64,000 nt of DNA from Novakomyces olei (Eukaryota), in NCBI GenBank assembly GCA_016906335.1, contig JADEYG010000001.1, positions 744,001-808,000 of the forward strand. The letters are read 5' to 3'. The notes under the pieces were generated by a model that saw only the letters and a list, made by a program, of their open reading frames with translations, did not search any database and had not been told where the DNA came from. Both the position numbers and the translations under genes were made by a program. Below, one piece after another: positions 1-64,000 of this stretch (the stretch's first letter is position 1; every line of letters starts with the position of its first letter).

Positions 1-816
1 CAATCGAGCTAGTCTTTACAACCGGCTCTGGAGCGTGCAAGAAGCGCTGAGCACAGGGCAGGCAAAAGACGTGGCCACATTTGGCAATTCTAGGTGCTGA
101 GGGCTCTTCAGATAAACAGATGGGGCACTGGTTAGGAGAAGCGCAAGAGGCAGGAGGGCCCACTACCTGTAAAACTTGATCCCAAGGCACCAGCATATCC
201 GGGTTACTAATCTGAGCAGAATAATCCCCACTAGGATCAACCATAAATCGGAAATTGGCATTAATGAACTTCATCTTGTCCATCGGATGATGGCCCGATC
301 CCAGGCCAAAAGTTCGAGCCCGATTTCGAGCCATTACGGCAGCACGTGAATCGTACACTGAACCGCTTGATTCCTGCCGAGGGGGCATAGAAAAGTTCAA
401 CAAATGGTTCAAATTCTGTTTACGTCCTTTTGAACGGTACAAGTCTTCAGCATCATATTCCATATCGTCCTCAAACCCTAATGATCTGGGCGAGTTCCGT
501 TCCGGTTTACGATGGTTCCTGTGCTCCCGTTTACAAGACTGTGCTTGTGTATTGCGTGGACGTGCTCCGCGGCCTGCCGTGTCAGTGTCACGTTAAAAGG
601 ACTAGAGTGTAATACGCTGAGGACGACTAGCCAAGATCTAGCTAAGATCTATCCTCAACAGCATACCAAACCCCACCAAAACTTACCCTGAGACTTGCTC
701 GTGTCTGTGCGAGGCGCACTAGACCCAATACTCCCTGTGGGACCGGCGCCCGTACCGGCGTACGCCGAGACAAAAGCCGGAGTTGTTGTGTTTGTAAGCT
801 TCCCGCTTTTGCTCAT
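1..816 (-). CDS. RNF10/Mag2-like C3HC4 RING finger E3 ligase, 5' part; runs off the window start
   Basis: Manual minus-strand translation gives NLNHLLNFSMPPR...KFINANFRFMVDPSGDY...PDMLVPWDQVLQV...CPICLSEEPSAPRIAKCGHVFCLPC. ATG at 816; GTAAGT intron from 686 to ~573. Confidence 0.85.
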
Positions 817-1456
817 AGCTGGCGCCTGGACGAGGCAAAAGAGCAGGAAAGTTCTTGGCTTCCAGAAACGATAAATGTACTAGAGCCAGGCGGCGGCCTC
901 TAAACTTTCTAGACTAGTCTCTCAACGGCCACGTCGTCCTCAAAGGCACTCGGGCTTCTGAGGCTTCTCCCCGCGAGGTGAGCTTGAGTCTTGTTACTAT
1001 ACCGCACGTACGCTCTGCGTGTAGGCTTACTTGGTTTGTGGAAGTAGTAATATTTATTTATTTATATATTTTTTATATTCTATATATTCTGGTAATACCA
1101 TCGTGACATTATGTATGTAATATCTGAACAACAGTATCTAGATCGAGACACTTGATACCACTCTATATGGAATCATGTTTGGTGTTATGATTAGGGTTAG
1201 GATTAACATTGCCGTTTGATACCCCATACTTTACAATCATCTATACAGTGAGTGGCCGTAGAAGGCGACACAGCGATAGCAAACAGCGGTATTGAGGATA
1301 GTTGAGCACCGGAAAAGGCAGAACAGCAACCACACCGAGCGCAAGAGCAGTGTTAAAAGACGTATATCTGGACCAGAAACTTCCCAATACTGTGCTTGAC
1401 CGTTGGGGCCAAAGATCCTGTGCATTTCTGATAGTATATGTTACGGCACACACGTT

Positions 1457-2631
1457 ATGGAGACACTGCCGCTCGTGAGGCTGCCGCTGCCGGCCGTACT
1501 GTTTCCTAATCTCACTATGCGCTTCAGCGTAGACGCTGAGACTTTCCATCGCCTAGAGACAGCTCCGCTGTGTGCCTGTGTCCCGAACGCGGGGAACAAG
1601 ACAGAGGAACTGTTCCATACGGGCTGTGTAGCCCGAGTCTTGCGCGTGGAAAAGGCAGAGGAGTACAGTGTCGCTGTGCAAGGTAAGAGTATGGTTTGAG
1701 GATCAGCTAATGACGGTGTACAGGAAAGTACAGAGCAGAGATTGAAGCGGAGAAGGACGGTGAAGTATCTGTCCTGCCGGTAAAAGACGGTACGTTTGAT
1801 ATTGGTGGTTTGTCTACAGTCAAACGCTGCGACCGAGTACTCTCAGGTGCAGTCTTGACGGGCTTATTTATTTTCTCTGCTTTAGTTTTTTCTGTTTTGG
1901 TTTTATTTGCCAAATTAATCACAACAGACGCAAGCGATGTTTCTGCAGCAGTGCGGGATTTATTGGAACAGTTTCGTCGAATTATTCGTATTCTTGTCCT
2001 CGTGGACAGAACCCATGCTTCCGCACTGTCACGCATCGACGCACTCATCTCGCGTGCGAGTAGAGATGAACTGACTGGCTACATTGATTTGCTTGTCAGC
2101 GTAATGGAGATTGATTACAAGGACAAATTGTGGTTCTTGGGAGAGCCGAGTCTGCTTGAGCGGATTGTTCGAGGTAAAGATCTCTTGGCCGCTCAGCTGG
2201 ATAAGTACCAGCTGTCTGCTTTTGATAAGGCGCCCAGGGAAAAACGTTTGAGGTCTTCTTTATCGCCTCAGTTTAAACTCGCCTCAGACAGAGAAGAAGA
2301 CGATGAAGACGATCTCGATTCACTACTGCTCAGACTGGAGAATGCCAAGTTGCCTCCACAGATTGAGACAATGGCGCGCAAGGAGTTTAAGCGGTTAAAG
2401 AGAATGCAGCCATCACAGGCAGAATATAATGTTATTCGCACTTACCTCGAGACACTGGCAGAAGTCCCTTTTACCCCGTCAGACACGGCAACCGTGGACC
2501 AGGCGTCTATACAAAGGGCCAGGGAAATACTGGACAATGATCATTATGGACTAGAGAAGGTAAAGCGCCGATTGATTGAGTACTTGGCCGTACTGCGCTT
2601 GAAACAACAGCAGGTTCCTGCAAAATTATGA
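1457..2631 (+). pseudogene. Truncated Lon protease (peroxisomal LonP2-like): N-terminal domain only, no AAA+ or protease domain
   Basis: LPLVRLP...VLFP at the start, then KEFKRLKRMQPSQAEYNVIRTYLE and ARExLDNDHYGLEKVKRRLIEYLAV. Introns ~1683-1722 and 1790-1927. Stop at 2631 with no Walker A before the convergent LSM4. Confidence 0.8.
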
Positions 2632-2962
2632 ATGACAAGGCTTTTAAATCTCAAATCCAGCTAGCTCGTGCTTTATAAGCTTTGATTTATCGTTCGATGT
2701 GGTTTGTCTATTTTTTGTGTATCATTTGATCGCCGGTGTGTACAATCTGTCTGTTTGTCGACTTCATTTTGTAATATTTTGGCTACGGCCGATAAAGCGG
2801 CATATACCTCGTACTAGTGGCAGTCTACAGCAATGCATTAACATTAAATCATGCTACAGATAACATTAAATCATGCTACACCTGCATTGGCACAGATACA
2901 CACACAAGTATTACAAAGCGCCTCGCTCATCCAACGGAATAGCGCTCTGTCAATATAATTTT

Positions 2963-3592
2963 CTATTGCTGATCATTGTGAAAATTCCCTCGTCCACGGC
3001 CGGGAGCGCCTCGACCCCGTCCACCGCGGTCCCCTCGACCCCTTGAAGCCCCTCTGCCACCTTTGATATAAGTATAAGCATCCTTACATGTAGATCTTTG
3101 TCAAAATTTAAAACAATAGTCATAAAGAGTTATAGTAGGAGCACATTCGCAGCCGAATAATGATAATGATAAAGGCAATGGCACTCACCTCGCATATTTC
3201 CGCGAGCCGCACGCTCGGCGCGCTGCTGCTGCTGCTGTTTGGCAACAATATCCAAAACTTCGTCTTGAATTCGTAGATACTTTATATTGTTCCCGCGAAT
3301 ATAACACTCTTTTAATTCAAAAAATCGGTCGCCATCCTGAGAAATGAGCACGGCGCTAAATAGCTGCATACCGCTGAGGTCTGAATGACCTGCTTGAGCG
3401 TAAGATTCATGTAATTGTCGCATTTGTCTAAATGCCCGTTGTACGTTTCGCCATTTTTAAGCTCAACCAGCTGGACGATGATTAGTTTTGTAGGCCTACA
3501 GACAGTTCTACCATTGGCCGGCCTTGTGCGGCCGTAAGAAGCGAGAGCGGTAACTAATACGTCAGCCCAACGACGTCAAAGGCGCTTACCAT
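2963..3592 (-). CDS. LSM4: U6 snRNA-associated Sm-like protein Lsm4
   Basis: Spliced [38 protein letters not shown]...[18 protein letters not shown] plus an RG-rich tail. The first coding exon is only the ATG. Confidence 0.95.
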
Positions 3593-4265
3593 AACACTCT
3601 CGATGGTATTTGTCGATTTTGCCTATGATTGACAAATACATACACTAACTTTGAACTGTAATATATAAATTATCATTACTGCTATAATCACAAAGAAAAT
3701 GGATAACCGTGTATAATATTACAATGAGCAGGATAATATACATAAAATGCGTATTATATGAGGGGTAGCATAGTAGTTGTATATAGTGGAAAATAGAGCC
3801 ATACTGAATATCTACTTGAAACAACTCCATTTTAATCTCTATTTTATCTACATTAAAATCTCTAATTAAAATCTATTTTAAAGCATATAACCAGTGCCAT
3901 ATAATAATTGCGAATTAATTGTCGATAACTGCTTCGGCGGCCCACCTTATAATATACGAGACTTTAATTGAAATTAAACTTGTACTCAAATTTTTATACA
4001 ACATTTTTATATAGACACATTTAATATATAAATATATTCAGTTCCTATAATAAAAAAGAAGCCGACTGCACGAGACCATCCTTGGCTTTCATGACGCTGA
4101 CAGCGTAACGCGGTGTTGAGGCTTCATTCATTTTCTCGTCAGTTTTTGGTTTGCATTTTAAAAGGCAGAACGTTATACATGTACTAGCTTCTGCAATAGA
4201 ATCTCTGTCAACTATCCGGTTAGCGCGTATTACTAAAGCTCTGTCACATACTTTTTGTTTGCCGT

Positions 4266-6529
4266 ATGAGCGGGGAAAACGAGGGATTAGTCGCCTTCCA
4301 GCAGATCCCTGCACAGGACACTCACTGGCCAGCTTCTGAAAGTGTGGCTCAGCATGTCGGCTATGATTACCGGCCATACAAATATCAGGTAATGAAGTAT
4401 TGGCGGTCTGCAATTTTGCAAAATTTATTTTATTGTACACATCTACTTGGTCCCTGCCTTGTAAATATTTTTGCTTACAATCAACTCTTGCCTGTGGGGT
4501 TTACCTGCCAATTTGAAATGAGATTTAGTATAGCATTTTACAAATTTTGCTGTTTGACGAGTATCATCAATTTTTTGCTAACCTTGCAGTTGCCGTGGTG
4601 CTCTTATGGAAACGCACACTTTCCACGACGACGGCGGCGACGCCGTCGGGCACTAAATGGAAAACTTGCTCCTCAAAAGCTGTCAAAAGGCGAACCAGCG
4701 ATTCATGGCAATCCAGTAATCGGGAGAGATGGAGGGCAACTACACGAGAATCAAACTATAGAAGAAAATGTCCAGTCTGCAGCCGTAAAACAGCCAGTCA
4801 GAAACTGGTCTGATCTGGTTAAATCAGGTCTCTCACAAAATGGTCATTCTCGGTCTGTTTCAAAAACTGTACAGCCTTCGGTTTCGCAAGACTCGGATAA
4901 GGCTGGTGGCCTTTACGATTTAGGCGAGCTTTTGCTAGAACTTGAACAGGAAGGAATCTCCTCACAAAGGGCGCCTCTGGTCCGGCCACGGGGTCTTGTT
5001 AATACAGGCAATATGTGTTTTATGAATGCTATATTACAAGCAATGATTTTTTGCCCTAGTGTATTTAATCTTCTACACACAATCGGAAGCCGTGCTATAC
5101 ACAGTTTTACGGATTCTACACCTCTTTTAGACGCAATGTATGTCGTTTGTTCCCTTGGTCTCCTTTTTGATATGTTGTAATATTCGTTTTCATTGGGAGT
5201 TTCTCTAATATTGGCTCTTACGATATGGATCTTTTATCTTTTCTTTTTTTGGGAATGCTTTAGCATCATCTTTATTGCTTTTTTATATCCCGCTTTTTGT
5301 TTTGAATAATAACTAAAGTACTAGGATTATGTTACAGAGAGAGTACAGAATACAGAACGATCGTTACGAAGAAGGTCAATCTACATATGCAAGTGAATAC
5401 GACGAGCCATTTATCCCCGAGATTGTTTATGATGCCATGCACGGCAGTCAGCGCTTCCGTTCCATGCAGGTATCTTACTCTAAATATATATATTCAGCCA
5501 TATTTTTGGTCTCTTTAAAATTTTTACTCTGCTATGAAAGCCTTTTACTCTGCTCCGGAAGAGCTTTCTGTTCTCATCATTATTACTTGATCTTTATTCA
5601 GCCCAATGTTTTAAGATATTATCGTTTAGTTCACGTTTTCTTCACATTAGCAATTACTAATTGAGTAGCGCGGCCATCAACAGGATGCAGAGGAATTTTT
5701 AGGTTTCCTACTCGACGGCCTTCACGAAGAGCTTGTACATGTTTATAAAAAGTACCATTCCAAAATAAATGCCAACGTCAATGGTGATAAGTTTCACAAG
5801 CAGGACGACCGAAATACCTCTGAATCAGACGGCGGTTGGATGGAAGTTGGCAAGAAACAAAAGCTTGCAAATACCCGTAATGCACAGATCACTGAATCCG
5901 CAATTACTCGACTCTTTGGTGGGGAATTAAGGTCTGTTGTCAGTGTTCCCGGGCAAAAAGACTCTATAATATTAGAACCATATCTGTCTCTACAACTAGA
6001 TATTCAAGCCGAAAATGTGCATACAATAGCAGACGCTCTTCGCAATATTCCTGAACCTGAGACTTTAGGCGAGTTTCGTACTAGTAAGGGGTCTCCCTTG
6101 ACAACAGCGACAAAACAAGTTTATATCGAAAGCATGCCCGAGATTTTGGTGCTACATTTAAAGAGATTCATATACGATAGTATCGGAGGAGTTCAAAAGT
6201 TTTGGAAAGTTGTGGGGTATCCGTTGGAACTGGAAATACCGGCATCCGCAATATCTCCGTCACGGAGATCGTCCACTGCGAATAAAGTCTATCGACTACG
6301 TGCTGTTATCTACCATCATGGCATGTCGGCCTCTGGTGGTCATTATACGGCAGACATTCTGAGGCAGGATAATGCGAGCTGGCTTAATATAGACGATACA
6401 TTTATCCGGCCAACAAGCGCTGAGCATGTTGGTATTGACGTTGCCAAAGCTGATGCGGAATCGCGTCGACGCTATGAGACATCGGACCGAATTGCGTACA
6501 TTCTTTTCTACGAGCTAGTTCACCGGTGA
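4266..6529 (+). CDS. UBP3: Ubiquitin-specific protease Ubp3/USP10
   Basis: Cys box RGLVNTGNMCFMNAILQ, QQDAEEFL, and His box YHHGMSASGGHY; three introns. Confidence 0.92.
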
Positions 6530-7293
6530 ATAGTGGGTAATGCACATTGAGGTTTTATTAAATATTCAAGAAATTGCATTCAGAGCGGAGCTTGAACTGG
6601 ACGGCGAAGGCGAGATTTCTGGTTTTTCTTAGTGTGTGCGCTTTGGAAGGAGAGAGGAATTAACGTGTGTACATATTCTTATGAAGGAGAAGGTTTGAAA
6701 GATATTTGAGGAATAGACGAAAGCGAGGAGTAAATGTAAAAGTGGAAGCAGAGCATAAAAGAGACAAGTCAAAGAGTTTACACAAAACTGAATTATGCCA
6801 AATCATGTCTTTAAAACGGCAAAGCTATTTTCCTAGTGATTGAATATGATAGTGTGCAAACGGACCAATTAGACAATTGGAAATCACCTTAACGGCCTCA
6901 ATGGCCATATAATATCGTCACCATATGGATTGTAAATAAAATATTGATTAGTATCGGTTTTTCTGGCTTACTTGGTCTGTATGATAAGCATAGTAAGTCG
7001 GATTTGGGATGAGTGGCTATTTTAGATCTATATTTGTATCATCAGCCATTATTATTGTTTATACTATTTATACTATTTATACATATATATTTTTTTACTT
7101 TTTTGGTTATTATTACTTTTTATATATTTTGTTTCCTATTTTATTAATATAATATCTGCACAGTTTCTCATACTTTTCCTATTAAATCATAAATTTTCCT
7201 GTAAATAAGTACAGACCTATCAATCCACCGGCAATAAACAACACGTTTGAACTGCCCAATCACACTGAGGATTGTGCTTTGACTGACCTGTCA

Positions 7294-9085
7294 ATGGCGG
7301 TGAGAACGCGTTCAGTCAAAGAGCCGCGCACGCGGAATGCACAGCCCGATCTGACACCGATCCCCGAAACGCCAAGACGATCAAGTCGCGTTCGTAAGCA
7401 GGCAGCACAAAATGCAGTTTCTGCCAACGATTCTACCAATGGAATCGTGAACAGTATCGGTGAGCGAAGCTCACAAAAACCGTTTGTTTTGCCTCCTAAA
7501 TTAGACTCAGTTGAACAAGGCACTTTTGCTTTGCCCAATGGTTCATCGACCAGGGAAGAACCCAAAATGCTGGCGTCTCATGATTCGGCAGAGCGTCCAA
7601 TAACAACCGACGAGTTTGGCGGGCCAATTGGCAATATTGCCATTATTATTTTTTCTCCTACTCTGATTTATTATCTGTGGTACTGCGCTACTTTTAATGA
7701 CGGACAGATATTCCTGCCGTCCTCCTCCCTCTCACTCCAGCAATGGGCTGCTACTATTGCCCAGCATATTGTAGAGCACGCTTTCCCGCACGCCAAAGCC
7801 TGGGCTATTTTTCTGACTTTTGTTGTGTGGCAAGCAGTCATGTATGTGTACATGCCGGGCATTTACGCAAAAGGACTGCCTCTTGGAAATGGAATGCGAT
7901 TGGATTATTATTGCAGTGCTATTTGGAGCTATTACGCTACAATAGCCGTGGAGCTGGCTCTCCATTTCTCCTCCATTTTTAAACTTTACACTATTATCGA
8001 TGAGTTTGGGTCAATTATCTCCGTGTCTATTATTTTCTCTTTTGCCGTTAGTGTCGGCATTTACGCTTGTGGCCGGATTTTCAAGTGCGAGTATAGGCCC
8101 AGTGGCAATGTTATCCACGATTTTTTCATGGGGACCATCTTGAACCCACGAATTGGGAAATGGCTGGACTTGAAAATGTTTGCTGAAGTTCGGTTTCCTT
8201 GGTACGTGCTTAGTACTTTGGCTATTGCCACTGCTCTGAAGCAATATGACGTTTATGGTGAAGTCTCGCCTCAAGTCTATTTCATCGTTCTCGCCACGTT
8301 CTTGTACGCAAATGCCTGTTCTAAGGGCGAAGAGTGTATCATTCCGACGTGGGATATGTATCGTGAGAAATGGGGGTTCATGCTCATCTTTTGGAATTTT
8401 GCCGGTGTCCCTTTCTCTTATTGTCACTCGATCATTTTCTTGGCGTACCATGATCCTGCGACTTACAACTGGCCTTGGTACTATAATGCTGGTTGCCTGA
8501 TTTTGCTGTTGGGTGCTTACTTTGTGTTTGATACTTGCAACAGCCAAAAGAACTGCTTTCGTCAGCAAATGTTTGGTACTTATTCACCACGCAAGGCGTT
8601 TCCGCCACTGCCTTGGCTCGTCGTTAAAAATCCTACTTTTATAAAATGCGCAAATGGTGGAACACTATTAACTAGCGGATGGTGTACGTTATATTCCTAT
8701 GCGAATTCTTTTGTTTTCTTGATTTGTTTTTTTCTATTTAATTTCGTTATTTTGTTGTGTCTTATTAATTTTTCTATTCTCATTGTTTATTTAATTCTAA
8801 CTTTTAGACCGCTACGCTCGTAAAATTCACTACTCTGCAGACCAATTGCAATGTCTTTCTTGGAGTCTCATTACAGGGTTTTCATCACCTATTGCATACT
8901 TTTATCCCGTGTTCTTTTTTGTCATGGTCCTTCACCGTGCATCGCGCGACATCAGCCGCTGCAAGGAAAAGTATGGAAAGGACTGGGACGAGTATTGTCG
9001 CATTTGTCCGTACTTGTTTATTCCGGTAAGCTGAGCTTTTTTGACTTTGCTTCAAACTAACCTTTTTTCACAGTATATATTCTAG
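7294..9085 (+). CDS. ERG4: Delta(24(24(1)))-sterol reductase
   Basis: [59 protein letters not shown]; two 3' introns. Confidence 0.93.
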
Positions 9086-9399
9086 ACGTATGCTAAGCCG
9101 TGTGGCTTGAGTAAAAGAGCAAGAGCAGAAAAAGGGCCTAGACTTTTGTACAGGGATTCTGCGACAATCTACCTTTATAATCAACGGGTCCTGTATTGTT
9201 TAAAAGAAAAAATTTTATTTGTCTCTCATAGAGAAGTTTGGGAGTAGCATGAAAAAGGCTGGGCATGAACAATGGTAGTTTTAATTTTGCACAAAAAGAC
9301 AAACTTATTATTTTCATGCACAGTACATTTCCTGCATATTTTTGTTATCAACATCTATTATAATTCATTACTAAAATCACATGGCACTAGTGCCTCATT

Positions 9400-10276
9400 A
9401 ATTAATTTCGTTTCAGCTTCCGGTTCTTTTTCTTCTTTGCCAATTTTTCAGCCTTGTAAGCATCTAGGAAACTACCACTGGCTTTTAAACGTTTTGTTTT
9501 TTTGCCAACCGAACCTTTGCCCTCGTACTCCTCGTCTTCGCTGGATGAAGAATGCTCGTTCCGTTCTTGAACAACCGGCTTTTCTATTGTAGAACGTATG
9601 CGTTTTTGCAGTGTTGGATTTAGCGATGCGTATGCCTTGTTTGCCGGAAATTTTTGCGACGAGGAGGCTACGTTCCCCAGTCCTGCAGCTTGTATTTTCT
9701 TCAAGCTCGCATCTTCTTCTTGCTCGCCCTCGCTCTCAGATCCCTGTGCAATCCATGAAGAGACGATACTTCTTGTTACGCTCAACGACGCATCAATTTG
9801 TGCAGAGACTTTACAATTAGTTGAAGCTGTCAAAAAAGGCTTTATTCGTACTTTTCTTTGATTCTTCATAGTCGATCCTGGCGGCCATATACGCCGACAA
9901 CCAAGATGAATTATTATGAATTATTATGAATTAAATTATGAATTAAATTATGAATATATTATGAATATATTATTACATTATGTAAAGCGTTTGCGTCGAT
10001 ATAAAAATCACCATTACGTATACTAAATAACCGTTCAGGATGACTTGTAAATAAGAATAGTATAGTGCCCTTATATAATATACTACAATAAAAAGTTTAT
10101 GGTATATAGTAAACGAAAAAATGGTAATATAATAAATTATTGTACACGGCGCGCGCGTTCCCACGTTTTAGTGAAAATCTTAATGCAATTAGCTTACGCA
10201 TTTTAAATAATTGTGGGTTGCTTATGTAATAAATACATTTCAAATTTATAGAGGTCCAAACCTTTACAGCACAGAT
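9400..10276. repeat. Direct segmental duplication, copy 1 (pairs with 12664-13502)
   Basis: Near-identical sequence from AATTAATTTC to CCTTTACAGCACAGAT in both copies. Confidence 0.97.
9402..9869 (-). CDS. Small Lys-rich fungal protein (DUF3245-like), intact copy
   Basis: 155-aa ORF with SIVSSW...GLG...LQKRI and a KKKKNRK tail. The family assignment is from motif memory only. Confidence 0.6.
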   Translation of the reverse strand: MKNQRKVRIKPFLTASTNCKVSAQIDASLSVTRSIVSSWIAQGSESEGEQEEDASLKKIQAAGLGNVASSSQKFPANKAYASLNPTLQKRIRSTIEKPVVQERNEHSSSSEDEEYEGKGSVGKKTKRLKASGSFLDAYKAEKLAKKKKNRKLKRN

Positions 10277-10547
10277 GGCCTTTTATTTATACCCATGATT
10301 TCGTGAGGCAGTTATGCCGCCGGGGCAATGTATTCGGCGTTAGGCGTTACCGCAAAAAATTGCTTAAATCCGCGTTGTGTATTCGCGCCGATTAAAGATG
10401 CGGTCAAATCGTAGTCATACTAGTTTTAACACCAAGCAATTTACGCCGGCTTTAGGGCATTATAAATTAGAACGTTTCGGAGTTAAGAGCTGGCGTCCCC
10501 TAACGCCGCTCGAGAAATACGAAGCTGTGCGCAGTCACGTCTGGCCC

Positions 10548-10950
10548 GCGCTACGTATGACGGGCGAATCAAGAGCCGATCTAGAGCACTCACACCAGCG
10601 GCGACTTATGGCCGGGAGTGAAATGGTGTGCAACGAATATATACTCAGCCACGGGCTCAAGATTGTTCAAGATCTACGACAGCTGGAGAGCATCCACATA
10701 ATCGCGCACTAATAAACTTAGCGTCGGTCCCCATGAATTATTTTCCAGTGAGATTTTGTCAGTGCGCGTATAAGGAAGGGTATCTCGCTCTGCCTTATCG
10801 GCAGATGAAGTCCGAAGACTGCACCCAATCGGGCATATCTTCTTGGTCCTCCAAGGAGCTGCTGCTACATAGGGATTCTCTGGAATAAACACGAGCACCT
10901 TACGGTTGAGCCGATTGGCCGCTGTAACTGTTGACTGGGTCAACTGAGCT
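10548..10950 (-). pseudogene. Diverged, internally deleted duplicate of the SnoaL-like locus
   Basis: 10548-10710 aligns with 11000-11160 (3' flank plus last codons VRDYxxALQLS). 10720-10950 aligns with 11628-11878 (upstream region). The rest of the CDS is missing. Confidence 0.85.
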
Positions 10951-11123
10951 GGCGCTACGTATGACGGGTAAACCAAGGGCCGATTTTAAAGTATGGCCGG
11001 CGCTATGCATGACAGGAACATCAGGGGCCGATCTAAAGCCCTAGCACCAGCGGCGATATACCGCCGGAAGTGAAGTGGTGCAACGGCTTTACACTCAGCT
11101 ACGGGCTCAAGAGAATTCAAGAC

Positions 11124-11510
11124 CTACGACAGCTGGAGCGCGTTCATATAATCGCGCACTCTGTGAATCTTTCCTTCGTGTACTGTGAAAAACCAAACAT
11201 AATCCAAAACTTTTGGCTCACCGCTCGGTACGCTGGTATGGTGGCCCGTTGCCTCAACAATTATTTCGTTGCCAATGGTACGTGCGATCACGGGCTCAAA
11301 CGACCCGAATTTGACAAAAGTGGGAAGTTTCTCCATGTAGCTGCTTATGGCCTGCTTGCCCTCCAACTTCGTGGGCATGCCCTCTGGAGCAAACGGAAAT
11401 TCATGCACCGCATCATCCGCGTATAAATCAACATAGGCAGAGATGTCGTTGGACTGCAAGGCCTTGCGCATCTCCTCAAGCAGAGGTGGGAGTTGCTGAG
11501 AGGTGGACAT
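11124..11510 (-). CDS. SnoaL-like / NTF2-fold (PhzA/B-, YesE-like) protein, intronless
   Basis: DLYADDAVHEFPFAPEGMP.KLEGKQAI..Y...GKI.RVRDYMN matches the SnoaL_2 pattern. TATA-like TATTTAAA ~50 nt upstream. Confidence 0.88.
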   Translation of the reverse strand: MSTSQQLPPLLEEMRKALQSNDISAYVDLYADDAVHEFPFAPEGMPTKLEGKQAISSYMEKLPTFVKFGSFEPVIARTIGNEIIVEATGHHTSVPSGEPKVLDYVWFFTVHEGKIHRVRDYMNALQLS

Positions 11511-12663
11511 TTTGGATAAGTCTGGAAAATCCACAAGCCTATGAGTGCGTTTTCATTTAAATAGTCTAGAGCTCGGTATAATCGGTCGGGCTTCGGCTTT
11601 GAATTCCCCCCGATTCCGAAATATAAGAGCGTCGGTCCCTATGAATTATTTGCCAGAGTGAGATTTTGTGAGAGCGCGCAGGGGTCTCCCTCTGCCTTAT
11701 CGCCGATAAAGCCCGAAGGCTGCCCAGTCGGGAGCAATTTTAAAGTTACGAATAAATATCGTTGGTCTTCCCAAGGGGCTGCGGTTATATAGGGTTTTCC
11801 CTGGACAAAAACGCCTTAGGGTTGTCGGGCAGATTGGCTGCTGCAACTGTTGACCGGGTCGGGTCGATCGACTGAGCTTGCTGGTAGCGCAGCCTCAGTG
11901 GGGCTTCGAACTTGACGATTTTGGCAAAACCAAAATCGACAAGCATCTGCTAGTCAGTTTCCAAGAATTTAGGCTTGACAAAAGAGCAAGTTAGAAGACC
12001 GAGAAGCAACTTTTCTGTTTACATTCTGTCGTCCGGTAGAATTAGCATTAGCGAGCTGAACGAGGCACACGTGGACCTCGTTGCAAAAGCTTTTCGCGAG
12101 ATCACCGCAGAAGATTAGGTGGATTCTCTTAATATATCCCAGTTCTAGCTATTGGGGCCTCTGTTTCGCATTTTCAATAGATATGCTATCTGACGTCATT
12201 TCATTGTATGCCGCGATAATTATCTCGAAAATATGGACACAGGTGCTAGAGCCCAATTCCTAACAAAACTCGGCCTCAGTCTCTATTTGCGCTGTCTTTG
12301 CGCGACATTCACCTTTTTGACGGCTCCATAATGTACCGCTCCTGGCATGCAGCCGCAATTACCCTGCTTCAGGCCACTTCTCGTTCCGCGTTATGACCAA
12401 TCTATGTTTCGTGCACACGTCACCTCGGCCCTACCCATCTCAAACTCCTAGTACTTGGTAGACACGTAATTCTAATAGCGATCCTCTCCATTGTCACTAC
12501 GGTCGTCCAAAATATGAATATCCGCTATAAATCATGGACTTTGCCACCTTTATACGCTCATCAAGGTCCTCTTCCGACAGTCCGAGCACTTCATTATCGA
12601 GCCTGTCGTCATATCTCGAATCCCCATTGGGAAAGAACACACGGCTATACATTCCCTGAACAA

Positions 12664-13502
12664 AATTAATTTCATTTCAGTTTACGGTTCTTTTTCTTCT
12701 TTGCCAATTTTTCAGCCTTGTAAGCATCTAGGAAACTACCACTGGCTTTTAAACGTTTTGCCTTTTTGCCAACCGAACCTTTGCCCTCGTACTCCTCGTC
12801 TTCGCTGGATGAAGAATGCTCGTTCCGTTCTTGAACAACCGGCTTTTCTATTGTAGAACGTATGCGTTTTTGCAGTGTTGGATTTAGCGATGCGTATGCC
12901 TTGTTTGCCGGATATTTGCTCGCCCTCGCTGTCAGATCCCTGTGCAATCCATGAAGAGACGATACTTCTTGTTACGCTCAACGACGCATCAATTTGTGCA
13001 GAGACTTTACAATTAGTTGAAGCTGTCAAAAAAGGCTTTATTCGTACTTTTCTTTGATTCTTCATAGTCGATCCTGGCGGCCATATACGCCGACAACCAA
13101 GATGAATTATTATGAATTATTATGAATTAAATTATGAATTAAATTATGAATATATTATGAATATATTATGAATATATTATGAATATATTATTACATTATG
13201 TAAGGCGTTTGCGTCGATATAAAAATCACCATTACGTATACCAAATAACCGTTCAGGATGACTTGTAAATAAGAATAGTATAGTGCCCTTATATAATATA
13301 CTACAATAAAAAGTTTACGGTATATAGTAAACGAAAAAATGGTAATATAATAAATTATTGTACACGGCGCGCGCGTTCCCGCGTTTTAGTGAAAATCTTA
13401 GTGCAATTAGTTTACGCATTTTTACTTTGAAATAATTCTGGGTTGCTTAATGTAATAAATACATTTCAAATTTATAGAGGTCCAAACCTTTACAGCACAG
13501 AT
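12664..13502. repeat. Direct segmental duplication, copy 2
   Basis: Matches 9400-10276 apart from substitutions, small indels, the 68-bp deletion and extra GAATATATTAT units. Confidence 0.97.
12672..13065 (-). pseudogene. Frameshifted second copy of the 9402-9869 gene
   Basis: A 68-bp deletion (equivalent to 9653-9720) splits the ORF into two frames. The stop also comes two codons earlier than in copy 1. Confidence 0.9.
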
Positions 13503-13537
13503 CCTTTCTTCGCGCGGATCCTTTCTACGCGCGCGCT

Positions 13538-16500
13538 ATGAGTCAGGAGGCGGTGATCGATAAAGACGCCTTTTACCGGCGCACGAAACTATTTCAAGAT
13601 GCGCTCAAGGTGTGAAATTTGAAACTGCCGTAACCTCCTCTGACTTTTTTAGGGCGAAAGCCAACGCGACTCTGAACGCGTACTCGCCGGTGTGGACGGA
13701 GTGCTGGTGATTATCGACCAGTCTAATGAAGAAAATCCGTATACCAAATCAGCCGCGTTGCATGTAAGCATCTATTTGGTTATGTTTCGATATTTTGACA
13801 CCCGTAGAATTGGTTCCTAGGCTACGAGTTCCCGCGTACAATAATGTACGTGTCGAAGGACAAGGTTTGCTTCCTCAGCAGCCCGAAAAAGAGTATGTGT
13901 CTCTATAGAAAAGATCGATTTGGAGTGTCACTAACTTTTCCAAAGTTGCCGTGCTTGAAGCACTGAAAAACGGGCCTGTTGACATTGAACTTTATACCCG
14001 TACAAAAGACGCGGACCACAATGATCAACAGTACGAAAGTTTACTGCAGGTTATTGCTGGCCAAGGTGTAGGTGTTGCATGGGGTTTTATTGCTTGTGTT
14101 TTGAGATCATCTTTGCTCTACTCTTTCGGCGTTTGTTTGATTCTTGTTGCGCATGGAATCATAGGACTATATACTGTTTTAGGCCAAGTTTCCGTTTGAC
14201 TTTGTTGGCTTTTCCGTGTTTTATAAATTTATTAATGCGCTTTTATGTATTTTTGATGTTTTCTCCTAAATTCTTTAGCTCTCGCTCTATCTGTTTATTT
14301 TTTAATTGCCCTCTTATCCTTATGGAGTCTAACTGATCAGAAACGTGTTGGTATATTTCCAAAAGATCAGGCGGTGGGTGCCATGTATGAGGAATGGAAG
14401 CCGCTGTACGAAAAGAAAGGATTCGAAGAGTCCGACGTCGGTCTCGGCGTAGCTGCACTTTTTGCTGTAAAAGACGAAGAAGAAGATAAGTGTGTGCGAC
14501 AGGCGGCCAAGGCGACTTCCTTTATGCTCACGAAGCCCTTTGTCAATGAAATGTCTCGTATTATTGACGATGGCAAGCGAGTCACTCATGCTTCCCTGTC
14601 AGAGACGATTGAGAGCAAACTGGAATCCCCCAATATCTTCTCTTCAAAATCGTTTAAGCCTGAGCCAGGTTTCGATTCTTCTGTACTGGATTGGTGCTAC
14701 ACACCTATTGTACAAAGCGGTGGAGTATACGATCTCAAACCTTCAGCTGCCTCTGATGAACGAAATTTACACAATGGTGTAATTGTAGCTGAATTGGGTC
14801 TTCGCTACAAATCATACTGTTCAAATATAGGCCGAACGTACCTGATTGACCCAAATTCGCACCAGGAGAAAACGTACGAGTTTCTGCTTTCGTTGCAAAA
14901 GAAAGTCGTCGAGTCGATGACTGATGGTGCAATTATCAGTGATATTTACAGTGGAGCATTGGGACAAATTCGTGCTAAAAAGCCCGAGTTGGAAGGCAAT
15001 TTTGTAAAAAATATCGGTTCAGCAATCGGCATCGAGTTTCGTGAAACGAGTCTTAACTTGAATGCCAAAAATGCGCGTAGCTTAAAGGCCGGCATGACTT
15101 TTACTTTGAGCCTCGGGTTTCAGGGAATCACGAACGCAAAGCCGCAAGACGCAAAGAGCAAAACGTACAGTTTGCTTCTAATTGACACTGTGGAAATCAG
15201 GAAAGACGGACCTGCCGCGCTTCTCACAGACTCTCCAAAGCAGCTCGGAGAGATTTCGTTCTGGTTCAACGAGGATGAGGAGGAAGAAGAGGAAGACGAT
15301 GAAGTAGAGGACTTCAAGGACACTAGCCGAAGGGCCAGTGGCCGGGCAGATCGTTCAGCGTCTGTAATAACAACGGGAAAACGTACAAGAAACGCGGAGA
15401 AAAAAGTAGATGAGTCGTCAGAGCAGCGAAGACGTGAGCACCAAAACGAGCTTGCAGCCAAAGTGCAGGAGGAAGGTATGAAAAGGTTTGAGAATGGTTC
15501 AACAGTCAGTAAAAGTGCGGAGACTCCAGTGTTCAAAAAGTACGAGTCTTATCGCCGGGAGACGCAGCTGCCCTCTGCGATTGCAGAGCTGCAAATCCTG
15601 ATTGATAACAAGGCCCAGTCGGTCATATTACCGATTGAGGGTCGCCCAGTTCCCTTCCACATTTCAACGCTAAAAAACGTGAGCAAAAACGATGAGGGTG
15701 ATTTTGTATTTTTACGATTTAATTTCGTATCGCCCGGTCAAGGGGTTGTCAAAAAAGACGAGCAGCTGTTTGATGATCCTAACGCCTCGTTTATCCGCAG
15801 TCTTACGTACAGAAGCCCCGATGTCGGCAGGGCGTCACACATATTCAGCGCCATTCAAGAGATGAAAAAGCTGGCTACAAAACGCGAAGCAGAGCGCAGA
15901 GAAATGGCGGATATTGTTGAGCAAGATAATCTGACCGAGATCAAAAACAGAAGGCCGCTAACCCTGACTGATGTCTATGCTAGGCCTGGCCTTGACGGGA
16001 AGCGGGTACCCGGCCAATTAGAAATCCATCAGAATGGTGTCCGTTACCAATCGCCATTGCGCTCAGACCACAGGATCGATATCCTGTTTAGCAATATGCG
16101 TCACCTGTTTTATCAGCCCTGTGATCATGAGCTAATTGTCATTATTCATATACATCTAAAGACACCCATACTTGTGGGCAAACGTAAAACTTACGATGTC
16201 CAAGTGTACAGGGAGGCCTCGGATGTGCAGTATGATGAGACGGGCAACAGAAAGCGTAAATACAGGTACGGAGACGAAGATGAATTGGAACAAGAACAGG
16301 AAGAGCGGAGACGCAGAGCGCAGCTAAACAAAGAGTTTCGTAATTTTAGTGAGAAAATTGCTGAAGCTTCTGATGGCAAAGTTGATGTGGATATTCCGTT
16401 TCGTGAATTGGCGTTTTCTGGAGTTCCTTTCCGTGGAAACGTATTGCTCCAGCCGACCACAGAGTGCCTTGTCCAGCTTGTCGATCCGCCTTTCACTGTA

Positions 16501-17104
16501 ATCACACTGGGCGAAGTTGAAATAGCTCATCTGGAACGTGTGCAGTTTGGTTTGAAAAACTTTGATCTCGTCTTTATCCTCAAGGATTACAAAAAGCCTC
16601 CCATTCACGTAAATACTATCCCGGTTCAGCAGCTGGAAAGTGTCAAAGATTGGCTGGATTCTGTGGATATTCCCTTCTCTGAGGGCCCCTTGAACTTGAA
16701 CTGGACTCTTATTATGAAGACAGTGAATGAAGATCCCGCCGAGTTTTTCCGTGGTGGAGGCTGGGAGTTTCTGTCCAGTAACTCTGAGCAGAATAGTGAA
16801 GACAGTGAAGAGGCAGAGAGCGAGTTTGAGGCAAGTGGCAGCGATTTTGCCGATGAAAGCAGTGATGACGACGGGAGCGCTTTTGATGAAGGCGCTAGTG
16901 ACGATTCTGGGTCCGGGTTCGACGAGGATGAAGAGTCTGGTGAAGATTGGGACGAATTGGAGGCAAAGGCGAAGAAGGGTAAGTTAATTCACTCTAGAAG
17001 AATACAAGGAACATTAAAAGGGTTCAAGGTTCGTATTTGCTAACATTTGTATAGCTGATTCTCGACAAGCGGATGAAGATCGGCCAAAGAAGCGTCGGAA
17101 GTAG
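13538..17104 (+). CDS. SPT16: FACT complex subunit Spt16
   Basis: [49 protein letters not shown], acidic tail ending WDELE; several 5' introns and one 3' intron. Confidence 0.98.
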
Positions 17105-17764
17105 AAAAGTACTATGCCAGCGTACGTGACTGAATGAAGCTTATTGTATTCAATTATTTGTTTATTACATGTCTGCTTGCTGCCTAAAACAAGACGTCTA
17201 ATTAGACGTGTATGGAAAAAAGGTATATAGGAGCCCAGCTTGTACCGTAGTATGACACATGCATCTCTGGTAGGATGCGTGGCTTACAAGGCATCGAGTA
17301 ACACTGATAATTTATATAAAACGGTATTGCAATTGTAAAACAATCGATTCTGTCGCTGCAGCCTTAGTCCACACGCGTAGCTAATCTTCGACATTATGGC
17401 GCTGTACGTAAATCACAATCCGCAAAAAAATTTATATCTAGATTTTCTGCACCACAATTCAAGCGTACCTTACACGCATCTTTTAACCCTAACCCTAACA
17501 TTAGCCTAACTCTGATCTATCCACAATTCTACTAACCCTAATTATATTGTATCCTCAGCACAAGCCTCGTCAGTTACACGAATTACTTGAACCGCGCCTA
17601 TTAACTGTCGCATTCTTTACACCGAGTGCGACGTGTCGGGGCCGGAGGGTTACTTGTGTGCCTCGTGCCGCGCTCGATACGGTAAGCGAGAGTATATAAC
17701 ACGCGATCCCATCCGACGGCGATGACGCGCTCCGTAAAGTGGACTGGAAGCGACTCTGTCAGAA

Positions 17765-18542
17765 ATGCCGCCTTACCAGGTGAAAGAAGGTACGAGCCGG
17801 TTTTTTAAAGTATCCTGCGGCTAATATGCAAAGGTCTTCCGGACGGTTGGATTGCCCAGGTAACTATTTAATCCTTTTCATTTCGAAAAAATGATGGGAC
17901 GAGATGAAGTTTGATAAACGGATCTGATAATGTTTTACTACAATATGCGAGTCGCTAACACGGCAATGTAGTGGGAACCAACACACCAAACGTACTTTTA
18001 CGTGAACGAGAAATCGGCCGACAAAAAATCACAATGGGACCATCCTGGAGGTAAGCGCTCTTTTATGGTTATTCTTGTGCTCACCACCCTGTAAAGGACC
18101 CAGCGGGAAAGTTCCTCCTCCGCCTTATAACGCGCAGCCGCCTCCAAATCAGCAGCGGTACCCTCCTCAACAGCAAGGCCCTTATCAACAAGGACCTTAT
18201 CAACAAGGTCCCTACCCGTCAGGCCAGCAGCCTTATCCTCAGCAGTACCAGCAGTACCCTCAGCAGTACCAGCAGTACCCTCAGCAGTATCAGCAGTACC
18301 CTCAGGCTGCCCAAAACAATCCTGGACGTGGCCGTTTTGGTGGTGGAGGTATGGGAGGTATGGGAATGGGTGTGCCTCTGGCTCTTGGTGGAGGTCTTTT
18401 GGCGGGCGGCCTTCTTGGCTCTGCCATGGAAAGCCACCACGACGACTACAATGACGGGTATGGTGCCGGGTACGATGACGGTGCAAACAATGATGGCGGC
18501 TATGACGGTGGTGGGGGCGATTTCGGTGGGGGCGACTTTTAG
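17765..18542 (+). CDS. WW-domain protein with Q/P/Y- and Gly-rich tail (Wwm1-like)
   Basis: Spliced [23 protein letters not shown]...SQWDHP is a WW domain, followed by PPPPY, QQYP repeats and GGLLAGGLLG...GGGDF. Confidence 0.85.
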
Positions 18543-19212
18543 TGAGGCGACTACCGTTTGATCTGATTTCTTTCCGCAATGTACATTGTAGCTCGCGCTA
18601 TCGATGTGCATTGTTTACAAGCACCAATCATCAACGGTGCGCGACCAATTCGACGATTGGTGTGTATTGTTTGCCTCTGATTGACGGCAAACAGAGTCGC
18701 TAATACTGTATATTAATTGTATATTGTATGTATGTGCATGTCCGTATTATTTCATATATTATTGTATATTCCATATATTATACGATATTCCATATATTAT
18801 ACGATATTCCATTTATTATTGTATATTGTATTATCCATATATTAATCATCATGGCTGAATAAATTCAACTTGGCACGTAAAAATTGCATTAATGAATCGT
18901 ACTCCACATATTAATTATCCAGAGAGGATTTATAATCTCCTTTTCATGGAGTGGTAATGTGCATAATTTATCGTATATAACACAAACCGTATAGAAAAGC
19001 ACCGTATACGAAATATTATTAATTTGATTTAAAATACTTCTTTCCACGTATGGCCCGTCGGTTTTGTGTGTACATCTGTTTTACTTTAAAATAATAAATC
19101 TCAAACGGAGCCAATAGCGCAAAGAAAGGCATCGGCTCTCGTGTTTGTGGGAACAGCACGCGGCTAATACGCAATTAGTACTTTGCCGCGCTCGCTTCCA
19201 CTCACGACAAAT

Positions 19213-20783
19213 ATGGTGGAAAAGTCGCGTCAGCCGGTAAGTCTAGCTCCGCTTTTCGCTGTGCAGGACTGCTCTTCTTTCTCAAGATCTGCGGCCTCCG
19301 CCGGCACAAGCCAGCCCTTGCATATTAGCATATACTAACCTCAATAGCCCAATACTGCATTCAGGCAGCAGCGTCTCAAAGCATGGCAGCCTATCTTGAC
19401 GCCTCGATCCGTGCTTCCTCTGCTTTTTGCTCTTGGCGTGATATTTGCGCCGCTCGGAGGCGGGCTCCTCTTTGCCAGTAGACAGGTTGGTGACTTGACA
19501 AGATTGTAGAGGCCTCTACACTATGGAGCCGATGAGCGACAGATGACAAAAATTTCGTTAAATAATAAATTGCCTCTACTATCTTTTCCACACAGTTTGT
19601 TGTTTATTTACCTAATGCCCAGGTTCAAGAGATTACTATCGACTACTCGCGCTGCGCCCAGCTGGCTACTGCCGACTACGAATCAATCCCGACTAATCTG
19701 GTCACGTACAATTTCCATACAAATACAAGTTCGAATCAGCAACCGGCAGTTTCATGGAGAACGCAGACCAACGAGACCACGGGTCGTCCTGTATGTTCTC
19801 TCATGTTTACGATCCCGACCGACCTGCACCCAACTGTGTTTTTGTACTACAAACTGACCAACTTCTACCAAAACCACCGTCGCTATGTCAATAGTATCTG
19901 GGAGGATCAGCTGGGTGGACAGGCTGTTCCTCCAAACGAGCTTACTGGTCAGGACCGGTGCGATCCTTTGGCCATTGCTCCGAGTGGACGAGCGTACTAT
20001 CCTTGCGGGCTTATCGCCAACTCTTTATTCAATGGTAAGATAGACAATTATATATACCTTTATTTATTTTTATTATTTATCTTTTTTTTTAATTCTATTC
20101 TATTTTGCTTTACTCTACTTTACTTTACTTTAGCATTTGTCATTGCTAATTTCAGACACCTTCCACCCTCCACGGCTTTTGAACGCGCGTGGGAGCTCAG
20201 GCTCGGCTATCACTTACAACATGACTGATCGAAATATCGCCTGGGCAAGCGATTTGACGCGTTTCCAAAGGACTCAGTATACCGCTTCTCAAATTGAACC
20301 GCCTCCGAATTGGGCGCTCAAGTATCCAAACGGGTACACTGACGACAATATACCCAATTTGCATGAATGGGAGGCTTTGATGAATTGGATGCGGACAGCT
20401 GGCCTGCCGACATTCAGCAAATTAGCGTTGCGTAACGATAACGAAATTATGGCTGCGGGAACTTATTCCATGGACATTGAAGACAGTAAGTTTTGTCAAT
20501 GTGAAGGGCTAATTTAATTCAAGACTTTAACGTTTTATCATACGACGGCACAAAGTCTATACTCATCTCGACCGTTACAGTTATCGGTGGGAGAAACGAC
20601 TTTTTGGGTGTTGCTTATATCGTTGTTGGTGGGCTTTGTGTAGTCTTGGGACTCGTTTTCCTTCTGAGGCACGTGATCAAGCCTCGGAAACTCGGAGACC
20701 ATCGTTACCTTACATGGAACGAAAACAGTACGCCTGGACGGCGAAAGAGCTCAACCGTTCCCTCGATCGAACGGCCTAGTTAG
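19213..20783 (+). CDS. CDC50: CDC50/LEM3 family phospholipid flippase beta subunit
   Basis: [70 protein letters not shown]; four introns. Confidence 0.95.
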
Positions 20784-20867
20784 TTGTGGGGTTTGTATAA
20801 TGAATTGGATGGAGTGCTTCTAGTAATATAACTTGAATATAAAATGGTGCGGGTGCAATGCTCTGGA

Positions 20868-21338
20868 CTATAATGCAGCTGTGCCAATACACTCCCAGGA
20901 CTCTAGTTGAACAGGCTCAGGAGCGGGTAATACTCCCAGCTCTAAGAGACAGCAGGCCAGTAAATGCATACATGTGTGAGGCATTTCTTCCCGTGAGACT
21001 CCGCCAAATATTGTACAGCTGCCATCGTAGAATACCTGTTCTTCATCAACTGGCAAACTGCCGTCTGCGCACGTACAATGCCACGCGTTAACGCGTACCT
21101 GCAATTCTGAACGATCCGTCAAAGACGCGTTGCCCCGACGACGCGGCAAAGTCACATTGTAGAGGTGCGTCGGCTCGCCTGCTACAAGGACTCGTCTGGC
21201 AGCTTCACGGTCGATCAAGTCCAGTGCGGATAGTAGAACATTGCCAAATAAATCGTGCAGCGAAAGGTACAAGTCGCGCTCTTTGGCCGTGTCATGCTCT
21301 GATAGACGGGACAGAATCAAATCTACCATTCGCCTCAT
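20868..21338 (-). CDS. SWS1: SWIM zinc-finger protein Sws1/ZSWIM7 (Shu complex); start uncertain
   Basis: LHDLFGNVLLSALDLID and WHCTC...CMHLLA, the CxCxnCxH SWIM motif. Confidence 0.8.
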   Translation of the reverse strand: MRRMVDLILSRLSEHDTAKERDLYLSLHDLFGNVLLSALDLIDREAARRVLVAGEPTHLYNVTLPRRRGNASLTDRSELQVRVNAWHCTCADGSLPVDEEQVFYDGSCTIFGGVSREEMPHTCMHLLACCLLELGVLPAPEPVQLESWECIGTAAL

Positions 21339-21575
21339 ATCAAAAGGCAATAAATAGATCGAAGTGGTCCAATACACTCGTTCCCATAGCGTGTCTACTG
21401 TCTTTTTAGCGGCTCTTGCTGGCGTTTGGCAGTCAGTATCGGCAAACCAATGGTTGAGTGAAACAATGGTGAACAGAATTAACAATATGTTTAATTGATT
21501 GTCTGTTCAATCGTTGCGTAATCGTCTCGTCTGTCGCCTCTAGAAATGACGACGTTTATACTAATCGACATAATA

Positions 21576-21608
<33 letters not shown>

Positions 21609-21648
21609 TAATAATAATGGCATATTAGTCATGTAATGAGTATCATGC

Positions 21649-21738
21649 ACGCGTTTGCTAAGTGGCCCACAGTTTTTATTTATTTTATATATAAAGAGGA
21701 ACGTAAACAATACACTTTTATCGAGATTTAAGGACGCG
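21649..21738. promoter_or_regulatory. Two MCB-type ACGCGT sites in the SWS1/cdc2 divergent promoter
   Basis: ACGCGT at ~21649 and ~21733. Confidence 0.5.
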
Positions 21739-21838
21739 TGGTTGATAGTGCAAAGACGCACGGAACGCTAACAGCACTTCAAAAGTCTCTTTGTGTGCTC
21801 AAGTCTAAAGGCCATTGATAAAAAAGATCGAAAAAAAG

Positions 21839-23132
21839 ATGGACGACTATCAGCGTATCGAGAAGATTGGCGAAGGTAGGGAACCGTGTTGACTGCACAA
21901 AAAAAGCCTTTATAGCAATGTTCTCACAAGGTATAGGAACGTATGGTGTAGTATACAAGGCAAAGCAGCGTACGACTGGCCGTATTGTTGCTATGAAAAA
22001 GATTCGTCTAGAAGACGAGAGCGAAGGTGTTCCGAGTACAGCAATTCGTGAAATTTCACTTCTAAAGGAAGTTAATGATGAACGCAATCAGTCTAATTGT
22101 GTAAAGTAAGCTTCAATCCTTTTCACTTACATTATGCGAAAGCGATTTACAATGGACAAAATTTAACGCGTAGATTGTTGGATATTTTGCACGTGGAGGC
22201 GCGTCTGTACCTCGTGTTTGAGTTTCTCGATATGGACTTGAAAAAGTATATGGATAAACTGCCCAAAAAGACAATTCTTGATCCTGCGCTTGTTAAAAAG
22301 TTTACTTATCAGCTCGTTAATGGTACGATTTACCGATCGCTACAGGTGCTAATCGCAGGCGTTAATTTTTGTCATTCGCACCGTATTATTCACCGAGACT
22401 TAAAGCCCCAGAATCTCCTGATCGACAAGGAGGGAAACCTCAAATTGGCTGATTTTGGATTAGCTCGAAGCTTTGGTGTTCCTCTTCGGAATTATACTCA
22501 CGAGGTTTGTGATTTGGAGTATTTTTATTTTCATTCAAATTTTATTTATTTATTTATTGTTTCTTTCTTTATTTGTTTTGTTTTAATTTTGTTTTGGTTT
22601 TTGCATAATATTAAATGGCTTTTTAAAATCCTTCTGTGATACTCACGAGACTAGATTGTCACATTATGGTATCGTGCACCTGAAGTTCTTCTTGGATCGA
22701 GACACTATTCTACCGGCGTGGACATGTGGTCTGTAGGCTGCATTTTTGCCGAAATGATATGTCGCAGCCCATTGTTCCCCGGTGATTCTGAAATTGATGA
22801 AATATTCAAAATCTTCCAAGTTTTGGGCACACCTGACGAGGAGGAATGGCCAGGCGTTTCGACGTTGCAGGACTTTAAGACCACTTTTCCGCATTGGCGC
22901 AAAGTTGATCTTGCCTCTATTGTTCCTGCTGAACAAAATGCTATTGATTTGCTTCAGGTATGACATCTGCCCCAGCGACGCGTCTTTGTTGAAATAATTA
23001 ATTCCATCGTTTGGTTCAATTCTAACTGCCTAGGATCTGCTTGTTTATGATCCTGCTGCACGTATTTCAGCCAAGCGCGCTCTGAAGTCTCCCTATTTGC
23101 AGCAGAATTCAGTGTACGTGGAGGCGTTTTGA
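21839..23132 (+). CDS. cdc2: Cyclin-dependent kinase 1
   Basis: [43 protein letters not shown]; five introns. The EVNDE..xSNCV segment resembles S. pombe Cdc2. Confidence 0.98.
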
Positions 23133-23629
23133 AACCAAAAAAAGGTGTCCTAGACATTCCTCTAGTCAGTCATTCCTATATGGGCTCGCTTTTTATGTTT
23201 TCTTTATTTTATTTATAATTTTTTTCGCGTTCAGGTTTTCATTCAATATTTAAACGGGGGTTGCATAAGGCTGCATGTCTCCGCAATCAACCATTCAAAT
23301 ATAGACTTTGGTCGTTTCGCAGAGTATGTTGGAGGAAAAATTAATGAAACTTATCCACTATTACGTTAGCTTTCTCTGTATTATTCTGGTCATATGCTTG
23401 TCCAGGTCTTTAAAGTCGGTTGAACTAAGTGTGCGTAATCCATGGCTCTACATATCGCGCACCTACTTGGCCTATGCTTTATTTTGCCATGGACTGCTTA
23501 AAACACGAATTACGGCACATAGTGAGATGACGGTAAACAATATTTGTCCAGTATATAATTTGTGGCGCTGTGCCATATATATGAGTAATGGTTACATGTG
23601 GAGCATCGCGTTAAATTTATATTCCTCAG

Positions 23630-23923
23630 TTTATTCATTTATTCATTTATTCATTTATTCATTTATTCATTTATTCATTTATTCATTTATTCATTTATTC
23701 ATTTATTCATTTATTCATTTATTCATTTATTCATTTATTCATTTATTCATTTATTCATTTATTCATTTATTCATTTATTCATTTATTCATTTATTCATTT
23801 ATTCATTTATTCATTTATTCATTTATTCATTTATTCATTTATTCATTTATTCATTTATTCATTTATTCATTTATTCATTTATTCATTTATTCATTTATTC
23901 ATTTATTCATTTATTCATTTATT
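23630..23923. repeat. (TTTATTCA)n microsatellite, ~36 units
   Basis: Perfect 8-mer tandem array. Confidence 0.99.
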
Positions 23924-24080
23924 TCTTTTCTTTTTCTTTTATTAGCTGGCTTATATACATATAAAAAAATGTATTCACGATACACGGGTGCTCTGAATCA
24001 GAAGCACTGTACACTCCACAGTCTTATCATACTCAAGCCAATTGGGTTCTGTTTACGGAGTCCGGCCAGAAGGAGGCAAG

Positions 24081-25860
24081 ATGCCGCCACAGCGGAAACG
24101 GCCACTGCTTGTGGGCAAACCTCTGCTGTATGTAGTATCCATCTTTTCGTCTCTAGGTGTGTTTCTTATGGGGTTTGATCAAGGCGTGCTCAGCGGAATA
24201 TGTGTGCAGCCATATTTCAAGGACTACTTTGATCAGCCCTCACGCGCCCGTATAGGTACAATTGTGGCAATTTTAGAGATTGGAGCTATGATTTCGACAA
24301 TGTTTGTCGGTGTTATTGCCGATACATTTGGTCGAAGGGCGACAATATTGTATGGTGCAATCATTTTTACAATTGGAGGCGCTATTCAAACGTTCACGAT
24401 TGGGTTTAAAACAATGCTGCTCGGCCGCATTGTCTCCGGTCTCGGAGTCGGTCTTCTCTCCACTATTGTCCCCGTCTACCAAAGCGAAATTTCACCTCCT
24501 CACAACCGAGGCAAACTGGCGTGTATCGAGTTTTCCGGTAACATTATCGGTTACGCGTCCTCCGTGTGGGTGGATTATGCGTGCAGTTTTATTCCGAACG
24601 ATTATGCATGGCGGACACCTTTGCTTTTCCAGGTAATTTCTGGCACTTTTCTGGCTGTAGGAACAAGCGTGATTTGTGAGAGTCCACGGTACTTGTTAGA
24701 CGTGGATCGCGACGAGGAAGGATTAGAGGTTATTGCGAATTTACACGGCAAAGGCAATTTACATCATCACCGGGCACGCAAAGAGTTTCGAGAAATCAAG
24801 GAAAATGTACTCGTTATCCGCGAGGAAGCACAGCGAGGGTTTGCCGATTTATTAAGAAAGTATCGACTGCGCTGTTTTATAGGCATGTCTTCCCAAGCTT
24901 TTGCGCAGATGAATGGCATAAATGTTATTTCGCTGTACGCCCCTATGGTTTTCGAGCAGGCCGGATGGGTTGGCCGGGACGCTATTCTTATGACTGGTAT
25001 AAATGCCATTGTTTATGTGGCCTCGACTGTTCCTCCCTGGTACTTGATTGATCGTGCTGGCCGACGCAAGATTTTACTTAATGGTGGGACGGTAATGGGC
25101 ATTGCGCTCGCCTTGATTTCTTACTTTATGTACCTTGATCATCGCTATACACCACAGGCTGTTGTTGTTTTGGTCATTATTTTTAATGCGGGTAAGGCTA
25201 CGAACGCGTGTATTGTTATTGTTTTATTTATTTGCTTGGTTTTATGTTTTATTTTTCATTATTTACAACTCCAACCCCTGCTTTTTCTTGCTCTAATTTT
25301 TTTTAGCTTTTGGCGCCTCATGGGGCCCTGTCCCATGGCTGTTGGCTCCAGAGATATTCCCATTATCGGTTCGAGCAAAAGGCGCCTCCTTGGCCACGGC
25401 AACGAACTGGGCCTTTAACTTCTTGGTGGGAGAGCAGACGCCTGTACTGCAGGAGGTCTTGAAGTGGCGGCTGTTTCTCTTACATGCATGTGCTTGCATG
25501 GTCAGTGTTGGTATGAGGAATTTCAACAGCAGTCGTTGATATACTGACACTCTAGTCGTCGTGTACCTTGTGTATCCGGAAACTAAGGGCGTCTCTCTTG
25601 AAGACATGGTAAGCTTACCTCAAAATTTACTGAGCCTGACACTGTTTAAACTTTAATCTTGTTGCTGTTGAACTCTTTTAACATACAAGGACATTTTATT
25701 TGGCGACCAGGCCGTTAGGACTTATGGCGCAGAGACGCTGTCTGTCCAGGACGCTGAGGGGACTAGCACTGCTGTAGACTCGACACGTGTGCCATTACTA
25801 GATGCAATGGACAAATCGCCTGACCGGAAAAATAAAACTTATGGCGCTATTGCCCCGTAG
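24081..25860 (+). CDS. MFS sugar porter family transporter
   Basis: GFDQG, D.FGRR, PVYQSEISPPHNRG, ESPRYL, QMNGINV, PETKG; three 3' introns. Confidence 0.93.
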
Positions 25861-26572
25861 AGTTCTGCACCTCATGATTGTTTGTATCATATATAGCTGT
25901 TTGCTTTTATTTTCCAGCAAAGCAGATATTCACATATTGGAAATAGACTATTCGTTTGTTGTATTTAATACATCTATTTACGTATTACACTTGCAATTCT
26001 TTTGTAATTGGCGCTCCTGTATGAAGTAGCCGAGACCACGGCCCGTTCAATATATGATTAGCCTGATACTGCCATCCACCTCTTTGTCGCTGCGGCCACT
26101 GAGACCATACATACAAGTAATTTAGCGAACCTCCTGATTATATTGCTTGTGCTCTCGCGTAAGTGACTGTGGGAGCCATTCTCTATAATTCAGTCGTTCA
26201 GCAGGTCAAAATCGCGCTATAGAGGTTACTTTTTTTTTTGAAAAATAAGCGCACCTTCGTGTAGTACAGTATATATGGTTCTAGTGTATTATATACACGA
26301 GGCACCCATGGTCAAAATATCTGCACTTACCACAGAACCAAAAAGTCTGTATGTAGAATCGTATAGTGACACCCGACGTTCGAATCTATCATCGTGCGTG
26401 ATTGATGTCATACACAAATCCAGCATTTTTACAAGCTTACAAGTCTATATGTAAATAGGCTGTATTAAAATATCTCTGATTGTCATAGTAGCATCTCGTC
26501 ATGTGAGAAAGGTCACGGGTTCAGTCTGGATTGAACTGAGCAAGACAAGGGTACAAACGTAAACAGCCCACA

Positions 26573-26863
26573 ATGGCTTTGACGACTGGTAATCAAGCAC
26601 ACTTGAAAGATGCAAAAAATGAGGAAATTATCGACGATCTGGGCTCTTTGAGCCCGCGCGGTACAAGTGCCAATGTTTCTTCGGGGCTAGTTAAGCGAAG
26701 AAGGGCGTGCACTATTGTTAAAAGCGTAAACGCGTCACACATAGAAAGCGAAGGCTTTGAGTCTGACGGGTCTATTAAACGCCGCGCGCGATCGCAGGCA
26801 TATTCTCCATCAACGAACAAGGTAATCATGGCTATTGAGACGCTTCACGATGCCTTCTTTTAG
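26573..26863 (+). CDS. Possible small orphan protein (96 aa), unassigned
   Basis: ATG-initiated hydrophilic ORF with basic clusters in an otherwise gene-free 1.5 kb; no recognised motif. Confidence 0.3.
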   Translation: MALTTGNQAHLKDAKNEEIIDDLGSLSPRGTSANVSSGLVKRRRACTIVKSVNASHIESEGFESDGSIKRRARSQAYSPSTNKVIMAIETLHDAFF

Positions 26864-27366
26864 AACAGCTACTGTGCGCCTGCTATATATAAATTAAAAG
26901 GCAGGAACTTATTGGCGTATCTGCAAACAGTCGGTTGGGTTTGTGTAGAGGCCATTAAATTCGGCTTTTCGTCAGAAAATATTAATGCAACATTTCTGTG
27001 TTTTATTCACACTGTGAAAACAAGTGCTCGTCGCATTTCCCCGTATTCCCCACAAACAATTATTGTGTCAAACACTCGTAATTCCATCATATCTAATTCT
27101 AATGCTATTTTTCTTGCCAATAACAAGCACAGCGAGCGATTCTACTTGTGTGTGTCCGCATCGATCCGTATAATCGATAAGAGCCTAATAGTAAGACGGG
27201 CCCCGTCTGTTTATTACCGCTTAGCCAACTGATATAAATTTGTTAATAGACGAGTTGAGATATTACATAATCGCCCACGGTATTGACGAGATCACAAGTA
27301 ACGCTACAGAGATGTCGCAATTGTAGTCGCAAACGCGATAGCGAACCGCCCACAAAACATTTTGAA

Positions 27367-28616
27367 ATGGCTGAAGCTCAAGACGGGTCGTCACTCCGTC
27401 GCTTCAAGGACGCGGCAAGGGATTTTTCGCCTACTTGTACTAATGAATCAGATTGCAGGAACAGTATGCCCTTTTTAACGTGGCCGTTTCATCCAAGTAA
27501 CCTTTCAGACGGGCGGTATTGTACAAGTATTAATCGGACAACCACTCGACCTCGTTAAAGTTCGGTTGCAAACGCAGGCGCGCGGAGCTGTGCCACAGTA
27601 CAATGGCGTCGTCGACTGCGTGCGAAAAGTTCTTGCCAATGAAGGGCCATTAGCTTTTTACAAGGTATTGTTCGTATAATGTGTGGTACTGCCAAGATTA
27701 TAATCAGCTGCCGTACCATTCAAACGTCATCCTATAAACAGCACAGTACAATGCTCCAGTGCAATGCTCTCTATTGCCCCATGTAATGCTGGCTGTTTGC
27801 TATTTGATATTTCATATTCCAGACACGTCTAACGGCTAAAGGGAACGCTTGCACCCCTGCTCGGTATCGGAGCCTGTGTGGCCACACAATTTGCAGCGTT
27901 TCACGAAGCGCGTCGATACTTTACGAGTGTGAATTCGCGTAATGGATCAAAGGAACCGGGAAAGCTGTCGTATTCAGAGCTGTACGCTTGCGGTGCGTTT
28001 GCCGGTGTTGCAAACACTGTAATCTCGGTATGTAATAACAAGAACAAACAAATTACTTGAGGTCGGGGTAACCTTGTCTAACAGCCAGAGCCCCATGGAG
28101 CTAGTACGCATAAATTTGCAGACACAGCGAGACACAAAGAAATACTCTGGCCCTTGGGACTGCGTGCGCCAGCTCGGCTTACGCGGTCTCTATCGCGGTA
28201 GCTTTGTTACGGTGTTGCGAGAAGCTCAGGGATATGGTGTATGGTTCCTTACTTATGAGTTTATTGTGAGGCATTTGGCGGCCAGACAGGAAGGCGGACG
28301 TGATAATTTGTCAGCCGTAGAACTGTGCGCTAGCGGCGCCGCTGCTGGCGAAGCACTTTGGCTCTCGAGTTACCCTCTCGATGTCGTAAAAAGCCGCGTT
28401 CAGTCTGATACACGATTCCGTGGCGCAATTGATTGTGCGCGACAAATGTGGCGTGCTGAAGGCGCTGGCGCGTTCTGGCACGGGCTTTCGCCGACTCTGT
28501 TGCGGGCAGCTCCCGCATCAGCTGGTACATTTATGACGTAAGTGTTGAATGTGGATATTCATATGCGTTTGCTGATAATTAATAGCGTTGAACTTACTCT
28601 CCGGCTGTTGGGCTGA
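27367..28616 (+). CDS. Mitochondrial carrier (Ymc1/carnitine-ornithine carrier-like)
   Basis: Three P-x-[DE]-x-x-[KR] signatures (PLDLVKVRLQ, PMELVR, PLDVVKSRVQ). Includes a GC-AG intron and a 12-nt exon. Confidence 0.92.
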
Positions 28617-29139
28617 GCTAAAAAAAGCATTATTCAAAACTAATGAATGGTATACTGGACATTGAAAATATTGTAGTAGACTTGTGCTATAATTGCGCCA
28701 AGCGGCCAGAGGAAGGATGGTACCTTCTCTCGTGTTATATAATATGATGTGCCGATAAGCCGATATTTATTTAGCTTTGAATTATGCGTACACAGTAGTA
28801 TATATAGATAAAGTAGCTGAAGTCTTGCCCACTTGTCGCGTATATATTTGACTGTAGGGAATATAATGCATGTAACGTTACATGGTAAGTGGATAAAGAG
28901 ATCTATTTTCCAGATCTGCAATGGCCAATGATATTCTGCGGATTACTATTAATATAAACCTCATCCACATCGATACGAACGACGTAACGTGTGAATTGCA
29001 CGAGGGCTGAATAATCAGGCCATAAACAGGATTCTGTTCTTGCACCGGACATAATTTGCAGTGTCTTAAAAGGGGCTGTCAAGAGAAAATAAATTTGATC
29101 ATGAATTGAGCAATTGACAATCCGTACAACAGCACTTCT

Positions 29140-29700
29140 TCAATTTAATGTAGACGAGCTGGGCCACACGGAATAATTAGTGATAAGCAATTCTAAGGAG
29201 CACATTAAAAAAGGCCCTCGCCATTCCCGAATCAAGTCGGTGGTAGACAGTATTCAATCGTGGGATGCTATCAGTCCTTCGGGGGCAAAACAAAATAAGT
29301 ATCCCAAAATACTAGAAAATAGCGTGCACGACCCTTCGACTAGAGCGTGGCAAATGCATTATTATGTATGGCCGCTGTATCAGAGGAGTTTATTTTCTTA
29401 GTTTAGACTTGATTTTATCGTAGGTTTGCGTGCTCTTCCTAGAACGATTCGTGGCTTCCCGTTCTCAACGCTTCAAGAGTACTTGGGGACGGTAATACAA
29501 ATTTGGCAAATCACTGGGCAGTCAGTCGATAAGCGACTGAGATTTATTGTGAAACAGGCAATTTTTTGGTTGCGAATGCTAGCCAATACAGTCGTAGATC
29601 CGCGCGTGGCAGTGCTGTCCTGTACTGAAACAAAAATTTAAGGCCCGTGATTTAAACAAACCCGAATTAATGTGTAGCACGAGTGAAGCTATGACGTACG
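29140..29700 (+). mobile_element. Probable decayed Tc1/mariner (DDE) transposase relic
   Basis: Broken-frame remnants occur in the expected order: FNVDE, SWDAIS..G, KYPKILENSV..PS, EFIF, DLNKPELMC (compare SPDLNPIENLW). Confidence 0.4.
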
Positions 29701-30938
29701 GTATCCTCGTACGATATGGACAAGATAACATTTTGATAGCATTTTCAAATTTCAAACTTATCACAAAGCATCCAGCTGAATTGAAAAGAATTGAATACTG
29801 GCACTGCTCCTATCATCCGGCCAACCTTCCAGTGGACGTTGTAGGCTTAGTCGAATTTACGTAACAGGCGCAATCGAACCTTTTCCAACCGGTATCGACG
29901 ATATACATGTATGTAATTTTGTTGTCGACTTGTTGCTATACTTTAGCCGTATATTTCAAGTGGAAATAATAACCTCTAACCTATCTATACTGTTCCTGTA
30001 ACTGATTCCACGATCGATTACTTGTACGAATAAAACCCAAGTAGTTCCAACTAAGGGCTTGTCTGAAGAGATAAAAATATTTCACCTCTGACGACGAGTG
30101 CGCACGTGTAATTTGCCACTTGCAGTGTCGATCAGTCCTTGCGTCCCCTGTTCGTATACAACTGGTTATGGCAAACACAAGAGTATGCTTGTAAAATTAG
30201 TACTTTCCGTAACTTGTTTGGCCAAATGACGGGCTTATAGAATAAACTGTTTACTGTGACGCGCGAACGCGTATGCAGCAAACGACGCGCGTAGATCAAT
30301 AATGCGCCGGTTGACAACCATATTTGAGTGTGCACACCGGACGAGCGGTGACCATATTGTAAGCATACTTTACAGGTAAATAATTACGATGCTTAAAAGT
30401 GATAGGTTGTGGTTAAACACAGCCGATATACAGATACGGATCGACGCCATCCGGGAACACCCTGACTAGCCCTGATGACTGTATCCCGATTAGGCAATGC
30501 ATTTGTGGCCGGTTTTACTGGGCGTGAAAAGTTTAGGAAAGACCCCGACCGGCGCGTCGCCCAAGCAAGTACCTCTGCACAATGCTTAATGTATATATAA
30601 ATACTGGGGACGATGGAGCCCGCAAAGTGAGTTTGGCAAAGGCGTTTAAGTACAATTAGTCTTTCCATCTCCCTTCTTCACATTGTCCCGCTTGATTGTG
30701 GCTTTGAGCAGTCAGTATACACCGTCGGACAAAACGGCGACTAAAACTACCGATATCCCGACTCCGGCTACCGACTCGGTATTAAGACGGCGGTTATCAT
30801 ATAATAAACAAGACAAATTATCGCGGTGCTCACGCAGGTTGAACTGACGCCCGAGTGTGAAGGGACGGCAGAGCAAATCTAAGGAGACGAGACGGGTCTG
30901 ACGTAAGCGATTGTTACCATTGCTCACTACGGCCAACA

Positions 30939-31021
30939 AACTGGAAACGAACTGAAACACACTGAAACAAACTGGAACAAACTGGAAAAAGACTGGAAAC
31001 AAATTGGAACAACCAAACTGG
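30939..31021 (+). repeat. Degenerate ~10-bp AACTG(G)AA(A)C tandem array upstream of the Zn2Cys6 gene
   Basis: About 8 imperfect units are visible. Confidence 0.8.
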
Positions 31022-31090
31022 CAAACGCTACGCCTTGCGCATCTCTACTAAAGCACAGCAGTACGAGTTAATGAAAACCCTGTCTGCACA

Positions 31091-32089
31091 ATGGACCTGA
31101 ACTCGACGAGGAAACGCGTCTCACACGCGTGTGAACGGTGTCGGCTAAAGAAGGCTAAATGCGACGGCCATTCGCCCGTGTGCAGTCGCTGCGCAGCGGA
31201 CGGTGAAGTCTGCGTCTACGCAGACCGCCACCGAGTGAAGGAGCGACACGCTCCTTCGTCAGCTTACGTGGATCTGTTGGAGGGCAAAATTACAGTCTTG
31301 CAGGATGCATTGCTTGTTCTTGCGCAGCAGCACAATAACCACCGTGAGGATTTTAGCCTCGACTCTCATCTCCCCAAGGCAGATCAGGTCAATGCCATTC
31401 TCGCACAGTTGGACACTCCTTACCCACCGCTTTTGAGCAGTGCGGCAGACGATCATACGGCGATCAGGAAGCAGAGACAAGATATCCATCAATTGCCGTC
31501 TCCCCGATCGTCACTCACGTCTACTGCCTCGTCTGTCTCTGATCTTGTTTCGTCAGCCACAGATGACTCGTTTGGACACGGCGTGAAAAGGTCGCGTATA
31601 GTTAGCCACGATGTGGAGCAGCGTGATATGGCTTCGCCCCCACATACACCCCCACTCTTGCACAGCGCTGCCTCTAATGCCAGCTCGAGTACGGAGGAAA
31701 GTGTTAAAGACGAAGACGAAGACGATGCTGATGCTCAGAGTATCGACATGGGAGCCCTGGAAGATCAGGTGCAATTGTACGCTGATTCTTATTTCTGGGG
31801 CAAACCTATGGCTGTGCCATCCGCTGAAGGATATTCTCAGCAGCAATTAGCTCAGCAACAGACACAGATGATTCCCGAACAGGAGACTCAGCAGCCAATT
31901 CAAGCACAGCAAAATGACTGGCAGCCTTTCCCTGTGCTGGATACTATGGTAACCACACCGGGAGAGATTGCAGATTTGAGTCTTCTTTCATACACTGACG
32001 GGACAGCGATTGCCCAATACCCTCTGCCGGCATCATTGCCACAGTTCTCGGCTGGGCTGGCCCGAAATTCATACCCCTTGGAATCTTGA
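31091..32089 (+). CDS. Zn(II)2Cys6 transcription factor (Fcr1/SclB-like)
   Basis: RKRVSHACERCRLKKAKCDGHSPVCSRCAADGEVC, then YVDLLE coiled coil and VNAIL motif; intronless. Confidence 0.9.
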   Translation: MDLNSTRKRVSHACERCRLKKAKCDGHSPVCSRCAADGEVCVYADRHRVKERHAPSSAYVDLLEGKITVLQDALLVLAQQHNNHREDFSLDSHLPKADQVNAILAQLDTPYPPLLSSAADDHTAIRKQRQDIHQLPSPRSSLTSTASSVSDLVSSATDDSFGHGVKRSRIVSHDVEQRDMASPPHTPPLLHSAASNASSSTEESVKDEDEDDADAQSIDMGALEDQVQLYADSYFWGKPMAVPSAEGYSQQQLAQQQTQMIPEQETQQPIQAQQNDWQPFPVLDTMVTTPGEIADLSLLSYTDGTAIAQYPLPASLPQFSAGLARNSYPLES

Positions 32090-33053
32090 ATATCCAAAAC
32101 GTCAGACTCAATTGTGAACTTTTTGATTAGTTTCTTTTGAGCCTTTGTTTATGCAATATTTGCATTTATGAATATGACTTTAATGACCTAGCGCCGATAC
32201 CATCTGCATATTTATCTTGCAAATGAGATTGGCAAACGAACGATTTCTAGAGATACAAGCAGTACTGCCATGCAAGTGTCTTTTGCATCGCGCGCGTGCG
32301 TGCATGATATGACCCTGCTTTTTGGGAGAGGCTGCTTTTGGCAGTATTTGCTTGAATTTTTTGGTGGATTTTAACCCATAATTTATGAGAATGACAGATC
32401 GACAGAGATAGTATGAGTGGTTTACCAATGGTAAAGCGAACTCTACATGATAGACAGAGATTCAGAGGGCCAATGCGATGAAAAAATAATAAAGAACCCA
32501 AAATTCTGCTCTAGTCTCTGGGACAATGAGAGATCCAGAGATCGGAAAGCCATTTTTTGGGGTGCCTTTGGCAAACGAAATAGTTGAGACGAGTACGAGA
32601 AAACGTATAATGTACATATGTTGACAAATTAATAAATAGTGCGTTCATCTTGTAGTGATTAGTTTTTTGTTTTTATTTGCTGCCAATTAATCAATCAATC
32701 AGCCAATCTGAATGCTCTATCAATAGACTTTTCCTTATTTCTTGATATCATTACATCTGCGAGCACCGCAAAGCTTGCTACTTGATAACAGTGCATTAAA
32801 CAATATTCATGCGATATATGAAGCGACACGATCTATAAATTTCAAACCTGCAAAAAAACAACTCCACTCTATCGAAGGCAAACAATCTCGCTACCCATTA
32901 TCCGTTCAAATAAACCTTAACGGCGCGACTAATCGAGCCGCGCTATACGCCCATTCACTCCAATTAAACTGACCTGAGCAATCATTACGATAGCCATTAT
33001 CTGATTACTCGATTAGATAGCATTTCGATGCTTCAAAACAAGATTAGAGCACA

Positions 33054-33857
33054 TTAATGTGCTTTGAAAGTCCGCACATACTCTCCATACGGCAAAGAAA
33101 CCTTGGAACCCTGGTACCGTACAAGATGGATCTCGAGCGACCGCAGTTCCGTTGGAACACCGTTCCATCCAGCTTTTCGACAAAGCGATAAAAGTGCATC
33201 CGTCTTGGTCCAGCCTTGCTCCACCATCACGTCTGGGAGGTAAGTGGCACTTCGTCTACGTAAACCGTCTTGAAAAATGATCTTGATTCCGTGCTTCCCA
33301 ACTTCCCACGCCATACAATCTGTACCCATATCCTCGAAATCATGAAGAACAGTGACACTAAAGTCAGCTCAACGCCACACGAGAAAAAAAAAAAATATTA
33401 AAAAAAAAAAAAAACAACAAAACAAAACAAAAATTCATGAACCATAAATTCGAAAAGGGAAAGAAAGCGAGTGTACCTGCAAACAAGACTAGCCAGTTCT
33501 TTGCGAGTGATAGGAGAGAAACGCGTATCCTCGAAAGCGCTGTGGCAAGTTAGTAATTCAAAGTGCAAAAGGGCAGGCTTACGCTAATTCAGCATAATCT
33601 TCCAAGACTTGCTGAGCATTTCCCGGTTCAAATGTGCCTATACACCCGCGAAGCCGCTTGTGTCCGCGAGCGACCACGTCCCAAGTTACAAAGACGGCAC
33701 TAAAGTTAGCCAAGCAGGAAACAACTACAGCAACAGCCAATACTCACCAGTCTGGCTGCTCAGATACATCAATCTCTGGAGAATCCATGTCTAGACCGCG
33801 TTCTAAAGCACTAAAACATACTGCGCACAGTTTCTCGGGCGCTTTAGCCGTGGCCAT
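33054..33857 (-). CDS. AMMECR1 family protein
   Basis: Manual translation gives VFVTW...RLRGCIGTF, SAFEDTRFSPI, WEVGKHGI, ATYLPDVM.EQGW; three introns. Confidence 0.93.
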
Positions 33858-34348
33858 GAGCTCTTATTGGAAGTGGATAAGCCGTCCGGCTTGTCTAGTA
33901 ATATATATTAAATTAATTAAATATAAATAGCGACAATGACTACATTATATTATTATTTCTGCAGTCAATAATATAAACGACAAAATATAGCTGGAAAGGA
34001 GAGCTGAAATTGCAGTTTAGTAAAAATGCTATATTATGGCGTTGACAAGTCACACAATGTGCATACTCAGTCGAGGGTTTGCGTTTATCACAGATGCGTA
34101 ATATATTACTTGTACGACGCGTATATACGGTGAAAGAGAGGAACACTTCAACAGTTAATATACAACAGTTAATATACAAGAATCAATATACAACAATTAG
34201 TATGGAGCCAATTAATATGAGCCCTGTAGAGACTCCTTGGATTCTCGTATATTAAATTTAAACTGACACAAGTATGTCATATAATTAATACTCTATATTT
34301 TATTTACAGTCCACACAGACCTGTGTGCAACGTGGCGAACGCGATACG

Positions 34349-36346
34349 ATGCGCACGGTTCTCGTGCCGCCTTTGCTCCTTTTACTCTTTTTTTCAGTAT
34401 GTTCATTTGCACATAGCGACAAAGAGTCATCGGCCTCTTTTCTGGCTCGAGGCGACCAGTTTCTCAGCGCTGGAAAGCTGCAAGAAGCTTATGATGCGTA
34501 TGATCGTGCTGCCCGGACTGACAGTGACAACTACCTCGTCTTCTTCAAAAGAGCAGCAATAAAGCTGTCTATGGGGAAGGATTCTTCTGCCATTGATGAG
34601 TAAGAGCTTTTGCGTTACGGTTTCCTGTTTGTGTCTAGTGCTCTTTGCCAGTTTTGCTTTTGGAATTGTTGCCTTTTGCCGTGATGGCTGTCTAATTGCC
34701 AATTATCTATATTTTAATTGCTCATTTTGCATGGCCTTGTATTCGTCTCCTGGCTAATTAAGGCTTTTTAATTTTTTAATTTTTTAATTTTTAATTTTTA
34801 TTCATTATTTATTTTATTTTATTTTTAATATTCCCCATATTTCATCAACCTTAATCCAGTGGATCCGTTGTCTAACACACACAAGCCTTGACCGAGTTCT
34901 GGAGCTTCGGCCTCAGTTCGATGCGGCTTTGGACCAGAAGGGGCGAGCTTTACTGCGACTAGGCCGGTTCACTGAGGCGGCAAGTATCCCGTCTATGGAA
35001 AAAGATGCAGCAGAAGCTCAAAAAGCGCAGAAGCGAATGGAACATGCCTTAAAAGCTCAGCGGTACCACGAATGTGTGCAGGACGCTGAAGTAGTGCTTA
35101 AAATTGCGTCTGGAAACGGCCGTCTAAGGAGAATTAAAGGTAGCTGCCTTCAGCAAATCGGTAAAACAGAGGAGGCAATCGCCGCTTTCTCAGCAGCTCT
35201 TGCTCTTCAGCCTAATGACGCGGAGGCACAAATTATGCTAGCAAAAATGTACATGTTTGCGGCGGCGGAACCAAAACGGGCAACGTCACAATTGCGCAAA
35301 TATCTCCACGTTGATCCGGACAATAGCAGAATAATTCGGTTACAAAAAGAGTTTAAAAAACTCGAAAAACGTGTACAGGAAGTCGAAAAGGCGAGACAGG
35401 AATCTCGATGGCATTCTGCTTTGCGCTTGCTGAAATCGGATGACGGACTGATAAACGAGATTAAATCATGCGTGCAAGAGGCTGATCTGGGACAGTGCCC
35501 TGCGCTATTGCTTGGCAGGGTCAATGAATGGACTTGCGAGGCTTTAACAGCCGTTGAAAAGCACGAAGATGCAGCTGTTTATTGCCGGACTGCTCTAGAA
35601 TTTATTCCCAATAGCAGACCGGCCAATTTTGCCCGTGTGGAAGCGGCTTTAAGAGGAGAAGAGTGGGACGATGCTCTTCACATTTTAGAAGGAATGCTGA
35701 AGGATCCAGAAACCGGTGATGATCCCAAAGTACACGAATTACATGACAAGACAGTGCGCTTAAAAAAGATGGCTGGGAAAAAGGACTATTATAAAATTCT
35801 GGGAGTAGCCAGGGATGCTACTACTTCAGAGATAAAAAAGGCACATCGCCGGCTCACGATCAAGTTCCACCCGGACAAGTATAAGGGAGAGATGTCGCCA
35901 GAGGCTGTGCAGAACAAGATGGCTGATATTAACCAGGCATATGAAGTGCTTTCTAATGGAGGTGAGTGGGTTGTCTTGCTTTAGCTTTTGCATTTATGAA
36001 GTTTGATTCTTTCAGTATTTTTCTTGTCTGATTTTGCAATTAACAGGCCCCTCGGCATCTTTTTGCTTTCTTGTAACATCCACTTTATCGTCCTATTATT
36101 ACTTTAACCTTAGTTTAAATCTAAACCTCACAATACTAATTCCCAGATCTACGGAGGCAGTACGACAATGGCGTCGACCCTAACGATCCCGAGTCTCAGC
36201 AGCAGTATAATCAGGCGCAAAACCCCTTTGCAGGGTTTCCGGGAGGCTCTCCGTTTGGACATGGAAGAGGGCAGCAACACTTTTTCCAGCAACAGCGTGG
36301 AGACGGCCAAAATCAGTTCCGGCAGTTCAAGTTCAATTTTGGTTGA
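34349..36346 (+). CDS. ER TPR-containing DnaJ co-chaperone (DNAJC3/P58IPK/Jem1-like)
   Basis: Signal peptide, TPR repeats, J-domain DYYKILGV...HPDK...INQAYEVLS, and a G/F-rich tail. Confidence 0.92.
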
Positions 36347-36615
36347 TGAGGGGGGATAAAGAACACGCATTTTTTGCTCAAAAGCTCTAACAAGGCGCAT
36401 TAGCCTGGTCTGCAAAGCAATTCTACATGGTATAGATTCCCGTGCCTTTTAGCAATAATATACAGGTGCATTAAATATTGTAAGCGCATTTATATAGAGT
36501 AGTCGAGTAGGATCGTACAGACAAAAGTGCCAATGAATTTCAAAGATAAGATAAAATAAAAGGGCTTTGGAGAATAATTGACTTGATCACAAGAGTAAGG
36601 TACACATGCTCTATT

Positions 36616-36939
36616 CTATCGCCGATCGTACGGCAAAAGAGCCTCCAACATTTTGTGGAAAGCGCCCCGCTTATTTCCGTCAACGAGCTTATAACCATGG
36701 CTGGCATTTTTCCGCTCTGTATTCTTTTGCAGACCGTGCTTGAGACTGCCACTTCTCGTCTTTAGTATACGCGAGGCCACCGCCTTATTAGTCTTGAGCT
36801 TGTAATTTTTCAAGGCCGCGACAGTGGTAGAAAACGAGCAAGTCCTTAACGCAATAAACGGCTTTTTAATTAGCAAAGGTTTAACGGCTAATGCACAATG
36901 TACCCGAGGCGCCAATAGCCGATTCATCGTGGAAAACAT
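36616..36939 (-). CDS. Mitochondrial ribosomal protein bL35m-like
   Basis: Presequence-like N-terminus followed by KLKTNKAVASR...SG.LK, similar to the L35 KxKTxKxxxKR motif. Confidence 0.6.
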   Translation of the reverse strand: MFSTMNRLLAPRVHCALAVKPLLIKKPFIALRTCSFSTTVAALKNYKLKTNKAVASRILKTRSGSLKHGLQKNTERKNASHGYKLVDGNKRGAFHKMLEALLPYDRR

Positions 36940-37010
36940 GCTGGCAAAGACAGTCTTGATTGCACCATATAAGTTGTGCTCCCACACATTTGATATTTAG
37001 AAAAAGAATA

Positions 37011-37026
37011 TTAACCCTAACCCTAA
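37011..37026. promoter_or_regulatory. Telobox-like (TAACCC)2 in a short divergent promoter
   Basis: TTAACCCTAACCCTAA lies between the bL35m-like gene and the 37117 gene. Confidence 0.5.
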
Positions 37027-37116
37027 TAATTATCATACAAATTTTCTTCCTTGGGCGCAGAGCCAGCAATACATTCTACAAAATACAATCCACCTAAACT
37101 GCTGTGCTCACGTGCA

Positions 37117-37467
37117 ATGGCTCAGCCATCGGCGCAAGTTGTCGATTTTGATGACGTTATATTCGATCGAGCGATAGATTCGCTTGACGGAGATCTTTTA
37201 CTGCGTGAATACGCGCGTTTGGCACAGTCTTTAACTCATTTACAGCGCTCTAATCGCGAACTCTCTGCTTATTTAGACGAGCAAAACTCGGACGACGATG
37301 GCGTTGTTCGCGAAAGCATTTCCGAAAATTTGGAGACAATGGCAAAACAGCGACAGCGCTGCCAAAAGATCTTGAGCGAGTGTGATCGCCGAGGGATACC
37401 GCGGCCGTTTGAGCCGACTGAGCATGTTCCAGCTGGGACTGATGACGGGGACGGCGTTTCTATTTGA
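37117..37467 (+). CDS. Small hypothetical coiled-coil protein
   Basis: 116-aa ORF with pattern E..RL.QSL.HL.RSN.EL...EN...M..QR.R, which recalls small conserved fungal proteins. Confidence 0.65.
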   Translation: MAQPSAQVVDFDDVIFDRAIDSLDGDLLLREYARLAQSLTHLQRSNRELSAYLDEQNSDDDGVVRESISENLETMAKQRQRCQKILSECDRRGIPRPFEPTEHVPAGTDDGDGVSI

Positions 37468-37652
37468 TTCCAGTATTATTAGATCGCTCCAACGGCAGCT
37501 GACATGGGTATACTAGACAAGTTTACTAGTCACGTATACTAGTCAAGTATACTAGACAAGTTTACTAGTTGAGCTGGTCGTAGAGCGTTCACGGGTAGAG
37601 TGAACCAGCCATGAGCTATGCGCTAGTCAAACGATAAATTTAAGAGTATATT

Positions 37653-40264
37653 CTATTTGAAAAAGGACATTGATTTGCCCTGGCTCGCGACACCTCGTCT
37701 CGCCGTCTCAGCAGGATTCCGTACAATATTTTCATGCTCTTGTATACGGCTGCTGTGGCCCTGGGGTGTACTGCCCTTCTTATACTTGGACTGCTTTTTC
37801 CGGTCTGGCGCTTCTGACGGAGTATAAAACGACGACATGATATCTTGAGCCGCCTCGTCAAAGTCAATCGCGTTTGCCGCAGATGTAACGGGGCTATCAT
37901 CGGCTTTTTCTTTGCGCTCAACAGGTTTCTCCGTCTCCAGTTGCTCAGCCTTTACCGGCTCAGATCTCGCTTGCTTGGGCGGATCGGGTTTCCGAAACTT
38001 TTTGCCCATCTGCCGAATTGTGATTACTTCGTTCTTTCTCTTTGCCTTGCTAGACTTGAACTCGTGCTCCGCTACTGCAGCCGCCTTCGTATCTCGCTTG
38101 GCTTGTTCCTCCGCTTCCACTCCCACCGTCTCATCCACCTTTTTATTGCCCTTGTCTTCAAATATCCTTTGCCTCTCTTTTTCTCGTCTCTCTTTTTCAC
38201 ACTTGTCTTTTTCCTCTGTCTCCCTTTTAATTTCCAATTCTACCATGGCCGGGTCACGGAACACCTCGGCAGACAGATTTGGTAGTACGACGTGCATCCG
38301 TACGTGGTCGCGTCTATTATCTTGGGGATTATTGGCAAAAGATGATTTCCAAAACAAAGACTGCTCTGCTTCCAGGTTTTGTATCTGTGCCGACTGACTA
38401 TCAACTGCAAAAACATCAGTCTGCGGCAATGGAAACGACTCTGTGTTGGGGGGAAATCGTTTATGTATGCTCTTTTGCATCGAAACCTTCACTGCGCTTT
38501 CGAGAGTTACAGGCTCTTGCCTATGTGGAGGCTCCATACGGGGCGCTATAAGAGCCTCTTGAACTACCCTCACAATTTCGTCGCTGAGGGAAGAGTCTAT
38601 TTGTCGAAAATACCGTCTAAAATCTTCCCTCGATTGTGGAAGCATTTGTGCAATTGCAACAAGGTCCCGATTAGATACAACAAACAAAGGTGAATCATCC
38701 CGTCTTCGAGCCAGTTCATCCCGCCATTTGTGAAGTAAACTCAGCGCCGTAAACTTTGAAGCATCCCACTCGTGTTTCATGTATAGCCGGTTCAATGCAC
38801 CACCCCAGCTTTTCCTATTATCTTTGTGCATTGGATCATATGATGTTTTACAATAAATTTGCAAGGCTTCCCTGTTAGAGCCCTCACGAACTCGCTCAAT
38901 CGCATCTCGGCCCCGGGTGAGCAATTGAGCCCTTAATTGGTCGTAAATGTATAGTAAAAAATGGGTATCGCTCTGTGCATAACTCAGCATTGGGCCTGGC
39001 AATGGCCGAATCCTCCAGTCGGCCATTTGCAGTCTCTTGTCCGCATCAAAATCGCAGTATGCCTTAAGCAAGTAACCGAGCCCATGGGCCTCCAAATCTA
39101 GGACTCGGGACGCATGGTACGTATCAAACATATTTACAATATAAAGTCCAAAGTCACGCTGTAACCAAATGATATCCGACTGAGCTCCATGTAGTACTTT
39201 AATTTTTGAGGGGTCCGTAAAGACTCCATTCAGGATTTGCAGCTCTTTACGGAGCTTTAGGGTATCGACGATCCAATCATGCTCACGACTGCTGATCTGC
39301 ATCAAGCAGACAAAGCCCCGATAAGACCGAAGATCGTGATGCTCTAAATCAATAGCAATTTCACGTGAAGCTTCCAGTTGCCGGACAAGATCATTCAAAT
39401 CTTGAAGAGTACTGACCCAGATTGGCGGCTGCATATGCTTTGGAAGTTTGCTCAAGTTCGAAACATCATAGACATAGCTGGGATACTTTGCTGCTCTTAT
39501 TTCCTCTCCGTACGGGTGCGTTGGTATCAATGTGCCATCCGATCCCTTTGTATACTGAGCATCTAAAGGTACAATAGCGTTTGGTTTACTCGTTAGCTTC
39601 CAGCGCCATAACTCGTCATCGTTATCCGCAGGGCCGCTTGTAAAATGCAATTGCGGTTTTTTCATTGAAGACCGCGCAGAATACTCTGCCGGCAAAGACC
39701 GATAAAGCTTAGATTTCTGTTGTGCACGAGACTCGGTAGCCGTACCTGCTTCATTTTCAAGGCTGCGATCCGTGCTTACTTTTCCCAAATGCTGATCCAA
39801 GCATACGTCCTACACTCTGTTAGTACTTGAATTCACGAAAAAAAAAATATAAACAACTAGATGCTCCATCTAACTTGTGTTTAATTTGTGTTTAATTTGT
39901 TTTTAATTTATTCCTGTTGTTTTGTTCTCTTCATATTCTTGTTTTTTGATCGGCCTACCGTTTTTTCATATAAAAAGTCAAGAGTATCAATGATCTCACT
40001 CCAGTGCCCTGTCAAATCATCTTCATCCTCAAAATCCGATTTATGATGTACTTTTGCCGGCCGCGCAGTGTCTAGTAATACTTGCAAAATACTCTGTAAT
40101 CGCTGTTTCTCTTCGTCAAGTCTGCGACTCAGGCCCCGATCCAGGGTACGGTGGAACGCTATATCTTGATTGGCTACATTAGAAACTGCCCCGGTAGTGC
40201 CGATGAGAGCAGAAAATAACTGCTCTTGTAAGCCCTTTAACTGCTCGGGATTCCAAGCAGCCAT
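37653..40264 (-). CDS. RRP6: Exosome 3'-5' exonuclease Rrp6
   Basis: PMC2NT N-terminus, IAIDLEHH..RSY.GFVCLMQIS, DWRIRPL, and HRDC domain (WRD.LAR..D.S); one intron ~39811-39958. Confidence 0.97.
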
Positions 40265-40688
40265 GGCAAGAGACCTGCATATATTTGCAATTTACTATAA
40301 TAAAGATTATGCGCATAGAATTGTAATAATATTTATCTGTTTGATAATTAATTAAACAAAATAAAAATAAAAATAAAAATAAAAATAAAAATAAAAATAA
40401 AATCTGAAATTTTATTTCAATAATGAATGGTAATATATTAAATAAGAATGTTTAAATTTCAGGCTTATTTTCTATACATCACGACGCATGCAAGCACAAG
40501 TCGATACACAATAAAATGAAATTTTCTCTTCTAGCCTACTGCTACAGACTACAGGGAGTAGGTTTTCCTCAATGCATAGTTGCACAATGGATAATTTACA
40601 GAAAACAGAGCAACACGTAACAGTTTGTGGTGGTCTTACGAATAGATATTTTACGTTGCTTTTTGCATAAAAGCCACTCCATGCCTCT

Positions 40689-42837
40689 CTATCTCCGACC
40701 CTGTAATTTCGCCATTATTTCTGCAATCTGCTGGGACGCATGGCCCTGCTGTTGAGCCGAAGACGGAGGCGTTCCTGCTGTTCCTTGGGAAGCAGCAGCA
40801 GCAGCAGCTGCTGCTGCTGCTGGCGGCATCTGATAACCTCCAGGAAGAGTTGGAAGGCTCTGTCCATAGAGCTGTGAGGCTAGGTACGGATTTTCCAGAG
40901 CATTTGCCGGATATTTCGAAGGCGGTTGCTGCTGTGGCTGTAAGACTCCTAAATTCTGAGACTGGCTCAGCGAAGTTATAACAGATTGCAATGTGATCGG
41001 GTCAAGAGTAGAGGCCAACGCCGCCAACTGCTGGTTAGGAGCAGCCGCATTGAGAACAGGAAAAGTGGATTGTGGAGCCATTGAGGCTCGTGCAGCAGGA
41101 TTGTTTGCAGCTTTTGCTCTTAAAACAAGCTGAACACCAGAATTGATATCGACCATGTCGTATTCTGTATGTCAGTTGAGTTAAAGCAACAATGAACGAA
41201 TAGTTAATAAAGCATAATAAATATAAACATAAACATAAACATAAACATAAATAAATAACGGGCATACCATCAAACCGCACGTTAGAGTACCCACTACTCC
41301 GATCAAATACTTGCAATGACAACTTCATCTCATACTGATGCCTTCGATCGAGAATAGCAACGGCACAGGCTCCCTCAGACACAACTTGGCGTATAACCGA
41401 TTGTAAAGAGACCCGCTGTGGCAGCCAAAATACATCTGTCAACAGTCCAACAGAGCGAAAAGCAGACTCCACTTTCCATACAAAACTTCTGTCCAAGTCG
41501 TCCATTATTACCAACTGGATTTCTGGGATATCTTGAGGGCTACGTTTAATAATATTGTGATCACCAGGCGAAGATGACCGGACAGGTCTATCTCGAGAAC
41601 GGTCACGGTCACGGTCACGGTCCCAGTGGTCCCGATCACGTCGATAAGAGAGCGGAGAGTGAGTAGTCCGACGCCATCTGTCCCCAGAAAATCCTGCAGA
41701 ATTCCCAGCTGTATCATCAAAGTCACGTAACCGTCTATTTGGCGGGGAACGACCTCGGCGATCAGGCGACCTTGTACGCCTATAACTGCTGCTGCTGTTA
41801 TTGTTGTTATACGCATTATTGTTACTGCCCCGCCTGGAATCTGGCAATGAACCAGCTTCTTTTTTCTTTTGCGTCTTTGATATTTCCAAGTTCACACGCC
41901 CGTGGCATATAACGGCCCCTTGCTCCGTAGCTATAGCGTTTTTGCAATCCTTGGGATCGAGAAACTGGACAAAGCCGTAAACCTGCTTCACAGAAATCTG
42001 TGCAAGTTCACCATACTTTGCAAAAACTTTCCACAGCGCACGTTTAGCAAGTTTATCTGAGCGCAAATTGCCCACAAAGAGCCGAGATCCGTCGGGGAAG
42101 GTACCGGGAACCCATCGGTCCATCACCCTCTTCTCCTTGTCCACAAAACGTCGGAACAAGTCTTCCTCTTGAGGCGTTAAATTTCCGTCACTCGAAGATG
42201 GACCGGTGTAGTCGCCGCCAGCAGCAGCAGAATAATTAGTAGTATAATCAGCAGTTGCTTGTGTACTAGGGGGTGATTGATTGGAGGATTGTGGTGGCTG
42301 AGTGGATGAAGCTGGAGTAATTCTAGCAAGCAAGTCTTGCAGGTTAACATTTGGCGAAATGCTTTCTGCATTATTTTCAGACTGGTCTTTTGCACCATCA
42401 TAAGAATGAATGTTTTCCGGATCATAGATATCGTCTTCGTCTTCAGGCTGGGTGGAAGGTTTCACCACCTCCTCTTTGGAGGCGGCGGCAGTATGCCGAG
42501 TTTGCTCAAGATCATGCTGCGTTTGGAGAAGTGGAATCGACTGAGGGTTATCAATAGCCATCATGGGTTTGGGTGAAGCGATTTCGGGTGGTTCGCTCTC
42601 AATATGGGGTTCAGGCAAATGGTCATTTTGTGGCTGCTCCTGGATTGCTATAGCAGCACTTTCTGTGGGCTCAGTCTGATTAGGCGCCTCGTGCGGCTCA
42701 GGCTGTCCGGACTGATCGGGCTGCTCAGGCTGATCGGACTGCTCAGGCTGGTCGGTCTGCTCAGGCTGATCGGGCGGCTGCTCAGGCTGATCGCCGGCTG
42801 GAGACTTTGGAGCTGGATCCTGGTCGGTGTCAGCCAT
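40689..42837 (-). CDS. Nab3/NCOA5-like RRM protein
   Basis: RRM (SRLFVGNL...YGFVQF), RD/RS-rich region and anticodon-binding-like domain; one intron ~41165-41266. Confidence 0.85.
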
Positions 42838-43324
42838 AGTTCAGAGCTGGATCAAGCGGTTTCAAGTAATATTCTAAGGTTTCTTGACCAGATGTTTCAC
42901 TGGTCTGTTTGATCTGTTTGATCTTTTTCCTCGGGGATTAGCTTAGACGGATATATATGGCCGTAAAAAATCTGGTATGGCGAACAAAGGCAAGTTCGTA
43001 GCTCGGGACTTCAGTGCATTCAGCACGATGTGTGGTAGAGCCGTTTCGACGGCGACGCTTTCATACGTCTCTGGGATTAAGCGTCAGCTTGGGTATTTGT
43101 CGGTAGAATAGTATACCGCGCAAGGAGCTTAATTGTTTATTATTTAGTATAATAAGAATAATCACATAATATAAATATAAATATAAATATTAATATGATT
43201 AATATAATATAATATAATATAATAATAATATAATATAATAAAAATTATATAGCATCGCAAGTAGCATGGCTGTAATGTGGATATTAACATCAGAGGAATA
43301 TTGTGTGGGGACTGCGTAAACTGC

Positions 43325-43402
43325 AATAAATAAATAAAATAAATAAAATAAATAAAATAAATAAAATAAATAAAATAAATAAAATAAATAAAATAAATAA
43401 AA

Positions 43403-43449
<47 letters not shown>

Positions 43450-43451
43450 AT
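43325..43451. repeat. Compound (AAATAAAAT)n/(AAAT)n microsatellite
   Basis: Tandem array seen directly. Confidence 0.95.
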
Positions 43452-43603
43452 ATTTATTCCCTTTTTCTGTGCTTTGGATTATATCGACGGCCATAATGCT
43501 TTCATGCGTCCCGGGATGACTATGGGTCAGAGAATCTATATTGCAGACTATACGTTTTAGCCTTTGAAAACTCTGTTTATCGACATAAAGTGGAGAATCG
43601 GGG

Positions 43604-44423
43604 ATGTATAAAAGGTGGAGCTGTCTGCCTGCGTTTAGATACCAAACACAGACGTCATTGCCACGGTTCTACTCTCTTAATTCAAACGGTAATATAGTGT
43701 AGCGATATAATGTTTACGATGTACATTAGTTGGCTGCGAAAAGAATTGGGAAAAATTACAAAAAATTTCAAGGCTCCGTTCTAATCTGATTGCAGACAAA
43801 CAATTCCTGTCCAAGTTTCCATCAGTTTTGCAAGCTCTACGAAATGCGACAGACAATCCGTTTCAAATAAGTTTTTCTCGCAGTGGCGGGTCCGGTGGGC
43901 AAAATGTAAACAAAGTGAATACAAAGGCTTCGTTGCGATGCCCACTCAACGACAGACGGCTCGGTCTGCCAGAGACCGTGATTCAAAGGCTTCGCGAGCT
44001 GCCCGAGGTATTGTGCTGTGATTGTTTAATTTAATATGATTATTACATACTCTGTTGATATATACATTTTCTATATGCCAAAATTTGTACTGAAAATTCT
44101 AGTTTTCACGGTATTTGGTCTCAGACAAGTCGGAAATCCTTGTCCAATCACAGGCGTTCCGTACGCAATACGAGAACGTAAATGCGTGCTATGATAAATT
44201 CATAAAGCTTTTCACCCAGCTGGAGGCGACTATTCCCACAGAACAGTCGCAGCAAAGTAAAGATCGCATAAAGCGATTGTATGCCACCATCATTTTGCTT
44301 GACTTTTGACGCTAACAGATTCACAGAAAGAGAGCAGAGATGGATCGCAAAAAGGACCTGAAAACTAAACATAGTCAAAAGAAAGATTCACGTCGTAAGA
44401 AAGGCGGCAGTGATTCTTGGTGA
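43604..44423 (+). CDS. PTH4: Mitochondrial peptidyl-tRNA hydrolase Pth4/ICT1 (RF-1 domain)
   Basis: FSRSGGSGGQNVNKVNTKA (GGQ motif), SQ..RTQ..N, basic C-terminal tail and presequence-like first exon. Confidence 0.88.
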
Positions 44424-44472
44424 TGATCTAGACCATTGAGCATAGAATTTCGCGAGACAAAATGAAATTGTT

Positions 44473-45641
44473 CTAAACAATTCCGTTAACTTGAGCCTTG
44501 GCACGCACTGCATCAGCTGCCTCTTCTTTGCCAATACCTTCTAGTATATGAGCCCATTTCTCGACATGGCTACCTTCAAGGTACCCACCACGATCTGCCC
44601 GATCGAACAAGGATAATAGAATAGCCTGAGAAATGGAATGAAACTGCTCATTTTTGGACTGCTCGCTAAACGAGACAAGTTCGGTCATGGCATAATGGAG
44701 AATTTGTAGCTGTGCTGGTGCATCCAAGTCTTTAGTTTCATTTATTCCCTTTACAAAGTCCCGTAGTGCATTAGCAAATTCCGTACTTGATGTAGCAGTT
44801 TTGACTGGAATCCATATCCGTTGAAACAGAATACAAGGAGAAGTGATACGGTTGGCGGCGGCGTTATCAAGGATTAGGGTTTCCGTATCCCGAACAAAAT
44901 CATAGCTCGGCATAAATTCACAGGCCCGTAGAAATTCTTCATAGAGCCCTTGTGATTTTGGTAATTTTTCAACAGCATGTGTAACAATCGCCTTGGGAAT
45001 AGCACCCTGTAGAATAGCCTTAAACGCTGCATTTCGCTCGATATCAAATTGTGTCTCTTCCACCTCTGACTGCCCCTCTTCCTGCATCTTTGGCAGACGT
45101 ATAGTACCATTCTCATCTTCTTCTAGTCCCATATCGTCTTTGACCTCATTACTTTCTTCCGCCTTGGCCTCTGTATCATCAATGCCCAAGACCTTTCTGC
45201 GGGCCATTAACTTTGCGATAAAATCCATTTCCAATCGGAAATACGCGATCCACATATCGGGTTCGTACAAGCACAGGTTAAGTCCACGCTGCATTAAAGC
45301 TCGTGCGGCCGTCATGCTACCATTATTATCAAATTCATGACGTGCTGCCTCGACCCAGAACAATGGCTTTGTAGGATGGTGTTGGATAGCACGTCCATAT
45401 ATTTCTGCCAGGGCTTTCCAGGACCGTTCTTTTTGCGCATACGCAATGCTCTGCCGCCATAGATCGATGTCACCATGAAAACGGGATGTAGCGCGCTTAT
45501 AAATGAAGAGGATCCTCCGTTTTCCACCAAAGTCAGAAGCACCCGGTTTTCCTTTTTGCAAATCTTTATTGTGAGTCAATATTCATGTTCATGATAAAAA
45601 CAATTTAAAATTAATTAGAAACAAACAAACAAACAAACAAA

Positions 45642-45672
<31 letters not shown>

Positions 45673-45996
45673 ACTAATTAACTAATTAACAAAGAAATCG
45701 GGGAAAAGAAAGGTTGTCATACTCAGTTTGTTCACCCGTAAGAGCCTTAACGCATCCAAGTGGCGCTCATATTCGACATAGCGTAAAAAGTCGCCTAGCA
45801 GGGGCTGTCTGCGAGCCAAAGCATTCTCAAACTCTGTACGCTTTTTGACTATCGCCTTGATTTCGGTATCGGTAAAGATGCCCTTTTTTTGCAAATCTAA
45901 AATTTCCGGGATGCTCTGTTTCGGTTAGACTAGATTCACAGCTGCTAATTCCTATTGACTTGCCCGCTCCAAGTAGTATCGTGCCTTGTCTGCCAT
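44473..45996 (-). CDS. UTP6: U3 snoRNP protein Utp6 (HAT repeats)
   Basis: MADKARYYLER|SIPEILDL..KGIF...IVKKRTEFE...YVEYE, IYKRAT.RF.GD..LW, and ARALMQRGL. Confidence 0.93.
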
Positions 45997-46134
45997 TGGA
46001 AAAGTGTGTCGCAAATTCTACGTGTGCTGCTCATAGAAAAATAAATATGCGATAACAGATTTCGTAAAAATTCGACGAAAAATAGTGGCTGCTGAGTTTT
46101 TCCCGTATACTTAAAATAACATCAATATTATAAA

Positions 46135-46538
46135 AATATAAATATAAATATAAATATAAATATAAATATAAATATAAATATAAATATAAATATAAATATA
46201 AATATAAATATAAATATAAATATAAATATAAATATAAATATAAATATAAATATAAATATAAATATAAATATAAATATAAATATAAATATAAATATAAATA
46301 TAAATATAAATATAAATATAAATATAAATATAAATATAAATATAAATATAAATATAAATATAAATATAAATATAAATATAAATATAAATATAAATATAAA
46401 TATAAATATAAATATAAATATAAATATAAATATAAATATAAATATAAATATAAATATAAATATAAATATAAATATAAATATAAATATAAATATAAATATA
46501 AATATAAATATAAATATAAATATAAATATAAATATAAA
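46135..46538. repeat. (AATATA)n microsatellite, ~67 units
   Basis: Perfect hexamer array. Confidence 0.99.
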
Positions 46539-46714
46539 CAGTCATTAAGAAACTATTGAAATATGGTATACACAACAGGAAAAGCGCTTCAATGAACAGA
46601 CGATAGTTTTATTATACGAAAAATATCTTGATCAAACTAATGCACACGTGGATTCGAATGGGTCAACAAGTCAGGTTTAATTGGTTGGAAAAAAATAATA
46701 ATTTATTCGTAGGT

Positions 46715-48820
46715 TTAATGAGCGAATCTAAAATCTAAACGCTTTGCTCCTTCGTCTTTTGTGTACAATGTGTAGTCAATGCGCTCGTCCTCGCTCAATG
46801 CCTGCCAAACTCGCTCGCGTCTGGCATTGCATTTGACATAGTACAATTTGACAAGTAAAAACAGGACAATATTGAATGCGCATATGGCCAAGAGGATACG
46901 ATTACCCCTATGATCTGTTTGCCAAGTTAGCAAAGGTTATATAATCGTGGTTGGCTGTCGTGCTTAAAATTGAGCTAAAAACGCGATGGATGGCACGTGC
47001 CCAACACTGCAAACAACATTTAATTGAATGAAAAACAAAGAAACAAAAATAATAAAAAAAAACAATAAAATTAGTTTCAACAACTTACAATACGGTCGAT
47101 CGTCTTCGCGGTAGATGTTTGCGCCAACGATGTTCCCGCCTTGAACAAACATGTTGTATAGGGCAGCACTTACCGCCCGAGCTCTAACACTATTTGAGTT
47201 GCGTGAGTTCCAGGCTACAAGAATTGCATGGCAATAAGGGTAAGCAAGAACGCACGAAAGAAGAGCATATCTGATCCAGTAACTAGCACTGTCCGGAATC
47301 AGGACTAGTGACAAGAGAAAGGGAAACATCCAAATGTTTGAAATCATGGAAACGAGCGATCGTTCGCCCACCCATTCACTGATCCTAGAGATAATCAAAA
47401 GATTGACTCCGTAAACGAAAAATGCGGGAATACACAGCAAATTCGCTTGCAGAGTCGAAAAGCCCATTTGACGGATGATAAAGGTGAGATACTGTTGAAT
47501 TGGAGTAGGAGGGATATAGCATGTTAGACCAACGAGATAGAGAGGCCACAAATCAAAGTCTTTAAAGCACTTCCACAAAAGCACCGGGGTCACTGCTTGC
47601 CGATTATTCATGTCGCCCTTTGATGGATCATCCCTCAGCAGCCTGTTCACAAGAATACGCTCTTCATGCTCATTGAACCATCCTTTTCCACGTCCTCGGC
47701 CCGCCGTTTGGTAGGGGCTAGCGGGCATCATAACAAAACTTACAAGGCCAATAATTAGAGTGAGCAGACCTTCAATAAGGAAAAGGTATCGCCATCCAGA
47801 TAGGCCGGAAAGACCACGCATCTGCAGGATTCCAGCGGCTAAAAGTGCGCCGACTATTTGGCATGTGCTCAATACAGTCCAAAACCAAGAGAGTCGAATG
47901 GGCAGCTCTCTCTTCTTGTACCAATAAGTCGTGTACAAGACGAGATCGGGGACGAATCCGCCCATAGCCAGGCCGCTAAAAGTCAGAACAGATCAAGACA
48001 AGAGGCTCATGAGAGGGAGAGAAAATGCAGGGCTAATTGAACAATGAAATTGAGTTGATAAAATAAACAAATAAACAATAAAGATGACGATGACGATGAC
48101 GATGGAACACTAAACAAAAGCCCAAACGCCATTCCATAATCAATTTCAAAATCATCCTGATAACAGAGGATTCAATACCATATACACCTAATTTGTTAGC
48201 AGCATTTCAAACCTGATCACAACTCACTTGCACGCAAAGTAGCCCGCACGACTCAGTAGAGCTGCTTGACAAGCAGCAATGATAGACCAAGACGTAATTA
48301 TCAATGGAATCCATCGATCAGGTCCGACCTTTTTCGATATCAAACCGGACGGGAGTTCAGCTGCCAAGAAAGAAACGAGAAAGATCGTTTGGCCTGTATT
48401 AAAATCGTTTGTATTCATTCCGAGTTCAGGTAACATATTGTCTGAAATCGCCTGATTGGCGTTTCTTCTAATAAGATCGAGAGCAAAAAACATTACCCAA
48501 GCCCAAGTGATAACACGGTAATCAATCTTTCTCCGCAACTTGAGTTCTTCTTCCGCAGTCCATGTAAATGTTGGATCAAATCTATGAAGCCCTTCGTACC
48601 GAGCCTTTTCGTATATCCCACGCCAGTACTCGGCAATCTTTGGGTCTGAAAAAACATGCTTGCCCGTGCTACCATAGTCTTCAACACCAGGATCAGACTC
48701 TTCATCGCTTGTACGCTGAGACGATGTAGCGGTTGCTAGAGTATTGTCATCACGGCCTCGTGTTTCGTATACTTCGTACTGCTTTTCGCTCGCTGTGTCC
48801 TTTGCCGGTGGAGACGCCAT
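46715..48820 (-). CDS. MFS anion:cation symporter (allantoate permease family; Soa1/YIL166C-like)
   Basis: RKIDYRV, ELPS.LISKKVGP.RWIP, GWRYLFLIEG, LRDDPSKGDM.NRQ, and C-terminal RLDFRFAH. Confidence 0.9.
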
Positions 48821-49911
48821 TTCCTGTTGCCTTTACGGTTTGCCTGCCTGATTGCTGCTGCAGGGCAGAGTATAACCCTTTGCAAAGTATAATCCGGCTC
48901 AGAACAAGACTAGTTTATGTAGCAAACAGGACTGCCTGCCTTCCATAAAGTCGGCCGGGCAGGTCTTTTTTATAAGCAAAACGCGCGCGCCCGCGCGCCA
49001 CACTCGGCGCTCTTTTCCAGGCATACCCTGACGCAAGGCCCAATATGCAAAACGGCAAAGGCAAAACGAGTAAAGGCCGTGATCGTTAACGGTGCGTCAA
49101 GTAATGTGGGGTCCCAAACCCTTGGCGTTCTGATCATATTCGTCTATAGGCGAGCGAAGCACGTCATTTGCCAATTGCCTTGTTCATCAGCCGCCAATGG
49201 ATACTCTTGGTACAGTTTCCTTATCGCGATAGTCCCTTTCTGTCACGTAGTGAATTGCCTGATTAGGGTTCGCTTCTAGACGCACTATTGCGTTATATCT
49301 GAACGAGTTGGCTTCGCTTGTATCGCGTCAATTTTGCAGAATGGCAGCATTTGCTCTTTAATTTGCTTTTCTTTTCAATTGCTCAACAGGTTATTGAAGC
49401 GTCGTGCTTTGACGCCATTCTCGGCCAATCAAAGGGAGTCGCCGTATCTTTTGGTCAAAGACACGAGTAATTAATATTTATGACTAGTTGATACTTAAAT
49501 ACGCCAGTTAATACTTAATAACAGCCAGTTTATCGCGTTGTAGTGATTGTGATATGTGAATTTTGTAGGCACAAGAAGAGCAGTAGTTGAGCTTCAATAA
49601 TGACATAAATTCACAGTCGCCACAATTACAGAGACATACACAGACATACACAGACATACAGAGAGAGAGAGCTCCTGCTACAAATTTGATAGAGTCAAAG
49701 GGAGCAACAAACCACGATTCTAAAATTCGTGAATAAAGGAAAAGACAATCACTATATCGTATCCCCACACTCGACAAGATTACTTGAGTATCTGACTGTC
49801 AAATCACGTGCACAGCGCCGGCAAGCAATACAAGATGCAGCTCAGTATATTATTATGTACGCCACTGAAAAAATAAATCCATCTCAACCTCGGCAATCGA
49901 CGCGTAACACG

Positions 49912-52900
49912 ATGGCGCCCTACGAGGACGGTCGGGGCAAAACTCTGTTTTCGGTAAAGGCAATTTGACTGTAGGCAATGGCTGACCAATGACCAGCTCA
50001 GCGGAAAATGGGTTTCTGCTGCTCATTTAGTCTGCGGATACGGTGAGGCGCGTGACGCGTTTTGGTTCTAACTTTTGCTTGCAGGCGCGTTCCTGGGAGC
50101 CTTGGTCTGTGGCCTAGGCCTTCACTACCAAAAGGTGGGTGTAGCAGTCGTGTGCTTTGGTCTTACTTGTAGATTGTGAGGAACGAGTTTTACGGGTACC
50201 CTGAAGAATGGTTCCCTTCCGTGTCTGCTACAATCGGCGACTGGTACCCGGAACGATCGGTGTTTCATATATTTATTGCTCTCACTGCCAGTAAGTTTGT
50301 CGGCTGGCTGTTTTAACTTTTATTTAGCTCCGAGGTTTTTAATGCTCTTGCTGTGGTTTCTCTTGGTGTCCCGCAACGGCAACCTGACCAAAATCATTGG
50401 TGCTATCGGGTTTGTGAGAACAGTGTTATGCGGTGGATGGGTATATGTCTCTTCCACCGACGACCATCAATGGCACGATATCTTCATGATCACATACTTG
50501 TTGTCAAATATACCTTGGTTCTTTGGTGTAATTGGAGTATCAGTCCCCAACACTAAATCACAAAAATATCGCAAGCGAACGGCAATCCTTTTCTTCGGCT
50601 CAATTCCGCCATTGATATATTTTTTTATCCAGCACAAAGTACACCGGGTTCCAGGAGGTAATCATTGGCCTTGTTTTATACGCAGATTGGGTTTAATTTT
50701 ACAATATTTTTCGATTATTTTGTATTTGACAGTGGGTTGAAGTTTGGAATGAATTCCCGTCTCTTCTCTTTAATTCTCAATTTCACTTCATTGCACTATT
50801 CATTCATTTAGTATTTGCGCATATAAAAAGGTGCTCACCCTATTATATACTCTGAGCTTCGATTTCTGTATACTAATCCATTAGCTTACACAGTCTACTC
50901 GTTCTTGGAATGGTCGCTCGTGTTGTACGATGTTGCTTTCGATTCTTGCACGTACTGGGAGCTGTCCGGTTTGGCCATACAAGTTGTGGCCACCAAACCA
51001 AAGGGCAGCAGTAAAGGGTTGCAATACCACGCCTATGTTTAGCCGATGTTAACTTTTTGCAAAGGCTCCTGAACGAAGTCGAGAAGGACAATTCGCTACA
51101 GAATATACGGTACGAAGTGGCACATTTGTAGAAGCTTAGCTAACATGTTTTTATTCAGAGAAAGCAATTTTATGACTGCGAGACTGTTCACTGTATCAAG
51201 TTTTCTCGACTTTGTCGCGACGGCTTATTTAGCGGTAAGCATAGAAAATGCTTAAAGGTCGTTCAGGGTGCTGAATATACAGTTTGTCTTTTGGTCTATG
51301 CTCACCGGTCTCGGCGTCCTAATTTGGTGTAAGACTGACTTGATATCCATTTTTAATACCCAATCTTTCTACCCATTTTTCAATATGAATAGTGTTACTC
51401 GTGAACGGTTAAAGAGTCCACGTTCGTTTCACGAATCGAATTTGATGGGCTTGAAACTCGCCTTTTTACCTCTGTCCAACCTTCCTCTATCCCAAATCAA
51501 TCCTATCTTTATTTACTCTATTTCCTTTGTATTTCCAAACTTTTATTTGCTCTAACGCCACAGATTTCCCCCTCTGGCATATGGGCATTTCCGGGTACGA
51601 GGCAATCCTATTTTGCAATGTTTCACCCATCTTTCTTGCAATCCCTGGAGTCTACCGCCTGGCGGTTACAAGACCCGAACTCTTCCATTTCCTGTCTCTT
51701 ATGGGCGTTGCGGCGCGGTGGGTAATTCGGCCCAACCGAAGACTGCTTACAGCCGGAGGTGGCCTGTCTCTCTCCCTTATAGCGTGGATTGCCTCCTTCA
51801 AAGCCGGCAGCTACAACCAGCAGGTATTGCGCACAAAGATCAGTGCCTTTCTCTGTGGCCTTGTTGTCTCTGCAGTGGTCAAGTACGCCTTCCATACAAA
51901 CAACCCTATCTGGCCTGTTATGAACGAGCATACGCGTGGCCATAACGGTGCCGGGCTGGCTCTGGCTGTTGTAGCGGTCGCCTGGCTCTCTGTCTCCTCC
52001 CGCGGACACAGGCCACCGGTTCTGGCCACAGATACACTGCAGAACAATAGCCACGGGCCCCGTGGCTATTCTCGACTTGGATCCTGCCTGGTGCTGGCTG
52101 CGCTGCTGTACCAAGTCCAATTTATGGTATGTGAGCCGACCGCAATTATTCTCAATATCTGGGAAGGCTACCCCGTCCGTGGACCCCTGCCTGTCCCTCA
52201 CGGAGCCCTCTCTATCCTTGTGTTTGCCGCTGCTGTGGCGTACGCAAGCAGAAGCAGCTCGAGTCCACTGCTGAGCAGACCGGTCGTCTACGCTGCCTCG
52301 TGCTTTGCCATCACCCTGTACCACAATCTGAGTGGGTGGGTGGCCTACTCTGCCGGCCTGGCGTATGCTTTTCTAACGGTTGCCTCCCTTCCAGCCGCCC
52401 TGACAGAGGCTCTGCGCTTCCCTGTAGGCTCTACTTTTGCCACCGCATTTGCCATACTCGACGTGCTCGAGCTCATGTCCGTATGGGTCGTGGCCTACGC
52501 CTTTGTCCCAGGCGGACCGGCCCTGCGTGAACGGACATGGGTGATCCTGGCCGTGGTCCAGGTCATGCTGGCAGCAGGCTTGCCCTTTAGCGGAGCAGGC
52601 AGTAGCAGTAGCAGTAGTAGTAGTAGTAGTATTATAAGTAGCAGTATAGATAGCAGTAGCAGTAGCAGTAGTAGCAAGGCGCCAGGGCACTTTGATGCCA
52701 AGAGCCCTTCTGGCAAAAGGCTGCGAGCGTATTCCAGTCTTGTACTGGCCGGCAGCAGTCTTGTAGCGATTGCCATTGCCTACCTCCGTTTCCCGAGCTA
52801 CAACTACACTCCCTACCACGCTGAAGCGCACCTCTTTACCGCGGGAATATGGACAATCCATTTCGGTCTGGACAACGCCATGTGGGTCAGCGAGATCAGA

Positions 52901-53635
52901 GCGCGTGACGTCATTCGGCAGCTGGAGCTGGACGTGATTGGTCTGCTCGAGTCGGATACTCAGCGCATGATTGGCGGGTTCAGAGATATGACGCAGTTCC
53001 TGGCCGAGGATTTGGGCATGTACGCCGACTATGGGCCCAGCCCACGTACCCATACGTGGGGGGCAGCTCTGCTCTCAAAGTTCCCGATCGTACAATCAAC
53101 GCACCATTTACTGCCTTCGCCGGACGGCGAATTGGCGCCCGCAATTCACGCTACTCTGGACGTGTACGGTGAGCTGGTTGACGTCATTGTGTCCCACAAT
53201 GGGCAGGAGGAGACGCCGGTAGACCGGCGGCTGCAGGCTCTAGAGCTGGCCAGGATTATGAGAGAGAGCCCTCGGCCGTTTGTGTTTTTGGGCTACGTCG
53301 TATCCCACGTGGGCCAAGAGCCGCAGACTCTACTGACTATGGACAACGGGATGAAGAATATCGAGCCGGCTGACTGGGACCGATGGTGCGAGTACATCTT
53401 GTACCGCGGACTGAAACGCGTTGGGTACGCACGCCTAGACCGCGGGTCTATTACCGACACAGAGATCCAGTCGGGCAAGTTTGTCGTGGGCCAGGGCGAG
53501 GGCCAAGATACCCGTGTCGCCGAGGAGCAAGTGCCTCCAGAGTACAGGTACCCGGCAGTCTTCCGGGGGGACGGAGTACGCGGCCACAAGTACAACAACA
53601 ATGAGGTCGTCAAGGAGCCATGGTACTATGAGTAA
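49912..53635 (+). CDS. CWH43: Cwh43 (PGAP2-interacting GPI lipid remodelling protein)
   Basis: [21 protein letters not shown] (Frag1/DRAM/Sfk1 domain), [45 protein letters not shown]; many 5' introns. Confidence 0.96.
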
Positions 53636-53712
53636 TTAAAAGGATATAGTTGATAATAATAATTAAAAATTAAAAATTAAAAATTAAAAAATAGAAAATA
53701 ATGAATAATGAA

Positions 53713-53895
<183 letters not shown>

Positions 53896-53989
53896 TCTGT
53901 ATAGTATAGGTCGATTTGATTAATTAATTAATCCAATAATAGACGCAGCGCGTATTACGTCTTTATGAACAGCAGACAATAGCTCACCG

Positions 53990-55123
53990 ATGGATCTTCG
54001 GCGTCGGCTGACGAGCCTTGAATCGTCAGTCACGCCAGAAAAAGACGCTCGCCAAGTTGTCGATGACATCATCGGCAGTGACGCGGAGTGTGATGCGCTG
54101 CTGGATTACATTACGAGCGATGTTCCAGCGCTGAGTATTGCGCGAATATTGCTCTCAGCCTTTATCGAATCCGTAAAGCAGTCGGCACTGCCGCTTGAAA
54201 CCAAATGCGCTCGGCTGCAAAGTGCCCTTGGCAAAACCTCACAGCTGATGGTCCGTTTCGAGTCGGAGATTGTTGATTTACGAGAGACATTAGCGGATAT
54301 TCTGGCCGAGCTGGGACAGAACCAGGCGGCTTACCAGTGCCTAATGGGGATCCCTTTGGACTCTGGCCAGCGAGTCGTGTCGGACGCGTACAGGCTGCGG
54401 ATTTACGTTAAAATCGTAAGAAACATGATCGAGACAGGTGAGACGGCGGGGGCAGACGCGTTTATTAAACGGGCCGCTATGCTACAAAACGTGGAAACGG
54501 ACAAGGAAACGGATCTAAACTTTAGAATTTCATCCGCCAGAATCTCCCAGGTGCAGTGCAATTTTACAGAGGCCAGTTTGAAGTATTACCGGCTCAGTTT
54601 GGAGACGGTAGTTGCTGCGGATGAGAGGCAATTGTGCTTGGAAAGTGCAATTAATTGTGCTATTCTGGCACCAGCAGGACCCCAACGGTCACGAATACTC
54701 GGGCTGCTATACAAGGACGAAAGATCACCGCAATTGCCCTCGTTTCCCATACTCGTTCACACTTATGAGGATCAAATAATACTGCCAGAAGAAATGGAGG
54801 CCTTTGCCAGCCAGCTCACTGATGTGAGCAATACCCTGTCGAGAGCCATGATCGAGCACAATCTACTGGCTTGCTCAAAGATCTTTGATGCTCTGTCTTT
54901 TGCTGCTTTGGCGGATATCTTACACATTACGGCGGAGGGTGCGGAACAGGTGGCCTGCACTATGCTCGTACAGGGAAGGCTACGCGGGAAGATCGATCAG
55001 CGGGATTCTCTCGTTATTTTCCAGCCGGAACTGTACGAGAACCCTGCCGTTGTATCCAGCAATTCGATAGAGGCTTTTTGTAATGAAGTGGAAGACGCGT
55101 CGGCCCTGTTGACCAAAGCTTGA
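53990..55123 (+). CDS. CSN4: COP9 signalosome subunit 4
   Basis: GIPLDSGQR, LAPAGPQRSR.L..LYKDER, RAMIEHNLL, and PCI domain GRL.G.IDQ; intronless. Confidence 0.93.
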   Translation: MDLRRRLTSLESSVTPEKDARQVVDDIIGSDAECDALLDYITSDVPALSIARILLSAFIESVKQSALPLETKCARLQSALGKTSQLMVRFESEIVDLRETLADILAELGQNQAAYQCLMGIPLDSGQRVVSDAYRLRIYVKIVRNMIETGETAGADAFIKRAAMLQNVETDKETDLNFRISSARISQVQCNFTEASLKYYRLSLETVVAADERQLCLESAINCAILAPAGPQRSRILGLLYKDERSPQLPSFPILVHTYEDQIILPEEMEAFASQLTDVSNTLSRAMIEHNLLACSKIFDALSFAALADILHITAEGAEQVACTMLVQGRLRGKIDQRDSLVIFQPELYENPAVVSSNSIEAFCNEVEDASALLTKA

Positions 55124-55546
55124 TTCCGGCAAAGTAACGGTAACGTCGATCTGGATTTGCGTACTCAACGAATTGCACATATTTGCGGCCTGATGTATAC
55201 AAGTTGAAAAGTAGATTATAGTGGAATACACACAAGGCGGTGAATACGTAGAATGACGAATTATACATAAACAAAACAGATCATGCATACAATAATGACA
55301 AACACTCGACTAGAAACACCTGATCTGTACAAAATACAGACTATTAGCATATAGCGTACATCGCAATGCAACCCGATCCATCCCATAATGACAAATTATT
55401 AAACAATACACAGGATAAAAATTACAAATTATAAATCAAAAAGGTTAAAAGTAAACCTAAAGTTGAATAAAATATCAGGTACAAGAATATTATCAAAAAT
55501 GAATAAATAAATAAAAACACAGAAAATTAAGTAAAATATTCACAGG

Positions 55547-56824
55547 TCAACGAATCTGTGGATTCTTTTGTCCGCCAACAGGCTGGATCATTCCCAAAGC
55601 TGTAATCTCATAGCGTACTCCATTGGAATTTGCAGGATTGCTCTTTGTGTACTCTGAAGGAGCAATAGATCGCGTTTGTGTCATAATACTCTTGGAGTCA
55701 AACATATCAAGCGGGTCAGACTCAATAAGTCCGTTATAATCACCTCGCCGCAAAGCCTGACGAAACTCCTTTTCCCGGCGAATCTTGCGATCACGCAGAA
55801 CTTCGTCTTCGTTGCGAGTAAGCAGCCCCTTAATATTTATAATGAGGACGATAACAATAGGCGGCAGCCACCCGAGCGGAACAAGCTTGGCCAGCGGGAC
55901 CAGCGGGTTCAGGGAGCTAATCTCGTAATCCCAAAATTGGCAAATTTGAAAGATGGTACGAATAGTCGCAAAAGCGGTACAAAGCACGATTGACACGACT
56001 TCAATGCTCTTTAAATTCGGATACCACGACACCACAGTCATGACAAAGGACGCGTAAATGTGCAGGAGGCCAATAAGGGCCACAATCCCACTGGCGCGAA
56101 ATCTATTGTCCATAGCGGCGCCTGGAACAAGCCTTGCCACCCGGGTCCACGGCCGGAGGGCGCCAAGCAGTAAGCAGACAACACCAAAAGCATAAAAGCT
56201 TATCGGCAGGGCAAACTCGAGCTTAAAAGTCAGGCGCGACTGCTCTTGGTGGCTGGAAAAATCGGCATTTTCATCCTTGTACCGGTCCCGGCTCTGTTTA
56301 TTCCATCCGCGTGTCAGTTCCCATACACAAGCCAGCATGCAGGGACACGAAGCCTGGAACAGGAGACCATAGATAGACATAGCAGTGCCCTGAGCAACAT
56401 CACGATTCACGTCCATATAAAAGAACCCTGCGACACAAACAACAGCTGAAGTAATAAGGCACCAATAGTATTCCCACCGATTCGGATGCGGCATCAACTT
56501 GTTCCGGTGGAAGTAGGAACGGCCGTGTTTACGCAAATTGTACAGTGTAAAAGGGATAAACAGACCACAAATGACTCCGAGGACAATTCCCGTAATTCCG
56601 TGCGAAGCAATCGGGTCGCCGGGAGCATCGCAAGCGGTTCCATTCACAACAGTGCCGTTGTGGAAGATAACGGGTAAACTGTAAGTTTGCCGGAGTAGAT
56701 AGCACCTTGTATAATTGCTAAACGTGCCATTGTCATACTGAGTGTAGTTGAAGTAGTGGAAAATGTCAAGTTGCGAAGAGTTTAGTGTGTTTACGGGGAC
56801 AGGTAGATTGCTAGTCGTGACCAT
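55547..56824 (-). CDS. Fungal multi-pass membrane protein (DUF2434-like)
   Basis: N-glycosylation sequons in a luminal N-terminus (NGTFSN..CYL...NGT.C..P), then LRKHG, RW.YYW, DV.R, WE..R.W and several TM segments. Confidence 0.78.
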   Translation of the reverse strand: MVTTSNLPVPVNTLNSSQLDIFHYFNYTQYDNGTFSNYTRCYLLRQTYSLPVIFHNGTVVNGTACDAPGDPIASHGITGIVLGVICGLFIPFTLYNLRKHGRSYFHRNKLMPHPNRWEYYWCLITSAVVCVAGFFYMDVNRDVAQGTAMSIYGLLFQASCPCMLACVWELTRGWNKQSRDRYKDENADFSSHQEQSRLTFKLEFALPISFYAFGVVCLLLGALRPWTRVARLVPGAAMDNRFRASGIVALIGLLHIYASFVMTVVSWYPNLKSIEVVSIVLCTAFATIRTIFQICQFWDYEISSLNPLVPLAKLVPLGWLPPIVIVLIINIKGLLTRNEDEVLRDRKIRREKEFRQALRRGDYNGLIESDPLDMFDSKSIMTQTRSIAPSEYTKSNPANSNGVRYEITALGMIQPVGGQKNPQIR

Positions 56825-56853
56825 TGCTGTTTGCCTCTGCAAGTGTGCTCTAT

Positions 56854-56884
<31 letters not shown>

Positions 56885-56946
56885 GTTATTTAATAATAAC
56901 AATAATAATAACAATAATAATATTATTATTATTATTATCTACTCAC

Positions 56947-57523
56947 ATGGCGTCAAGTGCAACGAATCAAACTCTGTCTAACCGTGAAGAAACTAGCGCC
57001 AAGATTGGTAAGTCACTACGCTTATCTAAAGCTTATTGTGTTAGGCAGACTGCTTTTACATGGCTATGCCTTACTCGACGATACCTGTCCAGAAGCGACT
57101 TGTCTTGGGGTTTGTAGAATACCGAGCAGACAGTTTCCTAACGCACAGGTCCCATTAATGCGCACTCCAGATCGCTCTAAAAAAATTTGCGTTTTTTGCA
57201 ACAATGAGTACCCCGTAGATCGGCCTGCTCAGTCCCACAGACAGACAAACGGATTGACTAACGGATTGAGTAACGGCTTGAGTAACGGCTTGATTAGAGA
57301 TACCGATAATGCTCCCAACAATATCAGTAGCATGCACGTCGAGGGGGATACTAAGCCGGAAGATTCTCTGTTTACAAGCAGTATTGCCGCTACTCGCGAC
57401 AATATTGCACAGTTTATGCGAGACTTATCGGGCAAAGTGGCTTCGGGACAGATCGACACCGCTTATGGTCTAGAAGCCCTTCAACGATGCACAGAGATTC
57501 TCAAAGGACTCTCTGGATATTGA
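56947..57523 (+). CDS. SSSCA1/ZNRD2-like (Auto_anti-p27) zinc-ribbon protein
   Basis: Spliced SAKIG|RLLLHGYALLDDTCP...C.G|VPLMR...CVFC. Confidence 0.85.
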
Positions 57524-57700
57524 TACAGGATCAAGTGACAACTATAGAATCAAAATTCCAAGCGGCATATCAAAACGTGGTATTTTTGCTAAATAAAAAA
57601 TGGACAAGATAGGAACTGTATGCTCTTACTATTCTCCAATTCTTCACGCTTATAAACCAAAACAGCTCACCGAGAACAATACGACCAAAATTCACAAAAA

Positions 57701-60637
57701 TCAAACGTCACGACTCCACATTTGCATAGCACTCAAGTTTGCTAAATGACGCATTGTCGGTCGGCCATGAGGACAGTTCCAAGGCTTATCAAGCGTACCA
57801 AGGTTTCGTACAACCTTCTCCATAGTGGCACGGGTCAAATGCTTTCCGATCATTATACTGGAACGGCATGCACGCATAGCAAACATTTTGTCTACCTTTG
57901 AGCATTGCACGCTGTCTGATTGAGGATCATCACAAAGCAGCTGAATAAGCTCATGCAAGTCCTGATAGTCAAATACTATATTTTTGCTCAAAGGCTGAGC
58001 GAGTATACGACATCTTTGTCCCGGAGGCTGCGAGGAATCTACCTCTAACTCAAAGCCGCTTCTACGTATCCTTTCTATGTTATCAATAGCCACCAGCTCT
58101 TCCACCGTGGACAACTGTATCGATCTGGGTTTAACCAAATGCTGAGTATCGATTTTGGTAGTTGATTTTAACCTTTCGTAATTATATTTTTCATCGCTCG
58201 CATGCTGATCGATGATAAACAAGTCTCGATCACTTGCGTCCTTTTGCGACCGCAGTGTTACTAGAATAAAACCTAAATTGAACTGGCCCACAATTTGCAT
58301 TTTCGCGAACATGGCTTTAGTCACACTTAGGGTTAATGATTCTTCTGCCTTGTCATCTGCTACATCCGCAACAATATTCGTATTGCTGCTTTTATTGCAC
58401 GATAGCGGCTCATAGCAAAGCTGCTTGTTTCGCCTTGCTATTCCTTTCATGTTTAATGAAATTGACAATGTCGAATTTAAAAGGCCCTCGTCCGTCGTTT
58501 GCTTACTTGCCCCTAAAACCTTTTGCACTCGACTTCCCAGATCAAACGAAGAAGAGCCAGAGCTGGTGTTGGGAACTGTCCCAACAACTTCCTTGGTCAT
58601 TCTTCTCTTTTTAAGTAGAGGTGAATCATCCGGAGCAGAAGTAACTGCTTCTGGTACACAACAAGACACGTCCATAGGAACACTCTCCAGGTCGGACGTG
58701 CTTGCCTTTGGACGCGTTACGGAAATTGGTTGTTTTGGGGAGGGAGACAAATTCGAAATAGACTCTTGCTGCTGCTTGACTTTTGACTTTATTGAAGGTT
58801 CTTCTTTTTGTTCTTGTGCAGAATAGAACAAAAGTTTAAACGATTTGTCAAAGGCTGGCGGGCTGTGATGAATAGTGGGGCCTGATTTTTTGGGCTCGTC
58901 AGTCTCATCAAGCGCGCTTTGCTGATCGTGAATTTCTCCTTGCACTGTACGGCCCTCTGGATCTGGCGGAGATTTTTCGCTGTGCACAGCGTCTTCCATT
59001 TGAGAATCTACTGAATAGGCATTCGGAGCATTGATGTTTTGGGGCTCTGGAAGATTCGTTGCGGTGTTCATTGATGAGTTTTGCGAGTCCTTGGATTCGT
59101 CTTCCAGTCGAAAAGAAAAGACTGAAGTAGAGCTAATTTGTTCACTATCGTTTTGCTGCTGCTTTGACCCGTACGTTTTAGGAGAAGGGTTATCGTTGTA
59201 ATGGGGCACTGCTTGCTCAGCTCTTTCGACTGAAGATAGTAGATCATCTCCGGCGGGGATAGGGGCGGAGATTCCATTCCTTGAAAACGTCATACTGTCA
59301 AAAACACGAGGGAGCAATTCCCTTAACTTTTCCACAATGTCTGCCTCGTTGTGGAGCATAATGCTGCGCTTATCCGGTGAAAGATTGACATCATAAGAAG
59401 CAGTATCGAGCATGACATCAATACAGAAGAATGGGGTTTGGTTCGAGCTGTACAAGCGAAATATCTCGACAAATATACGAGCAATCTTGGGTATCAAAAC
59501 AGGCCTTGAGTTCACAAACATCATTTGCCGATCATTACTTGCAGCACGTGTTGTGAGAGTATGTGGATTTGAAAGCAATCCGCTCATTTGAACAGATCTT
59601 TTTCCATTTTTTGTCTCAATTTCGAATTTCAAATCGATCGGCAGCAGTTCACTGGCTAATTTGCTTCCGAAAATATCAGCAACTGCTTGCCTCGGCTCAG
59701 TACCGTTGCCCCCACGGGTCTGGATATGAATGGAACGATCACGGGATCTGACCGTCTGATTCGATACAAGAAATCGCACTTTCGACATGATCACAGCATA
59801 GTTTTGTAGAAAGGTTAAGGCCTTACTGTACTCACGCTTGGCATTTTTTTCTAGCTCCCTACGCCGGACAGGAATTTCGGAAAATAATCCAGACACACGA
59901 ATAATCATGCCTCTCTACGAATTACAGATGGTTAATAATTTTAAAATTTAAAAAAATAAAATTACAAAAAAAAAATAAGAGTATAAACGTACCTTGGCCG
60001 AGATGGGCCGGTTTGACGCGAGCCTCCCACTGTTGTCAAACTGTAGACGACGACCCATAGGAGCTTCATCGCTCGTACAAGTTGTAATTTCGACTTGTGC
60101 CAGAGCGCATAAAGAGCTTAGAGCCTCCCCTCTAAATCCGAATGTTCTGACGGACAAAAGGTCTCCAAAGTCCGTGAGCTTGGAGGTACAATGCTTTTGG
60201 GCTATCGATTAGAATTTGCTTACAAGCTCAGAGAAGCGTATTCGTTTTGTATAAGGCGTTACCTATAAGCTCATAGTCTTGACTAGCGATACCGCTGCCG
60301 TCATCAGTGACTTCGATCGCATCGAGACCGTAATTAGAAAACTTGACTTCTGCAATTATTTAGATATCAGGCTTGTCTGAAATTTTATTTTAAATTTGTT
60401 TTTTTTAAAATATTGCTAGGACCTCTCCTTCCATATAGCACGCCGTGCTTCTGTGAAGTCGCCTTACCTATTTGTCTAGCTCCACTATCAAGAGAATTCT
60501 CAACCAGTTCCTTCACCGCCGTAGCGATGCTAACGATAACCTGTCCAGAGCATATTTGATGTACAGTAGTCGCGTCAATCGCTACACAAATCAGCGTCTG
60601 GAAATATCCGGCATTTACCTTTGACTGAGCGATTCAT
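57701..60637 (-). CDS. PMS1: MutL-alpha endonuclease subunit Pms1 (human PMS2 orthologue)
   Basis: ICSGQVI...[38 protein letters not shown] and CPHGRP; several 5' introns. Confidence 0.97.
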
Positions 60638-60976
60638 AAGATAAGACCTGACCACAGGCTACATGCTTTGACGCGCCTTGCGCGTAATACATATAAATTA
60701 TTAATGATTGATTTTAATTCTGAATAATATAATATAATATAATGTAATATAATATAATATAATTTATTTATTTCTGTCTAAAAGAACATTTGGCTCTTAT
60801 TCATAGAAATAACACGACACGACGGCCCACAGCAACAATGCAGTAACAAAGTTTTGGGACAAGTCAGATACTAGAATCGAGATGACAAGAGACGAAATGT
60901 AGCGAATACATTCAATATATACAAAATAATCGAAATATATACAAAGTGGCAGATGAGAGCAATACATATACAAAGC

Positions 60977-61763
60977 TCAATGCTTCGTCAGGTACTCGTA
61001 CGCCGCTTCAGCGCGTTCGAGTTTCGCAACGATCGCCGGTACGTTCTTCAATATTAGATTTTGCTTGTGATAAATTTCATACCGCCTTTAGACGTGCCAA
61101 AATAGCAGTGGAGTCTTGAAAGTTTTCATGGACTTCTTCTTCTCTCTCGATGGGAGGTAGCTCATTGAGCGGCTGTGGCGCTGTTTCTGTAGGCTCTATA
61201 CTCTCGTCCTTTCCATACTCGGCTGCCAAGTATTTTTCATAGTTGCCTCTAATTGTTGCTGGATATGAACGGCGTAGATGCGCTACGCGTGTCTGTGCTT
61301 CCTCGATCTGCGCCATTAAATCCTGTACCTGGCTCCTTAAATTTGTATCAAACGGCTCAAGTGCTAAAGTTAGAGTCACCAGTTTAACCGTTTCCTACCA
61401 TCAGTTTCTATAGAAGCCTCGGAAACATTAGTGCCATCGATGCCATTGATCGAAACATTGTGCAGTGCCATGGCAAACATTGCCTGGTGAAACTATAAAT
61501 TCGTGAGAACTCAATTTCCATCTTGATCGTACCTCGCTTAGATAATCTTGTACAGACCGGCGCAACGCGTCTTCTGCATCATTGGCATTATCAAGGGCAC
61601 GTACAGGCACATGTGCTTGTAATTTGTCAATAAGTGCCTTCCAAACATTCGATTTGACAAATGTCCAATCTTGAACGCTAGACGTAAGAACTGGACATTG
61701 AATTTTCTCTTACTCCTCAAGACTAATCTTGGGCAAGGATTGATCTTGCCGCGTTAGCGACAT
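60977..61763 (-). CDS. Kinetochore Mis12-complex subunit Mis14/Nsl1
   Basis: Spliced ORF with EPFD..LR.QV..L..QIE.....VA.LRR.YP and a C-terminal VP..VAKLERA. Confidence 0.75.
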
Positions 61764-61797
61764 TGCCTCTGCCTGGCAATATACAAACTCGAGTACG

Positions 61798-61966
<169 letters not shown>

Positions 61967-62339
61967 GATTGACTACTTGCTTGGATCTACTTATCCAGTA
62001 TCCATCTCCATTACTTGAAATACGCTAGATAAAGCTACGGGCCATATAATATTACGTGCCGTAAACGATATTACTCCACCCTATTCAACAAATAATAAGA
62101 GAGTATACTATGAGGCTAACAATAGCCCGGATTATGAGGCAGCCCCGGCCACCCGTCTCTGCGATTAAACCTCCATTGTCTAAACTTCAACCCTGACCGC
62201 CTGCTGGCCTTGAACCGGAGGACTCGTACGAAATAAAATGAAAATAAGAATAGCAAATTGATGATATCACAAAGCAAACAAACCAAATCTAAACTCCTCT
62301 CCGCATTTAACCAATTTCCAACTCCCTTATTCCATATAC

Positions 62340-62772
62340 TCATTCCGACGGAAAGACGTTATCATCATCATCGAGGTAGACTTCGTGTACTTGTACTGCT
62401 TCATTTCCATCGCCACCGTCATCGTGACGGCTGGCTTCTGCTCGCCCCATGTAAGAGTAATCGTAACGGCTAAAGAATAGATCTAAAACGCCAATCAGTT
62501 CGGGTATGCAAAAGAGAGCATTGAGTCAAAATTATAAAGGCCTTACCCTGATTCCAAGCAAAACCTTGTCCGGATCTGACATAGATTACAGGCAATGGTG
62601 TACGCGGATTGCGTGACAGGTCAAACGACCCATACTCCTGTGAGGAAAGCGATGAGGAAATTAAGGACGACGGGCTATGAAGTGTGGTTGACGGAGTAGA
62701 GTATGTAGAAGCCGAAGCACCGGTAGGTGCTTCGTTTGCCGCCTTCCGCGGGATTCGAACTGGAGTTGTCAT
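62340..62772 (-). CDS. Small Ser-rich hypothetical protein with a GQGFAWNQDLF motif
   Basis: Exon 1 ends WNQ, then a GTAAGG...TTTAG intron. Exon 2 reads DLFFSRY...VQVHEVYLDDDDNVFPSE*. Confidence 0.7.
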
Positions 62773-62804
62773 TTGTTGGTCGGAAGGTGAGTCGATATTG
62801 ACTT

Positions 62805-62835
<31 letters not shown>

Positions 62836-63683
62836 CCTGCCTTATCACGATGATCAGAAATAATGCACTAATACATGGAGTGGTTATACCCAAGTAATCA
62901 ATCGTATAGAACAAACCAATCATGCACAAGGAGAGCTTATTGTGTAATATCGCGTGTCATGCAATGCTTTATACAAGTAATAAGAAGCAAGTAATAACAA
63001 GTGCTTGATTTTATGTCAATATATATTTAAAACTCGTGTGCAGACATGGCGACACATACTTTAATTACCGTGGTCGGCAACAGGTACTGGTTGTTAAACG
63101 GCCAAGGATTCTATACTCGAGGTCATATACAGATCCACACCTGGCTTTCTAATTGAATAAATGGAGATTTGAATAAACGAAGAGCTGTGCATGGAAAGCT
63201 TTACGAATTTGTTAGCCACAGTGGGACAAGCCAGCATTATCGATAACACAAATAATAAAGAATATTTAGCCAGCGTGCTAAGAGCACATCGCGCGAAAGT
63301 GTTGATTAATATATACAATATCTAAATATCTAATGCGTACAATACAATTTAGAAAAATACGATTGCAACTTTGTATCATCATCCTCTCAAAAGTTGGGAC
63401 AGAAATATTAAGAAAAGAATAAAGAAAATAAAATATGTCTTAAAACGCCGTGTATAACAGGCTCGGGACGCGTTGAGCATACAAAATTGCTGTACTGCCC
63501 CGTCCGACGATAATCGTATCTATCGCTCCGCCCTTGATTATTCCAGAATGCAAACTTCCCCATTTCATTTGTGTTTTGCTCGTGTATCCTGGCTCTGTAT
63601 AATGATTAGCACAGCCCCCTTGGTCGACTGTATTGCGTATTTCATTTCATTCCCTTGATTTTTCTAATTTGATTCCAATTTAT

Positions 63684-64000
63684 TCAACGGCAAAACTGGT
63701 TATTTAGCAACGTGATCAGCCGTGCAACATTAAATTGCACGTATTCCAGATCAATGCTTTGTACTCCATTCTTTTGCATTTCCAACAAATCATCGAGACT
63801 CAACTCCAGCTCGGCTAGTACCTGTTGCCGGCCACGGTAGTTGACAGCGATATTGTAAACGCCGGGGAGGGGAGATATAAAAGTAAAAACAACGTTTAAA
63901 CGCCGATTTTCCGGTACAGTAGACTCATGAATAACTCCCTCACGTTCCAGTTTCGCGTGGCCAAGTTTAAAGGGACCTTGTTGCCGGGTATCTGCAGGAC
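63684..64000 (-). CDS. gap1: Ras GTPase-activating protein (Gap1/Sar1-type), C-terminal end; runs off the window end
   Basis: Manual translation gives GPFKLGHAKLEREGVIHESTVPENRRLNVVFTFISPLPG...LDDLLEMQ...DLEYVQFNV..L..LLN. Confidence 0.88.
   Translation of the reverse strand, partial: PADTRQQGPFKLGHAKLEREGVIHESTVPENRRLNVVFTFISPLPGVYNIAVNYRGRQQVLAELELSLDDLLEMQKNGVQSIDLEYVQFNVARLITLLNNQFCR

Follow-up and report, generated by a model that had tools for sequence, protein, structure and literature searches.

Junctional insertions are known to occur in tandem duplications, and the integration of yeast integrative plasmids is reversible by pop-out. In yeast, end joining has been documented to capture linear fragments where double-strand breaks occur (Haviv-Chesner et al. 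2007, PMC1976456). According to the available part of another report, region B, a 17-kb segment from Zygosaccharomyces bailii found in wine Saccharomyces cerevisiae, is clearly foreign and multi-copy, and occupies several sites, which it entered by non-homologous recombination with little similarity at the breakpoints; a circular intermediate with an origin has been proposed (Galeote et al. 2011, PMC3053389). Non-homologous insertions were also described in S. pombe, in a text whose available part does not contain the word 'duplication' (PMC3418178). In a limited search of the literature on insertions at yeast breaks we met no natural fungal case with kilobase-sized flanking duplications, and such a case may already be published.

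Here we describe a stretch of 64,000 nucleotides (hereafter the window) from Novakomyces olei (assembly GCA_016906335.1, contig JADEYG010000001.1, positions 744,001 to 808,000), in which a unit consisting of a small gene and a bidirectional promoter occurs twice, head to tail, with extra DNA exactly at the junction between the copies. The locus and its neighbours are composed as follows:

7294..8823, plus strand: ERG4, sterol C-24(28) reductase ORF, left neighbour (Pfam ERG4_ERG24, 2.3e-104)
9400..10276, no strand: repeat copy A, 877 bp, with the intact small gene and the AT-rich bidirectional promoter
9402..9869, minus strand: small gene of copy A, an intact 155-aa ORF rich in Lys, Glu and Ser
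10277..12663, no strand: insert, 2387 bp, GC 0.49, with intact coding sequence in only 16%
12664..13502, no strand: repeat copy B, 839 bp, with the broken small gene and the promoter now serving SPT16
12736..13065, minus strand: small gene of copy B, a pseudogene with a 109-aa ORF and an altered C-terminus
13538..17043, plus strand: SPT16, FACT subunit, right neighbour, with five SPT16 Pfam domains and several short 5' introns

The first-pass annotation had placed two near-identical copies at 9400-10276 and 12664-13502. The repeat search, MAFFT and blastn all agreed with these coordinates exactly, and the size of about 0.85 kb given there was refined to the two values above, the small gene proving to be broken in copy B. 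The copies have four collinear direct-repeat blocks in common: 9400-9653/12664-12917 (98%), 9720-9973/12916-13169 (100%), 9944-10204/13162-13422 (97%) and 10224-10276/13450-13502 (100%). Their MAFFT alignment has 14 mismatches among 809 aligned positions (98.3% identical; JC distance 0.0175) and four indels, copy B being without 68 bp and having an additional 22, 7 and 1 bp; a blastn comparison of copy A with the window gave scores of 902 bits (E 0.0) and 432 bits (E 4e-123), far beyond chance. The mismatches are spread unevenly along the unit (6/252, 1/253 and 7/303), with a near-identical central tract, which fits gene conversion and does not discriminate between the models of origin. Both copies are complete, co-oriented and have the same end points, the left one lying 2 bp past the stop codon of the small gene and the right one 35 bp before the ATG at 13538. 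The unit consists, as annotated, of one small gene and the divergent SPT16 promoter. The DNA at 10277-12663 fills the gap precisely and, in keeping with its description as unrelated to the repeats, matches only itself in the window, internal repeats apart. At its junction with copy A a 2-bp GG is followed by a shared CCTTT, an uninformative pattern as regards microhomology.

The most fitting reading of this architecture is a derived insertion whose target became duplicated. Repeats of 877 and 839 bp are, as the first-pass annotation had remarked, far too long for the target-site duplication of a transposon. Of the processes suggested there, integration of a circle and repair with capture of DNA both stay leading candidates. 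We tentatively prefer the latter, namely a single repair event giving rise to a tandem duplication with captured filler DNA at its junction, and give this account a little less than an even chance of being correct. The alternative, a Campbell-type integration, would involve a circle of one 0.88-kb unit and the 2.4-kb fragment that entered by a single crossover with the chromosomal unit; we regard it as rather unlikely, yet worth serious consideration. Its expected outcome is exactly what is seen, namely two complete copies in one orientation that share their end points and enclose unrelated DNA, and the central tract with 1 mismatch in 253 may reflect gene conversion where the crossover took place. 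AT-rich intergenic DNA serves as replication origin in fission yeast, and the unit's AT-rich promoter might have had this role on the circle. In wine yeast a transferred segment is documented to have spread by way of a circle; however, that segment was inserted non-homologously and, in the part of the source available, without long duplications (PMC3053389). Integration of a circle also needs more steps, since a copy of the unit must be excised, ligated to the fragment and then integrated, and laboratory vector sequence is absent, the sole plasmid match being the 45 bp within the SnoaL gene discussed below.

The small gene is the sole ORF noted in the repeat unit. In copy B, the 68-bp deletion shifts the frame after approximately 45 residues, and the former last arginine codon is now a stop. 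The protein may be DUF3245/NOP19-like, which as a reading of sequence is a lead only: its Atlas feature score to DUF3245 clusters was 0.95 with recognition below threshold, Pfam (PF11595 and PF10863 included) gave no match even at E up to 10, and among 59 word-sharing candidates from a database of 5.8 billion proteins there was no significant homologue. The promoter part of the unit is 407 bp long, the divergent promoter being 442 bp when measured up to the SPT16 ATG. Copy B as a retrocopy of the small gene was rejected, as the unit includes these 407 bp of promoter and there is no poly(A) tract.

The outer junctions both have a native appearance: AT-rich DNA (GC 0.34), like a terminator shared with ERG4, flanks copy A on the left, and the right side gives the divergent promoter. 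The ATG at 13538 begins a run of short exons matching the SPT16 N-lobes of Saitoella, S. pombe and Pneumocystis, with N-lobe exons located at 13656-14076 and from 14338 on; the closest SPT16 matches (57-61% identity) are from Taphrinomycotina, and the host is an early-diverging ascomycete with a compact interval of ERG4, small gene and SPT16. In Pneumocystis oryctolagi, gene model P0174 has ERG4 residues 1-331 fused to SPT16 from residue 336. The window's ERG4 ORF, the tail of which probably runs into an unspliced intron, is 43% identical to the ERG4 part of P0174 over 350 aligned positions (BLASTP), and 48.6% over 292 in a tblastn piece. In Pneumocystis, too, ERG4 and SPT16 thus lie near each other in the same orientation, and a compact interval is probably ancestral, as far as a single fused model in a very distantly related fungus can indicate. 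When metagenomes were scanned with SPT16, 37 loci were recovered (35-67% identity), and in none of them did tblastn (E 1e-3 or better) find a match to ERG4, to SnoaL, to the small protein or to SPT16 exon 1.

These flanks bear on the possibility that the 2.4-kb segment is old resident DNA and that only the 0.88-kb unit moved, by ectopic repair, to its other side. Such a history would agree with an insert that is host-like in signature and codon usage, single in the window and at flank-level depth in one run, and whose internal duplication (69-80% identity) is far older than the flanking one (98.3%). However, either version of it makes one of the native-looking outer junctions new. If copy A were new, the original 3' flank of the small gene would have been the GC-rich insert and not the AT-rich, terminator-like 9272-9399; with copy B as the newcomer, SPT16 would have started out without its AT-rich promoter. 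In addition, ERG4 and SPT16 are near enough in Pneumocystis to be joined in one gene model, and some 2 kb of resident non-coding DNA would be expected to drift to the local intergenic GC of 26-36%, whereas the insert stays at 0.49. We consider this history improbable.

The insert had been called foreign-looking, and this part of the earlier description is not supported. Its GC excess exists only in relation to the adjoining AT-rich promoter and terminator DNA. In dinucleotide signature it lies nearer the host average (delta* 0.041) than most host windows do, the host mean being 0.065 and 167 of 190 windows deviating further; none of 38 windows from bacterial loci (minimum 0.087) and none of 94 from other fungal-like contigs (minimum 0.057) came so near. 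A recent foreign origin is thus unsupported, since dinucleotide signature, GC3 and codon usage are those of the host.

We found no terminal inverted or long terminal repeats in the insert. Pfam searches of 20 of its 49 stop-to-stop ORFs gave no transposase, integrase, reverse transcriptase or marker domain, and just two matches attributable to chance and well short of their cut-offs, to SinI (E 0.038) and to CaMBD (E 0.034). The 55-aa ORF at the right end had no usable match in the Atlas search, no RNA family was detected at 8500-14500 (Rfam, E up to 0.1), and the window contains no tRNA genes. A blastn search against 72,556 plasmids gave one match, of 45 bp. A transposon was consequently rejected, given repeats of 839-877 bp without terminal repeats and without a transposase domain in the 20 of 49 ORFs scanned, and so was a laboratory integrative vector, given the lack of plasmid backbone among these plasmids and of a marker domain in the same ORFs. 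Helitron-like capture was considered as well; the expected end sequences are absent at either possible element boundary.

The only recognisable gene in the insert is accompanied by the remains of an older tandem unit:

11124..11510, minus strand: SnoaL_2 / NTF2-like gene, intact, 128 aa (Pfam PF12680)
11628..11860, minus strand: upstream element of the intact SnoaL unit (repeat search, blastn)
10539..10941, minus strand: decayed tandem unit, a second SnoaL unit with the gene body missing

The predicted SnoaL_2 protein matches PF12680 with 55.7 bits (cut-off 27), residues 12-117 covering profile positions 2-101 of 102. It aligns over its full length with bacterial homologues (41-51% identity; same start and end, no intron) and shares with bacterial members a conserved YA.DAVHEFPFAPEG block; the nearest solved structure is 1s5a (YesE), and another solved relative is 1z1s (PA3332), both described as 'hypothetical'. 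All 8 organism-named nearest clusters are bacterial, at no more than 51% identity; the remaining 24 of the 32 inspected have no organism assigned to them. As the protein databases omit unannotated fungal genomes, the window's own proteins included, fungal homologues may have been missed. The GC3 of the gene is 0.605 (host 0.38-0.64; five bacterial homologues 0.84-0.98) and its CAI-like value 0.819 (host 0.78-0.84). In the decayed unit, 10539-10710 represents the 3' end and downstream element and is approximately 80% identical to 10991-11160, and 10720-10941 represents the upstream element and is approximately 69% identical to 11628-11860; of the C-terminus the remnant VRDYVDALQLS is left.

We therefore also considered a recent horizontal transfer, in which the 2.4 kb would have been taken straight from a bacterium shortly before the repeats diverged. 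The exclusively bacterial named relatives (8 of 8), the bacterial start and end of the intronless ORF, and a 45-bp stretch with 87% identity to an NTF2 gene on a Gluconobacter plasmid speak in its favour. Against this, the best protein identity is just 51%; a tblastx comparison with 14 bacterial loci carrying SnoaL relatives matched the SnoaL ORF only and no bacterial flank DNA, and the remainder of the insert belongs to no Pfam family in the 20 of 49 ORFs scanned. With 16% of its length in intact coding sequence, a tandem unit decayed to 69-80% identity, host-like signature, GC3 and codon usage, and an AAAATG start context with no Shine-Dalgarno sequence, the insert makes a recent transfer very unlikely. 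That the identifiable SnoaL relatives are only bacterial points instead to a gene acquired from bacteria long ago and by now domesticated in this lineage.

The structure was examined in public Logan contigs from three sequencing runs, one isolate-sized (X1) and two from other studies (X2 and X3); a further run (X4), as well as the flanks in X3, was essentially without cover, and nothing was concluded from them. In X1, k-mer depth, which is not a formal copy number, was 1132-1205 in the flanks, 1064-1134 in the insert, 1129 in the copy-A-only segment 9619-9765, and 2291 and 2580 in the contigs common to both copies. The repeat is thus present at about twice the depth of the flanks, and the insert and the A-only segment are close to them (insert/flank ratio 0.88-1.00), which supports the structure; in X2, insert (2.1-5.8) and flank (2.8-6.4) depths overlap. 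The insert has no second copy in the window, and genome-wide its copy number rests on the depth in one run. Contig breaks fall exactly on differences between the copies (9420/21, 9648/49 and 9735+30). The junction of left flank and copy A is bridged in X1 (contig 7000-9450) and X2, and that of insert and copy B by an X1 contig (10755-12714, reaching 51 nt into B) and by an X3 contig from the second study (12584-12739, with 80 and 76 nt on either side). X1 and X2 contigs begin 30 nt before the copy-A/insert junction; here and at the copy-B/SPT16 junction the contigs include only 30 nt on the repeat side, one under the 31-nt rule for bridging. No alternative joint was reported among the contigs. 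Templated copying from a retained donor is disfavoured, the 1960-bp X1 contig 10755-12714 being unbroken and at the depth of the flanks.

The same data bear on an assembly artefact or episome, in which the chromosome would hold one unit and the second copy and insert would represent a haplotype mis-join or a free 3.3-kb circle. No contig covers the whole stretch, Logan contigs being unable to span both copies, and one circle per chromosome would give the same 31-mers and depths; nor do the contigs offer circle-specific evidence, because both inner junctions would look alike whether the circle is free or integrated. A mis-join, however, predicts repeats at flank depth and an A-only segment at half of it, in contrast to the 2291/2580 and 1129 seen against 1132-1205, and for an episome the agreement of insert and flank depths in X1, and their overlap in X2, would be a coincidence. 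Chimeric bacterial contamination is excluded by equal depth and host-like composition. We judge an artefact or episome to be a slim prospect and regard the duplication-insertion as real and apparently fixed.

Under the preferred reading, a tandem duplication with junctional insertion, events would have started with one aberrant break or replication-repair event, in which the 0.88-kb unit of small gene and bidirectional promoter was re-copied head to tail and the junction of the copies was closed by end joining, taking in the 2.4-kb fragment as filler. Copy A would thereby have retained the small gene, its native AT-rich terminator and the full promoter, and copy B the promoter directly upstream of the essential SPT16; the insertion would have been tolerable because the duplication leaves each neighbour gene its control DNA. 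Afterwards the redundant small gene of copy B would have decayed through the 68-bp deletion and the premature stop. Host signature and codon usage suggest that the captured DNA originated in this genome lineage or in one closely related to it; a near-identical donor copy would no longer remain, and the fragment would have brought along the much older decayed tandem unit. Structure, junctions, relative depths, composition and homologies are shown by the data, whereas a single event as mechanism, a compact ancestral interval and an old bacterial source of the gene are inferred from them. Beyond this, one may imagine a natural 'integrative plasmid', a self-replicating circle carrying a host promoter/origin module and a domesticated bacterial-type NTF2 gene and recombining reversibly, by homology, at its own site. 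This is a long shot; if true, an early-diverging ascomycete would possess in this locus a gene cassette that is both reversible and amplifiable, along with a route by which old transferred genes move within or between related genomes.

The value of the locus is mainly that of a well-documented structural variant and of a caution, namely that a GC contrast with adjoining promoter DNA is not evidence of foreign origin. It offers a clean natural example of DNA inserted in a promoter region that is both compact and essential, an event that the cell would have survived because the whole gene-plus-promoter module is duplicated around the insert, and the aftermath is visible, one small-gene copy decaying while the other keeps working. 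It also places a bacterial-type NTF2 gene, host-adapted in composition, in the chromosome core of a poorly sampled fungal lineage. As the direct repeats are 98% identical, the cassette is potentially excisable, so that it becomes testable whether selection maintains it.

Compared with known systems, the locus shares with transposon target-site duplications the direct repeats of the target on either side of an inserted segment, but these measure 839-877 bp and not 2-20 bp. Like region B, it is an extra DNA segment in a yeast chromosome; it differs in being one copy at one site, host-like in composition and flanked by 0.85-kb duplications. Its SnoaL_2 protein differs from the bacterial SnoaL_2 / NTF2-like proteins in being encoded on a fungal chromosome with host codon usage, and in its identity of at most 51% to any named one. 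In integrated yeast plasmids, too, the homology segment is repeated directly and in full length on both sides of the remaining circle DNA, whereas vector backbone and marker are absent here and a natural chimeric circle, joining the host's promoter and gene to other DNA, would first have to arise. Fragment capture with tandem duplication has the same head-to-tail copies of a contiguous segment with unrelated DNA at their junction; what sets the present case apart is its natural occurrence, a captured piece of 2.4 kb, a 0.88-kb duplication much longer than usual, and a duplicated unit that forms a complete gene-plus-promoter module.

A repeat search of the window returned four collinear blocks that jointly cover positions 9400–10276 (copy A, 877 bp) and 12664–13502 (copy B, 839 bp), on either side of an insert of 2387 bp (10277–12663). 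These are exactly the coordinates at which the first-pass annotation had placed two near-identical segments, and MAFFT and blastn bear them out. MAFFT aligns 809 positions of the two copies, 14 of them mismatched (98.3% identity, JC distance 0.0175): 1/253 in the central tract versus 6/252 and 7/303 in the other tracts. There are also four indels, copy B lacking 68 bp and having an additional 22, 7 and 1 bp. Their similarity cannot be due to chance, blastn within the window scoring it at 902 and 432 bits. The 22-bp difference lies in a ATTATGAAT-type microsatellite of the bidirectional promoter (9905–9975 and 13100–13195); its k-mers are very deep in X1, an isolate-sized public sequencing run (6754 in bin 12964–13247), so that motifs of this type are evidently present elsewhere in the genome too. 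The features discussed below are as follows.

9402–9869, minus strand: small gene of copy A, intact open reading frame (ORF) of 155 aa
11124–11510, minus strand: SnoaL_2/NTF2-like gene in the insert, intact, 128 aa (Pfam 55.7 bits, cut-off 27)
3′ of short N-lobe exons: SPT16 main ORF, 886 aa

Judging from ORFs and exon matches, the repeated unit comprises a single small gene and the promoter that it shares divergently with SPT16, as had been proposed together with a right end some 35 bp before the ATG. Its left end lies 2 bp past the stop codon of the 155-aa ORF and its right end 35 bp upstream of the ATG at 13538, which starts short exons resembling the SPT16 N-terminal lobe of Saitoella, S. 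pombe and Pneumocystis; the promoter part (407 bp, with the microsatellite inside) is very AT-rich (GC 0.26–0.30). In copy A the small gene is intact and has a native AT-rich flank towards the 3′ end of ERG4. Copy B adjoins SPT16; there the small gene is frameshifted by the 68-bp deletion after approximately 45 residues, and a stop stands in place of its last arginine codon. The 155-aa protein had no Pfam match and no homologue among 5.8 billion proteins, a collection from which the window's own proteins are missing; its possible identity as DUF3245/NOP19 (Atlas score 0.95, recognition below threshold) is only a lead.

Many short introns occur in the genes of the window. The tail of the ERG4 ORF (8400–8823) ceases to align to ERG4 proteins and is probably an unspliced 3′ intron, and at least four short introns, one of about 260 bp, lie in the 5′ part of SPT16 (13612–14382); both cases point to under-calling of genes by ORF lists in this genome. 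A 44-bp stretch in an SPT16 exon (14479–14522) has unrelated sequence on both sides on contigs of X1 and of a further public run, X2, so that a second locus of the same organism must carry it too.

Logan contigs were compared with positions 7000–15500, and three public runs from two studies were found to contain the region. The structure is real. Per-contig k-mer depth in X1, which by the tool's own warning is not a formal copy number, was 1205, 1193 and 1132 for the flanks, 1134 and 1064 for the insert, 1129 for the segment found only in copy A (9619–9765), and 2291 and 2580 for contigs common to both copies. The read-depth check proposed by the first-pass annotation thus gave approximately twice the flank value for the repeat and approximately the flank value for the insert. 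A collapsed-haplotype artefact would give flank-level depth in the repeat and half depth in the A-only segment, neither of which was observed. Contig ends fall precisely at differences between the copies (after 9420, before 9649 and 30 nt past 9735), which, given the behaviour of a 31-mer graph, indicates that both versions are present in the reads. Contigs cross the junction between insert and copy B in X1, reaching 51 nt into copy B, and in X3, a metagenome-sized run of the other study, with 80 and 76 nt either side; that between the left flank and copy A is crossed in X1 and X2. At the copy A/insert and copy B/SPT16 junctions the contigs start 30 nt inside the repeat, 1 nt under the bridging rule, as would be expected of a 31-mer graph where the first word specific to the junction occurs. 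Among the contigs over 7000–15500, no alternative joints were reported. As no contig covers both copies, the second copy and the insert might be carried as a free circle, one per chromosome; this is unlikely, since insert depth is near that of the flanks in X1 and overlaps it in X2 (2.1–5.8 vs 2.8–6.4). Upstream of ERG4, an AT-rich low-complexity stretch (7058–7104) shows four differences from high-depth contigs of X3 and X4, both metagenome-sized, and these matches probably reflect low-complexity sequence of unrelated origin in other organisms.

Core genes of the window include those for a ubiquitin hydrolase, ERG4 (7294–8823, plus strand), SPT16 (13538–17043, plus strand), a sugar transporter, a Zn-cluster factor, an Rrp6-like exonuclease and a MutL homologue, among others. 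The top named matches of SPT16 (Saitoella, 61%; Pneumocystis, 58–60%; Schizosaccharomyces, 59–60%; Neolecta, Protomyces and Taphrina, 57–58%) place the organism, probably, among early-diverging ascomycetes without an annotated close relative. A Pneumocystis oryctolagi gene model, P0174 (1311 aa), has an ERG4 part in residues 1–331 (43% identical to the ERG4 of the window; ERG4_ERG24 domain, 62–331) and, from residue 336, a full SPT16 (58% identical). This fusion probably arose when two neighbouring genes of the same orientation were merged in annotation, which would make the ERG4-then-SPT16 neighbourhood old, compact and common to a very distant relative. The outer junctions look native: the left flank is AT-rich and resembles a terminator, and on the right there is a divergent promoter of 442 bp. 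Taken with the old, compact neighbourhood, this suggests that the insert and the second copy are the derived state; a rival reading, of a resident insert with a moved unit, is disfavoured by the same native outer junctions and by the ERG4–SPT16 adjacency in Pneumocystis. Among 37 metagenome SPT16 loci (identity ≤67%, no close relatives), none had ERG4, the small gene or the SnoaL gene near SPT16.

Over its whole length the SnoaL protein can be aligned with bacterial proteins at 41–51% identity, and it shares with them a conserved block, YA.DAVHEFPFAPEG. An exhaustive profile-free search returned 544 relatives at E ≤0.001 and 68 at E ≤1e-10. Among the 32 nearest clusters inspected, eight were named by organism, all bacterial (Acidimangrovimonas, Thioclava, Nguyenibacter, Tsukamurella, Streptosporangium, Streptomyces and, twice, Nonomuraea), and the remaining 24 were unnamed metagenome or Logan proteins. 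The nearest solved structures, 1s5a (YesE) and 1z1s (PA3332), are uncharacterised bacterial proteins. The start context is AAAATG, without a Shine-Dalgarno sequence. Both the 128-aa and the 155-aa protein are themselves missing from the 5.8-billion-protein collection, yet are encoded on X1 contigs; this genome appears to be unannotated in protein collections, and any argument from the lack of a fungal homologue is thereby weakened.

Beside the SnoaL gene lies a decayed second unit, whose last 11 codons and downstream element are approximately 80%, and upstream element approximately 69%, identical to those of the intact one; the downstream and upstream parts abut directly and the gene body is gone. 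On this sequence comparison, the insert's internal duplication is much older than the flanking one. The insert also contains three copies of a 42-nt sub-repeat (76–79% identity; 10544–10585, 10948–10989 and 10996–11037), the last two next to each other and immediately downstream of the intact SnoaL gene. Beyond matches among these internal repetitions, the insert had no counterpart in the 64-kb window (blastn). No other domain was recognised by Pfam (20 of 49 insert ORFs), nor anything by Atlas in the right-end ORF; Rfam gave no RNA families, the flanks of 14 bacterial SnoaL homologues no other match (tblastx), and plasmids only 45 bp inside the SnoaL gene (blastn). Terminal repeats of the insert were not found.

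The insert is not recently foreign, and the earlier description of it as foreign-looking is not supported: its dinucleotide signature, GC3 and codon usage are host-like. Its GC (0.49) is above that of the adjoining promoter and terminator DNA and within the range of host coding DNA (300-bp windows: median 0.44, 95th percentile 0.54). By dinucleotide relative abundance the insert lies at a distance of 0.041 from the remainder of the window (0.059 without the SnoaL ORF), against a mean of 0.065 for 190 equal-sized host windows, 167 of which deviate more. The test has power, since none of 38 bacterial-locus windows (minimum 0.087) or 94 windows of other fungal-like contigs (minimum 0.057) comes down to 0.041. 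Tetranucleotide correlation is below typical (0.55 vs a mean of 0.77), with 12 of the 190 host windows lower still. GC3 (0.605) and a CAI-like index (0.819) of the SnoaL ORF fall within the ranges of 13 host ORFs (0.38–0.64 and 0.78–0.84); GC3 is 0.84–0.98 in five bacterial homologues. Such composition and codon usage point to DNA from this lineage or a close relative, or long resident there. The bacterial kinship of the SnoaL gene would then reflect an old transfer, or could represent a fungal family hidden in unannotated genomes. A near-identical second copy of the insert is absent in X1, where a 1960-bp contig (10755–12714) runs unbroken at flank depth.

Had DNA simply been inserted here, the promoter common to the essential SPT16 and the small gene would have been divided. 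Since the unit is present on either side of the insert, neither gene has lost a part it needs, which explains viability whatever the route; the redundant copy of the small gene has meanwhile decayed. To be accounted for are two new junctions, each with a complete unit alongside. A single aberrant repair or replication-restart event may have produced a tandem duplication of the 0.88-kb unit, its junction being closed by end joining with capture of a 2.4-kb fragment. We favour repair with capture because one event at one locus suffices. Insertions are known to occur at the junctions of tandem duplications. Direct repeats can mediate pop-out or amplification, and the two copies here might do so. 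The single-copy depth speaks against templated copying from a retained donor. The first-pass annotation had proposed integration of a circle or a repair event capturing foreign DNA; this finds partial support, in that the structure is real and derived and that either of these two known routes may have led to it, but the 'foreign' label is not supported. That yeast can capture linear fragments at breaks is documented (PMC1976456). The main rival, integration by one crossover of a circle of one unit plus the fragment, yields the same architecture and would fit the nearly mismatch-free central tract, but takes more steps. In its wine-yeast precedent (PMC3053389) insertion was non-homologous and without such long repeats. 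The duplication-insertion adds one more case to types of event already known.

What the first reader, a model, noticed from the sequence alone, without database searches (positions are those of the whole stretch)
11124..11510. Intronless, bacterial-type SnoaL/PhzA-like gene: horizontal transfer candidate
Seen: a 128-aa intronless ORF inside the insert, with a TATA-like element, among mostly intron-rich housekeeping genes. Established: the DDAV.EFPFAP.G.P..LEG..AI and GKI...RDY.N pattern is typical of bacterial SnoaL_2/YesE/PhzA-B-like NTF2-fold proteins (cyclases, isomerases, small-molecule binders). Inference: the gene was acquired from bacteria and possibly acts in binding or detoxifying metabolites.
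Basis: partly seen in the sequence, partly recalled or inferred. Interest (0 to 1): 0.7.

Follow-up and report, generated by a model that had tools for sequence, protein, structure and literature searches.

The report
Bacterial NTF2-fold gene in a fungus
A small intronless gene of a bacterial enzyme family sits between two conserved housekeeping genes of an early-branching ascomycete fungus, and was most likely picked up from soil bacteria, an ordinary kind of event.

Summary
The ORF is real: window 11124-11510, minus strand, 128 aa, Pfam SnoaL_2 (E 8e-15). The predicted fold is confident (pLDDT 94) and closest to YesE and PA3332.

The host is a fungus. Its SPT16 is only 57-60% identical to the nearest annotated fungi, all Taphrinomycotina.

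Every named relative of the ORF found in five searches is bacterial, with 55% identity at best. In a maximum-likelihood tree the fungal protein lies inside four nested, well-supported clades whose labelled rows are all bacterial. Its sister is unresolved and its branch is long.

It keeps 29 of 32 highly conserved family positions, although only 67 of 128 positions match the consensus. Its codon usage is host-like.

In bacteria the family usually forms a two-gene cassette with a divergent TetR repressor and is sometimes plasmid-borne. No TetR remnant exists in the fungus.

The gene lies in a 2.4-kb insert flanked by about 0.85-kb direct duplications, between ERG24 and SPT16, which are adjacent in Pneumocystis. 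A decayed tandem copy without the CDS lies beside it.

Verdict: bacterial-to-fungal transfer is well supported. Function (a small-molecule enzyme or binder) is inferred. Expression and age are untested. This is a new member of a known kind, of moderate to low interest.

The parts
11124..11510 (-). Intronless CDS, 128 aa plus TAG stop; SnoaL_2 / NTF2-fold protein of the YesE/PA3332-like bacterial family
   Evidence: ORF; PF12680, E 8e-15; YesE 1s5a, E 1e-15; pLDDT 94.1; TM 0.88 to 1s5a; nested among bacterial sequences; 29 of 32 conserved columns kept
11556..11563 (-). TATA-like element TATTTAAA, 46-53 nt upstream of the ATG; A at -3 of the ATG
   Evidence: Read directly. It is a consensus resemblance only, with no expression data.
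10277..12663 (.). 2387-bp insert carrying the gene; GC 49% against about 40% in the DNA to its left; no terminal inverted repeats; no other copy in the window
   Evidence: boundaries; GC; no terminal inverted repeats; no other copy in the window; contigs of X1 and X3 cross the right junction; depth equals that of the flanks
9393..10276 (.). Left copy of the flanking direct duplication. It holds an intact 155-aa gene (9402-9869, minus strand) and an AT-rich intergenic stretch.
   Evidence: about twice the read depth over the shared parts
12664..13502 (.). Right copy of the flanking duplication (97-100% identical). A 68-bp deletion relative to 9654-9719 breaks the frame of the small gene. It is followed by the SPT16 start region.
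   Evidence: offsets 3264 and 3196 differ by 68
10991..11860 (.). Tandem unit 2: 3' flank, intact CDS and 5' flank
   Evidence: blastn of the insert against the window
10539..10941 (.). Tandem unit 1, a decayed copy. 10539-10710 matches 10991-11160 (80%) and 10720-10941 matches 11628-11860 (69%). The 467 bp corresponding to 11161-11627 (codons 1-116 plus promoter) are missing.
10674..10712 (-). Remnant of the last 12 codons plus stop of a second gene copy (LVRDYVDALQLS*, against RVRDYMNALQLS* in the intact gene)
   Evidence: end of ORF 10674-10976, minus strand; family D6

Best explanation
The ORF is a gene of bacterial origin that has become resident in the chromosome of an early-branching, Taphrinomycotina-like ascomycete. 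It encodes a cytosolic NTF2-fold (SnoaL_2) protein of the YesE/PA3332-like family. In bacteria this family is typically the single structural gene of a small cassette controlled by a divergently transcribed TetR-type repressor, and some copies are plasmid-borne. That arrangement is typical of ligand-induced genes that modify or sequester a hydrophobic small molecule.

The fungus took only the enzyme gene. It now has a eukaryotic-looking leader (TATA-like box, A at -3) and host-like codon usage, and it has stayed under purifying selection.

Shown: fold and family, nesting in the bacterial tree, physical integration, the pattern of conservation, and the bacterial TetR context.

Inferred:
- It works as an acid/base enzyme or binder for a hydrophobic metabolite or xenobiotic, using the conserved pocket residues Tyr30, His36, Glu37, Glu86, Asp120 and Tyr121.
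- It is expressed.
- The transfer is old relative to the local rearrangement that placed the cassette between ERG24 and SPT16.
For: Family and fold:
- PF12680 scores 55.7 bits against a cut-off of 27.
- YesE 1s5a matches at E 1e-15 and PA3332 1z1s at E 2e-9.
- The AlphaFold model has pLDDT 94.1 and pTM 0.86. Foldseek gives TM 0.88 to 1s5a.

Bacterial affinity:
- One search returned 12 hits at 36-53% identity. The three with a species name are Acidimangrovimonas, Thioclava and Nguyenibacter.
- The profile search found 1719 proteins at E<=1e-10. Every species-named row among the 120 listed is bacterial.
- All 74 confirmed loci in bacterial genomes come from bacteria, with 51% identity for the best full-length match.
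- 47 plasmid records match, with 48-50% identity on Komagataeibacter, Gluconobacter and Rahnella plasmids.
- The 10 listed nearest Atlas clusters are 93-100% Bacteria.
- All species names in the 30 clusters looked up are bacterial.

Tree (75 rows, 132 columns, IQ-TREE LG+C20): the window protein lies inside clades supported 100/100, 99/94, 98/89 and 97/84. Their labelled rows are Actinomycetota, Pseudomonadota, Myxococcota and Acidobacteriota.

Integration:
- Fungal genes lie on both sides.
- Contig X1-5 covers 10755-12714 and X3-18 covers 12584-12739, both across the right junction.
- Insert depth is 1064 against 1193-1205 in the flanks.

Selection and amelioration:
- 29 of 32 columns that are >=90% conserved are kept, while 67 of 128 match overall. 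In the permutation test, 0 of 100,000 shuffles did as well.
- The CAI-like index is 0.81, equal to host ORFs (0.79-0.83) and above bacterial homologues (0.73-0.79). GC3 is 60.5%.
- 4 of 16 mismatches at the 70-90% conserved columns replace a consensus Arg.

Bacterial context:
- A divergent TetR lies upstream in 34 of 78 loci that had >=700 bp upstream, and in 26 of the 35 best-ranked ones, L002-L036.
- The TetR is annotated on two plasmids.

Ancestral neighbourhood: a Pneumocystis oryctolagi gene model fuses ERG24 and SPT16.
Against: - No donor is resolved. The sister group is a polytomy and the end branch is long (1.08 against a median of 0.23). Long branches can be misplaced.
- The best identity to anything known is 55%, so the transfer is old or the donor lineage is unsampled.
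- No genome of a close relative of the host was available, so absence from relatives was not tested. The absence of fungal homologues rests on protein collections in which only part of the rows carry names.
- There is no expression evidence.
- An invariant Trp (position 10) and a 95%-conserved Gly (position 21) of the bacterial family are replaced.
- The neighbouring copy has decayed.
- GC3 (60.5%) is above most host ORFs (40-52%; one at 63%).
- The substrate is unknown. YesE and PA3332 are themselves uncharacterised 'putative isomerases' (entry titles).
Confidence: 0.75

Rival explanations
1. The gene was acquired from bacteria but is now a silent relic: the last intact member of a decaying tandem array, with no current function.
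For: The adjacent unit has lost codons 1-116 and the promoter. The branch is long. Trp10 and Gly21 of the family are replaced. No RNA-holding run is on record (this is a blank, not evidence of silence).
Against: The 128-codon frame is open and colinear with the bacterial proteins over residues 1-128. Substitutions avoid conserved columns: 29 of 32 are kept against 67 of 128 overall, and 0 of 100,000 permutations did as well. The model folds confidently. The non-coding flanks of the two units have diverged 20-31% while the CDS stayed intact.
Confidence: 0.15
2. The gene reached this fungus second-hand, from another eukaryote (for example another fungus) that had acquired it earlier from bacteria. 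Alternatively it moved here recently from another locus of the same genome, so the 2.4-kb insertion is not the bacterial transfer event itself.
For: The flanking duplications are 97-100% identical, so they look young. The internal tandem units are only 69-80% identical and the protein is at most 55% identical to any bacterial protein, so both look old. About 2 kb of the insert has no bacterial similarity; only 11127-11552 does. Codon usage is already host-like.
Against: No eukaryotic homologue was found in any search. Gene conversion between the two direct repeats could keep them alike, which would make the insertion look younger than it is. The insert is at single-copy depth, so no donor locus is visible.
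Confidence: 0.2
3. This is an ancient eukaryotic or fungal gene inherited vertically and lost from all other sampled fungi.
For: The host lineage is poorly sampled: the SPT16 best hit is 60% identical. SnoaL-type domains are common in fungi (recalled, not tested here).
Against: The protein is nested four supported nodes deep among bacterial sequences. No fungal member of this subfamily turned up among the rows listed or named: the 12 hits, the 120 listed of 1719 profile hits, the 150 listed of 544 representatives and the 30 clusters looked up. The gene is intronless in an intron-rich neighbourhood. It interrupts an ERG24-SPT16 adjacency shared with Pneumocystis.
Confidence: 0.04
4. It is bacterial contamination or a chimeric assembly.
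For: The insert has a higher GC than its surroundings. The protein is absent from public protein sets.
Against: It is embedded in a 64-kb stretch with fungal genes on both sides. Contigs from the likely source run and from a run of another study cross the right junction (X1-5 and X3-18). Insert depth equals flank depth, and the duplicated parts have about twice that depth. Apart from the CDS, the insert has no bacterial coding similarity. GC 50.6% and GC3 60.5% are below 9 of 11 bacterial homologues for GC3.
Confidence: 0.02

Closest known systems
YesE of Bacillus subtilis (PDB 1s5a, 'putative isomerase')
   Same: It is the best solved relative, at E 1e-15 and about 30% identity. The model superposes at TM 0.88 and rmsd 1.0-1.6 Å. 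The EFP[FY]APEG loop and RDY.N strand are shared.
   Different: It has no experimentally known function. His36 of the window's subfamily is Phe in YesE (alignment). It is more distant than the 45-55% identical TetR-linked bacterial proteins.
PA3332 of Pseudomonas aeruginosa (PDB 1z1s) and the digoxigenin binders engineered on this scaffold (4j8t, 4j9a, 5bvb)
   Same: Same fold and motifs (E 2e-9). The pocket of this scaffold can hold a steroid-sized ligand. That the binders were built on 1z1s is recalled, not taken from a call.
   Different: About 26% identity. Its native function is unknown. A search for 'PA3332' listed 10 papers, all with a single mention (listing only).
TetR-linked 'nuclear transport factor 2 family protein' of soil and plant bacteria, e.g. 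on Komagataeibacter xylinus plasmid pA and a Rahnella aquatilis plasmid
   Same: The closest sequence family, at 45-55% identity over the full length, with the same length (128-133 aa) and all family-conserved residues.
   Different: The bacterial genes sit 14-110 bp from a divergent TetR/AcrR gene. The fungal gene has no TetR or remnant of one, has a eukaryotic-type leader, and lies on a long branch.
SnoaL-like protein transferred from bacteria to Pythium (oomycetes), mSphere 2016, PMC5023847
   Same: A precedent for interdomain transfer of a SnoaL-type gene from soil bacteria (Actinobacteria or Proteobacteria) into a filamentous eukaryote (passages read).
   Different: [quoted passage not shown] The window's protein has one domain and no signal peptide. 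Whether the two belong to the same subfamily was not tested.
Limonene-1,2-epoxide hydrolase (e.g. 1nu3, 1nww)
   Same: The nearest solved structural neighbours with a characterised enzyme activity (TM 0.75-0.80, about 22% identity). It shows that this fold can carry out acid/base chemistry on hydrophobic substrates.
   Different: Sequence E-values are only 0.002-0.04. Residue-level correspondence of the catalytic residues was not examined here.

Membership tests
Pfam SnoaL_2 (PF12680), NTF2-like superfamily | Profile score above the gathering threshold | tested here: met
   55.7 bits against 27, residues 12-117
Pfam SnoaL_2 (PF12680), NTF2-like superfamily | Alpha+beta cone fold (three N-terminal helices packed on a curved beta-sheet) | tested here: met
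   AlphaFold pLDDT 94.1. Helices at 9-19, 23-27 and 52-59; strands at 30-37, 66-79, 82-93, 99-111 and 114-120. At least 500 PDB matches at E<=0.001 (the tool counts at most 500); every chain in the printed rows is an NTF2-type protein by entry title.
YesE/PA3332-like, TetR-linked bacterial subfamily | Conserved motifs Y-x-x-D-A-V-H-E-F-P-[FW]-A and R-D-Y-M-N, and length about 130 aa | tested here: met
   Alignment A1: invariant A34, E37, D120, Y121; near-invariant Y30, H36, F38, P39, A41, G51, E86, G113, all present. 29 of 32 columns conserved at >=90% are kept.
YesE/PA3332-like, TetR-linked bacterial subfamily | Divergently transcribed TetR/AcrR regulator immediately upstream | tested here: not met
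   Present in 34 of 78 bacterial loci, and in 26 of the 35 best-ranked. tblastn of 10 bacterial upstream minus-strand ORFs taken as TetR against window 9000-14000 gave no significant hit outside the CDS. The only hits at E<0.01 overlap the CDS and come from two over-long ORFs (L018, L019) that run antisense through the bacterial NTF2 gene.
Phenazine biosynthesis PhzA/B (PF03284) | Profile score above the gathering threshold | tested here: not met
   15.2 bits against 24, E 0.015
SnoaL polyketide cyclase (PF07366) | Profile score above the gathering threshold | tested here: not met
   18.7 bits against 28.4
Ketosteroid isomerase-related protein (TIGR02096) | NCBIfam score above the cut-off | tested here: not met
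   31.3 bits against 97.1
Bacterium-to-fungus horizontally transferred gene | Recipient sequence nested within donor-domain sequences with branch support | tested here: met
   Inside clades supported 100/100, 99/94, 98/89 and 97/84, whose labelled rows are all bacterial
Bacterium-to-fungus horizontally transferred gene | Absent from relatives of the recipient; no syntenic orthologues | tested here: inconclusive
   No fungal homologue was found, and ERG24 and SPT16 are adjacent in Pneumocystis. No genome of a close relative, nor the host's own genome, could be searched.
Bacterium-to-fungus horizontally transferred gene | Physically linked to host genes (not contamination) | tested here: met
   junction-crossing contigs X1-5 and X3-18, and equal depth
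Bacterium-to-fungus horizontally transferred gene | Expressed in the recipient | not testable with these tools
   No listed holder run is on record as RNA

The most novel reading that the evidence does not exclude
The enzyme half of a widespread, partly plasmid-borne bacterial 'TetR + NTF2' sensor-and-response cassette has been domesticated by a scarcely sampled, deep-branching ascomycete lineage as a constitutive defence against a bacterial or plant small molecule in soil. The odd local anatomy is a degenerate tandem array inside a 2.4-kb segment bracketed by about 0.85-kb direct duplications of the target. On this reading it records integration of a circular DNA by a single crossover, a route for moving acquired genes within fungal chromosomes.
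Probability: 0.1. Interest if true: 0.6.

Novelty: new member of a known kind. Interest (0 to 1): 0.35.

Why it matters
Transfers from bacteria to fungi are well documented, so one more case does not change the picture. Three things give it some value.
- The recipient appears to be an early-branching ascomycete lineage with no annotated close relative, where little is known about acquired genes.
- The donor family is a large (at least 1719 clusters), uncharacterised bacterial cassette with a dedicated TetR sensor. Its independent retention in a eukaryote argues that the NTF2 protein alone confers a useful activity, and gives a second system in which to find its substrate.
- The insertion architecture (large flanking duplications and a decayed tandem copy) is a clean natural example for studying how foreign or relocated DNA settles between conserved housekeeping genes.

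Tried and rejected
- **Host genome.** It is not held, so other copies, relatives and synteny could not be searched.
- **RNA.** No RNA holder is listed. The laid runs were DNA contigs only. Parts of the stretch without cover in X3 and X4 say nothing.
- **Insert versus window.** blastn of the insert against the whole window found no copy outside the insert.
- **TetR remnant.** None was found in window 9000-14000. Six-frame pieces of the insert matched the 83 fetched loci only at the CDS or its antisense frames.
- **Terminal inverted repeats.** None at the insert ends; only five short internal pairs of 12-22 nt.
- **Other ORFs in or at the insert.** Seven ORFs inside the insert gave no Pfam family at E<=1. 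The flanking 155-aa gene, scanned in the same call, gave only one sub-threshold hit (TMV_coat, E 0.12). A 'LVDFGFAK' peptide at 11785-11949 (minus strand) looked kinase-like by eye but had no Pfam support.
- **Sigma-70 promoter and terminator scan of the insert.** Not above shuffles: 5 found against 2.7±1.6 expected for promoters, and 1 against 2.3 for terminators.
- **JGI metagenome scan for close relatives.** 9 loci, the best at 51% identity.
- **Earlier findings of this scan.** Nothing relevant.
- **Literature.** 'SnoaL, TetR, divergently' gave 3 papers, none on this cassette by title or abstract (listing only). 'PA3332' gave 10 papers, listing only. 'horizontal gene transfer, Taphrinomycotina, bacteria' gave 101 papers with 15 listed; none was read beyond the listing.
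- **Global MAFFT alignment of the two tandem units.** It mis-aligned the deletion. The blastn coordinates are used instead.
- **Catalytic residues.** Residue-level comparison with limonene epoxide hydrolase or ketosteroid isomerase was not done, so no specific chemistry is claimed.
- **Supplements.** Those of PMC5023847 were not opened. They might show whether the Pythium family overlaps this one.

Full report
**Observation**

ATG is at 11510, the TAG stop at 11124-11126, and it has 128 codons with no interruption. A GTG 24 nt upstream would give 136 aa. Bacterial homologues align from residue 1 of the ATG form, so the 128-aa reading is right.

A TATTTAAA element lies 46-53 nt upstream of the ATG, and position -3 is A (read). 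These are resemblances, not evidence of transcription.

**Host**

The window is fungal. Long ORFs carry UCH, ERG4/ERG24, SPT16, a sugar transporter, a Zn2Cys6 cluster, DnaJ-TPR, an RRP6-like exonuclease, a PRP39-like domain, PGAP2IP, a PCI domain, DUF2434 and MutL domains.

The 928-aa SPT16 exon finds its best matches in Saitoella, Pneumocystis, Schizosaccharomyces, Neolecta, Protomyces and Taphrina. Identity is only 57-60%. The host is therefore an ascomycete close to or within Taphrinomycotina, with no annotated close relative in the collection. No whole genome is held.

**What the protein is**

- Pfam SnoaL_2 scores 55.7 bits (cut-off 27). SnoaL, DUF4440, PhzA/B and NTF2 are all below their cut-offs. 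The NCBIfam models are also below their cut-offs.
- The best solved relatives are YesE (1s5a, E 1e-15) and PA3332 (1z1s, E 2e-9). Engineered digoxigenin binders come next, followed by weaker matches (E>=1e-4) to MonBI/BII, limonene epoxide hydrolases and ketosteroid isomerases.
- An AlphaFold model built on a 24-sequence alignment is confident (pLDDT 94.1, pTM 0.86). It superposes on YesE at TM 0.88.

**Who has it**

- A word-indexed search of 5.8 billion clusters gave 12 hits at 36-53% identity. The three with a species name are alphaproteobacteria.
- An exhaustive phmmer search over 1.84 billion representatives gave 544 hits at E<=1e-3, 68 at E<=1e-10 and only one at E<=1e-30.
- A profile search gave 1719 proteins at E<=1e-10. 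Among the 120 listed, identity to the query is 44-55%. The rows with a species name are all bacterial: Acerihabitans, Acidimangrovimonas, Acidisoma, Azospirillaceae, Martelella, Silvibacterium and Paraburkholderia.
- Thirty clusters were looked up by exact sequence. Every species name is bacterial: Tsukamurella, Streptosporangium, Streptomyces, Nonomuraea (two), Actinopolymorpha, Flindersiella and Chloroflexota.
- The query itself is not in the 15-billion-protein collection, so it seems to be unannotated.
- The GTDB genome scan returned 74 loci, all bacterial. The closest are Acetobacteraceae/Acidocellaceae, Acidobacteriales, Acerihabitans, Acidimangrovimonas and Pseudonocardiaceae, at 45-51%.
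- JGI metagenomes gave 9 loci, the best at 51%.
- The ten listed nearest ESM-Atlas clusters are 93-100% Bacteria.
- 47 plasmid records carry a homologue. Copies at 48-50% identity occur on a conjugative Komagataeibacter xylinus plasmid, two Gluconobacter sphaericus plasmids and a Rahnella aquatilis plasmid.

**Tree**

A quick tree of 104 rows and a careful IQ-TREE (LG+C20+F+G4 by PMSF) of 75 rows by 132 columns agree.

For the careful tree I dropped 12 rows: the distant outgroup representatives, four long or distant metagenome rows (L080-L083) and P0027, which has a long branch and odd composition. I also dropped 17 of the 25 rows of the distant actinobacterial clade and kept 8 of them as the outgroup.

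The window protein lies inside nested clades supported 100/100, 99/94, 98/89 and 97/84. All labelled members of these clades are Actinomycetota, Pseudomonadota, Myxococcota or Acidobacteriota.

Its immediate sister is unresolved. It sits in a polytomy with P0024, an actinobacterial clade and the Acetobacteraceae/Acidobacteria-rich clade. Its end branch is 1.08 changes per column, against a median of 0.23. No donor can be named, and a long branch can be misplaced. Moving it outside all bacteria would nevertheless break four supported branches.

**Is it in the fungal chromosome?**

Logan contigs of the probable source run cover 10247-10723 and 10755-12714. The second crosses the right junction by 51 nt. 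A contig of a run from a different study (X3, record 18) covers 12584-12739 with no differences.

The insert has the same word depth (1064) as the flanks (1193-1205). The duplicated parts have about twice that depth.

The contigs at the left junction start exactly 30 nt into the repeat, as de Bruijn unitigs do. A second run of that other study (X2) holds 81% of the insert's words at identical sequence.

**Selection and amelioration**

Against the 61 bacterial rows of its clade, the query matches the consensus at 67 of 128 columns. It matches at 29 of the 32 columns that are >=90% conserved, 20 of 36 at 70-90%, 10 of 28 at 50-70% and 8 of 32 below 50%. A uniform scatter of its mismatches reached 29 of 32 in 0 of 100,000 permutations. 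The three losses are W10L, G21N and V115I.

- GC is 50.6% and GC3 is 60.5%. Ten host ORFs have GC3 of 40-52%, with one at 63%. Eleven bacterial homologues have GC3 of 55-89%.
- A CAI-like index built on the host ORFs gives 0.81. Host ORFs give 0.79-0.83 and bacterial homologues 0.73-0.79.
- The host's codon bias is weak, so this is modest evidence.

**Bacterial context and likely mechanism**

In 16 close loci scanned with Pfam, a TetR_N ORF lies directly upstream on the opposite strand in 10.

With seven of those TetR proteins as tblastn probes, a divergent TetR was found within 1.2 kb upstream in 34 of 78 loci that had at least 700 bp upstream. Five of the 83 loci had too little. It was found in 26 of the 35 best-ranked loci (L002-L036). 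In most of these the match ends 14-110 bp from the start codon of the NTF2 gene, and the TetR proteins are 46-69% identical to the probes.

Two annotated plasmids show the same pair, amid unrelated neighbours.

The family is thus a self-contained two-gene module: a ligand-sensing repressor and one NTF2-fold protein. This is the usual layout of inducible genes that modify, hydrolyse, isomerise or sequester a particular hydrophobic compound.

I therefore commit to an acid/base enzyme, or less likely a binder, acting on a hydrophobic small molecule in the cone-shaped pocket. Candidate functional residues are the family-invariant Glu37, Asp120 and Tyr121 and the near-invariant Tyr30, His36 and Glu86. 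This is inference. YesE and PA3332 are uncharacterised, and I did not map catalytic residues of characterised NTF2 enzymes.

The fungus carries no TetR gene or remnant. Only 11127-11552 of the insert has bacterial protein similarity.

**Local anatomy**

The gene lies in a 2387-bp insert (10277-12663). It is flanked by direct duplications 9393-10276 and 12664-13502, which are 97-100% identical.

- The left copy holds an intact 155-aa gene.
- The right copy has a 68-bp deletion that breaks that frame.
- The insert has no terminal inverted repeats and no other copy in the window.

Inside the insert, the gene belongs to a two-unit head-to-tail array.

- Unit 1 (10539-10941) matches the 3' flank and last 12 codons (80% identity) and the 5' flank (69% identity) of unit 2 (10991-11860).
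- Unit 1 lacks the 467 bp that hold codons 1-116 and the promoter.
- The remnant reads LVRDYVDALQLS*, against RVRDYMNALQLS* in the intact gene.

The array is much more diverged than the flanking duplications. Either the cassette existed long before it was placed here, or gene conversion keeps the flanking repeats alike.

ERG24 and SPT16, which bracket the whole structure in the same orientation, are adjacent in Pneumocystis oryctolagi. One 1311-aa gene model there has an N-terminal part 49% identical to the window's ERG24, followed by SPT16. The insert is therefore derived.

**Comparison with what is known, and verdict**

Bacterium-to-fungus transfers of single metabolic genes are well known. 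A SnoaL-like gene of bacterial origin has been reported in Pythium (PMC5023847, passages read). That protein has two domains and is secreted.

The present case is a new member of that known kind. It is notable mainly for the poorly sampled recipient lineage, for the uncharacterised TetR-linked donor family, and for the unusual insertion architecture.

Expression, substrate, age and donor remain open.

Noticed in passing
window 9393-10276 and 12664-13502: An 840-884-bp direct duplication (97-100% identical) brackets the insert. It holds a 155-aa Lys/Ser/Glu-rich gene (9402-9869, minus strand). The ESM Atlas places this gene nearest DUF3245/NOP19-like nucleolar proteins (score 0.95 with low recognition, so a lead only). 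The right-hand copy has a 68-bp deletion that shifts the frame. How a target duplication this large arose is unexplained; single-crossover integration of a circle or repair synthesis are possibilities.
   Followed up: partly
window 7186-8823 and 13530-17043: ERG24 and SPT16 are neighbours on the same strand here. They are fused in one Pneumocystis oryctolagi gene model (P0289, 1311 aa), which implies a conserved adjacency across distant Taphrinomycotina. That public gene model is probably an annotation merge.
   Followed up: partly
window 10548-10580, 10952-10984, 11000-11032 (weak copy at 10372-10404): A 33-nt motif (GCGCTACGTATGACGGG…GCCGAT) recurs three to four times in the 3' flanks of the tandem units, twice in tandem 48 nt apart (family D4). 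Its significance is unknown.
   Followed up: no
window 13080-13200 and 9905-9975: An AT-rich microsatellite-like run (ATTATGAAT / ATATATTATGAAT units) lies in the shared promoter region. In this bin read depth rises to about six times single copy, so the motif is repeated elsewhere in the genome.
   Followed up: no
loci L007, L009, L013 (Pseudonocardiaceae): In these actinobacterial loci a PNPOx-like (pyridoxamine-phosphate-oxidase fold) gene lies immediately downstream of the NTF2 gene. This may hint at a flavin or F420-dependent partner step in some lineages.
   Followed up: no
window 46001-47000: A 1-kb bin with only 22% GC stands out from the window mean of 43%. It was not examined.
   Followed up: no
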